34,991 bases of DNA from Alphaproteobacteria bacterium (GTDB taxonomy: Bacteria > Pseudomonadota > Alphaproteobacteria > GCA-2731375), in the NCBI GenBank assembly GCA_046582595.1, contig JAYGEB010000363.1, forward strand, positions 1 to 34,991, in the 5' to 3' direction. Positions 1-34,991 of this stretch are shown here, piece by piece. A program made the translations under genes and the position numbers. The notes beneath the pieces were generated by a model. The model saw nothing but the letters and a program-made list of their open reading frames with translations. It was not told the origin of the DNA and searched no databases. How positions within the stretch are numbered: the stretch's first letter is position 1; each line of letters opens with the position of its first letter.

Positions 1-129
1 GCCGTGATGAGCGCCGTCGGCTACAACTTCCGCCTCATCCTCAAGTGGCTGAAGGCTTTGTTGGGCAAAATCATCGCCGCCATTTGGGCCGCCATGATAC
101 CGTTCTCAGCACTCAGAGCCGCTTCTTAA
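1..129 (+). CDS. IS5-family transposase, C-terminal end (truncated by window edge)
   Basis: Frame 1 reads AVMSAVGYNFRLILKWLKALLGKIIAAIWAAMIPFSALRAAS*, matching the 'AxGYNFRxxLxWL' C-terminal signature of IS5-family DDE transposases. Not in the ORF track. Confidence 0.85.
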   Translation, partial: AVMSAVGYNFRLILKWLKALLGKIIAAIWAAMIPFSALRAAS

Positions 130-137
130 CAGACGAC
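121..137 (+). mobile_element. Probable right terminal inverted repeat of the IS5-family element
   Basis: GCTTCTTAACAGACGAC overlaps the transposase stop codon, as is common for IS5-family ends. The left end is outside the window, so pairing cannot be checked. Confidence 0.6.
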
Positions 138-138
138 G

Positions 139-261
139 AAGGACATTGCCATAAACGTCGGCGGGTTGCTCTCGTCATGGAACCCCCTGTGCCACAGCGA
201 ATATTGGACGGATAACGACTTCACCAAGCCGGTTTCGAAATTCATCGCAAGCTTTCTGTAG
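139..261 (+). pseudogene. C-terminal remnant of an IS-interrupted gene (possible alpha/beta-hydrolase-like hypothetical)
   Basis: Start-less frame directly after the IS end: KDIAINVGGLLSSWNPLCHSEYWTDNDFTKPVSKFIASFL*. The WNPLxHxxYW stretch looks like real protein. Confidence 0.6.
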
Positions 262-310
262 GCTGGCGGCGGCCTCGATCCGCCGTGCGATATTGCTATT
301 CCATGCCCGG

Positions 311-556
311 TTATTCCATTCCCAGGGCGTGCTTGTAGGTGTCGATCAGGGCTTCCATTTCCTGCTGATCGGCGCTGTCCATTTTGCGCAATTTGATGAT
401 CTGGCGCATCACCTTGGGATCGAAACCCACCGTCTTGGCCTCGGCATAGACCTCTCGCACGTCCGAGGCCATGGCCGCCTTCTCCTCCTCCAAGCGCTCG
501 ATCCGCTCGATAAACTGCCGCAACCGGTCCGCCGCGATACCACCCACTTCAACCAT
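311..556 (-). CDS. gapR: DUF2312/UPF0335 nucleoid-associated protein GapR
   Basis: LRQFIERIERLEEEK...VYAEAK..GFDPKVMRQIIKLRK family signature. Confidence 0.92.
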   Translation of the reverse strand: MVEVGGIAADRLRQFIERIERLEEEKAAMASDVREVYAEAKTVGFDPKVMRQIIKLRKMDSADQQEMEALIDTYKHALGME

Positions 557-636
557 GCAAAACGTCTCCTCAATTCAGATATTCCCGTTGAACCGCGCGG
601 ACCATAAACAAGCCCCGCCCTGGACGCAACGAAAGC

Positions 637-1911
637 CTATTCAGCAGCCGTGACGCTGGGGTTTCGCGGGTCCTGGCTCCAGTTCATATAGGGTTTGCCG
701 TTGTCCACCGGGACCATTTCGATGCAGTTCTCCACCGGGCAGACATGGGCGCACAGGTTACAGCCGACGCATTCGGCATCGATCGTGCCGAATATTCGAT
801 CGAGACCCGTGCCAGTGACGGAGATGGCCTGGTGGGCGGTATCCTCGCAGACGATGTGACACAGGCCGCACTTGATGCATTTGTCCTGATCGATGCGCGC
901 CACCAATTCGGCATTGATGTTCAAATCCTGCCAGTCCACGAAATTCGGAATGGCCGCGCCATGAAAGTCGGAGATGCGGCCAAATCCCTTGCCGTCCATC
1001 CAATTGCCCAGGCCATCAACCATGTCGTCGATAATCTTGAAACCATAGTGCATGACGCCGGTGCAGACCTGAACATTGTGGGAGCCCAGGGTGATGAATT
1101 CCGCCGCATCACGCCAGGTTTCGATGCCGCCGATGCCGGAAATCGCCATGCCGGAACACTCGGGATCGCGGGCGATCTGGGCCACCAGATTGAGCGCGAT
1201 GGGTTTCACCGCCGGGCCGCAATAGCCGCCATGGCTGCCCTTTCCGTCCACGGTGGGCGTTGGCGCCATGCGGTCGAGATCGACCGAGATGATCGAATTC
1301 ACCGTATTGATCAGCGACACGGCATCGGCCCCGCCCGCCTTCGCCGCCCGCGCCGGGGCCAGGATGTTGGTGACGTTGGGGGTCAATTTCACGAACACCG
1401 GCATCCGGGTCATGGCTTTGCACCAGCGGGTGACCATTTCCACATATTCGGGTACCTGCCCCACGGCGGAGCCCATGCCGCGCTCCGACATGCCGTGGGG
1501 GCAGCCGAAGTTCAGCTCCACGCCATCGGCGCCCGTATCCTCCACCGCGCCGAGAATCTTTTTCCATGGCGCCTCCTCGCACGGCACCATGAGAGAAACC
1601 AGCATCGCCCGGTCCGGCCAGTCCCGCTTGACCTGCTTGATCTCGGCCAGGTTCACGGCCAACGGCCGGTCGGTGATCAGTTCAATATTGGTGAACCCGA
1701 CCATGCGCTGGCCATTGACGGTGGCGGCGCCGTAGCGGGAGGTGGTGTTGACGATGGGCGGATCCTCGCCCAGGGTTTTCCAGACCACGCCGCCCCAGCC
1801 GGCCTTGAAGGCGCGTTCCACATTGTAGGCTTTATCCGTCGGCGGGGCGGAGGCGAGCCAGAACGGGTTGGGCGATTTGATGCCGACGAAGTCGCAACGA
1901 AGATCAGCCAT
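637..1911 (-). CDS. preA: NAD-dependent dihydropyrimidine dehydrogenase subunit PreA
   Basis: NPFWLASAPPT, GWGGVVWKT, ELNFGCPHGMSERGMG and two C-terminal 4Fe-4S motifs (CIKCGLC, CVGCNLC). Confidence 0.95.
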   Translation of the reverse strand: MADLRCDFVGIKSPNPFWLASAPPTDKAYNVERAFKAGWGGVVWKTLGEDPPIVNTTSRYGAATVNGQRMVGFTNIELITDRPLAVNLAEIKQVKRDWPDRAMLVSLMVPCEEAPWKKILGAVEDTGADGVELNFGCPHGMSERGMGSAVGQVPEYVEMVTRWCKAMTRMPVFVKLTPNVTNILAPARAAKAGGADAVSLINTVNSIISVDLDRMAPTPTVDGKGSHGGYCGPAVKPIALNLVAQIARDPECSGMAISGIGGIETWRDAAEFITLGSHNVQVCTGVMHYGFKIIDDMVDGLGNWMDGKGFGRISDFHGAAIPNFVDWQDLNINAELVARIDQDKCIKCGLCHIVCEDTAHQAISVTGTGLDRIFGTIDAECVGCNLCAHVCPVENCIEMVPVDNGKPYMNWSQDPRNPSVTAAE

Positions 1912-1915
1912 CTTT

Positions 1916-3268
1916 CTAGCTCCCCAAATTGGTCAGATAAGCGGCGATGGCCCCGGCGGCGGTCTTGCCGTCCTGGATCGCCTGTACCGTCAGATCCGCG
2001 CCAGCCACGCAATCGCCCCCCGCCCAGACATCGGGCAACGAGGTTCGGCCTGTTTCATCAACGGTAATACGCCCGCCCGCCAGGTCCGGACCGCTATCGG
2101 CTAGGGGCACGAACGCCTGGCCCACCGCCTTGAAGACCATGTCGCAGGCAATGGCTTGTTCGCCACCCGTATCCACCAGCGCGCCGTCCGCGCCTAGTTC
2201 CACGCCCTGGAAGACCGCCCGGCCGACCCCGCCCTCGCCCTCCAGCCGCACGGGCCGCAGCCAGTGCTTAAGCCGCACGCCGTTGGTCTGGGCGAATTCC
2301 TGCTCATGGCGCGTGGCGCCCATTTGAACCGGCCCCCGGCGGTAGACGATGGTGACATCATCGGCGCCAAGACGCTTGGTTTGCACGGCAATATCTATTG
2401 CCGTATTGCCGCCGCCGATGACCACGATGCGGCGGCCCACGGGCAAGGCCGCCAGATCCCCGGCCTGGCGCAGCTCCGCGATGTAGTCGACGGCGTTATG
2501 AACGCCCGCCAATTCGGCGCCCGGCACCTCAAGCGCCCGCACGCCACCCTGCCCCAGGCCCAGAAACACGGCGTCAAATTCGTTGCGCAATCGCGCCAGG
2601 GAGATGTCCCGCCCCAGGGCCTGGCCATAACGGGTTTCGATACCGCCGATGGCGGTGATGAATCTGGTTTCTTCCTGGGCATAGTCATCAGGCACTTTGT
2701 AGGCGGCGATACCGTATTCGTTCAGGCCGCCGGGTTTGGCCCGCCCCTCGAACAAGGTAACGCCGTGGCCCAGGCGGGCAAGGGCATGGGCGCAGGCCAG
2801 GCCCGCCGGCCCCGCCCCCACCACGGCAACGGATTTGCCGGTCTCTGGCGCGCGGGTGAAGGGATGCGGCGCGGCGCGGTCCAGATGATCGGTGGCGTGG
2901 CGCTGCAACAGCCCGATGGCGAGGGGGCGGTCGCCATCGCCGTTACGCACGCAATCGCCCTGGCAAAGAATTTCCGTCGGGCAGACGCGGGCGCAACTGC
3001 CACCCATGATGTTCTCTTTCAGGATGGTCATGGCGGCGCCCGTAAGATTGGCGGTGGCGATGGCGCGGATAAAGCCGGGGATATCGATGCCCGTGGGACA
3101 GGCGGCGATACAGGGCGCCTCATAACAGAAGTAACAACGATTGGCCTCGGCCAGCGCGCCGGCTTCATCAAGGGGCACATGCACGTCGGCGAAATTTTCG
3201 GCCAGGACCGCCCGGCTCAATCGTCCGGCCTGAATATCCACCCCATCGGTCATTGGTTCCCCGCTCAT
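1916..3268 (-). CDS. preT: Dihydropyrimidine dehydrogenase subunit PreT (GltD-like flavoprotein)
   Basis: RCYFCYEAPCIAACP Fe-S motif, GAGPAG and GGGNTAID dinucleotide-binding motifs; ends 4 bp before preA. Start may be 3253. Confidence 0.92.
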   Translation of the reverse strand: MSGEPMTDGVDIQAGRLSRAVLAENFADVHVPLDEAGALAEANRCYFCYEAPCIAACPTGIDIPGFIRAIATANLTGAAMTILKENIMGGSCARVCPTEILCQGDCVRNGDGDRPLAIGLLQRHATDHLDRAAPHPFTRAPETGKSVAVVGAGPAGLACAHALARLGHGVTLFEGRAKPGGLNEYGIAAYKVPDDYAQEETRFITAIGGIETRYGQALGRDISLARLRNEFDAVFLGLGQGGVRALEVPGAELAGVHNAVDYIAELRQAGDLAALPVGRRIVVIGGGNTAIDIAVQTKRLGADDVTIVYRRGPVQMGATRHEQEFAQTNGVRLKHWLRPVRLEGEGGVGRAVFQGVELGADGALVDTGGEQAIACDMVFKAVGQAFVPLADSGPDLAGGRITVDETGRTSLPDVWAGGDCVAGADLTVQAIQDGKTAAGAIAAYLTNLGS

Positions 3269-3310
3269 GTTTTCCGCGAACGATGAAAGTGTAGCGAAAA
3301 CCGCCGGGCT

Positions 3311-3931
3311 TTAGGTTGTTTTTTTCCCGCCGATCCTAGGCTCCTCGCCCTTCACCAGGCGCCGGATGTTCTGATGATGGCGGATGAAAACCAACACCGC
3401 CATGAAGGCCGCCAGTTCCATGATCTGCCAATTTCCCAGCCAATAGGCATAGCCCGGCCCCACCAGGGCGGCGATCAAGGCGGAGAGCGAGGAATAGCGC
3501 GACGCAAAGGCGACCACCAGCCAGGTCAGGCAGCACAACAAACCGGCCGGCCAATTGATTGCCAGCAGGACGCCCAGATAGGTGGCGACGCCCTTGCCGC
3601 CCCTGAACTTCAGCCAAACCGGGAACAGATGGCCAATGAAGGCGCCGGCGCCCGCCAAGACGGCCGTGTCCGGCCCATACATATTGGCCAGCAGAACCGC
3701 CACCGCCCCCTTGCCGCCATCCAGGATCAGGGTCATGGCGGCCAGACCCTTATTGCCGGTGCGCAAGACATTGGTGGCGCCGATACTGCCCGAACCGATG
3801 GCGCGCACATCACCCAGGCCCGCCAGCCGGGTCAGCACCAGGCCAAAGGGGATGGAGCCCAGCAAATAGCCGAAGGCGGCGGCGGCCCAAAAAGGCCAGG
3901 TATAGGTAAAATCGCCCAGTGGCACCGGCAT
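3311..3931 (-). CDS. plsY: Glycerol-3-phosphate acyltransferase PlsY
   Basis: [31 protein letters not shown] and RHHQNIRRL motifs. Confidence 0.95.
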
Positions 3932-5235
3932 CAGCCCTGTTCCCCGTCGGGATCGGAATACACCACCTTACCATCGACAATGGTGCGCCAGGGCCGCCCC
4001 TGCACGGGCCGGCCATGATAGGGGGTGTTTTGCGACTTGCTGTGGAAGCGGTCTTCGTCGATGCGCCAGGGCTTATCCGGGTCGAACACCAAAATATCGG
4101 CCGGAGCGCCAGGCGATAATTTACCCCCGCGCAGACCAAGCAATTGCGCCGGCCGCGAAGTCATGGTGGCAAGCAGATCCAGCAGGCTCAGATCGCCGTT
4201 ATGGTACAATTCCAACGCCAGGGGCAGCATGGTTTCGAGGCCGATGATGCCGGTCGCCGCCAACTCGAACGGCAGACGTTTGGATTCCACATCTTGCGGA
4301 TCATGGCAGGAACAGATCACGTCGATGGTGCCATCGGCCAAACCGGCCACCACCGCCTTTCGATCCGCTTCCGCCCGTAGGGGCGGCGCGGTCTTGGCGA
4401 AACTGCGGTATTCCCCCACCGCGACCTCGTTCAAGGCGAAACTGTGCACGGCCGCGGCGGCGGTAACCCGCAAGCCCCGCGCCTTGCCCCGCGCCATGGC
4501 CTCGATCGCCTGTTCCGTCGACAGGCAGGCGGCGTGATAACGGCCCCCGGTCATCTCCACCAGGCGCAAATCCCGCTCCACCATGATGGTTTCGGCCTGG
4601 GTCGGGATGCCCGGCAGGCCCAGGCGCATGGCGACTTCGCCCGCGTTCATCACGCCATTGCCGGCCAGACGCGGTTCCTCCGTATAATGGCAGATCAGCA
4701 GATCGAAGGCGGAGGCGTAGCTGAGGACCCGGCGCATCACCTGGGCGTCGGCCACCGTGCGGTCCGCATCGGTGAAGGCCACCGCGTCGGCCTCGGCCAA
4801 CAATCCCAGTTCCGCCATCTGCTCGCCCATGAGGCCCTTGGTAATGGCGGCCATGGGGTGGATGCGCACCACGGCCTTATCGCGGGCCTGGCGTTTGATG
4901 TATTCCACCAGGGCGACATCGTCGATCACCGGCTCCGTGTTCGGTTGCACGATGATGCAGGTAACGCCGCCCGCGGCGGCCGCCAACGAGGCCGAGGCCA
5001 GGGTTTCCTTATGCTCGGCGCCGGGCTCTCCGACAAAGACGCGCATGTCGATCAGGCCGGGACATAGCACCCGGCCGCCGCAATCCACCACCGCCATGCC
5101 GTCCGGGACGCCGTTGCGGAACAATTCAGGCCCCAAGTCGATGATTTGACCGTCCTGGGTCAGCAGCGCGCCGGGACTGTCAAGGCCGCTGGCCGGGTCG
5201 ATCAGGCGGGCGTTGATGTAGGCGGCCGTGGTCAT
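3931..5235 (-). CDS. pyrC: Dihydroorotase-like protein, probably the catalytically inactive PyrC' type
   Basis: Amidohydrolase fold ([21 protein letters not shown]) overlapping pyrB. HxH is replaced by DMRVF and the catalytic Asp is lost (SCHDP). Confidence 0.88.
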
Positions 5236-6212
5236 GGCGCTGTGTGTTCCGGGCCCACGGCCGGTTGGTTCGAGGGCTGGCGGGAGAGCAGGTCGAGCAC
5301 GGCCATGCGCACCGCGACGCCCATCTCCACCTGCTCGCGGATCACGCTGCGGTTGATATCATCGGCCAGTTCACTGTCGATTTCCACGCCCCGGTTCATC
5401 GGCCCCGGATGCATGATCAGGGCCTCCGGTTTGGCCTTGGCCAGTTTGGCCCGGTCCAGACCGAAGAAATGATAATATTCCCGGGTCGAGGGCACATAGG
5501 CGCCGTTCATGCGTTCGTTTTGCAGGCGCAGCATCATCACGATATCCACATCCGCCAAGCCGGCCGCCATGTCGTGAAAGACCTCCACCCCCATGCGGTC
5601 CATGGCGCCGGGCAGCAGGGTCGGCGGGGCGATGGCGCGGACATGGGCGCCCATGATGTTCAACAGCATGATGTTGGAGCGGGCCACCCGGCTGTGCAGA
5701 ATATCGCCGCAAATGGCCACGGTCAGGCCATGCAGGCGGCCCAGCCGCCGGCGGATGGTCAGGGCATCCAGCAGGGCCTGGGTGGGATGTTCGTGGCTGC
5801 CGTCGCCGGCGTTGATGACGCTGCAATCCATCTTCTGGCTCAACAGCGCCACGGCGCCCGAATGAGGGTGGCGCACGACCAGGGCGTCGGGGTGCATGGC
5901 GTTCAAGGTGGCCGCCGTATCGATCAGGGTTTCACCTTTTTTGATGGCCGAGGCGGTGGCCGTCATATTGATGACATCGGCGCCCAGGCGCTTGCCGGCC
6001 AATTCGAACGAGGTGCGGGTCCGGGTGGAGGTTTCGAAAAACAGATTGATCTGCGTGCGGCCGCCAAGGATCGACCGCTTCTTGTCAACCTGGCGGTTTT
6101 GCGCCACGTATTCGTCGGAAAGATCCAGGATTTCCGAAATATCGGACGGCGATAGCCCCTCAATCCCAAGGAGGTGACGAAAAGGCGGCGCGCTCGAAGA
6201 AATATCGCTCAT
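5232..6212 (-). CDS. pyrB: Aspartate carbamoyltransferase catalytic subunit
   Basis: [29 protein letters not shown] and [11 protein letters not shown] motifs. Confidence 0.97.
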
Positions 6213-6290
6213 CAAAAGGCGATCTTATAGGATCGCCGGTGTGTAAAGGCAACCGGCTTTGGCGCCGTATGTTTAGATTGGACCACGACC

Positions 6291-6587
6291 ATGACCCAAA
6301 CCGACCCCGGCCGGCTTGATCCCAAAGGCCGCGTCATGATGATTTCCGGCCCGGACAAGGGCATTGGCGCCGCCATTGCCCAGCGTCCGCGCCGGGAGAG
6401 CCATGATTTGAGCCTGGCCCGCCGCCCGCCCGCCGGCCTTCGGGAGCCCCTTGGCGAAGGCCGTATGCATCGCCCTTCCGATGCGGTTGATCCCGAATCG
6501 CCCCACGCCAGGGCGGGCGCCACTGGCGCAAGGTTCGGCCGCATTGACGGCCCGATCGACAATATCCCGTCCGGGGCCGTGCCGTGA
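6291..6587 (+). pseudogene. Decayed N-terminal fragment of a short-chain dehydrogenase/reductase
   Basis: GRVMMISGPDKGIGAAIA (degenerate TGxxxGIG) and ARFGRIDGPIDNI (degenerate FGRIDxLVNNAG); stops at 98 aa with no YxxxK. Confidence 0.7.
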
Positions 6588-6976
6588 CCGTCCGGGCGCG
6601 CGATTGGTCCCTCTGTTTCGCCGGTATTGCCGGCGCCATCGCCGTCTTGGTGGCGGCCGGCACCGCCCATGGGCCCGCCGGTACATTGGCGCCCGAGGAT
6701 ATGGCCCGTATTCAGACCGCCGTGCAATATCAGATCTGGCACGCCCTGGCGCTGTTGGGCACGGCGGCATTTGCCTTGGGGACGCCTTCGGCCCTGCCGC
6801 GGGCCGCCGCTCTGTGCTTTGCCCTGGGCAGCGTGCTGTTTTGCGGCGGCTTGTATCTGCTGGCATATTCGGGCCTGGCACTGTTTGCCTGGGTGGTGCC
6901 CGTGGGCGGCCTGACTTTCGTGGCGGGCTGGCTGTCCTTGGCCGCCCATGGATGGCATGGGCGCAAGGGCGAATAA
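6584..6976 (+). CDS. DUF423 family small membrane protein
   Basis: AGTAHG, TAVQYQIWHALAL, LFCGGLY and PVGG...GW pattern of the YgdD/TMEM256 family; GTG start overlaps the upstream TGA. Confidence 0.85.
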   Translation: MTVRARDWSLCFAGIAGAIAVLVAAGTAHGPAGTLAPEDMARIQTAVQYQIWHALALLGTAAFALGTPSALPRAAALCFALGSVLFCGGLYLLAYSGLALFAWVVPVGGLTFVAGWLSLAAHGWHGRKGE

Positions 6977-7033
6977 GCGCGCCGATGGCGTGCTGTTTTT
7001 CATGCTAGGAATGCAACAAGTTTTACTTCTTTC

Positions 7034-7888
7034 ATGAAGCTGGACCTTATGCCCCTGGTTTCAATACTCATGGCCGCCTACCGCGTCGAAGACACCGTTC
7101 GGGCGGCGGTGGCCAGCGTACTGGACCAGAACCATGAGCATTGGGAGCTGATTATCGCATCGGATTGCGGCACCGATTATCTTGCCGTTTGCCGCGCGGG
7201 CGGTCTGCGCGACGGGCGCATCCGCATGGTGGCGACGCCGTTTCTGGCTTCGGGCCCGTCAGCCGCCCGCAATGCCGCTCTGGAAGCCGCGAAAGGTGAA
7301 TTCATCACCATCCTGGACGGCGACGACACCTGGCGGCCGGAGCGCCTGGCGGCCCTGCTGCCCTTGGCGAAGGTTTCCGGGCTGGCCTGCGACAATACCC
7401 GCGCCATGACGCCGGATGGCCGCGAGATCGCGACCGCCCATCCGGTCGGCGCGGCTGCGCGGGAGATCGATGCACTGGCCATGATGACCAGCGGCATGCC
7501 GCATTTTCCGCTGCTGCGGCGGGAACTCGCCTCTCCCGGCTACCGGCCAGAATTGCGCTTCGCCGAGGACGTGGTGTTCAACATGGAACTGATCGCCCGT
7601 GCCGGAGCCATGACGCTTCTGCCCCAACCCTTGACCCATTATATTCAATGGCCGAACAGCGCCACCAACGCCCAAGACGCCTGGCGGCGGGCCGAAACCG
7701 CTTACGGACAAATTAACGCCATGTTGCTGCGGGGCGAGGTAACGATTCCCACCGACCAGCGGGCCGCCATCGTCGAGGCCTTTGCGGAAAAGCGGCGGCT
7801 GAATTTGGCCTATGGCGCGGCGGTGCAGGCGGGCAAGGCCACGACGTTCCAGGCTTTCATGGCGGCCCGGAACTTGGACGGGGATTAA
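7034..7888 (+). CDS. Glycosyltransferase family 2 (ExoO/ExoU-like)
   Basis: PLVSILMAAY, WELIIASD, GPSAARN, LDGDD (DxD) and FAED motifs. Confidence 0.88.
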   Translation: MKLDLMPLVSILMAAYRVEDTVRAAVASVLDQNHEHWELIIASDCGTDYLAVCRAGGLRDGRIRMVATPFLASGPSAARNAALEAAKGEFITILDGDDTWRPERLAALLPLAKVSGLACDNTRAMTPDGREIATAHPVGAAAREIDALAMMTSGMPHFPLLRRELASPGYRPELRFAEDVVFNMELIARAGAMTLLPQPLTHYIQWPNSATNAQDAWRRAETAYGQINAMLLRGEVTIPTDQRAAIVEAFAEKRRLNLAYGAAVQAGKATTFQAFMAARNLDGD

Positions 7889-7944
7889 TCTGACGGAAGA
7901 CGCCATTCCGCCTTGGCAAATGGCCAAATTTGTTGGAGGTTATG

Positions 7945-7980
7945 TGGCCCGGTCGGTTTCCTTGGCCGGGCCAACGTTTT
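7945..7980 (+). terminator. Possible terminator hairpin after the GT2 gene
   Basis: TGGCCCGGTCGG-TTTCC-TTGGCCGGGCCA, a 12-bp stem with G-U pairs, followed by ACGTTTT. Confidence 0.35.
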
Positions 7981-8056
7981 CATGTGCGCGCTCGCCCGGT
8001 GGTCATCGGTCTGGCGGCGGACGGAAACGTCATTCATCCTAGGGAGGACAATTATA

Positions 8057-9379
8057 ATGAAGATATTGAGAAAGCCCGGTGGGGCGGTACTGCTGGCGGC
8101 GGGTTTGGCCGCCGGCGCGGCCGCGGGCGTTGCCAATGCGGCCGAAACGGTGGTCATGGCGGTGCCGACATTTTTAACCGGCGCCGGCGCGCCGGCCTTT
8201 GGCGTACCGGCCCGCAACGGGGCCGAGATTATCATCGATGCGATCAACAAGGGCAAATTGCCGGCGCCGTATGACAATAGCGGCAAGGGTCTGGCGGGCC
8301 GCCAGATCGAGGCCTTGATCTATGACGAATCCGGCGGCGGCGTGAAGCAGGTCGCTGAATTCCGCAACAAGGTGCAGAAACAGGGCGTGGATCTGTTCGT
8401 CGGCTATATTTCTTCCGGGACTTGCGCCGCCATCACCCCGGTGGCCGAGGAATTGAAGATGCTGACGATCTTTCCGATCTGCGGCACGCCGCGGATATTC
8501 GAGGAAATCGACAAGAATCCAAAATACGTCTTCCGCACCATGGGCCATGCGACGGCCGACGGCGTGGCCGAGGCATTGTATGTCAAGGCCAATCTGCCCA
8601 ACATCAAGGGCTATACCGGGATCAATCAGAACTACGCCTGGGGACAGGATTCCTGGCGTGATTTCGATCTGGCGATGAAGCACTTGATGCCATCCGTGCC
8701 GGCCTCGGACAAAACCCAATGGCCAAAAATCTTCTCCGGCCAGTATGGCGCCGAAATCTCGGCCTTGATGCTGTCGAAGGAGCGGCTGGTGCATTCCAGC
8801 CTGTGGGGCGGCGATCTGGAAGCCTTCATCTTCCAGGGTTCGGCCCGCGGCCTGTTCCGCAAGAAGCAACTACTGTTCTCGGTGGCCGATACCTCCGTCT
8901 ACCGGCTCGGTAAAAAGGCGCCGGCCGGCGCCATTCTCGGCGCCCGTGGCCCCTATGGCATCTTCGCCGCCAAAATCGATACGCCGCTGAACAATTGGTT
9001 CCGCAAGGTTTATCAGGACCGCTATTCGGTTCCCCCCGTGGGCGGTTCCTATCAGGCGGCCCAAGGCGTGCTGGCGGCCAAATTCGCCTACGACAAGGCT
9101 GCCGCGGCCAATGGAGGCAAGTTCCCCACCACGGAACAGGTCATTGCCGCGTTGGAAGGTTCGACCTTCCAGGGCATTGCGGCACCCGTCCACATGAACC
9201 GCTCCAACGGCCATCAGGCCGCCACCAAGCACATGATCGGCGTGCTGCAATGGGACAAGGAAGCGGGCGAACCCATCATGACGAAAGTCACCGTATTTGG
9301 GCCTGACTGTGTCATGCCGCCCGCGGGCGTCAACGGCACGGAGTGGCTGAAAGGCGGCATGAAGGGCGCTAAGTGCTAG
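8057..9379 (+). CDS. ABC transporter substrate-binding protein, Liv/HAAT family
   Basis: GGAGG RBS before ATG 8057, signal peptide ending ANA-AE, GYISSG and NQNYAWGQDSW motifs. Confidence 0.88.
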   Translation: MKILRKPGGAVLLAAGLAAGAAAGVANAAETVVMAVPTFLTGAGAPAFGVPARNGAEIIIDAINKGKLPAPYDNSGKGLAGRQIEALIYDESGGGVKQVAEFRNKVQKQGVDLFVGYISSGTCAAITPVAEELKMLTIFPICGTPRIFEEIDKNPKYVFRTMGHATADGVAEALYVKANLPNIKGYTGINQNYAWGQDSWRDFDLAMKHLMPSVPASDKTQWPKIFSGQYGAEISALMLSKERLVHSSLWGGDLEAFIFQGSARGLFRKKQLLFSVADTSVYRLGKKAPAGAILGARGPYGIFAAKIDTPLNNWFRKVYQDRYSVPPVGGSYQAAQGVLAAKFAYDKAAAANGGKFPTTEQVIAALEGSTFQGIAAPVHMNRSNGHQAATKHMIGVLQWDKEAGEPIMTKVTVFGPDCVMPPAGVNGTEWLKGGMKGAKC

Positions 9380-9391
9380 CAATGTTTCATT

Positions 9392-9428
9392 CGGGGACGC
9401 CGGGTTTTCGGCGTCCCCGGAGCTTTTA
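9392..9428 (+). terminator. Intercistronic hairpin after the binding-protein gene
   Basis: Perfect 11-bp stem CGGGGACGCCG-GGTTTT-CGGCGTCCCCG followed by GAGCTTTT; typical partial terminator or mRNA stabiliser in ABC operons. Confidence 0.7.
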
Positions 9429-9462
9429 TAGTTTTTGATATCTCCAAAATAGCGAGCCTACA

Positions 9463-10359
9463 GTGCAAGAACTGATCGTCATCCTGATCGACGGTTTGGT
9501 TTTTTCATCCTACCTGTTCATGGTCTCCGTCGGGTTGACCGTGATCTTTGGCGTGATGAAGATATTGAATGTTGCCCATGGATCATTTTACGCTTTTGGC
9601 GCCTATATGTCGGCAACCCTAATCGGTGCCTACTACAATACCGATTTGCCGGAATTTGGCGGCTTCCTGGCCATTTTCGTGGCGGCAATAATCGTCGGCG
9701 TGTTCTTGGGCATCGTCCTGGAGCGGGGTCTGCTGCGTTTCCTGTATCATCGGGACGAGCATATTATCGTTCTGGCGACTTTCGCAATGTTCCTGGTCCT
9801 GGAAGATGTCCTGTTGATGATCTGGGGCACCGATCCCTATTACGCCTATGAACCCATGGCGCTGCTGGGGGCCGTGGATATCGTCGAACTGACCTTTGAT
9901 GTCTACAGCCTGACCCTGATCGGCCTGGCCGTCATCGTCGGCCTGGGTTTGTGGCTCGGCCTGACCAAGACCAAATGGGGAAAATTGCTGCTGGCGGTTA
10001 TTTTCGACCGGGAAATCAGCCAAGCCATGGGCATAAACGTGACCGTCGTCTTCACGGTGACATTCGTTGTCGGCGCCATCATGGGGGCCTTGGGCGGGGC
10101 CTATATCGCGCCCACCATCTCGGTGTCGCCCGGCATCGGGGTGGAGGTCATCATATTGTCCTTCGCCGTCGTGGTGATCGGCGGCATGGGCTCCATTCCC
10201 GGCGCCATGATCGGCTCCTTGCTGGTTGGCATCAGCCGGGCCGCGGCCGTGCATAAATTCCCGGAGATCGAACTATTCGTGATCTACGCCATCATGGCGC
10301 TCGTTCTGGCGATCCGGCCCGAAGGCCTGTTCGCACCCGCAAAGGCCAGGAAAATCTGA
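9463..10359 (+). CDS. Branched-chain amino acid-type ABC permease (LivH-like)
   Basis: GLTVIFGVMKILNVAHG and VVVIGGMGSIPG motifs. Confidence 0.9.
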   Translation: MQELIVILIDGLVFSSYLFMVSVGLTVIFGVMKILNVAHGSFYAFGAYMSATLIGAYYNTDLPEFGGFLAIFVAAIIVGVFLGIVLERGLLRFLYHRDEHIIVLATFAMFLVLEDVLLMIWGTDPYYAYEPMALLGAVDIVELTFDVYSLTLIGLAVIVGLGLWLGLTKTKWGKLLLAVIFDREISQAMGINVTVVFTVTFVVGAIMGALGGAYIAPTISVSPGIGVEVIILSFAVVVIGGMGSIPGAMIGSLLVGISRAAAVHKFPEIELFVIYAIMALVLAIRPEGLFAPAKARKI

Positions 10360-11315
10360 TGCGATATGTAGATAAAACCGTCGTCGGGCTGTCCATTGCC
10401 TTCGTGGTCCTGGTCTTCGCCGACTTTTTCATGGCGGATTGGATGCGTTTCATCGGCCTGCAAAGCCTCGCCCGCGGCGCCGTCGCCCTGGGACTTTTGG
10501 TGTTGTGGCGCACGGGTCTGGTATCTTTCGGCCATGCGCTGTATTTCGGTTTCGGCGCCTACGCGGCGGCGATGTTGACCTTGATCGGCTTTCACGACGC
10601 CTTTTTCCTGGTCTTCGCCGGTACCTTGGCGGCCGGCATTCTGGCTTATTTGCTGGGATTCTTGCTCCGCCGCTACCGGGCGATCTTTTTCGCCCTGTTG
10701 AACCTGGCTTTTTCCATGATCCTTTACGGCGTCATCGTGAAGACCGAGGAACTGGGCAGCACCGATGGTTTTTCGGTTCTGACGCCGACCTTTTTGGGCT
10801 ATGCGCCCAAGGGCGAGGCGGTGCAGACGACCCTGTTCCTCTTTACCCTGGTTTTCACCTACATCGTGACCGTCGGCGTACATCTGTACTTGAAGACAAC
10901 CCTGGGCGGCATGTCCATGGCGGTGCGAGAGAACGAGATCCGGGTGGAATATCTCGGCTATTCGGCCGAAAAAGTGATCCATGTGAAATATGTCTTCTCG
11001 GGCCTGGTGGCGGGATTTGGCGGCGCCATCATGGCCCTGGCCATTGGCCAGGTCGACCCGGATTCCATGGCCAACTGGACGGTTTCCGGTGAATTTGTCT
11101 TCATTACCATTCTTTCCGGCATCGGCAACGTGGCCGCCACCTTTATCGGCGCCCTGGTGTTTGAGTTGATCCGCACCTACGCCTTTGAATACGCACCGCA
11201 ATTCTGGCAGTTCATCCTGGGCGGCAGCCTGTTGGCGATCATCATGTTCCTGCCCGATGGCATCTGGTCCCTGTTCTCGCGCCTACGCGGCTCCGGCAAG
11301 GCGCCCACCCCATGA
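10359..11315 (+). CDS. Branched-chain amino acid-type ABC permease (LivM-like)
   Basis: TGLVSFGHALYFGFGAY, AVRENE and PDGI motifs; TGATG overlap with the upstream gene. Confidence 0.9.
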   Translation: MRYVDKTVVGLSIAFVVLVFADFFMADWMRFIGLQSLARGAVALGLLVLWRTGLVSFGHALYFGFGAYAAAMLTLIGFHDAFFLVFAGTLAAGILAYLLGFLLRRYRAIFFALLNLAFSMILYGVIVKTEELGSTDGFSVLTPTFLGYAPKGEAVQTTLFLFTLVFTYIVTVGVHLYLKTTLGGMSMAVRENEIRVEYLGYSAEKVIHVKYVFSGLVAGFGGAIMALAIGQVDPDSMANWTVSGEFVFITILSGIGNVAATFIGALVFELIRTYAFEYAPQFWQFILGGSLLAIIMFLPDGIWSLFSRLRGSGKAPTP

Positions 11316-12112
11316 CCGCCGTTCTGGAAGTTCACGATCTGCAAAAATCCTTCGGCGCCGTGGTCGCCGCCAAGGATATCAACGTCACCGTCGATCAACA
11401 TGAGGTCATCGGCATTATCGGCGCCAATGGGGCCGGCAAGACAACCTTCATCAATATGGTCACGGGATATATGAAACCCACATCGGGGCGGATCGAATTC
11501 AAGGGCCGCTCCATTCTGGGGCTGCCGCCGCGGGACATCACCTGCCTGGGCATATCCCGCTCGTTTCAGGTACCCCAGATATTTGCCTCCGAGAGCGTGT
11601 TCGACAATCTGATGATGGCCTATGCCATTTCGGAGGAAACCGGCCTGGGTTTGCTGGCGCCGCTTTACAACGACGAACGCGCCGAGAGGGTGGATAGCCA
11701 TTTGCAGCGCTATCAGATCGCCGCGTACCGCGACGCCACGGCCTCGACCCTGCCTCAGGGCATCCGCAAATTGCTCGATATCGCCATGGCGGCGGTCCGC
11801 CGGCCGACCCTTTTGATGTTGGATGAACTGACCTCGGGTATTTCGGTGGAGGAGAAATTCGGCCTGATGGATGTCATCATGAAGGCCCTGCGCGAAGATG
11901 AAACCACGGTGTTGTTTATAGAGCATGACATGGAAATCGTCGAACGCTATGTCGGCCGGGTTTTGGCATTTTATCAGGGCGAGATCATTTGCGATGCGCC
12001 GACCGCCGAGGCCTTGGTGGATCCCGGCGTTCGCGAGTTTGTCATTGGCGAGGAATATCACCGCACCCGCACCGCCAACGCTGGCGTGAATGGGGGGAAC
12101 GATAATGCTTAA
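11312..12112 (+). CDS. ABC ATP-binding protein (LivG-like)
   Basis: Walker A GANGAGKTT, RSFQ, Walker B LMLDE, IEHDM. Confidence 0.9.
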   Translation: MTAVLEVHDLQKSFGAVVAAKDINVTVDQHEVIGIIGANGAGKTTFINMVTGYMKPTSGRIEFKGRSILGLPPRDITCLGISRSFQVPQIFASESVFDNLMMAYAISEETGLGLLAPLYNDERAERVDSHLQRYQIAAYRDATASTLPQGIRKLLDIAMAAVRRPTLLMLDELTSGISVEEKFGLMDVIMKALREDETTVLFIEHDMEIVERYVGRVLAFYQGEIICDAPTAEALVDPGVREFVIGEEYHRTRTANAGVNGGNDNA

Positions 12113-12749
12113 AGTCAGCGGCCTGGACGTCAACATCGGCCCGGCGCCCATTCTGCGCGGCCTGAGCCTGGAAGTACCCGCCGGGACCATGTGCGGTCTG
12201 ATCGGGCGCAACGGCGCCGGCAAGACAACCTTTCTGCGCGCCGTCATGGGCGCCCTGGCGGCGAAAGCCGGCGAAATGACATTCGATCAACAGGATCTGC
12301 TGAAAACCCAGCCCTACAAGCGGGCCCACATGGGGATCGGCTTCATGCCGGAAGACCGCCGTTTGGTGCCGACCCTGACGGCGGAGGAAAATATTCTGCT
12401 GCCGGCCTGGGCCACGGACATGAAGGATTGTCGGAACCGGCTGGATTGGATTTATGGCCTGATGCCCGAAGTGGCCGAGTTCCGCAAGCGCGGTTCCATG
12501 GAATTGTCCGGCGGGCAGCAAAAATTCGTCGCCTTCGCCCGCGCCCTGATGATCGGCACGCGGCTTTTGCTGCTGGACGAACCCAGCGAAGGGATCGCGC
12601 CGATCTTTGCCCAGCGCATGAGCGAGATCATGAAAATCCTGAAGGACGAAGGTGAATCGGTACTCGTCGCGGAGTCCAACGATACCCACGTGGCCGGCTT
12701 GCTGGACCGCGTTTTCGTGATCGAACGCGGCAGCATCGTCTCCGGGTAA
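12105..12749 (+). CDS. ABC ATP-binding protein (LivF-like)
   Basis: GRNGAGKTT, PEDRR, LSGGQQ, LLLDEPSEG. Confidence 0.9.
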   Translation: MLKVSGLDVNIGPAPILRGLSLEVPAGTMCGLIGRNGAGKTTFLRAVMGALAAKAGEMTFDQQDLLKTQPYKRAHMGIGFMPEDRRLVPTLTAEENILLPAWATDMKDCRNRLDWIYGLMPEVAEFRKRGSMELSGGQQKFVAFARALMIGTRLLLLDEPSEGIAPIFAQRMSEIMKILKDEGESVLVAESNDTHVAGLLDRVFVIERGSIVSG

Positions 12750-12848
12750 TCTGGATTAGCCGGGGCCAACGCACTATAATCCGCCCGCCCATTACGAGGC
12801 CCGCGACGGCTCGTTCCGTTTACTCTGAATACCGGCAGGAGGCATGAT

Positions 12849-13808
12849 ATGAGCGTTTTTGACAGCCGGCCCATCGACGGCGTGATACCCGCCACCTTGC
12901 TGGCCTTCGGCACCGACCTGGAAATCGACGAAGCGGCCTCACGCCGCCATTTGCGCGATGTCGCCGCGACCGACGGCCTCGGCGCGATCACCGTGAACGG
13001 CCACGCTTCCGAGGTTCATGCCTGCAGCTTCGAGGAACAACGGCGGATTCTGGATTTCTGCCTCGAAGAACTAGACGGCCGCCTGCCCCTGATCAACGGC
13101 ATCTATGCCGACGGCAGCCTGGAAGCCGCCCGTCTGGCCCGCATGGCGGAGGCGGGAGGCGCCCAGGCGCTTTTGATCTTTCCCCCCAACAGCATGATCA
13201 TGGGCGGCCAGTTACGCCCTGAAATGGCGCTGACCCATTTTAAAATCATTGCGGAGGCCACCAATCTGCCCCTGATCGTCTTCCAATATCCACAGATTAG
13301 CGGCCAGGGCTATCCTTTCGAAACGCTATTGCGCTTGATCGAGGCCGTACCCTCGATCAAAGCCATCAAGGATTGGTCGAACGACGCCATGCTGCACGAG
13401 AAGCATATCCGTAGCCTGCAAGCGGGCGCCGGGGGCCGGGCCATCACCGTGCTCACGACCCATTCGTCCTGGCTCATGGCCTCGCTCAGCATGGGCGCCA
13501 AGGGCCTGCTGTCGGGCGCGGGCAGCGTAATCCCGGAATTGCATGTGGCCCTGTTCAGGGCGGTAAAAGCCGGCGATCTGGTGGCCGCACAAGCCATCAA
13601 TGACCGCATTTATCCCCTGGCCCAGGCCTTCTACACCCCGCCCTTCCTGGATATGCACAACCGCATGAAGGAATGTCTGGTGCTGTTGGGCCGTCAGGAC
13701 CGGGCCGTGGTGCGGCCGCCGCTGATGAAGCTGCCGGATGGCGAAATCAAACGCCTGCGCCAGGCACTGGATGCCGCCGGGTTGTTGGCCAGCGCGGCCG
13801 CCGAATAG
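12849..13808 (+). CDS. Dihydrodipicolinate synthase (DapA/NanA) family class I aldolase/dehydratase, not canonical DapA
   Basis: TIM-barrel motifs NGHASE (in place of GTTGE), IVFQYP, AIKDWS Schiff-base Lys and VRPPL; AGGAGG RBS. Confidence 0.85.
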   Translation: MSVFDSRPIDGVIPATLLAFGTDLEIDEAASRRHLRDVAATDGLGAITVNGHASEVHACSFEEQRRILDFCLEELDGRLPLINGIYADGSLEAARLARMAEAGGAQALLIFPPNSMIMGGQLRPEMALTHFKIIAEATNLPLIVFQYPQISGQGYPFETLLRLIEAVPSIKAIKDWSNDAMLHEKHIRSLQAGAGGRAITVLTTHSSWLMASLSMGAKGLLSGAGSVIPELHVALFRAVKAGDLVAAQAINDRIYPLAQAFYTPPFLDMHNRMKECLVLLGRQDRAVVRPPLMKLPDGEIKRLRQALDAAGLLASAAAE

Positions 13809-13815
13809 TTACGGA

Positions 13816-14247
13816 CTAGGCAGTGGAGATATATTGCCGCATGGCGGTGGCTTCGGTCTCTATTTCCTCCATGCGGAATTTGACGACATCGCCGATTGAG
13901 ATAATTCCCAACAACTGATTGTCTTGCATGACCGGCAAATGGCGGAACCGGCGCTCCGTCATGATCGCCATAATCTTATCGATATCATCTCCCGGCGCGC
14001 AAAATACCACGTCACGGGTCATCAATTCCGCCACGCCCGTCTCCAGGCAGCGGGGCCCCAGATCGGCTAGGCCACGCACGATATCCCGTTCCGAAAGCAC
14101 CCCTCGGACAAAGCCATCCTGGTCCCGCACCAGGATCGCGCCGATCCGGTTTTCACTCAATATACCCACCGCCCGGCCAATGGTTTCGTTGACCGTGACC
14201 GAAATTACGTCGTTACCCTTCAAGGCAAGAATTTGTTCTACATGCAT
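13816..14247 (-). CDS. CBS-domain pair protein
   Basis: RIGAILV, GVLSERDIV, RFRHLPV, GIISIGDVVK; GGAG RBS before ATG at 14247. Confidence 0.9.
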   Translation of the reverse strand: MHVEQILALKGNDVISVTVNETIGRAVGILSENRIGAILVRDQDGFVRGVLSERDIVRGLADLGPRCLETGVAELMTRDVVFCAPGDDIDKIMAIMTERRFRHLPVMQDNQLLGIISIGDVVKFRMEEIETEATAMRQYISTA

Positions 14248-14511
14248 ACCAATCTCCAACACGTCATTTTTTCGATACCGCTTTAATTTACATAATGCAT
14301 TCTGCGGCAAAGACAAATGGCATGCAAGTATGATCATATGCAACGAAAATGGGGCGCCGCCGGGCCATTCGCGCCCGCGGCGGCAAACTCAGGGCAAACG
14401 AAATATTAATCCCTCCGCGCCACTATTTCATCATAGCCAAAGGTCATGTCCGATCTTTGGCGGATATTTTCGCCGTGCGCGCGAGGGAAGCTTACCAGGG
14501 AAGACGGACCG

Positions 14512-15507
14512 ATGAGTATGAACAGCGAAGCGATCGAGATGGACTTGGACGCACTGCAAAATGACCGGGCCCTCGATGAGGTTGGCTTTGCCGACGACGA
14601 CGCTGAAAACCGGCGGGAATTATCCCACAGTGAATATGACACCTTGGAAGAAGCCGTCATGCAGACGGCGCGGGGGCGGACATTTTTGCGCGAACACGCT
14701 CGGCGCAACCGGGCCGTTGCCTCGGATCTGGTGATGCGGGCACTGGACGACTGCCGCGGCTATTTCCAACGCCAGGAGATGAAGCAACCGGCGGATATTC
14801 TGGCGGCGGAACTGCAGGATATGAGCGACGCCATCAAGCATACTCGGCGCGACATCGCGGCCATAAGGCCCAAGGACGGCGCCAACAACCGTATCATGGC
14901 GGCGACCGAGGATTTGGACGCCATCGTCACGGCGACGGAACGGGCCACCAACGATATTCTGTCGGCCGCGGAACGCATTCAGGAAACCTCCGAAATTTTG
15001 CGCGAGAACGGTTCCGAAGCCGACCTCTTGGATTCGCTCGAAGAGGATATCACGAATATCTTCCTGGCTTGCTCGTTCCAGGACATCACCGGTCAACGCA
15101 CCACCAAGGTCGTCAACGCCTTGCATTATCTGGAACAACGGGTCGGCGCGATGATCGAAATATGGGGTTCGGAAAGCCTGCGCCACGGCGAGGAAGGCGA
15201 TTTCGGCCCCGTCACGGCGGCTGATGACCATCCCGAATCCGGCCTGCTGAATGGCCCGCAATTGGAAGGCCAGGGCGTGGACCAGGCGGACATCGACCAA
15301 TTGTTGAATGACGACGTTGAGCAAATCAAAAGCGAGGCGGAAGCCGACGGCGATACCGGCGATCCGACGGGTGGCATTGAATTCGATGCCGTTCCGGCAG
15401 CCACGGCAGATGGCGCCGACGATCTGGATTTCGACGGCGAGGACGATTTTTCAGGCCTGTCGGAAGAAGCCGACGCCGATACCATCGACGTTATTTTCAA
15501 TTCATAA
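14512..15507 (+). CDS. cheZ: Alphaproteobacterial CheZ-like phosphatase
   Basis: LDAIVTATERATNDIL, ACSFQDITGQR catalytic motif, LLNGPQ...DQADID and an acidic tail ending DTIDVIF. Confidence 0.8.
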   Translation: MSMNSEAIEMDLDALQNDRALDEVGFADDDAENRRELSHSEYDTLEEAVMQTARGRTFLREHARRNRAVASDLVMRALDDCRGYFQRQEMKQPADILAAELQDMSDAIKHTRRDIAAIRPKDGANNRIMAATEDLDAIVTATERATNDILSAAERIQETSEILRENGSEADLLDSLEEDITNIFLACSFQDITGQRTTKVVNALHYLEQRVGAMIEIWGSESLRHGEEGDFGPVTAADDHPESGLLNGPQLEGQGVDQADIDQLLNDDVEQIKSEAEADGDTGDPTGGIEFDAVPAATADGADDLDFDGEDDFSGLSEEADADTIDVIFNS

Positions 15508-15650
15508 CGGAATCTCTTAATACGGTTACGAAATAACGAACGCAAATTTCAACGGCAGAAAACCACCGGTTTCCGCCAATAAAAATAGAAACTACGTCGC
15601 CGCAAAAAGCCATTAGGAATATAATTTCTTGAGGCCAGGCCGCCCGTCCG

Positions 15651-15896
15651 TCAATCGAGTCCCAGCAGTTCGTCGACATTTTCCGGGCCCAGGTCGGGGC
15701 CGTATAGCAAAACATCGCCTACCTGCAGCACCGGGGAGGAGCGGATGTTGCGGCTTTCGATGAAGGCTGCGGCGGCCTCGTCCATCATCAAGTCCTTGGC
15801 CACGAATTCCACGTCATGAGCGCGTAAATAGCCCTTCAACTGTTCACACGGCCGGCAAAGCGGCGTGGAATAGACAATCACTGATTTGTCGGCCAC
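15651..15896 (-). CDS. Glutaredoxin/NrdH-like redoxin
   Basis: VYSTPLCRPC CxxC motif, SSPVL cis-Pro loop; GTG start 1 nt after the upstream stop. Confidence 0.85.
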   Translation of the reverse strand: MADKSVIVYSTPLCRPCEQLKGYLRAHDVEFVAKDLMMDEAAAAFIESRNIRSSPVLQVGDVLLYGPDLGPENVDELLGLD

Positions 15897-15897
15897 C

Positions 15898-16779
15898 TCA
15901 GAGGCTCCCTTCTTCCTTCAACTTGCGGTACAAGGCCTTTTTCTCCAACCAGGCGTTCTTGACCTCTTCCGTCTGCCAGGGTTGCTCCTCGGTGAAGACC
16001 TTGGCTTTCCAGTCCTCCCCCTTGGACCACTTGAACGGGGTCTGGACCGTGGTTCGCGGCGCCGTGGCGCTGTCCAATAGATCCAGGGCCATGGCAATGA
16101 TCTTACGCTGTTGTGCTTCGGCGCCGGGCTCGCCGCAGGGATTGCCCAAGGGAAAGTCCGTAAACAGCAAACGGGGCACGCCGCAAGTCTCGACAATGTC
16201 ACGGGCGCCGGCGACGACGACCGTCGGAATGCCGTTTTCTTCCAGGTAACGGGCGACCAGACTCACGGTCTGGTGGCAAACCGGTCAGACCGGAACCAAA
16301 AGGGCAATATCGACGCCGTCTTCGCGGCACCGCGCCAGCACCTCCGGCGCATCGGTCCCCGTCGTCTTTTGCTGGGAATAGGCGTTGTAAACGCCAAAGG
16401 CCCGGGGGGAAAGAGCGCCTATCCGCCCCGCCTCCGATAATTCCCGCAGCCGGGTCATCGGGAAAAAAGTATTCACGTCATCCAAGGTCGTCGCGTTCAT
16501 GTCGTAGCTATGGGTGCGGCTGTAGAGATCCTCCAGCGGCATATCCGTGGCCACGGCGTAAACATTGGCGGCTTCCCCCCGCTCCAACGGCAGGCGCTGA
16601 TCTTCCCAGGCGCGGGAGGCGATTTCCGACGTTGAGATCAAGGCCAGCCGGCTCTCCGCCAGCGGTTTTTTCAGCGGCGCGAAGGGCACATCATCAAATT
16701 GCGCCCATTGATACGGCTTGTCGTAACCCTGGGTCTGATAATAGGCCGTGGTTTTGTCGATATAGCGTACATAACTCAA
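15898..16779 (-). CDS. PrdB/GrdB-like (glycine/betaine/sarcosine/D-proline reductase selenoprotein B family) selenoprotein, 293 aa, Sec at TGA 16285-16287
   Basis: The two ORF-track fragments are in frame across one TGA: LLVPV-U-PVCHQTVSLVARYLEENGIPTV. Family motifs PLKKPLAESRLALIST, DVNTFFPMTRLREL and FPLGNP; TTG start with GGAGGA RBS. Confidence 0.9.
16256..16274 (-). promoter_or_regulatory. Bacterial SECIS element
   Basis: ACCAGAC-CGUGA-GUCUGGU, a 7-bp stem starting 11 nt 3' of the UGA, with G at the second loop position. Confidence 0.8.
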
Positions 16780-16857
16780 AACGCGTTCCTCCAGAATGAT
16801 GGCCGCCCATTAGACCACGTTCGAGCCGCGCGGCGCCAGGGCGGTTGATGGAATTAC

Positions 16858-18729
16858 TTACTCCGCGGCATCCTTGGCCAGAAATCCGCCCGACTGCCGT
16901 GACCATAAATCGGCATAAAGGCCGCCACGCTGCAGCAGCGTTTGATGATTGCCCTGTTCCACGATACGGCCCCGGTCCATGATGATCAGCCGGTCCATGG
17001 CGGCGATGGTGGAGAGGCGATGGGCAATGGCGATCACCGTCTTGCCAGCCATCAAGGTTTGAAAGCTTTCCTGAATGGCCGCTTCCACTTCAGAATCCAG
17101 GGCCGATGTCGCCTCGTCCAAAATCAAGATCGGCGCATCCTTCAAAAGCACCCGGGCGATGGCGATACGCTGGCGCTGACCGCCCGATAGTTTAACGCCG
17201 CGTTCCCCCACATGGGCCTCCAGGCCGCGCCGGCCCTGGCCGTCTTCAAGCTCCAGGATGAAATCATCGGCTTTCGCCGCCTTCGCCGCCGCCCAGACCT
17301 GGGCTTCGCTGGCGCCGGGTTTTGAATAGGCGATATTGTCGAACACCGAACGATGCAGCAGCGAGGTATCCTGTGTCACCATGCCGATTTGGGCCCGCAG
17401 ACTGTCCTGGGTGACGGTGGAAATGTCCTGGCCGTCGATCAGGATGCGTCCGTCTTCCAGGTCGTAAAAGCGTAGCAACAGGCTGACAAGAGTGGATTTT
17501 CCCGCCCCCGACCGCCCGACGATGCCGACCTTTTCGCCCGGCCGAATATCCAGATCCAGGCCGCCGATCACCCCCTGCTCAACATCCGCCCGCGCCTTGC
17601 CGTAGTTGAAATTGATATGGTCGTAGCGGATGCCGCCCGCCGCCACCACCAATTCCTCGGCATCCGGATCGTCCTCGATGGCCCGCTCGCGGGCGATGGT
17701 TTCCACGCCGTCCATCACCACGCCAATATTCTCGAACACATTGGATACTTCCCACATGATCCATTGGGACATGCCTTGCAGGCGCAAGACCAGCCCGGTG
17801 GCCAAGGCGATGGCGCCGACGCCAACCGCGTCCTGGTACCACAGCCAGACCGACATGCCGGCGATAGAGAAAATCAACGCCGCGTTCATCAGGTTCAGGG
17901 TTACGGTCAGCAGGGTTGAAAGCCGCATTTGGGCGTGCACCGGCGCCAGAAACGCCTGCATCCCCTCGCGGGCGTAGCCGTCTTCGTAGGCCGCATGCGC
18001 GAACATCTTCACGGTGCCGATGTTGGTATAGCTGTCCACCACGCGGCCCGTGACCACCGAGCGCGCCTCGGCTTGGGCCTTGGACCAATCCCTGAGGCGA
18101 GGCACGAAATAGCGCATGGCGATCAGGTATCCGACAAGCCAGAAAATCATGGGCGCCGTCAACCGTATATCGGAACTGGCGAACAGCACCACGGCGGCGG
18201 TGAAATACACCACCACATAAAGCAGCACCTCGGTCAGTTTCATGACGATGTCACGCACCGCCAGGGCGGTCTGCATCATCTTCGCGGCCACCCGCCCGGC
18301 AAAATCGTCCTGATAGAATTCCATGCTCTGGCGCAGCAGATAGCGGTGCGCCTGCCAGCGGGTGCGCATGGCGAAATTGCCCAGCAGGCCCTGATGGGAA
18401 ACCGCTTCATAGAAGAATTTCAGGACCGGCAGGAGCAATAGGACCACCGCCCCCATGATTATCAACTGGCCGCCGTGATCGTCCCAAAAGGTTGCCCGGG
18501 TGGAGGTCGCCAGCCAGTCCACCAAACGGCCGATAAAGGCGAACAGGGACACTTCCAACAACGCGATCACGGTCGCGAACAGGGCCGAGGTTGCCAGCAG
18601 AGGCCAAAACGGCTTGGCGTAATGCAGGGTAAAGGCAACCAGGGAAGCGGGCGGCATTTCCGGCTGCGCGCTGGGCAGCGGATCGGTCATTCTCTCCAGC
18701 CAGCCAAAAAATCTGCTGATCACGGCCAT
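16858..18729 (-). CDS. ABC exporter, fused permease/ATPase (MsbA/MdlB-like)
   Basis: N-terminal TM domain, GRSGAGKST, LSGGQRQR, ILILDEATSALD, IAHRLST. Start at 18729 (ATG) or 18723 (GTG). Confidence 0.92.
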   Translation of the reverse strand: MAVISRFFGWLERMTDPLPSAQPEMPPASLVAFTLHYAKPFWPLLATSALFATVIALLEVSLFAFIGRLVDWLATSTRATFWDDHGGQLIIMGAVVLLLLPVLKFFYEAVSHQGLLGNFAMRTRWQAHRYLLRQSMEFYQDDFAGRVAAKMMQTALAVRDIVMKLTEVLLYVVVYFTAAVVLFASSDIRLTAPMIFWLVGYLIAMRYFVPRLRDWSKAQAEARSVVTGRVVDSYTNIGTVKMFAHAAYEDGYAREGMQAFLAPVHAQMRLSTLLTVTLNLMNAALIFSIAGMSVWLWYQDAVGVGAIALATGLVLRLQGMSQWIMWEVSNVFENIGVVMDGVETIARERAIEDDPDAEELVVAAGGIRYDHINFNYGKARADVEQGVIGGLDLDIRPGEKVGIVGRSGAGKSTLVSLLLRFYDLEDGRILIDGQDISTVTQDSLRAQIGMVTQDTSLLHRSVFDNIAYSKPGASEAQVWAAAKAAKADDFILELEDGQGRRGLEAHVGERGVKLSGGQRQRIAIARVLLKDAPILILDEATSALDSEVEAAIQESFQTLMAGKTVIAIAHRLSTIAAMDRLIIMDRGRIVEQGNHQTLLQRGGLYADLWSRQSGGFLAKDAAE

Positions 18730-18780
18730 TCGCTCCGGGAACAAAGTTCGCTGTTCAGCGGGGGCAATCTCGAAATGGGT

Positions 18781-19360
18781 CTAGTCCTCGGCCCCCGCCG
18801 CCACGCCCGCCTTGAACCGGGCATCGGCCTGGCGGAACACCTTGCGGGTGTTGTCCATGTCCCAGGCTTCCTCGATCAGGGTTTCGTGGTCCCATTGGCT
18901 GCGCGGCCGGGATTGGTTTGAAAAAATTGCCGCCATAGACATGCAGGGCCGAGGTCAGCTTGCGGATCGGATTGGCGACGGAATGAATGATCTCGGGACC
19001 AAGGGTGGCGACCTGTCCCGCGCCCAATGAATCCGTTCCCGCCGCCTCCAGGGCCGGGCCGTCGGGATCATCCAGGCGGCGCCAGAAGATATTGTCTTCC
19101 CGCCCGCCATAAATGCCGATCACCGCGAACATATTGTGGTTGTGCGGCAACAGGGTCATATAGGGCGCCCAAACAAAATTGATCACGGTCAAATCGTCTG
19201 CCTGATACAGGGGATAGACGCCGGCCCGGTCGGGCTCCCCCAATTCCGCGACAATGCCGGCGGGGTCCGCGACCGCTTCCAAGACGGCCTCGCGAATGGC
19301 CGTTTGACCCTCGCCAATGAGGGTCTTGCAGGTTTCGATAAAGCGTTCTTTCCGGAACAT
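18781..19360 (-). pseudogene. Cysteine dioxygenase-like cupin metalloenzyme with a +1 frameshift near 18910-18925
   Basis: LLPHNHNM...IIHSVANP...ALHVYGGNFF 3-His cupin. The likely C-terminus PRSQWDHETLIEEAWDMDNTRKVFRQADARF...ED* lies in the +1 frame and ends at 18781. Confidence 0.75.
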
Positions 19361-19418
19361 TCTGGCAACCTTTCAAATATGAACGAAGCGGAAAAGCCGC
19401 CCTTTCAAGATCGCTAGC

Positions 19419-20618
19419 TTAATCATTTGCCGCCGGACGCGCCATGGCATCCGTTTCGATGGGCCAGATGCGTTGTAACAAACGCAGCAGCCCGACAAAT
19501 AGGATGACCATGACCATCATGCCCGCCGCAAGGAAGATGGGGGCCGCGGCCGTGCCGCTGATATCCCTGCTCCAGCCCGCCAACGCCGGGGCCACCGTCA
19601 TGCCCACGAAATACCAGGTGTAAAATATCCCCAATCCCGGACCCCGGTTGCCGGAACTGACCGCCTCCGCCGTGAGGGCCATGACGGCGCCCGCGGGAAG
19701 GCCAAAACATAGGCCCGCCAAAATATACGAGAACTCCGGCGCCAGACCCTGCGCGATGGCCAGCATGGCGCCGGCGGTAATCAGATAGCACACCACTATG
19801 GTTGGCGTGATGTAACCCAGCATTTCCACCGCCCGGCCGCCCAGGGGCAATGAAAACAGCATCACCCACATGAACAGACTGGCCGCCGTACGGGCGGATG
19901 CGCCGTCATAACCGCTTTCAACCAAGGCGCCGGGGCCGAAACTGACCGCCACGATCAAAGCGGCATTCAACATGGTCCAGGCGATGGCGACCGCGCTCAT
20001 ATGTATGAATTGCCGCATCGGCAGGCCAAAGCGCGGAGGCGCTGTATCCTTCGCCGCCGGGGCCGGCGCCTCCCGGTAGAACCATAATGTAAGAAGCAGG
20101 CCGAAAAGGGCCAGTCCGGCGGTGGCATACATCGCCCAATTCCAGCCGTACAATTCACCGATGGGGGCCAGAGTGTGCAGACCCAGCACGATGCCAATGG
20201 GCCAAGCCGTCAGCATGATACCCAACGCGGTGACGATCTCCTTCTCGAAAAACCACTCCGACACCATTTTGGTCAGGATGACGTTGAAAATGCTGCCGCC
20301 GATCCCCGTCAGCAAACGGCCCCAATACAAAGACGAGGGGTTGGCCGCCATGCCCATGACAATACCGCCCGCGACCATGGCGCCCGCCCCCAGCATCAAC
20401 AGGTTCTTGTCCGTCACGGCGCGGGTCATCAGGCCGGAGGGAATGGAGACGACGATACCCGGAAGCAGGAAAAATCCGATCAGCGTGCCAATCTCGGCAT
20501 AGCTGAAGCCGAATTCCTCGACCAGCGTGGATGACAGCGAGGCGACGGATTGGAATTGATAACCCATGGACAGGCGCACAAGGAACAACAGCAACAACAT
20601 GACCCAACGCATCGGCAT
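19419..20618 (-). CDS. MFS transporter
   Basis: About 12 hydrophobic segments; WGRLLTGIGG and SEWFFEKE motifs. Confidence 0.88.
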   Translation of the reverse strand: MPMRWVMLLLLFLVRLSMGYQFQSVASLSSTLVEEFGFSYAEIGTLIGFFLLPGIVVSIPSGLMTRAVTDKNLLMLGAGAMVAGGIVMGMAANPSSLYWGRLLTGIGGSIFNVILTKMVSEWFFEKEIVTALGIMLTAWPIGIVLGLHTLAPIGELYGWNWAMYATAGLALFGLLLTLWFYREAPAPAAKDTAPPRFGLPMRQFIHMSAVAIAWTMLNAALIVAVSFGPGALVESGYDGASARTAASLFMWVMLFSLPLGGRAVEMLGYITPTIVVCYLITAGAMLAIAQGLAPEFSYILAGLCFGLPAGAVMALTAEAVSSGNRGPGLGIFYTWYFVGMTVAPALAGWSRDISGTAAAPIFLAAGMMVMVILFVGLLRLLQRIWPIETDAMARPAAND

Positions 20619-20621
20619 GAA

Positions 20622-21464
20622 CTATTCCCCCAACAGCGCCGCCAGCCCGGCGCGGTAATTGGGATAGCGCAGACGCACCCCCAACTCGTCCTTGATGCGG
20701 TCATTGCGAACGCGTTTGTTATCGCCGAAAAAGCTGGCCGCCATGGGGCTCAGACCGGCCTGGTCGAAGGCGATTTCGGGCGGCGGGGCCTGGCCCAGAA
20801 GGCCGGCCGCATGGGCGATCACATCCTGGGGCGGGGCGGCTTCGTCATCGCAGACATTGTAGACGGCGCCCGGATTTGGCCGCGCGATGGAGGCGGCCAG
20901 GACCATTGCCAGATCATCCACATGGATGCGGGAAAACACCTGGCCCGGTTTGACGATGCGCCGGGCCGTGCCCCTCCGAAGGTTTTCCAGGGCATTGCGG
21001 CCGGGGCCGTAAAGGCCGGCCAGGCGGAATATGTGCAGGGCCAGGCCATGACGACGGGTCCAGTCCAGCCAGGCCCGCTCCACCGCGACCCGTGCCCTGC
21101 CCCGCCGGTGCGGGGGCGCGGTGGGCGTCGTTTCATCCACCCAAGCACCGCCATGATCGCCATAGACGCCGGTGGTCGAGAGATAACCCAGCCAGCGGAG
21201 ACCGGGCAGTTTGGCGATGTCGTCGCCATGGCATGCCAATACCGGGTCGCCCCCCTCATCGGGTGGAATGGAAAGCAATATGTGTGTCGTGCCGGCCAAT
21301 GCGCGGCCAGGATCTGTCAAGGGTTGCTCCCGGTTGAAAGGAATGGTCCCCCCCTCCCCCTCCCGGCTGGTGCCGCTGAAAGTCCAATTCTGCCCCGATA
21401 GGCGCCGCCTCAAGGCCTGGGCGCTAAATCCCATGCCGAAGCAGAACATATTTTCATTCGCCAC
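20622..21464 (-). CDS. Atypical SDR / NAD-dependent epimerase (YeeZ-like)
   Basis: FGMGFS, YLSTTGVYGD, FRLAGLYGPGR, FSRIHVDD, YNVCDD. Confidence 0.88.
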   Translation of the reverse strand: MANENMFCFGMGFSAQALRRRLSGQNWTFSGTSREGEGGTIPFNREQPLTDPGRALAGTTHILLSIPPDEGGDPVLACHGDDIAKLPGLRWLGYLSTTGVYGDHGGAWVDETTPTAPPHRRGRARVAVERAWLDWTRRHGLALHIFRLAGLYGPGRNALENLRRGTARRIVKPGQVFSRIHVDDLAMVLAASIARPNPGAVYNVCDDEAAPPQDVIAHAAGLLGQAPPPEIAFDQAGLSPMAASFFGDNKRVRNDRIKDELGVRLRYPNYRAGLAALLGE

Positions 21465-21659
21465 TCTCAATCCACCCCCTATGCACCCCGGCCATGAATA
21501 CGGGCGGAGAATATTGCGGACATGTACTCCCTATGTGTCCCCAAAGTGCGGCCAAAATTTTTCAGGCGCCGGTGTTGGAACCGCCCCGTAGGCCCCAATG
21601 GCCATCGATTTTAGTGATGCCGTAGAGCGGTTACAGGTGCCTTTTTCGCGACCTCCCCG

Positions 21660-22148
21660 TCAATCTTCATTCGACCTGCTTTCGAAAGGCGCGATGGCAT
21701 GGATGTGGTTGATGATAATGGTGCGGTCCTTGAAAAACCAGCGGCCGTCCACCTTGACCAGTTTGTCTTCATAGCGCCCGGCGCTGACGTTGATGACACC
21801 CTCGGCAATCATTACGGCGGAGGAATCCAAATAGCATTCGGCCGTGGCCGCATCGCCATCGACCGTGACAAAGGGCACGGAATTGCGATGCCGTCGGTAG
21901 CGCCGCGCTGCCCGCACCCGTTTATCGTAGCTTTCGAACCAAGCGCGGATCGCCGCCCGCCCTTCAAATATTTCCACGCCCTCGTGCAACGGCCGCAGGA
22001 TCGCATCCTCGGCGAACAGAGCCGCGATCTCGTCCACCGTGCCCCGGTCGACCACATGGCAATATTGGTTGAGCAGGGACTGTATGGCCAATTGATCCGC
22101 CACCGGCTGATCCGGCCCGCCAGTCATTTTGAATTCGGTTCCCGTCAT
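21660..22148 (-). CDS. Nuclear transport factor 2 / SnoaL-like protein
   Basis: DQLAIQSLLNQYCHVVD, LFAEDA, GRAAIR, GRYEDKLVKVDGRWFF. Confidence 0.85.
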   Translation of the reverse strand: MTGTEFKMTGGPDQPVADQLAIQSLLNQYCHVVDRGTVDEIAALFAEDAILRPLHEGVEIFEGRAAIRAWFESYDKRVRAARRYRRHRNSVPFVTVDGDAATAECYLDSSAVMIAEGVINVSAGRYEDKLVKVDGRWFFKDRTIIINHIHAIAPFESRSNED

Positions 22149-22317
22149 TGCCCGATCACCCCTCTGGCCCCTAACCGACGACCAAGAACGCACGGAGGTC
22201 AATTACGCCGCGCTGAATATACTCATTTTCTTCCTTCGGCGTATCGTTTGTGGCGGTCTTTCATCACCGGGGGATTGTTTTCCTTGCGTCGCCGTCCGGG
22301 CCGTCTATGATCCGGGC

Positions 22318-22410
22318 CACAGCGGGGGGAGCTACCACGGTAGCTGAGAGGTTCCTGACACAGGACGACCCCTTGAACCTGATCCGGATCGTACCGGCGG
22401 AGGGACGCGT
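22318..22410 (+). ncRNA. TPP (thiamine pyrophosphate) riboswitch
   Basis: GGGGAGC...GCTGAGAG...GACCCCTTGAACCTGATCCGGATCGTACCGGCGGAGGGA consensus directly upstream of thiZXY. Confidence 0.95.
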
Positions 22411-22413
22411 CAC

Positions 22414-23169
22414 ATGTCAGCCCGAATATCCGAGACGACGACGGCCGGGCCGCCCATTGGCATAGCGCTGCGGGGCGCGGCCCTGGCGTTTGGCGAGAAG
22501 CTGATCTTTACCGGCTTGGATTTGGACATACCGGCGGAGCAGACGACCTGTCTCTTGGGGCCTTCCGGTGTTGGGAAATCCTCGCTGCTGCGCCTGATCG
22601 CCGGCATTTCACCGGAGGCGGAGGCGGAGAGCCTGACGGCCAGCGACGGCGGCCCCCTCGCCGGCCGCATCGCCTATATGGATCAGCGTGATCTGCTGCT
22701 GCCCTGGCTCTCCGTGCTGGACAACGTCACCCTGGGCGCCCGCCTGCGCGGCGCGGCGGTGGACGGGCACCGGGCGATGGCGTTGTTGCAGCAGGTCGGT
22801 CTGGAGGATGAAGCCCAAAGCCTGCCCGCCGCGTTGTCCGGCGGCATGCGCCAACGCGCGGCCCTGGCGCGCACCCTGATGGAAGACAGGGCCCTGGTCT
22901 TGATGGACGAACCGTTTTCGGCGGTGGATGCCCTGACCCGTTTGCGTCTACAGGATCTGGCGGCGGAGCTGCTGGCCGGGCGCGGCGTCCTGCTGGTTAC
23001 GCACGACCCGATGGAAGCCTTGCGTCTCGGTCATCGTATATTGATTTTGCGTGGCGCCCCGGCCCGCCCGGGCGAAGTACTGGAACCGGCGGGCCCGCCG
23101 CCACGGCCGGCCTCGGACCCAGTCCTGCACGGCTTGGCGGCGGGCATCCTGCGCGACCTGGCCGGATGA
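22414..23169 (+). CDS. thiZ: Hydroxymethylpyrimidine/thiamine-precursor ABC ATP-binding protein
   Basis: GPSGVGKS, LSGGMRQR, MDEPFSAVD; sits under a TPP riboswitch. Confidence 0.82.
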   Translation: MSARISETTTAGPPIGIALRGAALAFGEKLIFTGLDLDIPAEQTTCLLGPSGVGKSSLLRLIAGISPEAEAESLTASDGGPLAGRIAYMDQRDLLLPWLSVLDNVTLGARLRGAAVDGHRAMALLQQVGLEDEAQSLPAALSGGMRQRAALARTLMEDRALVLMDEPFSAVDALTRLRLQDLAAELLAGRGVLLVTHDPMEALRLGHRILILRGAPARPGEVLEPAGPPPRPASDPVLHGLAAGILRDLAG

Positions 23170-23178
23170 TAACGGGCG

Positions 23179-23949
23179 ATGCAAGCCGTAGGCCGCGCCC
23201 TGGTCACCTTCGCCCTCCTGTTGGCGGGCTGGCAGACTTTGGTCTGGGCGACGGCGGTGGAACCCTTCATTCTGCCGGGACCATGGCTGGTGCTGCAAAG
23301 TCTCGTGGCGCACCCGGAACTGATCGGCGGACATGCCGTCATCACCTTGCTGGAGATCGTCCTTGGACTGATCTGCGGCGGCGGCCTCGGCATGATCAGC
23401 GCGGTCAGCCTGAGCTGGCTGCCCGGGTTGCGGCGCTGGCTGCTGCCGTTGTTGGTGGTCGCCCAGGCGATCCCGGTGTTCGCCCTGGCCCCGGTGCTGG
23501 TATTGTGGCTTGGCTATGGCCTGGCCTCGAAAGTGATGATGGCCAGCCTGATCATTTTCTTTCCCGTTACCACCGCCTTTCTGGACGGCCTGCGGCGGAC
23601 CGAGCCGGGCTGGCTGGATCTGGCCCAGACCATGACCGCCGGGCAGCGCCGACCGGGGCGCTGGGCCGTGCTGCGCCATATCCGTATTCCCGCCGCCCTG
23701 CCCGCGTTGGCCTCGGGCTTGCGCGTGGCCGCCGCCGTGGCGCCCATCGGCGCCGTGGTGGGGGAATGGGTCGGCTCCTCCGCCAGCCTGGGGTACCTGA
23801 TGTTGCATGCCAACGGGCGCATGCAGATCGATCTGTTGTTCGCCGCCCTGTTCGTGCTGGCGGCCATGGCCGTGACGATTTTCTTTTCAGTGGACTGGCT
23901 GTTGCGGCGGTTGTTGCCGTGGCAGCCGGACACTTTGCCAAACAAATAG
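23179..23949 (+). CDS. thiX: Hydroxymethylpyrimidine ABC permease
   Basis: QAIPVFALAP, IFFPV, IPAALP and GAVVGEW motifs of SsuC/ThiX-type permeases. Confidence 0.82.
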   Translation: MQAVGRALVTFALLLAGWQTLVWATAVEPFILPGPWLVLQSLVAHPELIGGHAVITLLEIVLGLICGGGLGMISAVSLSWLPGLRRWLLPLLVVAQAIPVFALAPVLVLWLGYGLASKVMMASLIIFFPVTTAFLDGLRRTEPGWLDLAQTMTAGQRRPGRWAVLRHIRIPAALPALASGLRVAAAVAPIGAVVGEWVGSSASLGYLMLHANGRMQIDLLFAALFVLAAMAVTIFFSVDWLLRRLLPWQPDTLPNK

Positions 23950-23962
23950 GAGACGAATTACC

Positions 23963-24910
23963 ATGCGACGTTTCATTGCCCTGCTTTCACTTGCCATTTG
24001 TCTAGGCGCATTGCCTCTCCCCGCCGCCGTGGCGGCGGAAAAATTGACCCTGATACTGGATTGGTTCATCAATCCCGATCACGCCACCCTGATGATCGCC
24101 CAGGAACGGGGCTATTTCGCCGATGCCGGCCTGGAGGTGGAGATCATCGCGCCGGCCGATCCCAACGACCCACCCAAACTGGTGGCCGCCCGCAAGGCCG
24201 ATCTGGCGATCTCCTATCAGCCGCAATTGCATGTACAGGTCGATCGGGGCCTGCCCTTGCGCCGCATCGCCACGCTGATCTCGACCCCCTTGAATAGCCT
24301 CGTGGTGCTGGCGGACGGACCGATCAAATCCATCGCCGATCTGAAGGGCCGCAAGGTGGGGTTTTCGGTTGGCGGTTTTGAAGAGGCGCTGCTGTCGGCA
24401 ATGCTGGGCCGCGTGGGTTTGAGCCTGAAGGACGTGACCTTGATCAATGTCAATTTTTCCCTGTCGCCGGCCCTCATTACGGGGCAAGTGGACGCGGTTA
24501 TCGGGGCCTTCCGCAATTTTGAACTGAACCAGATGGATATCGTCAATCGCCCCGGCCGAGCCTTTTTCGTGGAGGAAGAGGGCGTGCCGGCCTACGACGA
24601 ATTGATTATCGTGGCCCATGCCGACCGCCTGGGCGACGACCGGTTACGCCGGTTCGTTGGCGCCCTGGAGGCGGCGGCGCTATATCTGGTCAATCATCCC
24701 AAGGAAAGTTGGCTTTTGTTCATCAAGGGCCGCAAGGAACTGGACGATGAGTTGAACAAACGCGCCTTTCGCGACACCTTGCCCCGCTTCGCCTTGCGCC
24801 CGGCGGCCCTGGATCACGGCCGCTACATCCGCATGGCGCGGTTCCTCAAGGATCAGGGCCTTATCATCAAGGTTTTAAGCATGGACAAATATGCCGTGGA
24901 ATTGCGGTAG
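23963..24910 (+). CDS. thiY: NMT1/THI5-like substrate-binding protein
   Basis: Signal peptide, LDWFINPDH, ISYQPQ, GAFRNFE. Confidence 0.88.
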   Translation: MRRFIALLSLAICLGALPLPAAVAAEKLTLILDWFINPDHATLMIAQERGYFADAGLEVEIIAPADPNDPPKLVAARKADLAISYQPQLHVQVDRGLPLRRIATLISTPLNSLVVLADGPIKSIADLKGRKVGFSVGGFEEALLSAMLGRVGLSLKDVTLINVNFSLSPALITGQVDAVIGAFRNFELNQMDIVNRPGRAFFVEEEGVPAYDELIIVAHADRLGDDRLRRFVGALEAAALYLVNHPKESWLLFIKGRKELDDELNKRAFRDTLPRFALRPAALDHGRYIRMARFLKDQGLIIKVLSMDKYAVELR

Positions 24911-24975
24911 GAAAAAAGCTGCCGGCGCCGGAGCCGTACAGATATAGAGCCTTTTCAACGATGGTTGAAAATGCC

Positions 24976-25821
24976 CTAAACGAACACGATCTCGGCGACC
25001 AGCGGACCCTTGGGGCCATTGCCGATACGGATTTGCAACGCCTGTCCGGGCAACAGATCGTCGGTCCCGAAACGGCGCAGGGTCTCGATGTGAATGAAGA
25101 CATCATCGGTGTCCTCGCCGCGGGTGACGAAGCCGTAACCCTTGACGCGGTTGAACCACTTCACCGTGGCATCGACGAATTCGCCTTCCGCCTCGACCAA
25201 CGCCGGACGGGCGTCTTCCGCCGGGCGAACCGGCCGGGGCGGCGGCACCAGGGCGTTGGTGTCATCGGTGGAAATCACGCGGATCGCCTGTTGGCCCCGC
25301 TCCCGCTGAACAACTTCACAGACGACGGCGGTACCTTCGAAAATTATTTCAACCCCGGCGTCACGCAGGATGGATTTATGTATAAGCACGTCCCCGGAAT
25401 TGTCGGAGGGGACAAAGAAGCCATAGCCCTTTACGGCATCGAACCATTTGACCAGACCGTCCTTGACCTCGCCCGCGGGTTCCGCAGTGGCCGCGCCGGC
25501 ATCTTCGGAGGCTTCCGCGCTGGCATCTTCCACACCGGCATCTTCCACACCGGCATCTTCCACACCGGCGGCTTTCGCGCCGGCATCTTCCACACCGGCA
25601 TCTTCCACACCGGCATCTTCCACACCGGCATCTTCCACACCGGCGGCTTCCGCGCCGGCATCTTCCACACTGACGGCTTCCACACTGGCAACTTCGACCG
25701 TGCGATGCTCCACATTCAGCTTCGCAACGTTGTCACTGCTTTGGTCACCGGCCTGGTCGCGATGATCGCCGCTGCCTTTATCGCTTTTTTGATCGTCGAG
25801 ATTTGTTACATTTAAAGCCAT
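24976..25821 (-). CDS. Two-domain cold-shock protein (CspC/CspD-like) with a long acidic repeat N-terminus
   Basis: Two CSDs: [13 protein letters not shown]...DVLIH and [13 protein letters not shown]...DVFIH. Confidence 0.88.
25519..25698 (-). repeat. 15-bp coding tandem repeat, 12 units (consensus GTGGAAGATGCCGGT = VEDAG)
   Basis: [20 protein letters not shown] (VEDAG)x4 AKAAG (VEDAG)x2 VEDAS. Confidence 0.95.
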
Positions 25822-26097
25822 AAGACCCGCTTCCCCCCGCGAGTACTCGCCCAAAAACAAGCCGACTACTCACCTTGCATTTACGAGTTAACCAAACCCT
25901 AACATATAACCTTACCGGCGACAAACAGGTCTTGGCAACCTATAATTGATGTGGTTACGTCAAGGGCACGGAAAAACAGCTTGTGTTCCGCCGCTAATTG
26001 AACCAAATGGCAACGGGTTTGCGCTTTCCGCTGGCAATGGCGGTGTTGGCCATACTAACCTTTCAAAAGTTCGAATCAGGCACGGCACCGAAGCATT

Positions 26098-26634
26098 GTG
26101 AACGTCAGCGACAAACAGGGCGGCGGCGAGGGCGGCGGAAGGCCGGCCTACCGTCCGGTCATCCATGGCATCGGGTTATGCGTGGCGCTTGCGGCCTGTT
26201 GGCTGCTGTTGTCAGGCTATTTTCATTTATTGCTGCTCGGCCTGGGCGCCGGATCGGTGGTCTTCTGTCTGTGGATCGCCATGCGCATGGACCTGGTCGA
26301 CGACGAGGGCGTGCCGCTGCATATCACCTGGGCCACATTGCGTTATCTGCCGTGGCTGTTGTGGGAAATCGTCAAGGCCAATATCGACGTGGCAAGGCGG
26401 GTGATCGACCCCGCCCTGCCCATCGCGCCCAGTTTGTTCGATGCGCCGGTCAGTCAAAAAACCGATTTGGGACAAGTCCTGTACGCCAATTCCATTACCC
26501 TGACACCCGGCACGGTCGCCGTCGATCTGGACCATGGCGTGATCCGGGTCCACGCCTTGCATGATGGTGCCGCCGACGGCGTGCTTGAAGGTGAAATGGA
26601 CGCACGGGTCGGCGCGGTGGAGGGGCGGAGATGA
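26098..26634 (+). CDS. mrpE: Mrp Na+/H+ antiporter subunit E
   Basis: WLLLSG, EIVKANIDVA, YANSITLTPGT, VHAL. Start uncertain. Confidence 0.9.
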   Translation: MNVSDKQGGGEGGGRPAYRPVIHGIGLCVALAACWLLLSGYFHLLLLGLGAGSVVFCLWIAMRMDLVDDEGVPLHITWATLRYLPWLLWEIVKANIDVARRVIDPALPIAPSLFDAPVSQKTDLGQVLYANSITLTPGTVAVDLDHGVIRVHALHDGAADGVLEGEMDARVGAVEGRR

Positions 26635-26915
26635 TGTTCGTGATCACTACGTTCGCCATCCTGGTCGCCCTTGCCATCGCCCTGGTCCGTGCCTTCCTCG
26701 GCCCGACGGTGTTCGACCGGATCCTGGCGGTGAATTCCGTCGGCACCAAGACGGTGTTGTTGATTTCCGTCATGGGATTTCTCGCCGGCCGGCCCGACTT
26801 TCTGGATATTGCCATCGTCTACGCGCTGATCAATTTCATCGGCGTGGTCGCGGTGCTGAAATTTGTCAAATATGGCGACATGGCGTCTTCGGGCGACGGC
26901 GGAGACGCGGCATGA
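26631..26915 (+). CDS. mrpF: Mrp antiporter subunit F
   Basis: GPTVFDRILA, LDIAIVYALINF. Confidence 0.92.
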   Translation: MMFVITTFAILVALAIALVRAFLGPTVFDRILAVNSVGTKTVLLISVMGFLAGRPDFLDIAIVYALINFIGVVAVLKFVKYGDMASSGDGGDAA

Positions 26916-27286
26916 CCGGCCTGCTGCTGGATATTCTGAGTTGGCCGCTGCTGATGGCCGGCTCCGCGTTTGTCCTGATCGGCGCCTTTGGCATCTTGCG
27001 CCTGCCGGATTTTTACAGCCGGCTGCATCCCGCCGGTTTGACCGACACCATGGGCGCGGGCTTGATCCTACTGGGTCTGCTGCTGCAGGCGGAGGCGACC
27101 ATGGTGGCCATCAAATTGCTGATCATCGCGGTCTTTCTGCTGTTCACCTCGCCGACCACGGGGCACGCCACGGCGCGCGCCGCCCTGGCCGCCGGACTGC
27201 GGATCTGGCGGGCGCCCGGCGGCGGCACGACCGGCGCGGCAAGTCCCAAGAGCGGAAAGTCCGGGCCCGGGGATGATCGCGCGTGA
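26912..27286 (+). CDS. mrpG: Mrp antiporter subunit G
   Basis: GILRLPDFYSRLH, FTSPTTGH; ATGA overlap with mrpF. Confidence 0.92.
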   Translation: MTGLLLDILSWPLLMAGSAFVLIGAFGILRLPDFYSRLHPAGLTDTMGAGLILLGLLLQAEATMVAIKLLIIAVFLLFTSPTTGHATARAALAAGLRIWRAPGGGTTGAASPKSGKSGPGDDRA

Positions 27287-27897
27287 TCATTACCCTGATC
27301 GATATTGCCCTGCTGACTTTCATGGGGGCGACGGCGATCGCGATTTTGCGTCTGGGCAGCCTGTTTGCGGTGGTCATGCTGTCGGGCATTTACAGCCTGC
27401 TGGCCGCGTCCATGTTCGTGGCCCTGGACGCCGTCGATGTCGCATTTACCGAGGCCGCGGTCGGCGCCGGCATCTCGACGGTGTTGATGATGGCCACGCT
27501 CGCCCTGACCGGGGAGCGTGAACGCCCCTCCCACCGCAGACCGTATGTGCCCCTGGCGGTGGTTCTGATTACCGGCGCGGCCTTGATCTACGCCACCTGC
27601 GACATGCCTCCCTTCGGCGCCGCCGACGCGCCGGTGAACCTGCATGTGGCGCCCCGCTATCTGAATGAAAGTTTCGCCGAAGTCGGATTGCCCAACGTGG
27701 TGACGTCCATCCTGGCCTCATACCGCGGCTTTGACACCTTGGGCGAAGTGACGGTGATTTTCACCGCCGGGGTGGCGGTCATGCTGCTGCTGGGGGGCCG
27801 CAAGGGCGACGACGCCGGGATCAAGACCGAACCGCCTGAAGACGACAACCGCGATGACGACGATGACGGCGGCGGCGGCGGCGGGAGCGCCGCATGA
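27283..27897 (+). CDS. mrpB: Mrp subunit B N-terminal part (DUF4040)
   Basis: AVDVAFTEAAVGAG, NVVTSILASYRGFDTLGE. Confidence 0.85.
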   Translation: MIITLIDIALLTFMGATAIAILRLGSLFAVVMLSGIYSLLAASMFVALDAVDVAFTEAAVGAGISTVLMMATLALTGERERPSHRRPYVPLAVVLITGAALIYATCDMPPFGAADAPVNLHVAPRYLNESFAEVGLPNVVTSILASYRGFDTLGEVTVIFTAGVAVMLLLGGRKGDDAGIKTEPPEDDNRDDDDDGGGGGGSAA

Positions 27898-28310
27898 GGC
27901 ACCATCGCGTCCTGCGCATTGTTTCCAAGCTGTTGATCCCTTTCATCATGCTGTTCGCCCTGTATGTACAGTTTCATGGCGATTTCGGACCCGGCGGCGG
28001 CTTTCAGGCCGGTGTCATTTTCGCCTCGGCGTTTATCCTTTATGGCCTGATATTCGGGATGGAAAATGCCCGCAAGGTCGCGCCGCCCGGCGTGGTGACC
28101 CGTCTGCTCGCCGCGGGAGTGCTGATCTACGCGGGCACCGGTTATGCCGGCCTTATCGGCGGCGCCAACTTCCTCGACTACAACGTCCTCGGCGCCACCC
28201 CGGTGGCCGGGCAGCACCTGGGTATTCTGGTGATCGAATTCGGCGTCGGCACGACGGTGGCGGCGGCCATGATCACGATATTTTTCCTGTTTGCCGGGCG
28301 GGAGCGCTAG
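27894..28310 (+). CDS. mrpB: Mrp subunit B (MnhB domain)
   Basis: HGDFGPGGGFQAG, IEFGVG. Confidence 0.88.
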   Translation: MRHHRVLRIVSKLLIPFIMLFALYVQFHGDFGPGGGFQAGVIFASAFILYGLIFGMENARKVAPPGVVTRLLAAGVLIYAGTGYAGLIGGANFLDYNVLGATPVAGQHLGILVIEFGVGTTVAAAMITIFFLFAGRER

Positions 28311-28670
28311 ATGTTTCAGGCGGTGCTGGATCACTATAATTACTGGATTGCCGTCATGTTGATGATGGTGGGTTTCTACACCGTTCTGGCGCGGGGCAAT
28401 CTGGTTAAGAAACTGGTCGGCCTGAATATTTTCCAGACTTCGGTATTCCTGCTCTACATCTCCATGGGCAAGGTGACGGGCGGCACGGCGCCGATCCTCG
28501 ATGACCGCTTCCAGGTTTATTCCAACCCGATCCCGCACGTGCTGATCCTGACCGCCATCGTGGTCGGCGTCGCGACCACGGCCCTAGGTTTGGCCCTGGT
28601 GGTGCGCATACGCGAAAGCTACGGCACCATCGAGGAAGACGAGTTGGACCTGATGGACGGCGAAACATGA
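28311..28670 (+). CDS. mrpC: Mrp antiporter subunit C
   Basis: NLVKKLVGL, NPIPHVLILTAIVV. Confidence 0.92.
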   Translation: MFQAVLDHYNYWIAVMLMMVGFYTVLARGNLVKKLVGLNIFQTSVFLLYISMGKVTGGTAPILDDRFQVYSNPIPHVLILTAIVVGVATTALGLALVVRIRESYGTIEEDELDLMDGET

Positions 28671-30158
28671 ACGCGCTGTTACCCCATCTGCCCGCCTTGC
28701 AGGTCGTCATCCCCCTGGCCGCGGCGCCATTGTGCCTGTTGGCGGGGCGGGGCGGACTGGCCTGGATCATCGCATTTCTGGCCGCCGCCTGCGCCACCGT
28801 GATTGCCGCCATTCTGGCCTATCAGACCCTGCACAATGGCCCTATCAGCTATGAAATGGGCGGCTGGGCGCCGCCCTGGGGCATCGAATATGTGGTCGAT
28901 ACGGCGAATGCGTTTATTCTTTTGCTGGTCGCCGGCATCGCCACCGTGGTCCTGCTGTTTTGTTATACCTCCGTCGGCAAGGAGATCAGGGCCGGCAGGG
29001 CGCACCTGTTCTATTGTATGTACATCCTGTGCCTGACCGGGCTGCTGGGCATCGCCATCACGGGTGATGCCTTCAACGTCTTTGTATTTTTAGAAATATC
29101 CTCGCTGTCCAGCTATGCCCTGATCGCCATGGGCGGCCAGCGCAAGGCGCTGACGGCGGCCTTCCAGTATCTGGTCATGGGCACCATTGGCGCGACCTTC
29201 TTTTTGATCGGCGTCGGGTTGCTGTACATGATGACCGGCACCCTGAACATGGCCGATTTGGCCGAGCGCATTCCAGCCATCAAGGACAGCCGCCCGGTGC
29301 TGGCCGCCTTCGCCTTCATCACCGTCGGCCTGGCCCTGAAGGCGGCCCTGTTCCCCCCTGCATCTGTGGCTGCCAAATGCCTACGCCTTCGCGCCGTCGG
29401 GGGTTTCCGCCTTCATGGCGGCGACGGCCACGAAGGTTTCGCTGTACGTTCTCCTGCGCTTTACCTTCACCCTGTTCGGGGCCGAAATCGCCTTCCGCGA
29501 TCTGGCCCTCCATTCGGTGCTGCTGCCGCTGGCGGTCATCGCCATGTTCGCGGGTTCTTTCTCCGCCATATTCCAGCGTGACATCAAACGCATGCTGGCC
29601 TATTCCTCGGTGGCGCAGATCGGCTACATCACCCTGGCGATATCGCTCGCCTCCCATGCCGGCATACAGGCCGCCATGATCCACATCTTTAATCACGGCC
29701 TGATGAAGGCGGCCCTGTTCTGCGCCATGGGCTGCATCTTTTATCGTATCGGCTCCACGCGGATCGATCAGTTGGCCGGTCTGGGCCGGCAGATGCCCTG
29801 GACCTTCGCGGCCATCGTCGCCGGCTGCTTGAGCCTTCTGGGCGTGCCCCTGACCGCCGGGTTCATCTCCAAATGGTATCTGGTGCAGGCGGCATTGCAG
29901 TCCGATCTGTGGTGGCTGGTCCCCTTGATCGTATTAAGCTCCATGCTGGCGTTGATTTATGTCTGGCGCCTGGTGGAGGCGTTGTATTTCAAGGAACCGC
30001 CCGCCGGGCGGGAGGCCGTGGCGGAGGCGCCCCTGTCCATGTTGTTGCCGACGCTGTTGCTGGCCGGCGCCAACATCTATTTCGGCCTGGACACCCGCCT
30101 GCCGGTGGCCATGAGTGAAAGCGCGGCGACCCTGTTGTCGCGGGGGCAGATCTGGTGA
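28667..30158 (+). pseudogene. mrpD: Mrp subunit D (copy 1), frameshifted by one extra C in a C6 run at 29353-29358
   Basis: Removing one C restores KAALFPLHLWLPNAYAFAPS and joins ORFs 28667..29581 and 29415..30158 into one MrpD. Confidence 0.88.
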
Positions 30159-31615
30159 GCGGCTGGCTGATCGCATTGGCCTTGGGCCTGCCGCTGTTCG
30201 CGGTTCCGTGGATCTGGTTCCTCGGTAAATCGCCCAATCAGCGGGAAGCCATTACGCTGGTCACCGCCGTGTCCCTGTTGGTGGTGGTGCTGGCGATCCT
30301 GCCTTTGGTTCTGGCCGGCCTGCCCGTGCGCCTGGAACTGTTGGCGCCGGTGCCTGGGTTGAGCCTGGCCTTCGCGGTGGAGCCATTGGGCATGATCTTC
30401 GCCTGCGTGGCCTCGTTTCTATGGATCGTCAATTCGCTGTTTTCCATCGGCTATATGCGAGCCAACCAGGAACCGCGGCAGACCCGGTTCTATGTCTGTT
30501 TCGCCATCGCCATCGCCGCCACCATGGGCCTGGCTTTCGCCGAAAACCTGTTCACCCTGTTCGTCTGCTACGAGGCGCTGACCCTATCGACCTACCCCCT
30601 GGTGACGCACCACAAGAACGATGAGGCGCGGCGCGCGGGGCGCACCTATCTCGGCATCTTGTTGGGCACCTCCGTCATGCTGCTGTTGCCGGCGATCATC
30701 GCCACCTGGGTGCTGACGGGCAGCATCAGTTTTACCCCCGGTGGCGTCATGGCCGGCAAGGTGGCGCCGATGATCGGCGGCGTCCTGTTGCTGCTGTACC
30801 TCTACGGCATCGGCAAGGCCGCCCTGATGCCCCTGCACCGTTGGCTGCCCGCGGCCATGGTGGCGCCAACGCCGGTCAGCGCCCTGTTGCATGCCGTGGC
30901 CGTGGTCAAGGCCGGGGTTTTCACCGTTGTAAAGGTCTTGGTCTATATCTTCGGCCTTGACTATCTGCGCGATCTGGCCATGGCCGACGTGGCCCTGTAT
31001 CTGGCCGGTTTCACCATCCTCATGGCCTCCATCATCGCTCTGCGCCAGGACAATCTGAAACGCCGCCTGGCCTATTCCACGGTCAGCCAGCTTTCCTATG
31101 TCATTCTCGGGGCGTTGATCCTCTCGCCGCTTTCGACCATGGGCGCGGCGCTGCATATCGCCGTGCATGCCTTCGGGAAGATCACCTTGTTCATGGCGGC
31201 GGGCGCCATCTATACCGCCGCGCACAAGATCAATGTCAGCCAGTTGGACGGCATCGGGCGACGCATGCCCTGGACCATGGGAGCGTTCGCCATTGGCGCG
31301 ATATCCATGATCGGGCTGCCGCCGGCGGCGGGTTTCCTGTCGAAATGGTACATGCTGCTGGGCGCCTGGCAGGTCGGGCAATGGTTCGCGGTGGTGGTCA
31401 TCGTCGGCTCGACATTGCTGAACGCGGCTTATTTCCTGCCCATCATCCATGCCGCCTTCTTTAAACCCGAAATTCCCGGCGGTCCCGCCCATGAACATGG
31501 CGAGGCCCCCTGGCCGATTGTCGTGGCGTTGGTGGCCACGGCCTCGGCGACGATACTATTGTTTCTATTTCCCGGACCGGCGCTGGAACTGGCCAGCCTG
31601 TTGGTCAACCAGTAG
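30155..31615 (+). CDS. mrpD: Mrp subunit D family (copy 2)
   Basis: KAALMPLHRWLPAAMVAPTPVSALLHAVAVVK, LKRRLAYST. Confidence 0.9.
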   Translation: MSGWLIALALGLPLFAVPWIWFLGKSPNQREAITLVTAVSLLVVVLAILPLVLAGLPVRLELLAPVPGLSLAFAVEPLGMIFACVASFLWIVNSLFSIGYMRANQEPRQTRFYVCFAIAIAATMGLAFAENLFTLFVCYEALTLSTYPLVTHHKNDEARRAGRTYLGILLGTSVMLLLPAIIATWVLTGSISFTPGGVMAGKVAPMIGGVLLLLYLYGIGKAALMPLHRWLPAAMVAPTPVSALLHAVAVVKAGVFTVVKVLVYIFGLDYLRDLAMADVALYLAGFTILMASIIALRQDNLKRRLAYSTVSQLSYVILGALILSPLSTMGAALHIAVHAFGKITLFMAAGAIYTAAHKINVSQLDGIGRRMPWTMGAFAIGAISMIGLPPAAGFLSKWYMLLGAWQVGQWFAVVVIVGSTLLNAAYFLPIIHAAFFKPEIPGGPAHEHGEAPWPIVVALVATASATILLFLFPGPALELASLLVNQ

Positions 31616-31699
31616 GAAAGGGCGGGATGATGAACCATATGCCTTGGTTGGAGCAGGCGGAGAAGATTGGCGATACTTTGCCGAGGCGGAGGATATGAC

Positions 31700-31984
31700 A
31701 TGACCGAAGCACCCTCGAACGACCACGCCCAGGATAAGAACGACGGCAAGCGCTATTGGCTCGACGACATGGGCAACGTTTACAAGCTGTTCTGGGCCCT
31801 TGTCGTGGTCTGCGCGCTGGTGTTGCTGTCGGACGCATTTTACGAAAAGCACGTGACTTACGCCTTCGAGAGCTGGTTCGGGTTTTTCGGCCTGTTCGGA
31901 TTTTTCCTATCTTTCGCACTGGTGCTGACGGCGCGCGGATTGCGCAAGTTCCTGATGCGCGACGAGGATTATTATGACCGCTGA
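31700..31984 (+). CDS. Small 2-TM hypothetical protein embedded in the mrp operon
   Basis: GGAGG RBS, two hydrophobic segments, C-terminal LMRDEDYYD; overlaps the next mrpD start. Confidence 0.75.
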   Translation: MTEAPSNDHAQDKNDGKRYWLDDMGNVYKLFWALVVVCALVLLSDAFYEKHVTYAFESWFGFFGLFGFFLSFALVLTARGLRKFLMRDEDYYDR

Positions 31985-33671
31985 ATTCCCACCCGGTCTG
32001 CTGCTGATCGGCGGCGCCTTTCTGGCGCCTTTCATCAAGGGGAATCTGCGCTCGATCTTCATGCTTGCCCTGCCGCTGCTGGGCATCTGGCAATTGACGA
32101 TGTTGGAGCCGGGCACGTTCGGGGCCATGTCGGCTTTTGGTTTCGAGCAGACCCACGTGCGCATCGACAAATTGAGCCTTTTGTTCGGCTATATTTTCTA
32201 CATCGCGGCGGCCCTGGGCATTTTGTTCGCCTGGCACCGCGACGACCGCCTGGAACAGGCCACGGCCCTGGTCTATGTGGGCGCGGCCATCGGCGCGGTC
32301 TTCGCCGGCGACCTGATAACCTTGTTCTTCTATTGGGAATTGGCGGCGATCTCGGCGGTATTCCTGATCTGGGCTGGAAGGACCAACCGGTCCGGCGGTG
32401 CCGGGTTCCGAAGTCTGATCATCTATATGTTGTCGGGCATATTGTTGCTGACGGGCGTTGCCATGCGGGCCATCGAAACCGGCTCGGTCGCCTTCAACAA
32501 CATCGGTCTGGACAGTCCCGGCGGCACGCTCATCCTGCTTGCCTTCGGCATTAAATGCGCCTTCCCGCTGCTTCACAACTGGCTGCAAGACGCCTATCCG
32601 GAAGCTTCGGTCACGGGCACGGTGTTCCTCAGCGCCTTTACCACGAAACTGGCCGTGTACGCTCTGGCGCGCGGTTACGCGGGCACCGAAATTCTGATCT
32701 GGATCGGCGCGGCCATGGCCGCATTCCCCATATTCTACGCGGTGATCGAGAACGATTTGCGCCGGGTTCTGGCCTATAGCCTCAACAACCAGTTGGGATT
32801 CATGGTGGCGGGTATCGGCATCGGCACCACGCTTGCCATCAACGGGGCGGTCAGCCACGCCTTCGCCCACATTATTTATAAATCGCTTTTATTCATGTCC
32901 ATGGGGGCGGTGCTTTACCGGACGGGTACCATCAAGGGCTCGGAACTTGGTGGACTTTACAAGAGCATGCCATGGACCACCGGCTTTTGCATCGTCGGCG
33001 CTGCTTCCATTTCCGCCTTTCCGCTGTTCAGCGGCTTCGTGACCAAATCCATGATTCTGACCGCCGCCGCCGAAGAAGGCTATATGATTCCCTTTCTGGT
33101 CCTGCTGTTCGCGTCCGCCGGGGTATTCCATCATTCCGGCATCAAAATCCCATACTTCGCCTTTTTCGCCCATGATTCCGGCAAGCGGCCCAAGGAAGCT
33201 CCCCTTAACATGCTCCTGGCCATGGGTCTCGCGGCGTTCCTCTGCATTGCCATCGGCGTCTATCCGCAGCCGCTGTATGCGCTGCTGCCCTTCGCCGTGG
33301 ATTACACGCCTTATACGACAACGCATGTGGTCACCACGCTTCAGCTTCTGCTTTTTTCCGGCCTCGCCTTCGCGGTCTTGCAAAGGACCGGTCTCTACCC
33401 TCCGGAACTGCGTTCCACGGTTCTCGATTTCGATTTCAGTTACCGCTGGCTCGCGCCCCGGATAGCCGGCTGGCTCATGTCCGCCGTCGAGCGCGCCTGG
33501 ATGACGGTGGCAAACGCTTCACTGCTGCTGCTAAGTGGCCTGATCGCCCTGACCTTCAGATATTTTGGGCCGCATGGCCTGTTCGCACGCACCCAAACGA
33601 TCCGTTTCTCGTTGAGCGTCATTATTATCCTGCTGGCGATTTTTCTCATGATCTTCTTCGCGCGCCGATGA
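31974..33671 (+). CDS. mrpD: Mrp subunit D family (copy 3)
   Basis: FYWE, KCAFPLLHNWLQDAYP, LRRVLAYS, HAFAHIIYK. Confidence 0.9.
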   Translation: MTAEFPPGLLLIGGAFLAPFIKGNLRSIFMLALPLLGIWQLTMLEPGTFGAMSAFGFEQTHVRIDKLSLLFGYIFYIAAALGILFAWHRDDRLEQATALVYVGAAIGAVFAGDLITLFFYWELAAISAVFLIWAGRTNRSGGAGFRSLIIYMLSGILLLTGVAMRAIETGSVAFNNIGLDSPGGTLILLAFGIKCAFPLLHNWLQDAYPEASVTGTVFLSAFTTKLAVYALARGYAGTEILIWIGAAMAAFPIFYAVIENDLRRVLAYSLNNQLGFMVAGIGIGTTLAINGAVSHAFAHIIYKSLLFMSMGAVLYRTGTIKGSELGGLYKSMPWTTGFCIVGAASISAFPLFSGFVTKSMILTAAAEEGYMIPFLVLLFASAGVFHHSGIKIPYFAFFAHDSGKRPKEAPLNMLLAMGLAAFLCIAIGVYPQPLYALLPFAVDYTPYTTTHVVTTLQLLLFSGLAFAVLQRTGLYPPELRSTVLDFDFSYRWLAPRIAGWLMSAVERAWMTVANASLLLLSGLIALTFRYFGPHGLFARTQTIRFSLSVIIILLAIFLMIFFARR

Positions 33672-33961
33672 CCGCTATTTCCGGGGTGACGCCGGCAAGC
33701 GCCTCGGGCGATTGGTCAACCCCATCTTCCCCACCCACGGCATCCTGGCGCGGACCTGGCCCACGGGCGGCACGGCCCTCCGGACCGCCGCGTTATTGGC
33801 CGTGCCGTTGGCGGATTTAGGCCATGTTCGGGATTGAAATGATCGATCAGGGTCGCGACGGCGGCCCGGCGCTTATGCGCCGCCCGCGCGGAGCGGTGCG
33901 CTCTTGCGCACAAGCGTGAGCGAAGAGAGCCAGGCCCGAATAATTCAATCCCAAAAATGCT

Positions 33962-34468
33962 CTAAGCGTTGGAAATACGGCACGACACCTGCAAGCTGAC
34001 TTGGCCATTGCCGGATAGTTTGTCGTAGTTCAAACGCTCTTTCTTGGCTTGCTTGCGAAAGATGGCTTCCAGTTGATCACGGACGCCGGGCTCCAGATCC
34101 TCTGCATCCAAGGTTATCGTCATGGGCAGCTTGCTCACGCGTTTCGCGGGCCGTTTCGCGGGCGTTCGCTTCGGCTTCTTGCCGCCATTGCCAAAGACAT
34201 CGTCCCAGCCCGAACGGTAATCATCGGTCGAGACGGAGGAGAAATAACTGATGGGCCGGCTGGATGTATCGGACTTGCCGCCGCCCCCACCGCCACTGCC
34301 CGCATCGCCACTTGTCTCGGTGCCGGACTCCTTGCTTGACGCCGAGGCTTCGGAGGCTTTCGTTTCCGTCTTTGTCGTTTCCGTCTTTGCCGCTTCGGTC
34401 TTTGTTGCTTCCGTCTTTGTCGATGCGCTTTCGGATTTTTTTGTATCCGTCTTCGGTTTCGTCGCCAT
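33962..34468 (-). CDS. Hypothetical protein with a low-complexity N-terminus
   Basis: Long ORF with T/K/E/S-rich repeats, a Gly linker, YFSSVSTDDYRSGWDDVFG and a globular-looking C-terminus. Confidence 0.7.
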   Translation of the reverse strand: MATKPKTDTKKSESASTKTEATKTEAAKTETTKTETKASEASASSKESGTETSGDAGSGGGGGGKSDTSSRPISYFSSVSTDDYRSGWDDVFGNGGKKPKRTPAKRPAKRVSKLPMTITLDAEDLEPGVRDQLEAIFRKQAKKERLNYDKLSGNGQVSLQVSCRISNA

Positions 34469-34759
34469 AATTGTCTACTTACCAATTCCTGTATTAAGTG
34501 CCTTGGGGCCAACCGACCCCGTTTATCAATATTGCCATGGTTTTCTCAAGCAAAATTTTGCGCCGCCCGTTGACCCAAACCGTCAATCTACATTGGTCCC
34601 GCCGCAAGCCACTATCGCAATCTCTCGCCAGGACCGCCTGAATGAATTGGTTTTGCGGTGACGGCGGCGCGGAATAGCGGCCAGGTAATCAGATATTCGG
34701 AAATGCAGCTATGTTTCCCGGTTCGTTTCAGCAAACAAATGCCTAATACCAAGGTGCGA

Positions 34760-34991
34760 TGATAAAGACTCATATAGACGCATTACGAAGTCTTTCGGGT
34801 AGGAGCGTGTTGCGCCGTGGTACCAGTACCACAAGCGGCGCGCGACACCGCCAAAAGTCTTCGTAATGCGCCGAATTCGGTCGTTTCAGGGGGCCCTCGG
34901 CGGCGTCGTGAAACCTTGAAGGTACTGGCACCGTCGGCGGTTCCACTTCTACCCGAGGGGCCCCTGAAACGATCTATATGGGTCTTTATCA
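34760..34991. repeat. Composite palindrome: two inverted 116-nt structured units around a central CCGAATTCGG
   Basis: Outer 19-bp inverted repeat (18/19), two internal 16-bp hairpin arms and homologous cores; exact symmetry about 34875.5. Confidence 0.9.

Follow-up and report, generated by a model that had tools for sequence, protein, structure and literature searches.

A predicted PrdB/GrdB-like UxxC selenoprotein and its glutaredoxin-like neighbor in an alphaproteobacterial genome

The window (the whole stretch of DNA that was analyzed: 34,991 nucleotides of contig JAYGEB010000363.1, from Alphaproteobacteria bacterium assembly GCA_046582595.1) contains two called open reading frames, 16779..16285 (164 aa) and 16266..15898 (122 aa), that occupy the same frame of the minus strand. 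Read-through translation joins them in a single 293-codon frame with one TGA as its only interruption; the peptide around that codon is ...DIALLVPV-U-PVCHQTVSLVARY..., which places a UxxC motif, U165-P-V-C168, in the protein. An initial annotation of the locus had proposed just this, two ORFs forming one frame split by a single TGA and reading LLVPV-U-PVCHQ; every part of its description is present in the sequence, and only the strand had not been stated. The gene's terminal stop is also TGA, and its TTG start, preceded by a Shine-Dalgarno-like sequence (Table 1), aligns with the M-S-H-V-R-Y-I-D-K-T of homologs. A hairpin follows the internal TGA, and a glutaredoxin-like (Grx-like) gene begins with GTG 1 nt past the selenoprotein stop. 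A promoter and terminator scan of 15400-17000 yielded no signal above shuffles. To judge from the sequence comparisons that follow, the two called ORFs are one real Sec-encoding gene of the PrdB/GrdB ("selenoprotein B") superfamily, cut in two by gene callers. That callers split this gene, as the annotation had also said, is seen again in the protein database, in which truncated 164-169-aa forms are numerous.

Table 1. Features of the selenoprotein locus, in window coordinates
Feature	Position	Strand	Details and basis
PrdB/GrdB-like UxxC selenoprotein gene	15898..16779	-	293 codons; TTG start 16779-16777; Sec codon 165; stop TGA 15900-15898
Shine-Dalgarno-like GGAGGA	16787..16792	-	7 nt ahead of TTG start; read from sequence
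In-frame UGA, predicted Sec (U165, U-P-V-C-H-Q motif)	16285..16287	-	homolog TGA/TGC counts
Predicted SECIS element	16253..16277	-	upper stem 16274-16268 with 16262-16256 (7 bp); loop CGUGA 16267-16263; fold, covariation, frozen codons
81-aa glutaredoxin-like protein, C-R-P-C motif, predicted redox partner	15651..15896	-	Pfam Glutaredoxin and synteny

The motif appears as an invariant C-P-V-C-H-Q in 15 of 15 database homologs; since U comes out as C in protein tools, Sec and Cys are told apart by the DNA count only. Counted at the DNA level in 128 homologous genes (the motif-bearing homologs within loci L018-L167), the Sec column holds TGA in 122 and TGC (Cys) in 6. Because of this distribution the internal TGA, as far as sequence can tell, is not a mutation; the annotation had suggested aligning homologs for Cys or Sec at this column, and Cys or Sec is what the column holds throughout. 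Matches to the protein, 200 in all, come from 37 of 61 related genomes, and among the matches listed (150 of the 200), at 33-86% identity, 146 contain exactly one TGA. In the nearest genome identity is 86% over residues 1-292, the half downstream of the TGA being conserved as well as the upstream half.

The hairpin, ACCAGAC/CGUGA/GUCUGGU, has a perfect 7-bp stem and a 5-nt loop, and starts with the 11th base past the TGA, beyond a 10-nt spacer (CCGGUUUGCC), just where the annotation had put it. Two more G-C pairs (16277-16276 with 16254-16253) lie below a C/C mismatch; the 7-bp hairpin alone has a calculated free energy of -9.1 kcal/mol, which falls to -11.8 once the lower pairs are counted. 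Published bSECIS criteria (PMC13188914) ask for a 3-9-nt loop with a G at its first or second position, a stem 4-16 bp long, a UGA-to-loop distance of 16-37 nt and a minimum free energy of -7.5 kcal/mol or lower; the window's element, with its 5-nt CGUGA loop, 7 bp, 17 nt and -9.1 kcal/mol, lies within all of them. Folding of the single sequence was rejected as proof of a SECIS: the 63-nt fold scores z = -1.16 against shuffles, 25 of 200 of which fold equally well or better. The comparative record is another matter. Across 106 distinct TGA-bearing sequences, 94% of hairpin cells are paired, compared with just 20-32% in slid registers, and the observed covariation score is reached by none of 500 shuffles; alignment pair 21-37 is C-G in 78 sequences and U-A in 23, with 5 left unpaired, and at pair 24-34 G-C (102 sequences) alternates with A-U (4). 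Among the 122 Sec forms, 98 have the full 7-bp stem and 21 have 6 pairs; most Sec forms have the CGUGA loop. Part of this conservation exists because the encoded peptide, HQTVSLV, is itself conserved. Synonymous sites within the hairpin are frozen in the Sec forms (Thr ACC 120/122, Val GUG 117/122, Ser AGU 112/122, Leu CUG 117/122), while the codons for Pro and Val that directly precede it are free (CCG 71, CCC 36, CCA 8, CCT 7; and GTC 62, GTT 31, GTG 25, GTA 4, respectively). The 6 Cys forms use different codons in the region (AUC-AGC, GUC-UCG) and form 3-6 of the 7 pairs, a contrast drawn from six sequences only. The hairpin, on these comparative grounds, is a SECIS conserved between phyla, showing compensatory substitutions as well as frozen synonymous positions; the annotation's SECIS reading, which had cited a place just 3' of the UGA and a G in the apical loop, is supported by the published criteria and by covariation. 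A small CCGG/CCGG pairing around the window's UGA was dropped because alignment shows that it is not kept in other subfamilies.

Recoding of UGA calls for the selenocysteine machinery, which the annotation had proposed to look for in the genome as selA, selB, selC and selD. Three of the four are there: profile searches of the window's genome find selA at 579.2 bits (cut-off 267.9), selB at 404.1 bits (cut-off 242.25) and selD at 380.4 bits (cut-off 125), the last with one TGA of its own; selA and selB adjoin on one contig. The fourth is represented by a fragment in this assembly, which is 78% complete: Rfam's best match is a tRNA-Ser(cga), with no tRNA-Sec, ARAGORN lists 37 tRNAs and no SeC, and a tRNA scan at the selA-selB locus found none, yet in a BLAST search the tRNA-SeC of G001, a genome of the same genus, matches the last bases of one contig (C63, 13037-13062) with its first 26 nt, at 100% identity. 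Full tRNA-SeC(tca) genes are found in 3 of 4 same-genus genomes tested and in one genome that belongs to the family but to a different genus (G001, G004, G011 and G022 being the genomes that have it). The two findings that, according to the annotation, would have spoken against its reading, a genome without Sec machinery and homologs without Cys or Sec at the column, were both looked for, and both results favor the reading. The SECIS hairpin, its apical loop close behind the UGA, would recruit SelB carrying Sec-tRNASec, and codon 165 would be recoded to selenocysteine, a step for which the comparative evidence is strong; the gene's terminal UGA, which has no such hairpin, would terminate.

The best NCBIfam match of the 293-residue protein is TIGR04483 (PrdB), at 109.4 bits against an equivalog cut-off of 300 (E = 1.8e-31, 219 residues). 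Pfam PF07355 (GRDB) matches residues 14-161 only, at 26.8 bits against a cut-off of 22; the subfamily model TIGR01918 (selenoprotein B) scores 39.4 bits against 65.45, and the GrdB/GrdF/GrdH models score 36-47 bits against cut-offs of 602-800, with TIGR01917 (GrdB; 36 bits against 602.2) matching at profile positions 201-423 only. The protein falls short of all equivalog cut-offs. Genes for pyruvoyl subunits were sought in the same 78%-complete genome. PF09338 (the GrdE/PrdA family) has 0 matches there; among 33 genomes of the bacterial family a single one matches, a same-genus genome in which it scores 453 bits, which shows that the search works; PrdB-like genes occur in 33 of 33, in 1-12 copies each. 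TIGR04480 (PrdA) and PF04723 (GrdA) also have no match in the window's genome, negatives that carry little weight because no positive control responded. PrdA, GrdE, GrdA and PrdC have no match in the neighborhoods examined. Since its NCBIfam scores are below the PrdB and GrdB cut-offs and the searches of this incomplete assembly and of the neighborhoods turned up no gene for a pyruvoyl subunit, the protein is, by profile and gene content, PrdB/GrdB-like and not an orthologue of PrdB or GrdB. The system is likewise, by the same reckoning, not a classical D-proline or glycine reductase, because no pyruvoyl-proenzyme subunit is detectable and a gene of the PrdA/GrdE type occurs in only 1 of 33 family genomes. 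The annotation had pointed to PrdB and GrdB as proteins that carry Sec in a UxxCH motif at this position.

How the protein departs from its relatives can be put more precisely. It shares with PrdB (TIGR04483; the Clostridium sticklandii enzyme) its length class and UxxC Sec, aligning with profile positions 20-234 of 238, and presumably a common chemistry, selenolate attack followed by Se-S resolution; it differs in its score (109 bits versus 300), in a C-terminal extension of ~45 residues that ends in a helix, in having no PrdA pyruvoyl proprotein that could be found, and in having a Grx-like partner in place of PrdC. With GrdB, GrdF and GrdH (PF07355, TIGR01918) it is homologous to the C-terminal halves (profile positions ~200-425 of 431-435) and has its Sec in the corresponding position, but it has no N-terminal half, and GrdA was not found (in a search in which no control responded).

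The Grx-like protein scores 37.9 bits with PF00462 (Glutaredoxin; cut-off 22.9) and 48.5 with the YruB-type model TIGR02196, below that model's cut-off of 88.55. Each of 20 ortholog loci has its gene directly downstream of the selenoprotein gene, as do 28 of 80 wider loci, and it occurs beside Sec and Cys forms alike and in several phyla; it is absent beside most paralogs and beside 52 of the 80 wider homologs. C13 and C16 are invariant across 32 such partners, and in 5 loci a TGA stands at the first Cys of the CxxC, making it UxxC. Given the 1-nt gap, the two genes look translationally coupled. A complex model of the Cys-form homolog pair of one locus (L093; enzyme 61% and partner 55% identical to the window's proteins, which were not themselves the modeled pair) scores 0.67, the best control 0.01; in calibration, which holds only roughly because analysis-specific alignments were used for the complex model, 116 of 157 solved complexes score that high, as do 2 of 215 mismatched pairs. 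Model runs have at least 74% of contacts in common, with partner pLDDT of at least 86, and the modeled interface takes in the Val between the enzyme's two active-site Cys and the partner residues just before the CxxC. The model supports binding of the enzyme to the Grx-like protein.

The mechanism that suggests itself makes Sec165 and Cys168, in the invariant U/C-P-V-C-H-Q, the redox center: going by PrdB and GrdB as analogs, the selenolate would attack the substrate and the intermediate would be resolved as a Se-S bond with Cys168, which the 81-aa CxxC Grx-like protein would then re-reduce. The best explanation of the whole, a 293-residue selenoprotein whose UGA is recoded through the SECIS and which belongs to a two-gene reductase module, reduced by the Grx-like protein and with no pyruvoyl-subunit gene detected in the genome, is very probably correct.

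Three other readings have to be set against it. That the TGA simply terminates, as a nonsense mutation, pseudogene or assembly error, with the ORFs as remnants or separate genes, would fit the truncated products listed by gene callers, the non-significance of the hairpin in a single sequence and the incomplete selC of the window's assembly; it does not fit a same-column TGA in 122 of 128 homologs from many phyla, with Cys in the remaining 6, a downstream half as conserved as the upstream one, hairpin covariation with frozen synonymous sites, or the presence of Sec machinery in the genome. This reading is, on the alignments, already contradicted by comparative data, and its chances are very small. 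A genuine PrdB of D-proline reductase, or a GrdB-type protein of glycine or betaine reductase, with its pyruvoyl PrdA or GrdE encoded elsewhere, is very unlikely: TIGR04483 is indeed the best match, UxxC is the motif that reviews list for PrdB, JGI names some homologs "D-proline reductase (dithiol) PrdB" and one same-genus genome (G004) has a PF09338 gene, but the PrdB score is about a third of its cut-off, the GrdB, GrdF and GrdH models are far below theirs, the PF09338 and PrdB-like genes are distributed 1 of 33 versus 33 of 33 among the family's genomes, the neighborhoods examined gave no match to PrdA, GrdE, GrdA or PrdC, and neither did the window's own genome to PrdA or GrdA (searches in which no control responded).

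The remaining alternative accepts the selenoprotein and questions its partner: the Grx-like protein might be a GrdA-like acceptor of a covalent intermediate, or merely co-transcribed, with thioredoxin or glutathione doing the recycling. Its absence at most paralogs and at 52 of 80 wider homologs speaks for this, as do the partners that are themselves UxxC in 5 loci and the precedent of glycine reductase, in which, as reviewed, GrdB hands its intermediate on to GrdA, another Sec protein. Strict adjacency at each of the 20 ortholog loci and its persistence between phyla, a stop and start 1 nt apart, and a model that puts the residues flanking the partner's CxxC against the enzyme's active-site loop argue instead for the Grx-like protein as reductant, and make this alternative unlikely.

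The gene had been presented in the annotation as a hidden selenoprotein; its family, at least, was already on record. In the ocean-metagenome reports, 42 "Proline reductase PrdB" sequences with UxxC are counted for the Sargasso Sea (PMC1088965) and 235 Sec and 110 Cys forms, assigned to pfam07355, for GOS (PMC2398784); UxxC is likewise given for PrdB in PMC1088965 and PMC13188914. Since "PrdB" UxxC selenoproteins were thus catalogued in 2005 and 2008, the window gene belongs to a known family and will not surprise a selenoprotein specialist. It is best filed under this ocean-metagenome family, with which it has in common the GRDB Pfam family (matched here over residues 14-161 only), the UxxC Sec motif, coexisting Cys homologs and an origin in marine-type uncultured bacteria. 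The reports count sequences; a Grx-like partner, a near-identical cross-phylum SECIS and multi-copy expansion are not described in the parts of them consulted. The literature on PrdB-like and GrdB-like proteins that was located concerns fluoroacetate metabolism in Synergistota and contains nothing on the window's subfamily; a search that left supplements aside found no paper on the PrdB-like/Grx-like pairing, though one may exist. For FarB, a selenoprotein of Synergistota that resembles GrdB, cleavage of the fluoroacetate C-F bond has been proposed, and selenoprotein-B homologs are thought to take non-amino-acid substrates through Sec attack on the alpha carbon (PMC10838667); as described there, FarB is a full-length GrdB homolog that has a radical-SAM gene and a GrdE-like partner beside it, unlike the window system.

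These metagenome reports place "PrdB" among the most abundant selenoprotein families of the ocean since 2005. The fixed pairing with a Grx-like protein whose motif is CxxC, or UxxC in some lineages, provides a concrete, testable redox couple for the family. To our knowledge, no function is known for its PrdA-less members. A broader proposal, which we regard as rather unlikely, is that the PrdB-like and Grx-like proteins constitute a self-contained two-protein selenol/thiol reductase without a pyruvoyl subunit, an uncharacterized type of enzyme that many marine and soil bacteria would share, and that the 4-12 paralogs per genome in this alphaproteobacterial genus are each tuned to a different small-molecule substrate. 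If so, a near-identical 19-nt SECIS across phyla would imply very strong constraints on SelB binding or repeated lateral spread of the module. Each genome of the group hides several such genes behind truncated annotations, so that the selenoproteomes of uncultured marine Alphaproteobacteria are under-counted; the window's genome has ~7 paralogs, 6 with an in-frame TGA and the seventh a short fragment at a contig end.

The AlphaFold2 model of the selenoprotein (pLDDT 82.3, pTM 0.84) has no Foldseek match in the PDB at E <= 0.001, and a sequence search of the PDB returns nothing (best E-value 0.65, an unrelated channel). VIA-align wide ranks LacI-type and SDR Rossmann-like chains highest, at a Z of 9.3 (142 aligned, rmsd 4.2), a result set aside, in line with the tool's own note, as generic alpha/beta similarity that gives no functional lead. 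The ABC exporter upstream in the window and cheZ were rejected as components of the system, being kept in 4 and 6 of 20 ortholog loci, respectively. Pfam contexts of the neighborhoods vary (ABC exporter, CheZ, CoA-transferase III, acyl-CoA dehydrogenase, AMP-ligase, MFS), and the scans disclose no third conserved partner and no consistent substrate clue. Under the broader proposal above, the substrates of some paralogs may include alpha-substituted acids or compounds linked to acyl-CoA, because CoA-transferase, acyl-CoA dehydrogenase, Rieske oxygenase and TauD neighbors recur. One neighborhood contains, by Pfam scan, a pyridine-nucleotide disulfide oxidoreductase.

Read through its one internal TGA, the minus-strand frame that had been listed as two ORFs becomes a single gene of 293 codons that terminates at a second TGA (see the table below). 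The initial annotation had proposed exactly this joining of two ORFs, and the read-through bears it out; its coordinates, its motif and its hairpin are all correct as read in the sequence, so that position and motif stand and the strand is corrected to minus. The internal TGA is codon 165, in the context ...DIALLVPV-U-PVCHQTVSLVARY...; the TTG start is preceded, at a spacing of 7 nt, by a GGAGGA box, and the N-terminus aligns with homologues that start M-S-H-V-R-Y-I-D-K-T. That gene callers split the gene, as had also been claimed, is evident from the protein database, which holds numerous shortened forms of 164-169 aa with 70-99% identity. The observation is thus confirmed, and its interpretation as a selenocysteine (Sec) gene is supported by what follows.

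Features of the selenoprotein gene and its surroundings
Feature	Position	Strand	Remarks
Upstream ORF	16779..16285	-	164 aa, from the ORF listing
Downstream ORF	16266..15898	-	122 aa, same frame as the upstream ORF
Selenoprotein gene, TGA read through	16779-15898	-	293 codons
Internal TGA	16287-16285	-	the only one within the frame
SECIS hairpin	16274-16256	-	ACCAGAC-CGUGA-GUCUGGU; begins after 10 nt from the internal UGA
Terminal stop of the selenoprotein gene	15900-15898	-	second TGA
Glutaredoxin-like (Grx-like) partner	15896-15651	-	81 aa, C-R-P-C; GTG start 1 nt after the selenoprotein stop
CheZ-type gene	14446-15507	+	353 aa

For bacterial SECIS elements a 2026 review (PMC13188914) specifies a loop of 3-9 nt with a G at one of its first two positions, a stem of 4-16 bp, a UGA-to-loop distance of 16-37 nt and a minimum free energy of -7.5 kcal/mol or lower. 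The window's hairpin falls within these bounds (loop 5 nt beginning C-G-U, stem 7 bp, distance 17 nt, -9.1 kcal/mol), and two extra G-C pairs lie under a C/C mismatch below the stem. Taken alone, the 63-nt hairpin stretch does not fold beyond chance (-18.5 kcal/mol vs -15.6 +/- 2.5 for shuffles, z = -1.16; 25 of 200 shuffles fold at least as well). Comparison of homologous genes provides strong support for a hairpin that is more than chance. The homologue set was drawn from relatives' genomes, the window's own genome and named public metagenome-assembled genome (MAG) records; the Cys/Sec column, which the initial annotation had singled out for checking, is TGA in 122 and TGC in 6 of its 128 motif-carrying genes. 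Among the Sec forms, 98 have all 7 bp of the stem, 21 have 6 pairs, two have 5 and one has 4; the loop is mostly CGUGA, with a few instances of CGUCG, CGUUG, CGUGG, CGUGU or CGGGA. Synonymous sites within the hairpin are nearly invariant (Thr ACC 120/122, Val GUG 117/122, Ser AGU 112/122, Leu CUG 117/122); the codons between UGA and hairpin are free to vary (Pro: CCG 71, CCC 36, CCA 8, CCT 7; Val: GTC 62, GTT 31, GTG 25, GTA 4). Across 106 distinct 51-nt sequences (alignment A2) 94% of the stem cells are paired, just 20-32% are paired in shifted registers, and the covariation score and double-change count are reached by none of 500 shuffles; at pair 21-37, 78 sequences have C-G, 23 have U-A and 5 are unpaired, and at pair 24-34, 102 have G-C and 4 have A-U. 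The six Cys forms (L066 in G024:C185, L067 in G040:C14, L093, L094, L096 and L097) have different loop codons (AUC-AGC, GUC-UCG and others) and 3-6 of the 7 pairs, a small contrast set (n = 6) to be read with the fact that the conserved peptide itself forces part of the stem. They mostly encode Q-T-I-S-L, vs Q-T-V-S-L in Sec forms; since in the latter the SECIS loop is made up of the codons GUG (Val) and AGU (Ser), this difference tracks the RNA requirement.

The machinery for inserting Sec had likewise been put forward as a check, and most of it was found in the window's own genome (G000; 4.07 Mb in 523 contigs, 78% complete, the window being contig C203): selA (579 bits) and full-length selB (404 bits) are adjacent on contig C276, and selD (380 bits) lies at C489:10881-11807 (L001), with one in-frame TGA that makes SelD itself probably Sec-containing. 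The tRNA gene, selC, is negative by both detectors: the best match of the Rfam tRNA-Sec model, at 47.6 bits, is tRNA-Ser(cga), and none of the 37 tRNAs that ARAGORN detects across the assembly is SeC. A tRNA-SeC(tca) of 68-73 bits is present in same-genus genomes G001, G004 and G011 and in G022, of another genus; none was found in same-genus G002. The first 26 nt of the G001 selC match G000 with 100% identity at C63:13037-13062, the very end of that contig (length 13062); to judge by this match, selC is probably present but cut off by assembly fragmentation, not absent. A 2021 report, as cited in the review PMC13188914, places tRNA-Sec nested within selB in some Alphaproteobacteria; G000 differs, a scan of its selA-selB locus having found no tRNA. 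At the level of sequence, then, these comparisons establish that the UGA position is conserved as coding, that selection acts on the hairpin at the RNA level and that Sec machinery is encoded.

The kinship with PrdB and GrdB that had been suggested holds in part: the protein is PrdB-like and is not PrdB proper. Pfam GRDB matches residues 14-161 (26.8 bits vs a cut-off of 22); the best NCBIfam match, PrdB TIGR04483, covers profile positions 20-234 of 238 at 109.4 bits vs a cut-off of 300, and the GrdF, GrdH and GrdB models and subfamily TIGR01918 match with their C-terminal halves only, well below cut-offs. These profile scores make the protein PrdB/GrdB-like and the equivalog of no characterised enzyme. 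A protein database search yields 3036 proteins at E <= 0.001, including full-length forms of 293-294 aa with 56-68% identity; a Bordetella bronchiseptica match is named 'reductase', and others carry the JGI name 'D-proline reductase (dithiol) PrdB'. All 15 homologues aligned share C-P-V-C-H-Q; since U is printed as C in that alignment, Sec and Cys are told apart by the DNA-level count of TGA and TGC given above. No relative was found among solved structures searched by sequence. An AlphaFold2 model (pLDDT 82.3, pTM 0.84) has no Foldseek match; its VIA-align matches (best Z 9.3) were set aside as generically Rossmann-like.

By the gene complement of the genomes searched, the protein is also not a classical proline or glycine reductase. 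The PrdA and GrdA models find no match in G000, in searches in neither of which the positive control rang. PF09338, to which the pyruvoyl proproteins GrdE and PrdA belong, occurs in one of 33 genomes of the bacterial family (G004:C10:162446-163654, L168); its 453 bits indicate that the search works. G004 may carry, in addition, a reductase of the classical glycine or proline type. The gene belongs to an already catalogued UxxC selenoprotein family, so that the designation 'hidden selenoprotein' stands for the Sec gene and not for its family: 'Proline reductase PrdB' ranked third in abundance among Sargasso Sea selenoprotein families (42 sequences; PMC1088965), and the GOS data contain 235 Sec and 110 Cys members (PMC2398784). 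Three features may be new: a Grx-like partner that stays constant, a 19-nt SECIS that is nearly identical from phylum to phylum, and a multi-copy expansion that has no pyruvoyl subunit with it; none of them turned up in the passages of the literature examined. What is gained is a correct annotation and a testable redox pair for a selenoprotein family abundant in the ocean.

By established bacterial Sec decoding, SelB on the hairpin would bring Sec-tRNASec to UGA165, and translation would end at the terminal UGA, which lacks a hairpin. By analogy with PrdB and GrdB, the U165 selenolate would attack the substrate and C168 would resolve the intermediate to form an Se-S bond; synteny and a complex model suggest that the Grx-like CxxC protein would re-reduce this centre. 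The Grx-like gene directly follows the selenoprotein gene in 20/20 ortholog loci and in 28 of 80 wider loci (Alphaproteobacteria, Burkholderiales, Pseudomonadales, Acidimicrobiales, Rokubacteria/Methylomirabilota, a deltaproteobacterial MAG and Dehalococcoidia), adjoining Sec and Cys forms alike. In five Rokubacteria/Methylomirabilota MAG loci (L108:3418, L116:3418, L120:3411, L122:3415, L123:3415) the partner itself has TGA at its first CxxC Cys (TPF-U-GPCES, TPL-U-RPCES), which points to that Cys as the reactive residue; a shared CCUGCGGUCCGCAGG hairpin lies ~26 nt downstream, and enzyme and partner alike appear to be selenoproteins in these lineages. The complex predictor accepts proteins of code 11, and the pair modelled was therefore a natural Cys form, from L093 (alignments A4 and A3; 61% identity to the window's enzyme, 55% to its partner). 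It scores 0.67 vs 0.01 for the best control, a level that 116 of 157 solved complexes and 2 of 215 mismatched pairs attain, counts that are rough because of the custom alignments. At least 74% of contacts recur between runs, the partner has a pLDDT of 86 or higher, and the predicted interface includes residue 168 of the enzyme (a Val lying between its two active-site Cys residues) as well as partner residues 10-12, which immediately precede C13, and 34-37, the conserved DLMM; the model supports enzyme-partner binding in this homologue. A pyridine-nucleotide disulfide oxidoreductase (glutathione-reductase-like) directly upstream of the pair in a Rhodospirillaceae MAG (L092:1060-2439) is a possible clue, in a single occurrence, to the electron donor.

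An upstream ABC exporter (4/20 ortholog loci) and cheZ (6/20) were rejected as conserved neighbours. The CheZ-type gene converges on the Grx-like gene; its residues 196-288 match the CheZ profile (203 positions) in the C-terminal part of that profile, which implies a long N-terminal extension.

PrdB-like genes occur in 33/33 genomes of the bacterial family; a genome has 4-12 matches if it belongs to the genus and 1-6 if it belongs to another. Among the 150 matches listed of 200, exactly one TGA interrupts 146; three have no stop, one of these being a C-terminal fragment, and one further match has a TGA and two TAG. G000 has seven copies or fragments (C203, C513 with two, C191, C458, C211, C472). 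Five of the six besides the window's own (loci L043-L047) have an in-frame TGA, the C472 copy being a short contig-end fragment; the C211 copy is longer (~415 aa) and more distant, with the motif U-P-L-C-T. The neighbours of these paralogues are varied: Rieske oxygenase, TauD dioxygenase, ETF-alpha, CoA-transferase III, DUF2817 and MFS transporters.

Follow-up and report, generated by a model that had tools for sequence, protein, structure and literature searches.

Our analysis identifies a short mobile element at the far end of the window, by which we mean the whole stretch of 34,991 nt that was analysed, here the entire contig C203 of a host genome assembly of 523 contigs (78% complete). The element belongs to a repeat family, called F1 in the following, which is very probably a mobile MITE. 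Our full explanation, which we consider rather likely, is that the window holds a truncated copy of this ~258-bp MITE, moved in trans and read through its fold. The paired structure of F1 is, with good confidence, under selection, and its twin-hairpin core is older than its ends: the core is kept across families of elements and the ends are not.

Limits, layout and mobility of F1

An earlier note, made from the sequence alone, had described positions 34760–34991 as an exactly symmetric palindrome of at least 232 bp. The layout it described is present: 34760–34875 and the reverse complement of 34876–34991 are 116 nt each, both end in CCGAA, meet at the junction CCGAATTCGG, and agree at 18 of 19 positions in their first 19-mer. 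The sequence itself is not exactly symmetric, with 69 of 116 positions (59.5%) identical in an ungapped comparison. Shuffled halves (2000 shuffles) gave a mean of 30.0 identical positions (sd 4.75, maximum 49), and the two halves fold with RNA minimum free energies of -51.0 and -55.5 kcal/mol (z -6.0 and -6.3), values equalled by none of 200 shuffles; since both identity and folding exceed the shuffles, chance does not account for the symmetry of layout, which is real. A repeat finder run on the window recovers the same inverted arms. What the window holds is thus a symmetry of layout and no exact sequence palindrome.

The suspicion that the structure extends further was correct, and the limits first given were too narrow. 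Copies align from 34747, 13 nt outside the original start, and the element overshoots the contig end by ~13 nt, so that the F1 copy in the window comprises 34747–34991 with its right end truncated by the end of the contig. In complete copies the right end goes on with ...TCATCGCACCTTGGTA, followed by TNA. That the copy has no ORF holds except for one 68-aa frame running off the window end. The parts of the copy are as follows (R1 denotes a covariance model of the hairpin unit, built from 88 units):

34744–34746, no strand: left 3-bp target-site duplication, TAA; a T-N-A flank is present in every copy listed
34747–34778, + strand: left terminal inverted repeat, 32 nt, TACCAAGGTGCGATGATAAAGACTCATATAGA; its start is common to all copies
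34779–34870, + strand (folding strand +): hairpin unit A, from fold, covariation and R1 score
34795–34805 and 34843–34852, + strand: internal loop of unit A, TCGGGTAGGAG and CGACACCGCC
34871–34880, no strand: central CCGAATTCGG, from the single-stranded DNA fold of a complete copy; sequence kept in family F1
34881–34972, - strand (folding strand -): hairpin unit B, from R1 score and strand pair counts
34947–34957 and 34898–34908, - strand: TCGGGTAGAAG and CGACGCCGCCG of unit B
34973–34991, - strand: right terminal inverted repeat, 19 of 32 nt present, the contig ending inside it

Two further features of the window lie outside the element. Positions 33811–33962 are a copy of a second, commoner repeat family of ~145 bp with inverted ends of its own (TTAG[AG][GC]CAT...), for which the host genome gives at least 86 BLAST hits; copies of it adjoin truncated F1 ends on C192, C404 and C247. 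At 34346–34456, six tandem 15-nt units lie inside an ORF (33962–34468, - strand) and encode a Lys/Thr/Glu-rich N-terminal repeat of a 168-aa protein of unknown family.

The F1 element reads TACCAAGGTGCGATGATAAAGAC(T/C)CATATAGA ... plus its inverse, is mostly 258 bp long (range 248–285), and consists of 32-nt terminal inverted repeats around an interior of two convergent ~92-nt hairpins. BLAST of the stretch against the host genome returned 37 matches, many of them at contig ends, and 28 F1 end motifs were found there at three mismatches or fewer. By BLAST, F1 is present in the host genome, in 17 of 20 genomes of the same genus and in one other genus of the family, and in none of 16 genomes of other families; its copies number in the dozens per genome, and its carriers are uncultured marine alphaproteobacterial assemblies labelled Rhodospirillales or Rhodospirillaceae. 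No PLSDB plasmid matched a full F1 copy by distant blastn. In three DNA metagenome runs the summed contig depth of the element exceeds that of the unique flank by a factor of ~3 to 60, depending on the bin, and the contigs show many different sequences attached to the element at 34741–34747; the Logan contigs of public runs break inside the repeat, so none spans its centre. Deletion derivatives that retain both ends are common (44–55, 90 and ~156–193 bp).

The position of the window copy at the very end of a contig in a fragmented assembly raises the question of an assembly fold-back artefact, and two other contig ends fuse truncated copies to adapter-like sequence. The earlier note had thought such an artefact improbable, and we regard its likelihood as negligible. 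Complete copies with two different flanks lie inside host contigs C194, C388 and C409, both ends are seen at 50 of 60 sister-genome loci, and complete copies with the same architecture occur in many independent metagenome and genome records. The two fused ends are truncated F1 copies at C54:22327–22424 and C137:1–61, which run straight into AGATCGGAAGAGC..., presumably Illumina adapter sequence; they look like chimeric contig ends of the assembly.

Flanks were compared in 53 copies, i.e. the 50 of 60 sister-genome loci with placeable ends and three host copies. Identical 3-bp flanks were found in 41 of them (TTA 24, TAA 15, TCA 1, TGA 1), and flanks identical at 4 bp in none. The target reads about G.C|TWA|G, with insertion at TNA and mostly at C|TWA|G. 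The 12 exceptions to a direct duplication include both complete host copies (TTA...TAA). When one copy of the duplication is removed, the flanks of the host copy on C388 are colinear and essentially gap-free with the same intergenic region of a sister species (G001:C423), which reads CAA where the host has TTA; the flanks are ~80% identical. No precise empty site was found in other species pairs, in which flanks are 73–77% identical and alignments stop before the element. F1 thus shows each MITE feature tested: it is short and gene-less, has terminal repeats, duplicates its target, occurs in many copies and has an empty site. The earlier proposal of a non-autonomous mobile element with terminal inverted repeats and two structured modules is borne out by the copy number, the TNA duplications and the empty site, which it had named as things to look for, and by the covariation described below.

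Fold, covariation and strand bias

The structure was analysed in an alignment of 44 full F1 copies. RNAalifold predicts the end stem and hairpin A on the + strand, where it does not predict hairpin B. The structure that was tested combines the end stem and A with hairpin B as read on the opposite strand. In this structure 92.4% of 3956 cells are paired; none of 500 shuffles reached this value (82.8±0.3%), and a control with slid partners gave 37–42%. Changes on both sides are seen in 47 pairs. The end helix, which joins the left to the right repeat, is 97.6% paired over the 44 copies with 14 pairs changed on both sides; positions 6–13, 19–20 and 28–29 of the ends vary among copies and match within each copy. 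Folded as single-stranded DNA, a complete copy reaches -93.6 kcal/mol (z -13.7) in a four-way shape whose arms are the end stem, the hairpins A and B and, between these two, a CCG-AATT-CGG mini-hairpin. The central CCGAATTCGG is predicted to form this mini-hairpin, with a 3-bp stem and AATT as its loop.

Unit A comprises three stems (outer, inner and apical) and an internal loop. The inner hairpin parts fold on opposite strands, each on the strand that reads 5'-TACCAAGG inward. Over the 44 copies, predicted pairs counted on the + strand are distributed as follows:

End stem: G·U 28, A·C 22
Hairpin A: G·U 161, A·C 16
Hairpin B: G·U 32, A·C 184

The same bias was followed in 90 half-units (45 copies), read from the outer end inward after copies more than 4 off a length of 259 had been dropped. 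The raw count of 302 G·U against 46 A·C pairs depends in part on the strand that is folded: the antisense alignment, used as a control, also yields a fold of 35 pairs, so the contrast comes partly from the choice of strand. The antisense fold contains 231 "A·C" cells, most of them from two nearly invariant pairs and probably spurious. At the 23 pairs predicted on both strands the counts are near balance (G·U 40, A·C 34), which limits the G·U bias to the inner and apical stems. There, six inner pairs (54-108, 62-98, 64-96, 65-95, 71-90 and 76-85) show 241 G·U and no A·C, and all six covary through several Watson-Crick types.

Folding energies and model scores point to the same strand. The sense strand is the more stable in 84 of 90 units (mean -59.1 versus -52.1 kcal/mol). 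R1 gives 88–108 bits for full-length F1 units and 29–37 bits for the antisense of the same places, a gap that leans toward sense because R1 was trained on sense units. In the window, unit A scores 102.9 bits on + and 33.8 on -, unit B 100.3 bits on - and 31.5 on +. By energy, unit B of the window folds slightly better on + (-59.1 kcal/mol) than on - (-55.5), opposite to the family trend.

Could such complementarity arise without selection? Template switching in quasi-palindromes copies changes between arms, and this process or gene conversion might keep the arms of F1 complementary as a mutational by-product. The near-symmetry of the end stem and of the outer stems between strands is what templated copying gives, and the frequent deletion derivatives with both ends show that the structure provokes replication errors. 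Templated copying, however, produces Watson-Crick pairs and leaves the excess of G·U at the six inner pairs unexplained, as it does the conservation of loop sequences across orders. Moreover, the stem sequences of units A and B remain different from each other in 44 of 44 aligned copies while the ends co-vary, so homogenisation of whole arms is not happening. We therefore consider a mere by-product quite unlikely and selection on the structure the better account.

A different question is whether the structure acts as RNA. Since an inward transcript from either flank would meet a "sense" hairpin first, the twin hairpins could form an orientation-independent RNA module (a processing site, insulator or stabiliser) selected by the host, with the transposon ends as a mere vehicle. 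The G·U-rich, strand-specific inner stems on convergent strands agree with this, as do two contigs from one metatranscriptome run that join pieces of the element to the flanks of two other copies, and bcr1 of Bacillus offers a precedent in the passages of PMC3184786 that deal with it. DNA hairpins, however, also tolerate G·T pairs, and the RNA-library contigs may be DNA carry-over (word share 0.04). Neither promoter-like nor terminator-like sites were found inside the element. A search of 33000–34991 against Rfam 15 in E-value mode matched no family and returned sub-threshold micro-RNA and snoRNA noise, the best scores being 25.1 bits for mir-995 (threshold 72) and 23.3 bits for mir-8934 (threshold 100). 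The genes that flank 26 copies are divergent in 8 cases, tandem in 14 and convergent in 4, with no preference for 3' ends; this count is crude, resting on stop-to-stop frames and a GC3 filter, and 11 of 37 places had no call on at least one side. An RNA module strikes us as rather unlikely.

The twin-hairpin core in other families

In the host genome R1 also detects elements of the same plan whose ends are unrelated to those of F1. All follow one plan, in which two ends of 31–33 nt enclose a pair of convergent hairpins with a short centre between them. Two such families in the host are:

Family F2: ends TA|GAGC...CATTTGA; C494:2157–2414 and C133:2403–2666; TA-type flanks
Family F3: ends TA|GTACCCC...ATGA; C353:607–872 and C383:235–512; TA-type flanks

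As in F1, the two ends of F2 co-vary within copies. Within the order, 26 of 33 genomes have R1 hits; in a class sample with one genome per family the figure is 10 of 151, host included. A motif scan followed by an R1 check found twin units in records of Sphingomonas, Sphingosinicella, Novosphingobium, Roseibium and Pelagibius, with further end types (GGGTC.., GCCCG.. and an F1-like TACCAA..) and TA or TNA flanks. The best-conserved sequence across families is the loop GGG(T/C)AGG(A/C)GCG ... GCGACGC; in F1 the conserved loop of the inner hairpin reads GGGTAGGAGCG...GCGACGCC, with a GGGTAGGAG loop. One arrangement departs from the common plan: at G018:C96:4544–4645 and 4646–4747, both on the + strand, two R1 units stand head to tail and not convergent, which among R1 hits is seen in G018 alone.

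Mobilising enzyme and known systems

The search for a transposase gene with the same ends, proposed in the earlier note, came back empty. No ORF lies between F1-type ends in the host genome, at 60 loci of a metagenome end-pattern scan or at 86 loci of a genome-collection end scan, and an end-pair scan of seven genomes found pairs of 54–55, 90, ~156–193 and 258–285 bp and no ORF between them. An autonomous IS with TACCAAGG ends that could serve F1 was not found in the genomes and loci scanned. Five metagenome candidates without a second end had been considered as autonomous elements and proved on reading to be truncations. Hits of the genome collection outside the clade look like chance, and one of them (L350) has no second end. 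Solo end motifs in the host were likewise considered as IS ends; ordinary genes follow them, so they are truncated copies.

IS5-family elements do occur in these genomes. Those of the genus have ends unrelated to F1, and hits to PF01609 and PF13586 in relatives do not track the copy number of the element. An IS427-like IS with a TTA duplication is present in sister genomes G011 and G013, again with ends that differ from F1. At host C316:215–1551 lies a 1337-bp IS5-family element that matches DDE_Tnp_1 weakly; the ends of this element, CTA|GCCCGGATACGTCACGAA, give the nearest resemblance found, 11 of 15 bases, to those of a further family with the core (F5, in G044). Genome G183, a single contig of 4.2 Mb, carries a related family in five copies whose ends are identical, and has no PF01609 match. 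One locus that resembled a hairpin-bearing IS (L248, G003:C293, 198–1258) turned out to be a decayed IS427-like element with an F2 copy inserted at its 3' end. The IS427-like element has orfA and orfB with an A8 run at their overlap, and the F2 insert at about 1000–1258 extends the orfB frame.

Short-read genome bins often lack ISs that are present in several copies, and the missing autonomous IS is therefore weak evidence against one. In the passages of PMC2516522 that treat them, IS427/IS1031-group elements insert at three nucleotides, and IS1237 duplicated TAA. The TNA duplication of F1 matches the transposases of this group so described, and on that account an IS5-like (IS427/IS1031-like) DDE enzyme acting in trans is our best guess; its gene was not found in the genomes and loci scanned, and we hold this assignment, the most likely one, to be about evenly balanced.

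The mechanism we propose would run as follows. A transposase acting in trans, with cuts staggered by 3 bp, would move F1 by cut-and-paste. A protein would recognise the folded single strand through the conserved loop of the inner hairpin; the folded strand would be DNA exposed in replication or transposition, RNA being less likely, and the ends would need no more than complementarity and a fixed distance of 31–33 nt from the hairpin. That a protein reads the folded strand through this loop is a tentative suggestion. We think it doubtful, though conceivable, that the superfamily as a whole is moved by a structure-reading enzyme that need not be a classical IS transposase. Such an enzyme would recognise the four-way junction through the inner loop and, after measuring a distance of 31–33 nt, cut at the base of the end stem. 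Structure reading would explain why any pairing ends will do, why the core is kept across alphaproteobacterial orders and why genomes with copies of fresh appearance lack a matching transposase.

Among known systems, IS5-derived bacterial MITEs (IS427/IS1031) resemble F1 in being small, free of ORFs, present in many copies and bounded by terminal inverted repeats, with a 3-bp TNA (or TA) duplication at a C-TWA-G-like target. F1 differs in that no IS with matching ends was found, that the core and not the ends is conserved across the related families, and that the two ends of each copy co-vary.

REP/REPIN-RAYT systems are similar in other respects: convergent pairs of structured hairpins, a conserved foot containing GTAG, strand-specific folding and, as is the case for REPINs, paired changes that keep the fold. 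The earlier note had called the element REPIN-like. Taken as membership, this would make the inner hairpin a REP and the convergent pair a replicative unit moved as folded single-stranded DNA by a RAYT (HUH Y1) enzyme. REPs carry a 5' GTAG, and in the present core a GTAG within the conserved loop immediately precedes the strand-specific inner stem on its 5' side. Y1 genes of RAYT type are found in 16 of 21 genomes of the genus, the host included, and Y1_Tnp is present in 5 of 10 core-bearing and 21 of 141 other genomes of the class sample. Against this stand the 32-nt terminal repeats and 3-bp target duplications of F1 copies. REPINs and REP-RAYT systems are not known to have a target duplication or any terminal inverted repeats other than the REPs, nor is Y1 transposition known to make either. 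A clear R1 hit was present at none of 20 Y1 loci (10 in the genus, one with a weak hit at E 0.16; 10 in the class, with none). G159 (99% completeness) lacks any Y1 match and has 22 core hits, a Y1 match is also missing from G006, G007 and G019, which have the element, and Y1 is present in the element-poor G004, G005 and G009. Membership in the REPIN class is thus very unlikely, and a MITE moved in trans remains our reading. The host Y1_Tnp gene (C80:14074–14397, - strand) lies in a 229-aa open frame on a contig without an R1 hit; a copy of the ~145-bp repeat lies 1.3 kb from it.

Integron attC sites and the folded attP of CTX phage are folded single strands with few fixed bases, of which one strand is active; they are sites of tyrosine recombinases and are not dispersed with TNA duplications. 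By analogy F1 is like them in that sequence is free to vary while the fold and a few fixed bases are kept and one strand is active; it differs in that F1-type elements are dispersed with TNA duplications, and no tyrosine recombinase was linked to them. The closest precedent is bcr1 of the Bacillus cereus group, which the relevant passages of PMC3184786 describe as a mobile, transcribed repeat of ~155 bp with direct repeats and compensatory changes at the RNA level, hence like F1 a folded, covarying MITE-like repeat with a cruciform-like fold. The likeness is one of description, and bcr1 has a 5-bp duplication and belongs to another phylum, whereas F1 shows its bias on two opposite strands and shares its core with families that have different ends.

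Three properties are not standard: a core that is kept across orders with different ends, the covariation of ends within copies, and inner hairpins on opposite strands. A full-text literature search (abstracts and passages) gave no description of such an element, and a term look-up in PMC11602168 met none of the taxon names. As far as these texts go, and with no match in Rfam or PLSDB, we call the family undescribed.

MITEs are usually defined by ends copied from a parent insertion sequence. The elements described here reverse this pattern, in that the ends differ between families and the strand-specific twin-hairpin core with its fixed loop is kept, both in uncultured deep-sea bacteria that are Rhodospirillales-like and in cultured Sphingomonas; a parent element was not found even in a genome assembled as a single contig (G183). 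At the least, they form a widespread and undescribed family of repeats at which metagenome assemblies break, with many copies at contig ends. If the fold is read by the mobilising protein, we would have here a dispersed element that duplicates its target and is recognised through its structure, and it would provide a testable system in cultured hosts for how orphan MITEs move.

Follow-up and report, generated by a model that had tools for sequence, protein, structure and literature searches.

Two hairpins at the end of a contig

The window analysed here is a stretch of 34,991 nucleotides that forms one contig (C203) of an alphaproteobacterial genome, a 4.07-Mb MAG of 523 contigs that is 78% complete and is called the source genome below. 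Close to its right end, at positions 34779-34972, lie two hairpin units, L on the plus strand and R on the minus strand. A sequence-only reading of the window had described these units, noted that they share a fold while their stem sequences differ, and considered a structured or guide-like RNA or a single-stranded DNA substrate resembling attC or REP sites, with no named family to which they could be assigned. This raises the question of what kind of element carries the hairpins and why their fold is conserved. The positions are confirmed, and both units are 92 nt long. The sequence-only reading had missed that they do not stand alone: the window hairpins are the two inverted halves of a multicopy MITE, which is bounded by terminal inverted repeats (TIRs) and flanked by a target-site duplication.

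Organisation of the element in the window

Both hairpins lie inside a repeat of 258-261 bp, where they fill the space between its 32-bp TIRs; the repeat is flanked by a TWA target duplication of 3 bp. An inverted-repeat scan showed a larger palindrome that encloses both hairpins, with an outer arm starting at about 34760 that pairs with the last bases of the window. Complete right ends are present on four other contigs of the source genome (C194, C388, C361 and C20), and the left and right TIRs of the C194 copy are complementary at 31 of 32 positions. The window copy contains the following features:

34744..34746, no strand: left copy of the target-site duplication, 3 bp, TAA, read from the sequence; the right copy lies beyond the contig end
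34747..34778, plus strand: left TIR, 32 nt, tip TACCAAGG, defined by pairing with the right TIR of complete copies
34779..34870, plus strand (sense): hairpin unit L, 92 nt, defined by its fold, by 90.0 bits against covariance model R1 and by covariation
34871..34880, no strand: self-complementary linker, 10 nt, read from the sequence; a 3-bp mini-hairpin in whole-element folds
34881..34972, minus strand (sense), inverted relative to L: hairpin unit R, 92 nt, defined by its fold and by 95.3 bits against R1 on the minus strand
34973..34991, minus strand: right TIR, only the inner 19 of 32 nt, defined by the inverted-repeat scan and truncated by the end of the contig and window

The coding content of this copy is a single open-ended frame of 68 aa without a start. 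Of the genes called in the window, the closest to the element is a minus-strand ORF of 168 aa without assignment (33962-34468), which starts about 275 bp away; a Mrp/Nuo-type antiporter subunit is encoded farther out. The 168-aa ORF is without Pfam match. Its 5' part contains a 15-nt unit repeated six times in tandem (34346-34456), which, judged by eye, would encode a low-complexity N-terminus rich in Lys, Thr and Glu.

Copies, insertion polymorphism and target sites

About 13 near-identical placements of the element are found in the source genome, in which 13 contigs contain at least 80 nt at 95% identity or more and a 252-nt stretch is repeated on 13 contigs at 95-99% identity. Ten of the 13 main placements meet a contig end, and some of them are possibly halves of one copy. 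The same genome also contains shorter TIR remnants at 11 further places, diverged copies with about 68-77% identity and a one-hairpin version (on C336). A mini-element of about 50 bp (C247:29622-29663), in which the left TIR is joined to the tip of a right TIR, represents an internal-deletion derivative. Another deletion form occurs in a related genome (L093, G016:C4, at about 2975-3166), where unit R has lost only its inner part and retains its basal stem. Beside element fragments, at the start of contig C137 and at the end of C54, there are strings which we take to be remnants of sequencing adapters, and which suggest imperfect trimming in the assembly.

The element is present in 17 of 20 other genomes of the genus, with 68-91% identity and often with tens of matches, and in one of four genomes sampled from other genera of the family. 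Pairing of TIRs identified 59 full copies, including one 159-bp form with a single unit. Most of them are 258-261 bp long and extend from TACC to GGTA; a few indel forms range from 248 to 286 bp. The triplets on the two sides match in 45 of the 59 copies (TTA in 25, TAA in 18, TGA and TCA in one each). They are unequal in the other 14, among them both complete copies of the main subfamily in the source genome; this inequality may stem from contigs joined across repeats during assembly or from subsequent change. A C precedes the left triplet in 33 of 58 copies (position -4) and a G follows the right triplet in 29 of 58 (position +4), which indicates C-TWA-G as the target.

Insertion polymorphism is seen at the site of the C388 copy. 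Both flanking genes are kept in three sister genomes (G001, G011 and G015) and the element is absent there, so that the site measures 21 bp in G001 versus 281 bp in the source genome (G000) and is likewise short in G011 and G015. A precise empty site was not recovered at these sister-species sites, the intergenic flanks being too diverged, and no joint across an empty site was found in marine metagenome contigs. When depth is summed over these metagenome contigs, the element exceeds its flanks by a factor of roughly 10-40. The repeat is thus short and non-coding (below about 500 bp), is bounded by TIRs, is flanked by a target-site duplication and occurs in dispersed copies with insertion polymorphism, as is characteristic of a MITE. 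Duplication of TWA or TNA is a mark of the IS5 family, and TWA within C-TWA-G fits the IS427/IS1031-type members of this family.

Fold and covariation of the hairpin units

The two window units have the same fold and different stem sequences. On its sense strand, unit L (plus) folds with -49.9 kcal/mol (z -6.5) and unit R (minus) with -54.8 kcal/mol (z -6.3); none of 200 shuffled sequences was equally stable in either case. Throughout the family, a unit consists of a 20-bp basal helix, an asymmetric internal loop with GTAGGAG on its 5' side and CGACGCC on its 3' side, a middle helix, a small internal loop and an apical helix. A first covariance model, built from 109 units, gave 58-101 bits for sense units and 27-33 bits for the identical places read antisense.

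Covariation was analysed in 142 model-aligned units, 133 of them distinct, from the genus, from other marine MAGs and from one Roseibium chromosome. Although an alignment fitted to a model is biased towards the structure, the margin is large: standard pairs fill 94.3% of 4451 cells, compared with 38.3-46.5% when the partners are slid by 1-3 columns and 66.2% after shuffling, and the covariation score is 0.757, compared with 0.106-0.188 and 0.235, respectively. None of 500 shuffles matched any of the observed covariation measures, and 32 of the 34 pairs show double-sided changes among the distinct units. The conserved fold with replaced stems, originally proposed from the two window units, is therefore far above chance when relatives are added, and the covariance-model search supplied these further homologs with covariation.

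The units are also polar with respect to strand. Among the non-Watson-Crick cells of the family alignment, 403 are G.T and 50 are A.C, an excess which indicates that the fold of one strand is selected. The sense strand is the stabler one in 126 of 131 units, with a mean of -60.4 versus -51.1 kcal/mol. The polarity that had been deduced from the G-T wobbles of the window copy thus extends to the family. Covariation, the excess of G.T and the greater stability of the sense strand together show that purifying selection acts on the fold of one particular strand, in agreement with the proposal of selection on a single-stranded fold.

Some of the finer features that had been proposed as conserved are confined to the window copy. 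The basal 16-nt arms of both window units pair at 15 of 16 positions, with a pyrimidine-pyrimidine mismatch at position 13, exactly as described. In the family, however, this column holds a standard pair in 106 of the 133 distinct units, and the R arm is fully paired in other copies of the source genome. The mismatch is a private decay of the window copy and not a family trait. Conservation of the unpaired parts holds for GTAGGAG and CGACGCC, which are at least 90% conserved across genera and families, but not for TCGG, which pairs with CCGA in most copies and appears unpaired in window unit L through a private G-to-A change. The apical loop, CCAG in the window, had likewise been listed as conserved and is variable across the family.

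The stems of L and R remain dissimilar, although the units are only 10 nt apart. Taken as a single strand, the whole element folds into a four-way junction consisting of the TIR stem, two long arms and the mini-hairpin, with -157.5 kcal/mol as RNA (z -14.9) and -93.6 kcal/mol as DNA (z -13.7). Additional sequence is found at fixed points of the hairpins in some copies. A GC-rich insert of 25-27 nt directly follows the basal stem in unit R of L058 and unit L of L087, and an insert of 9-10 nt is located in the small internal loop of unit L in seven copies (L024, L026 and L059-L063). These recurrent inserts are subfamily markers and identify sites that tolerate extra sequence.

Distribution in Alphaproteobacteria

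A scan of 185,579 species genomes with an exact pattern returned at least 117 stretches. Among the 80 stretches for which titles were listed, the model supported 50; their records are titled Alphaproteobacteria, Proteobacteria, Rhodospirillales, Rhodospirillaceae, Thalassospiraceae, Kiloniellaceae, Pelagibius or Roseibium. The other 30 of these 80 come from different groups, were not confirmed by the model and are chance matches. When one genome per family was sampled from other Alphaproteobacteria, the unit was detected in 12 of 150 genomes at E <= 1e-6; in a phylum-wide sample it was detected in one of 150, and that genome is also alphaproteobacterial. The Roseibium chromosome alone contains 67 unit matches, and matches on the plus and minus strands look interspersed along it by eye.

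In other lineages the elements are also about 260 bp long and have TIRs, but the TIR sequences are unrelated to those of the window element. By eye, the related classes are flanked by TA within CTAG or TTAG, or by TAA, corresponding to TA or TNA duplications at YTAR-like sites. A second covariance model, built from a diverse alignment, located an inverted second unit about 10 nt past the first in every TIR class tried, with just 20 bits for the second unit of locus L292. One-unit forms occur as well and measure about 160 bp, as opposed to about 260 bp for two-unit forms.

A further MITE class with the same units is represented by L142 (5100-5700) and L172 (3000-3368). Its TIRs start with (C)AGTGTCCTGTCCC, and it carries extra GC-rich hairpins between the units. 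On the Roseibium chromosome, a 1155-bp unit is repeated in at least three to five tandem copies (L249-L251, G041:C1:977922-984480). It is made up of what by eye is an IS110-like transposase fragment and an inserted 263-bp unit-bearing MITE; the tandem may be a genuine amplification or have been produced by the assembly. Another alphaproteobacterium has a fluoride riboswitch near a MITE copy (L295, 1-51, minus strand); it matches RF01734 with 43.4 bits, which exceeds the gathering score, and is unrelated to the element.

The search for a parent insertion sequence

The source genome, 5-6 relatives and five good genomes from other families were searched for an autonomous IS with matching TIRs or hairpin ends, and none was found. 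In the source genome, this search is limited by the state of the MAG (78% complete, 523 contigs), in which IS copies often stay unassembled. It yielded two DDE_Tnp_1 hits there, neither with a TIR and one of them (on contig C316) degraded in appearance by eye, and no DDE_Tnp_4 or DUF4096 hit. The DDE_Tnp_1, DDE_Tnp_1_2 and DUF4096 loci of the relatives are also without TIR or units. In the five good genomes from other families, all pairs of plus and minus units are about 100 nt apart and none are separated by 0.6-3 kb, so that no pair frames a gene. Two solo TIR remnants are adjoined by ordinary host genes. A TIR-like string in L118 was considered as an IS end and dismissed as a chance match within a lipoprotein-like ORF.

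The type of transposase is therefore deduced from the target-site duplication and the TIR type. The TIR contains the 9-mer AAGGTGCGA, which also occurs in each of the two ends of E. coli IS5A, at almost the same distance from the tip; it varies among subfamilies of the element. The tip of one related MITE class is, by eye, much like that of an IS427-like IS found in Roseibium and in a member of the genus (G002). This IS is 848-851 bp long (L282, 745-1592; L303, 1402-2252), contains two overlapping ORFs and has a tip of the type CTAGGG(C/T)CTGTGGACAT. The Roseibium chromosome is rich in IS, with 89 DDE_Tnp_1 hits. In four of the five regions fetched, its 848-bp IS427-like IS directly adjoins a MITE that carries the units, with a CTAG common to both. 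As a parent of the window element this IS was rejected, since its ends differ.

Relation to described repeats

The closest counterparts are bacterial MITEs that descend from IS5-family elements and show duplications of TWA/TNA or TA (YTAR). Like these, the present element is small, dispersed and non-coding, has TIRs and a TWA duplication at C-TWA-G, and carries a 9-mer of IS5 ends in its TIR. Unlike them, its interior is a pair of conserved structured modules and not a deleted transposase gene, and a parent IS with matching ends was not found in the genomes searched here. Correia elements (CREE/NEMIS of Neisseria), RUP, ERIC and RPE are short TIR-bounded repeats with AT-containing targets that form long hairpins when transcribed. 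Going by their description only, the hairpin in these repeats is the TIR pairing itself, while the present element contains two separate internal hairpins with conserved asymmetric loops and strong covariation.

Among alphaproteobacterial repeats, Bru-RS1 of Brucella is described as being 103 bp long and as a putative site of insertion for IS711, an element that duplicates TA at YTAR (PMC3163539). Going by description, Bru-RS1 and Bru-RS2 resemble the present element in being intergenic palindromic repeats; they are about 100 bp long, compared with 160 bp for the one-unit and 260 bp for the two-unit form. The Roseibium IS427-like IS that abuts a unit-bearing MITE at CTAG likewise recalls the combination of IS711 and Bru-RS1 in Brucella (PMC3163539). 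RIMEs, Sm-repeats and other rhizobial intergenic repeats are characterised as having no known function and as sharing primary sequence and secondary structure; the likeness to the present element is by that description only (PMC2573895).

A blastn search of the element against 72,556 plasmids gave no match. No fitting family was returned by Rfam, in line with the earlier failure to assign the hairpins to a named family: the last 2 kb of the window gave only chance hits to miRNA hairpins far below gathering scores in Rfam 15, and 13 diverse loci gave nothing on the units. No description of the element was found in the main texts of the open-access papers searched on MITE, IS5, IS427, RIME, Bru-RS and Roseibium.

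Possible functions of the hairpins

We consider it probable that the element is a non-autonomous MITE which is moved in trans by a DDE transposase of the IS5 family, and that the hairpins are most likely cis-acting parts of its ends needed for propagation. The element would then be essentially two transposon ends fused to each other, i.e. two inverted modules of about 92 nt joined by a 10-nt linker, with each hairpin being sense on the strand whose 5' end is at the nearer terminus. Subfamilies differ by compensatory changes and single copies carry private mismatches, a combination which suggests that selection acts on those copies that give rise to new copies; this, in turn, points to the hairpins as cis-acting parts of the ends. 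Also in favour of this role are the loops, which resist the perfecting that palindromes otherwise undergo, and the inward-facing pair of units, which is retained whatever the TIR. The transposition machinery or a host factor could recognise the hairpins in folded single-stranded form, as DNA or as RNA. Given the four-way junction that a single strand of the element can form, the hairpins could also help to bring the two ends together. We know of nothing to show that IS5-family transposases need a folded strand, and to our knowledge no structure-dependent step in DDE transposition has been described for the IS5 family.

A role at the RNA level is the main rival to a cis-acting one, but we regard it as rather unlikely. 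The hairpins would serve as signals for processing, stability or insulation or as a protein-binding module, benefiting the host or dampening the harm of insertion. Both ends carry the sense orientation inward, so that transcripts entering from either flank meet a sense hairpin first. Wobbles of the G.U type, eight times as common as A.C, are consistent with RNA, although G.T is favoured over A.C in folded DNA too. The purine-rich conserved internal loop holds AGGAG, which resembles a Shine-Dalgarno sequence. One marine metatranscriptome run contained contigs in which element sequence is joined to that flanking the C145 and C27 copies; these contigs are short and cover only parts of the element, and since an RNA library can hold DNA, they are no proof of transcription. 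A scan of the element detected no promoter-like or terminator-like site, a U-tract is absent after the hairpins, and no Rfam family fits. Moreover, selection at the level of the host on dozens of copies would not alone yield compensation throughout subfamilies together with private decay in single copies. The core is common to MITEs with unrelated TIRs, which also counts for an RNA role and could equally mean that its function is independent of any one transposase. Another explanation dispenses with function altogether, and we hold it to be improbable: pairing in a quasi-palindrome would be kept mechanically, by template switching or by repair within the hairpin during replication, and simply be inherited by the family. 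Template-switch mutation does make quasi-palindromes more perfect, and because all helices are palindromes in DNA, part of the covariation could arise without selection. Such a mechanism would erase asymmetric loops, however, and GTAGGAG and CGACGCC have remained unpaired and conserved; it yields Watson-Crick pairs and not an excess of G.T over A.C; and it is hard to reconcile with L and R stems that differ at so short a distance.

The proposals of a REP-like, guide-like or attC-like nature did not survive comparison with the family. REP and REPIN sequences that are handled by RAYT enzymes are short palindromes that lack TIRs and a target-site duplication and cluster near a Y1 transposase gene. 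We consider it very improbable that the present element is of this type and is processed in single-stranded DNA form by such a Y1 (HUH) transposase, even though strand-polar hairpins in many copies are what RAYT enzymes use, the conserved loop contains the string GTAG and the genus does contain Y1_Tnp genes (225-291 aa), with one in the source genome (G000:C80:14074-14397) and one to four in three relatives. The present units are 92 nt long and have internal loops, and TIRs of 32 bp together with a 3-bp duplication of a specific target are hallmarks of DDE transposition that are not seen with REPs. No unit was found on contig C80, no Y1 gene lies beside any of the units, and the Roseibium chromosome with its 67 unit matches has only a partial Y1 hit of 22 bits, below the cut-off. 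The idea that variable arms specify partners, either as a guide-type RNA similar to bridge or seek RNA or as a site similar to integron attC, scarcely deserves credence. It draws on the variable helices that flank the conserved loops. The bridge and seek RNAs of IS110/IS1111, however, match target and donor DNA by unpaired programmable loops, while the variable parts of the present units are helices whose arms pair with each other; allowing up to two mismatches, these arms match 0-2 places outside the MITE copies, versus 0-7 for shuffled arms. Integron attC sites form tandem arrays that bound cassettes next to an integrase. The present copies are single, dispersed over contigs and not organised in cassette arrays, and no recombinase gene was seen beside the copies inspected.

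Under the cis-acting reading preferred here, a wider proposal can tentatively be made, which we think possible but do not expect to be the likelier outcome. The hairpin of about 92 nt with its GTAGGAG/CGACGCC loop may be a portable cis-module that has belonged to alphaproteobacterial transposon ends since ancient times and is read in single-stranded form by a transposase or by a host partner. This would explain why the inward-facing inverted pair is kept in MITE lineages with TIRs that have diverged beyond recognition.

Significance

The window hairpins are the body of a mobile repeat and not a lone regulatory RNA gene, although the element could easily be mistaken for an sRNA. The repeat is widespread in marine Alphaproteobacteria, and it breaks short-read assemblies, as indicated by the main placements in the source genome that touch contig ends. 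Covariance models like the two built here could be used to annotate and mask it. The element as such belongs to a known kind; what keeps its structured core so highly conserved is the more interesting question. Strong covariation, strand polarity and conserved loops are all retained in MITE classes that differ in their TIRs. The natural stem variants already constitute a series of compensatory mutations. Should movement depend on the fold, this would mean a structure-dependent requirement in IS5-type transposition; should the hairpins act as RNA, they would represent an RNA module that is carried by transposons and widely spread.
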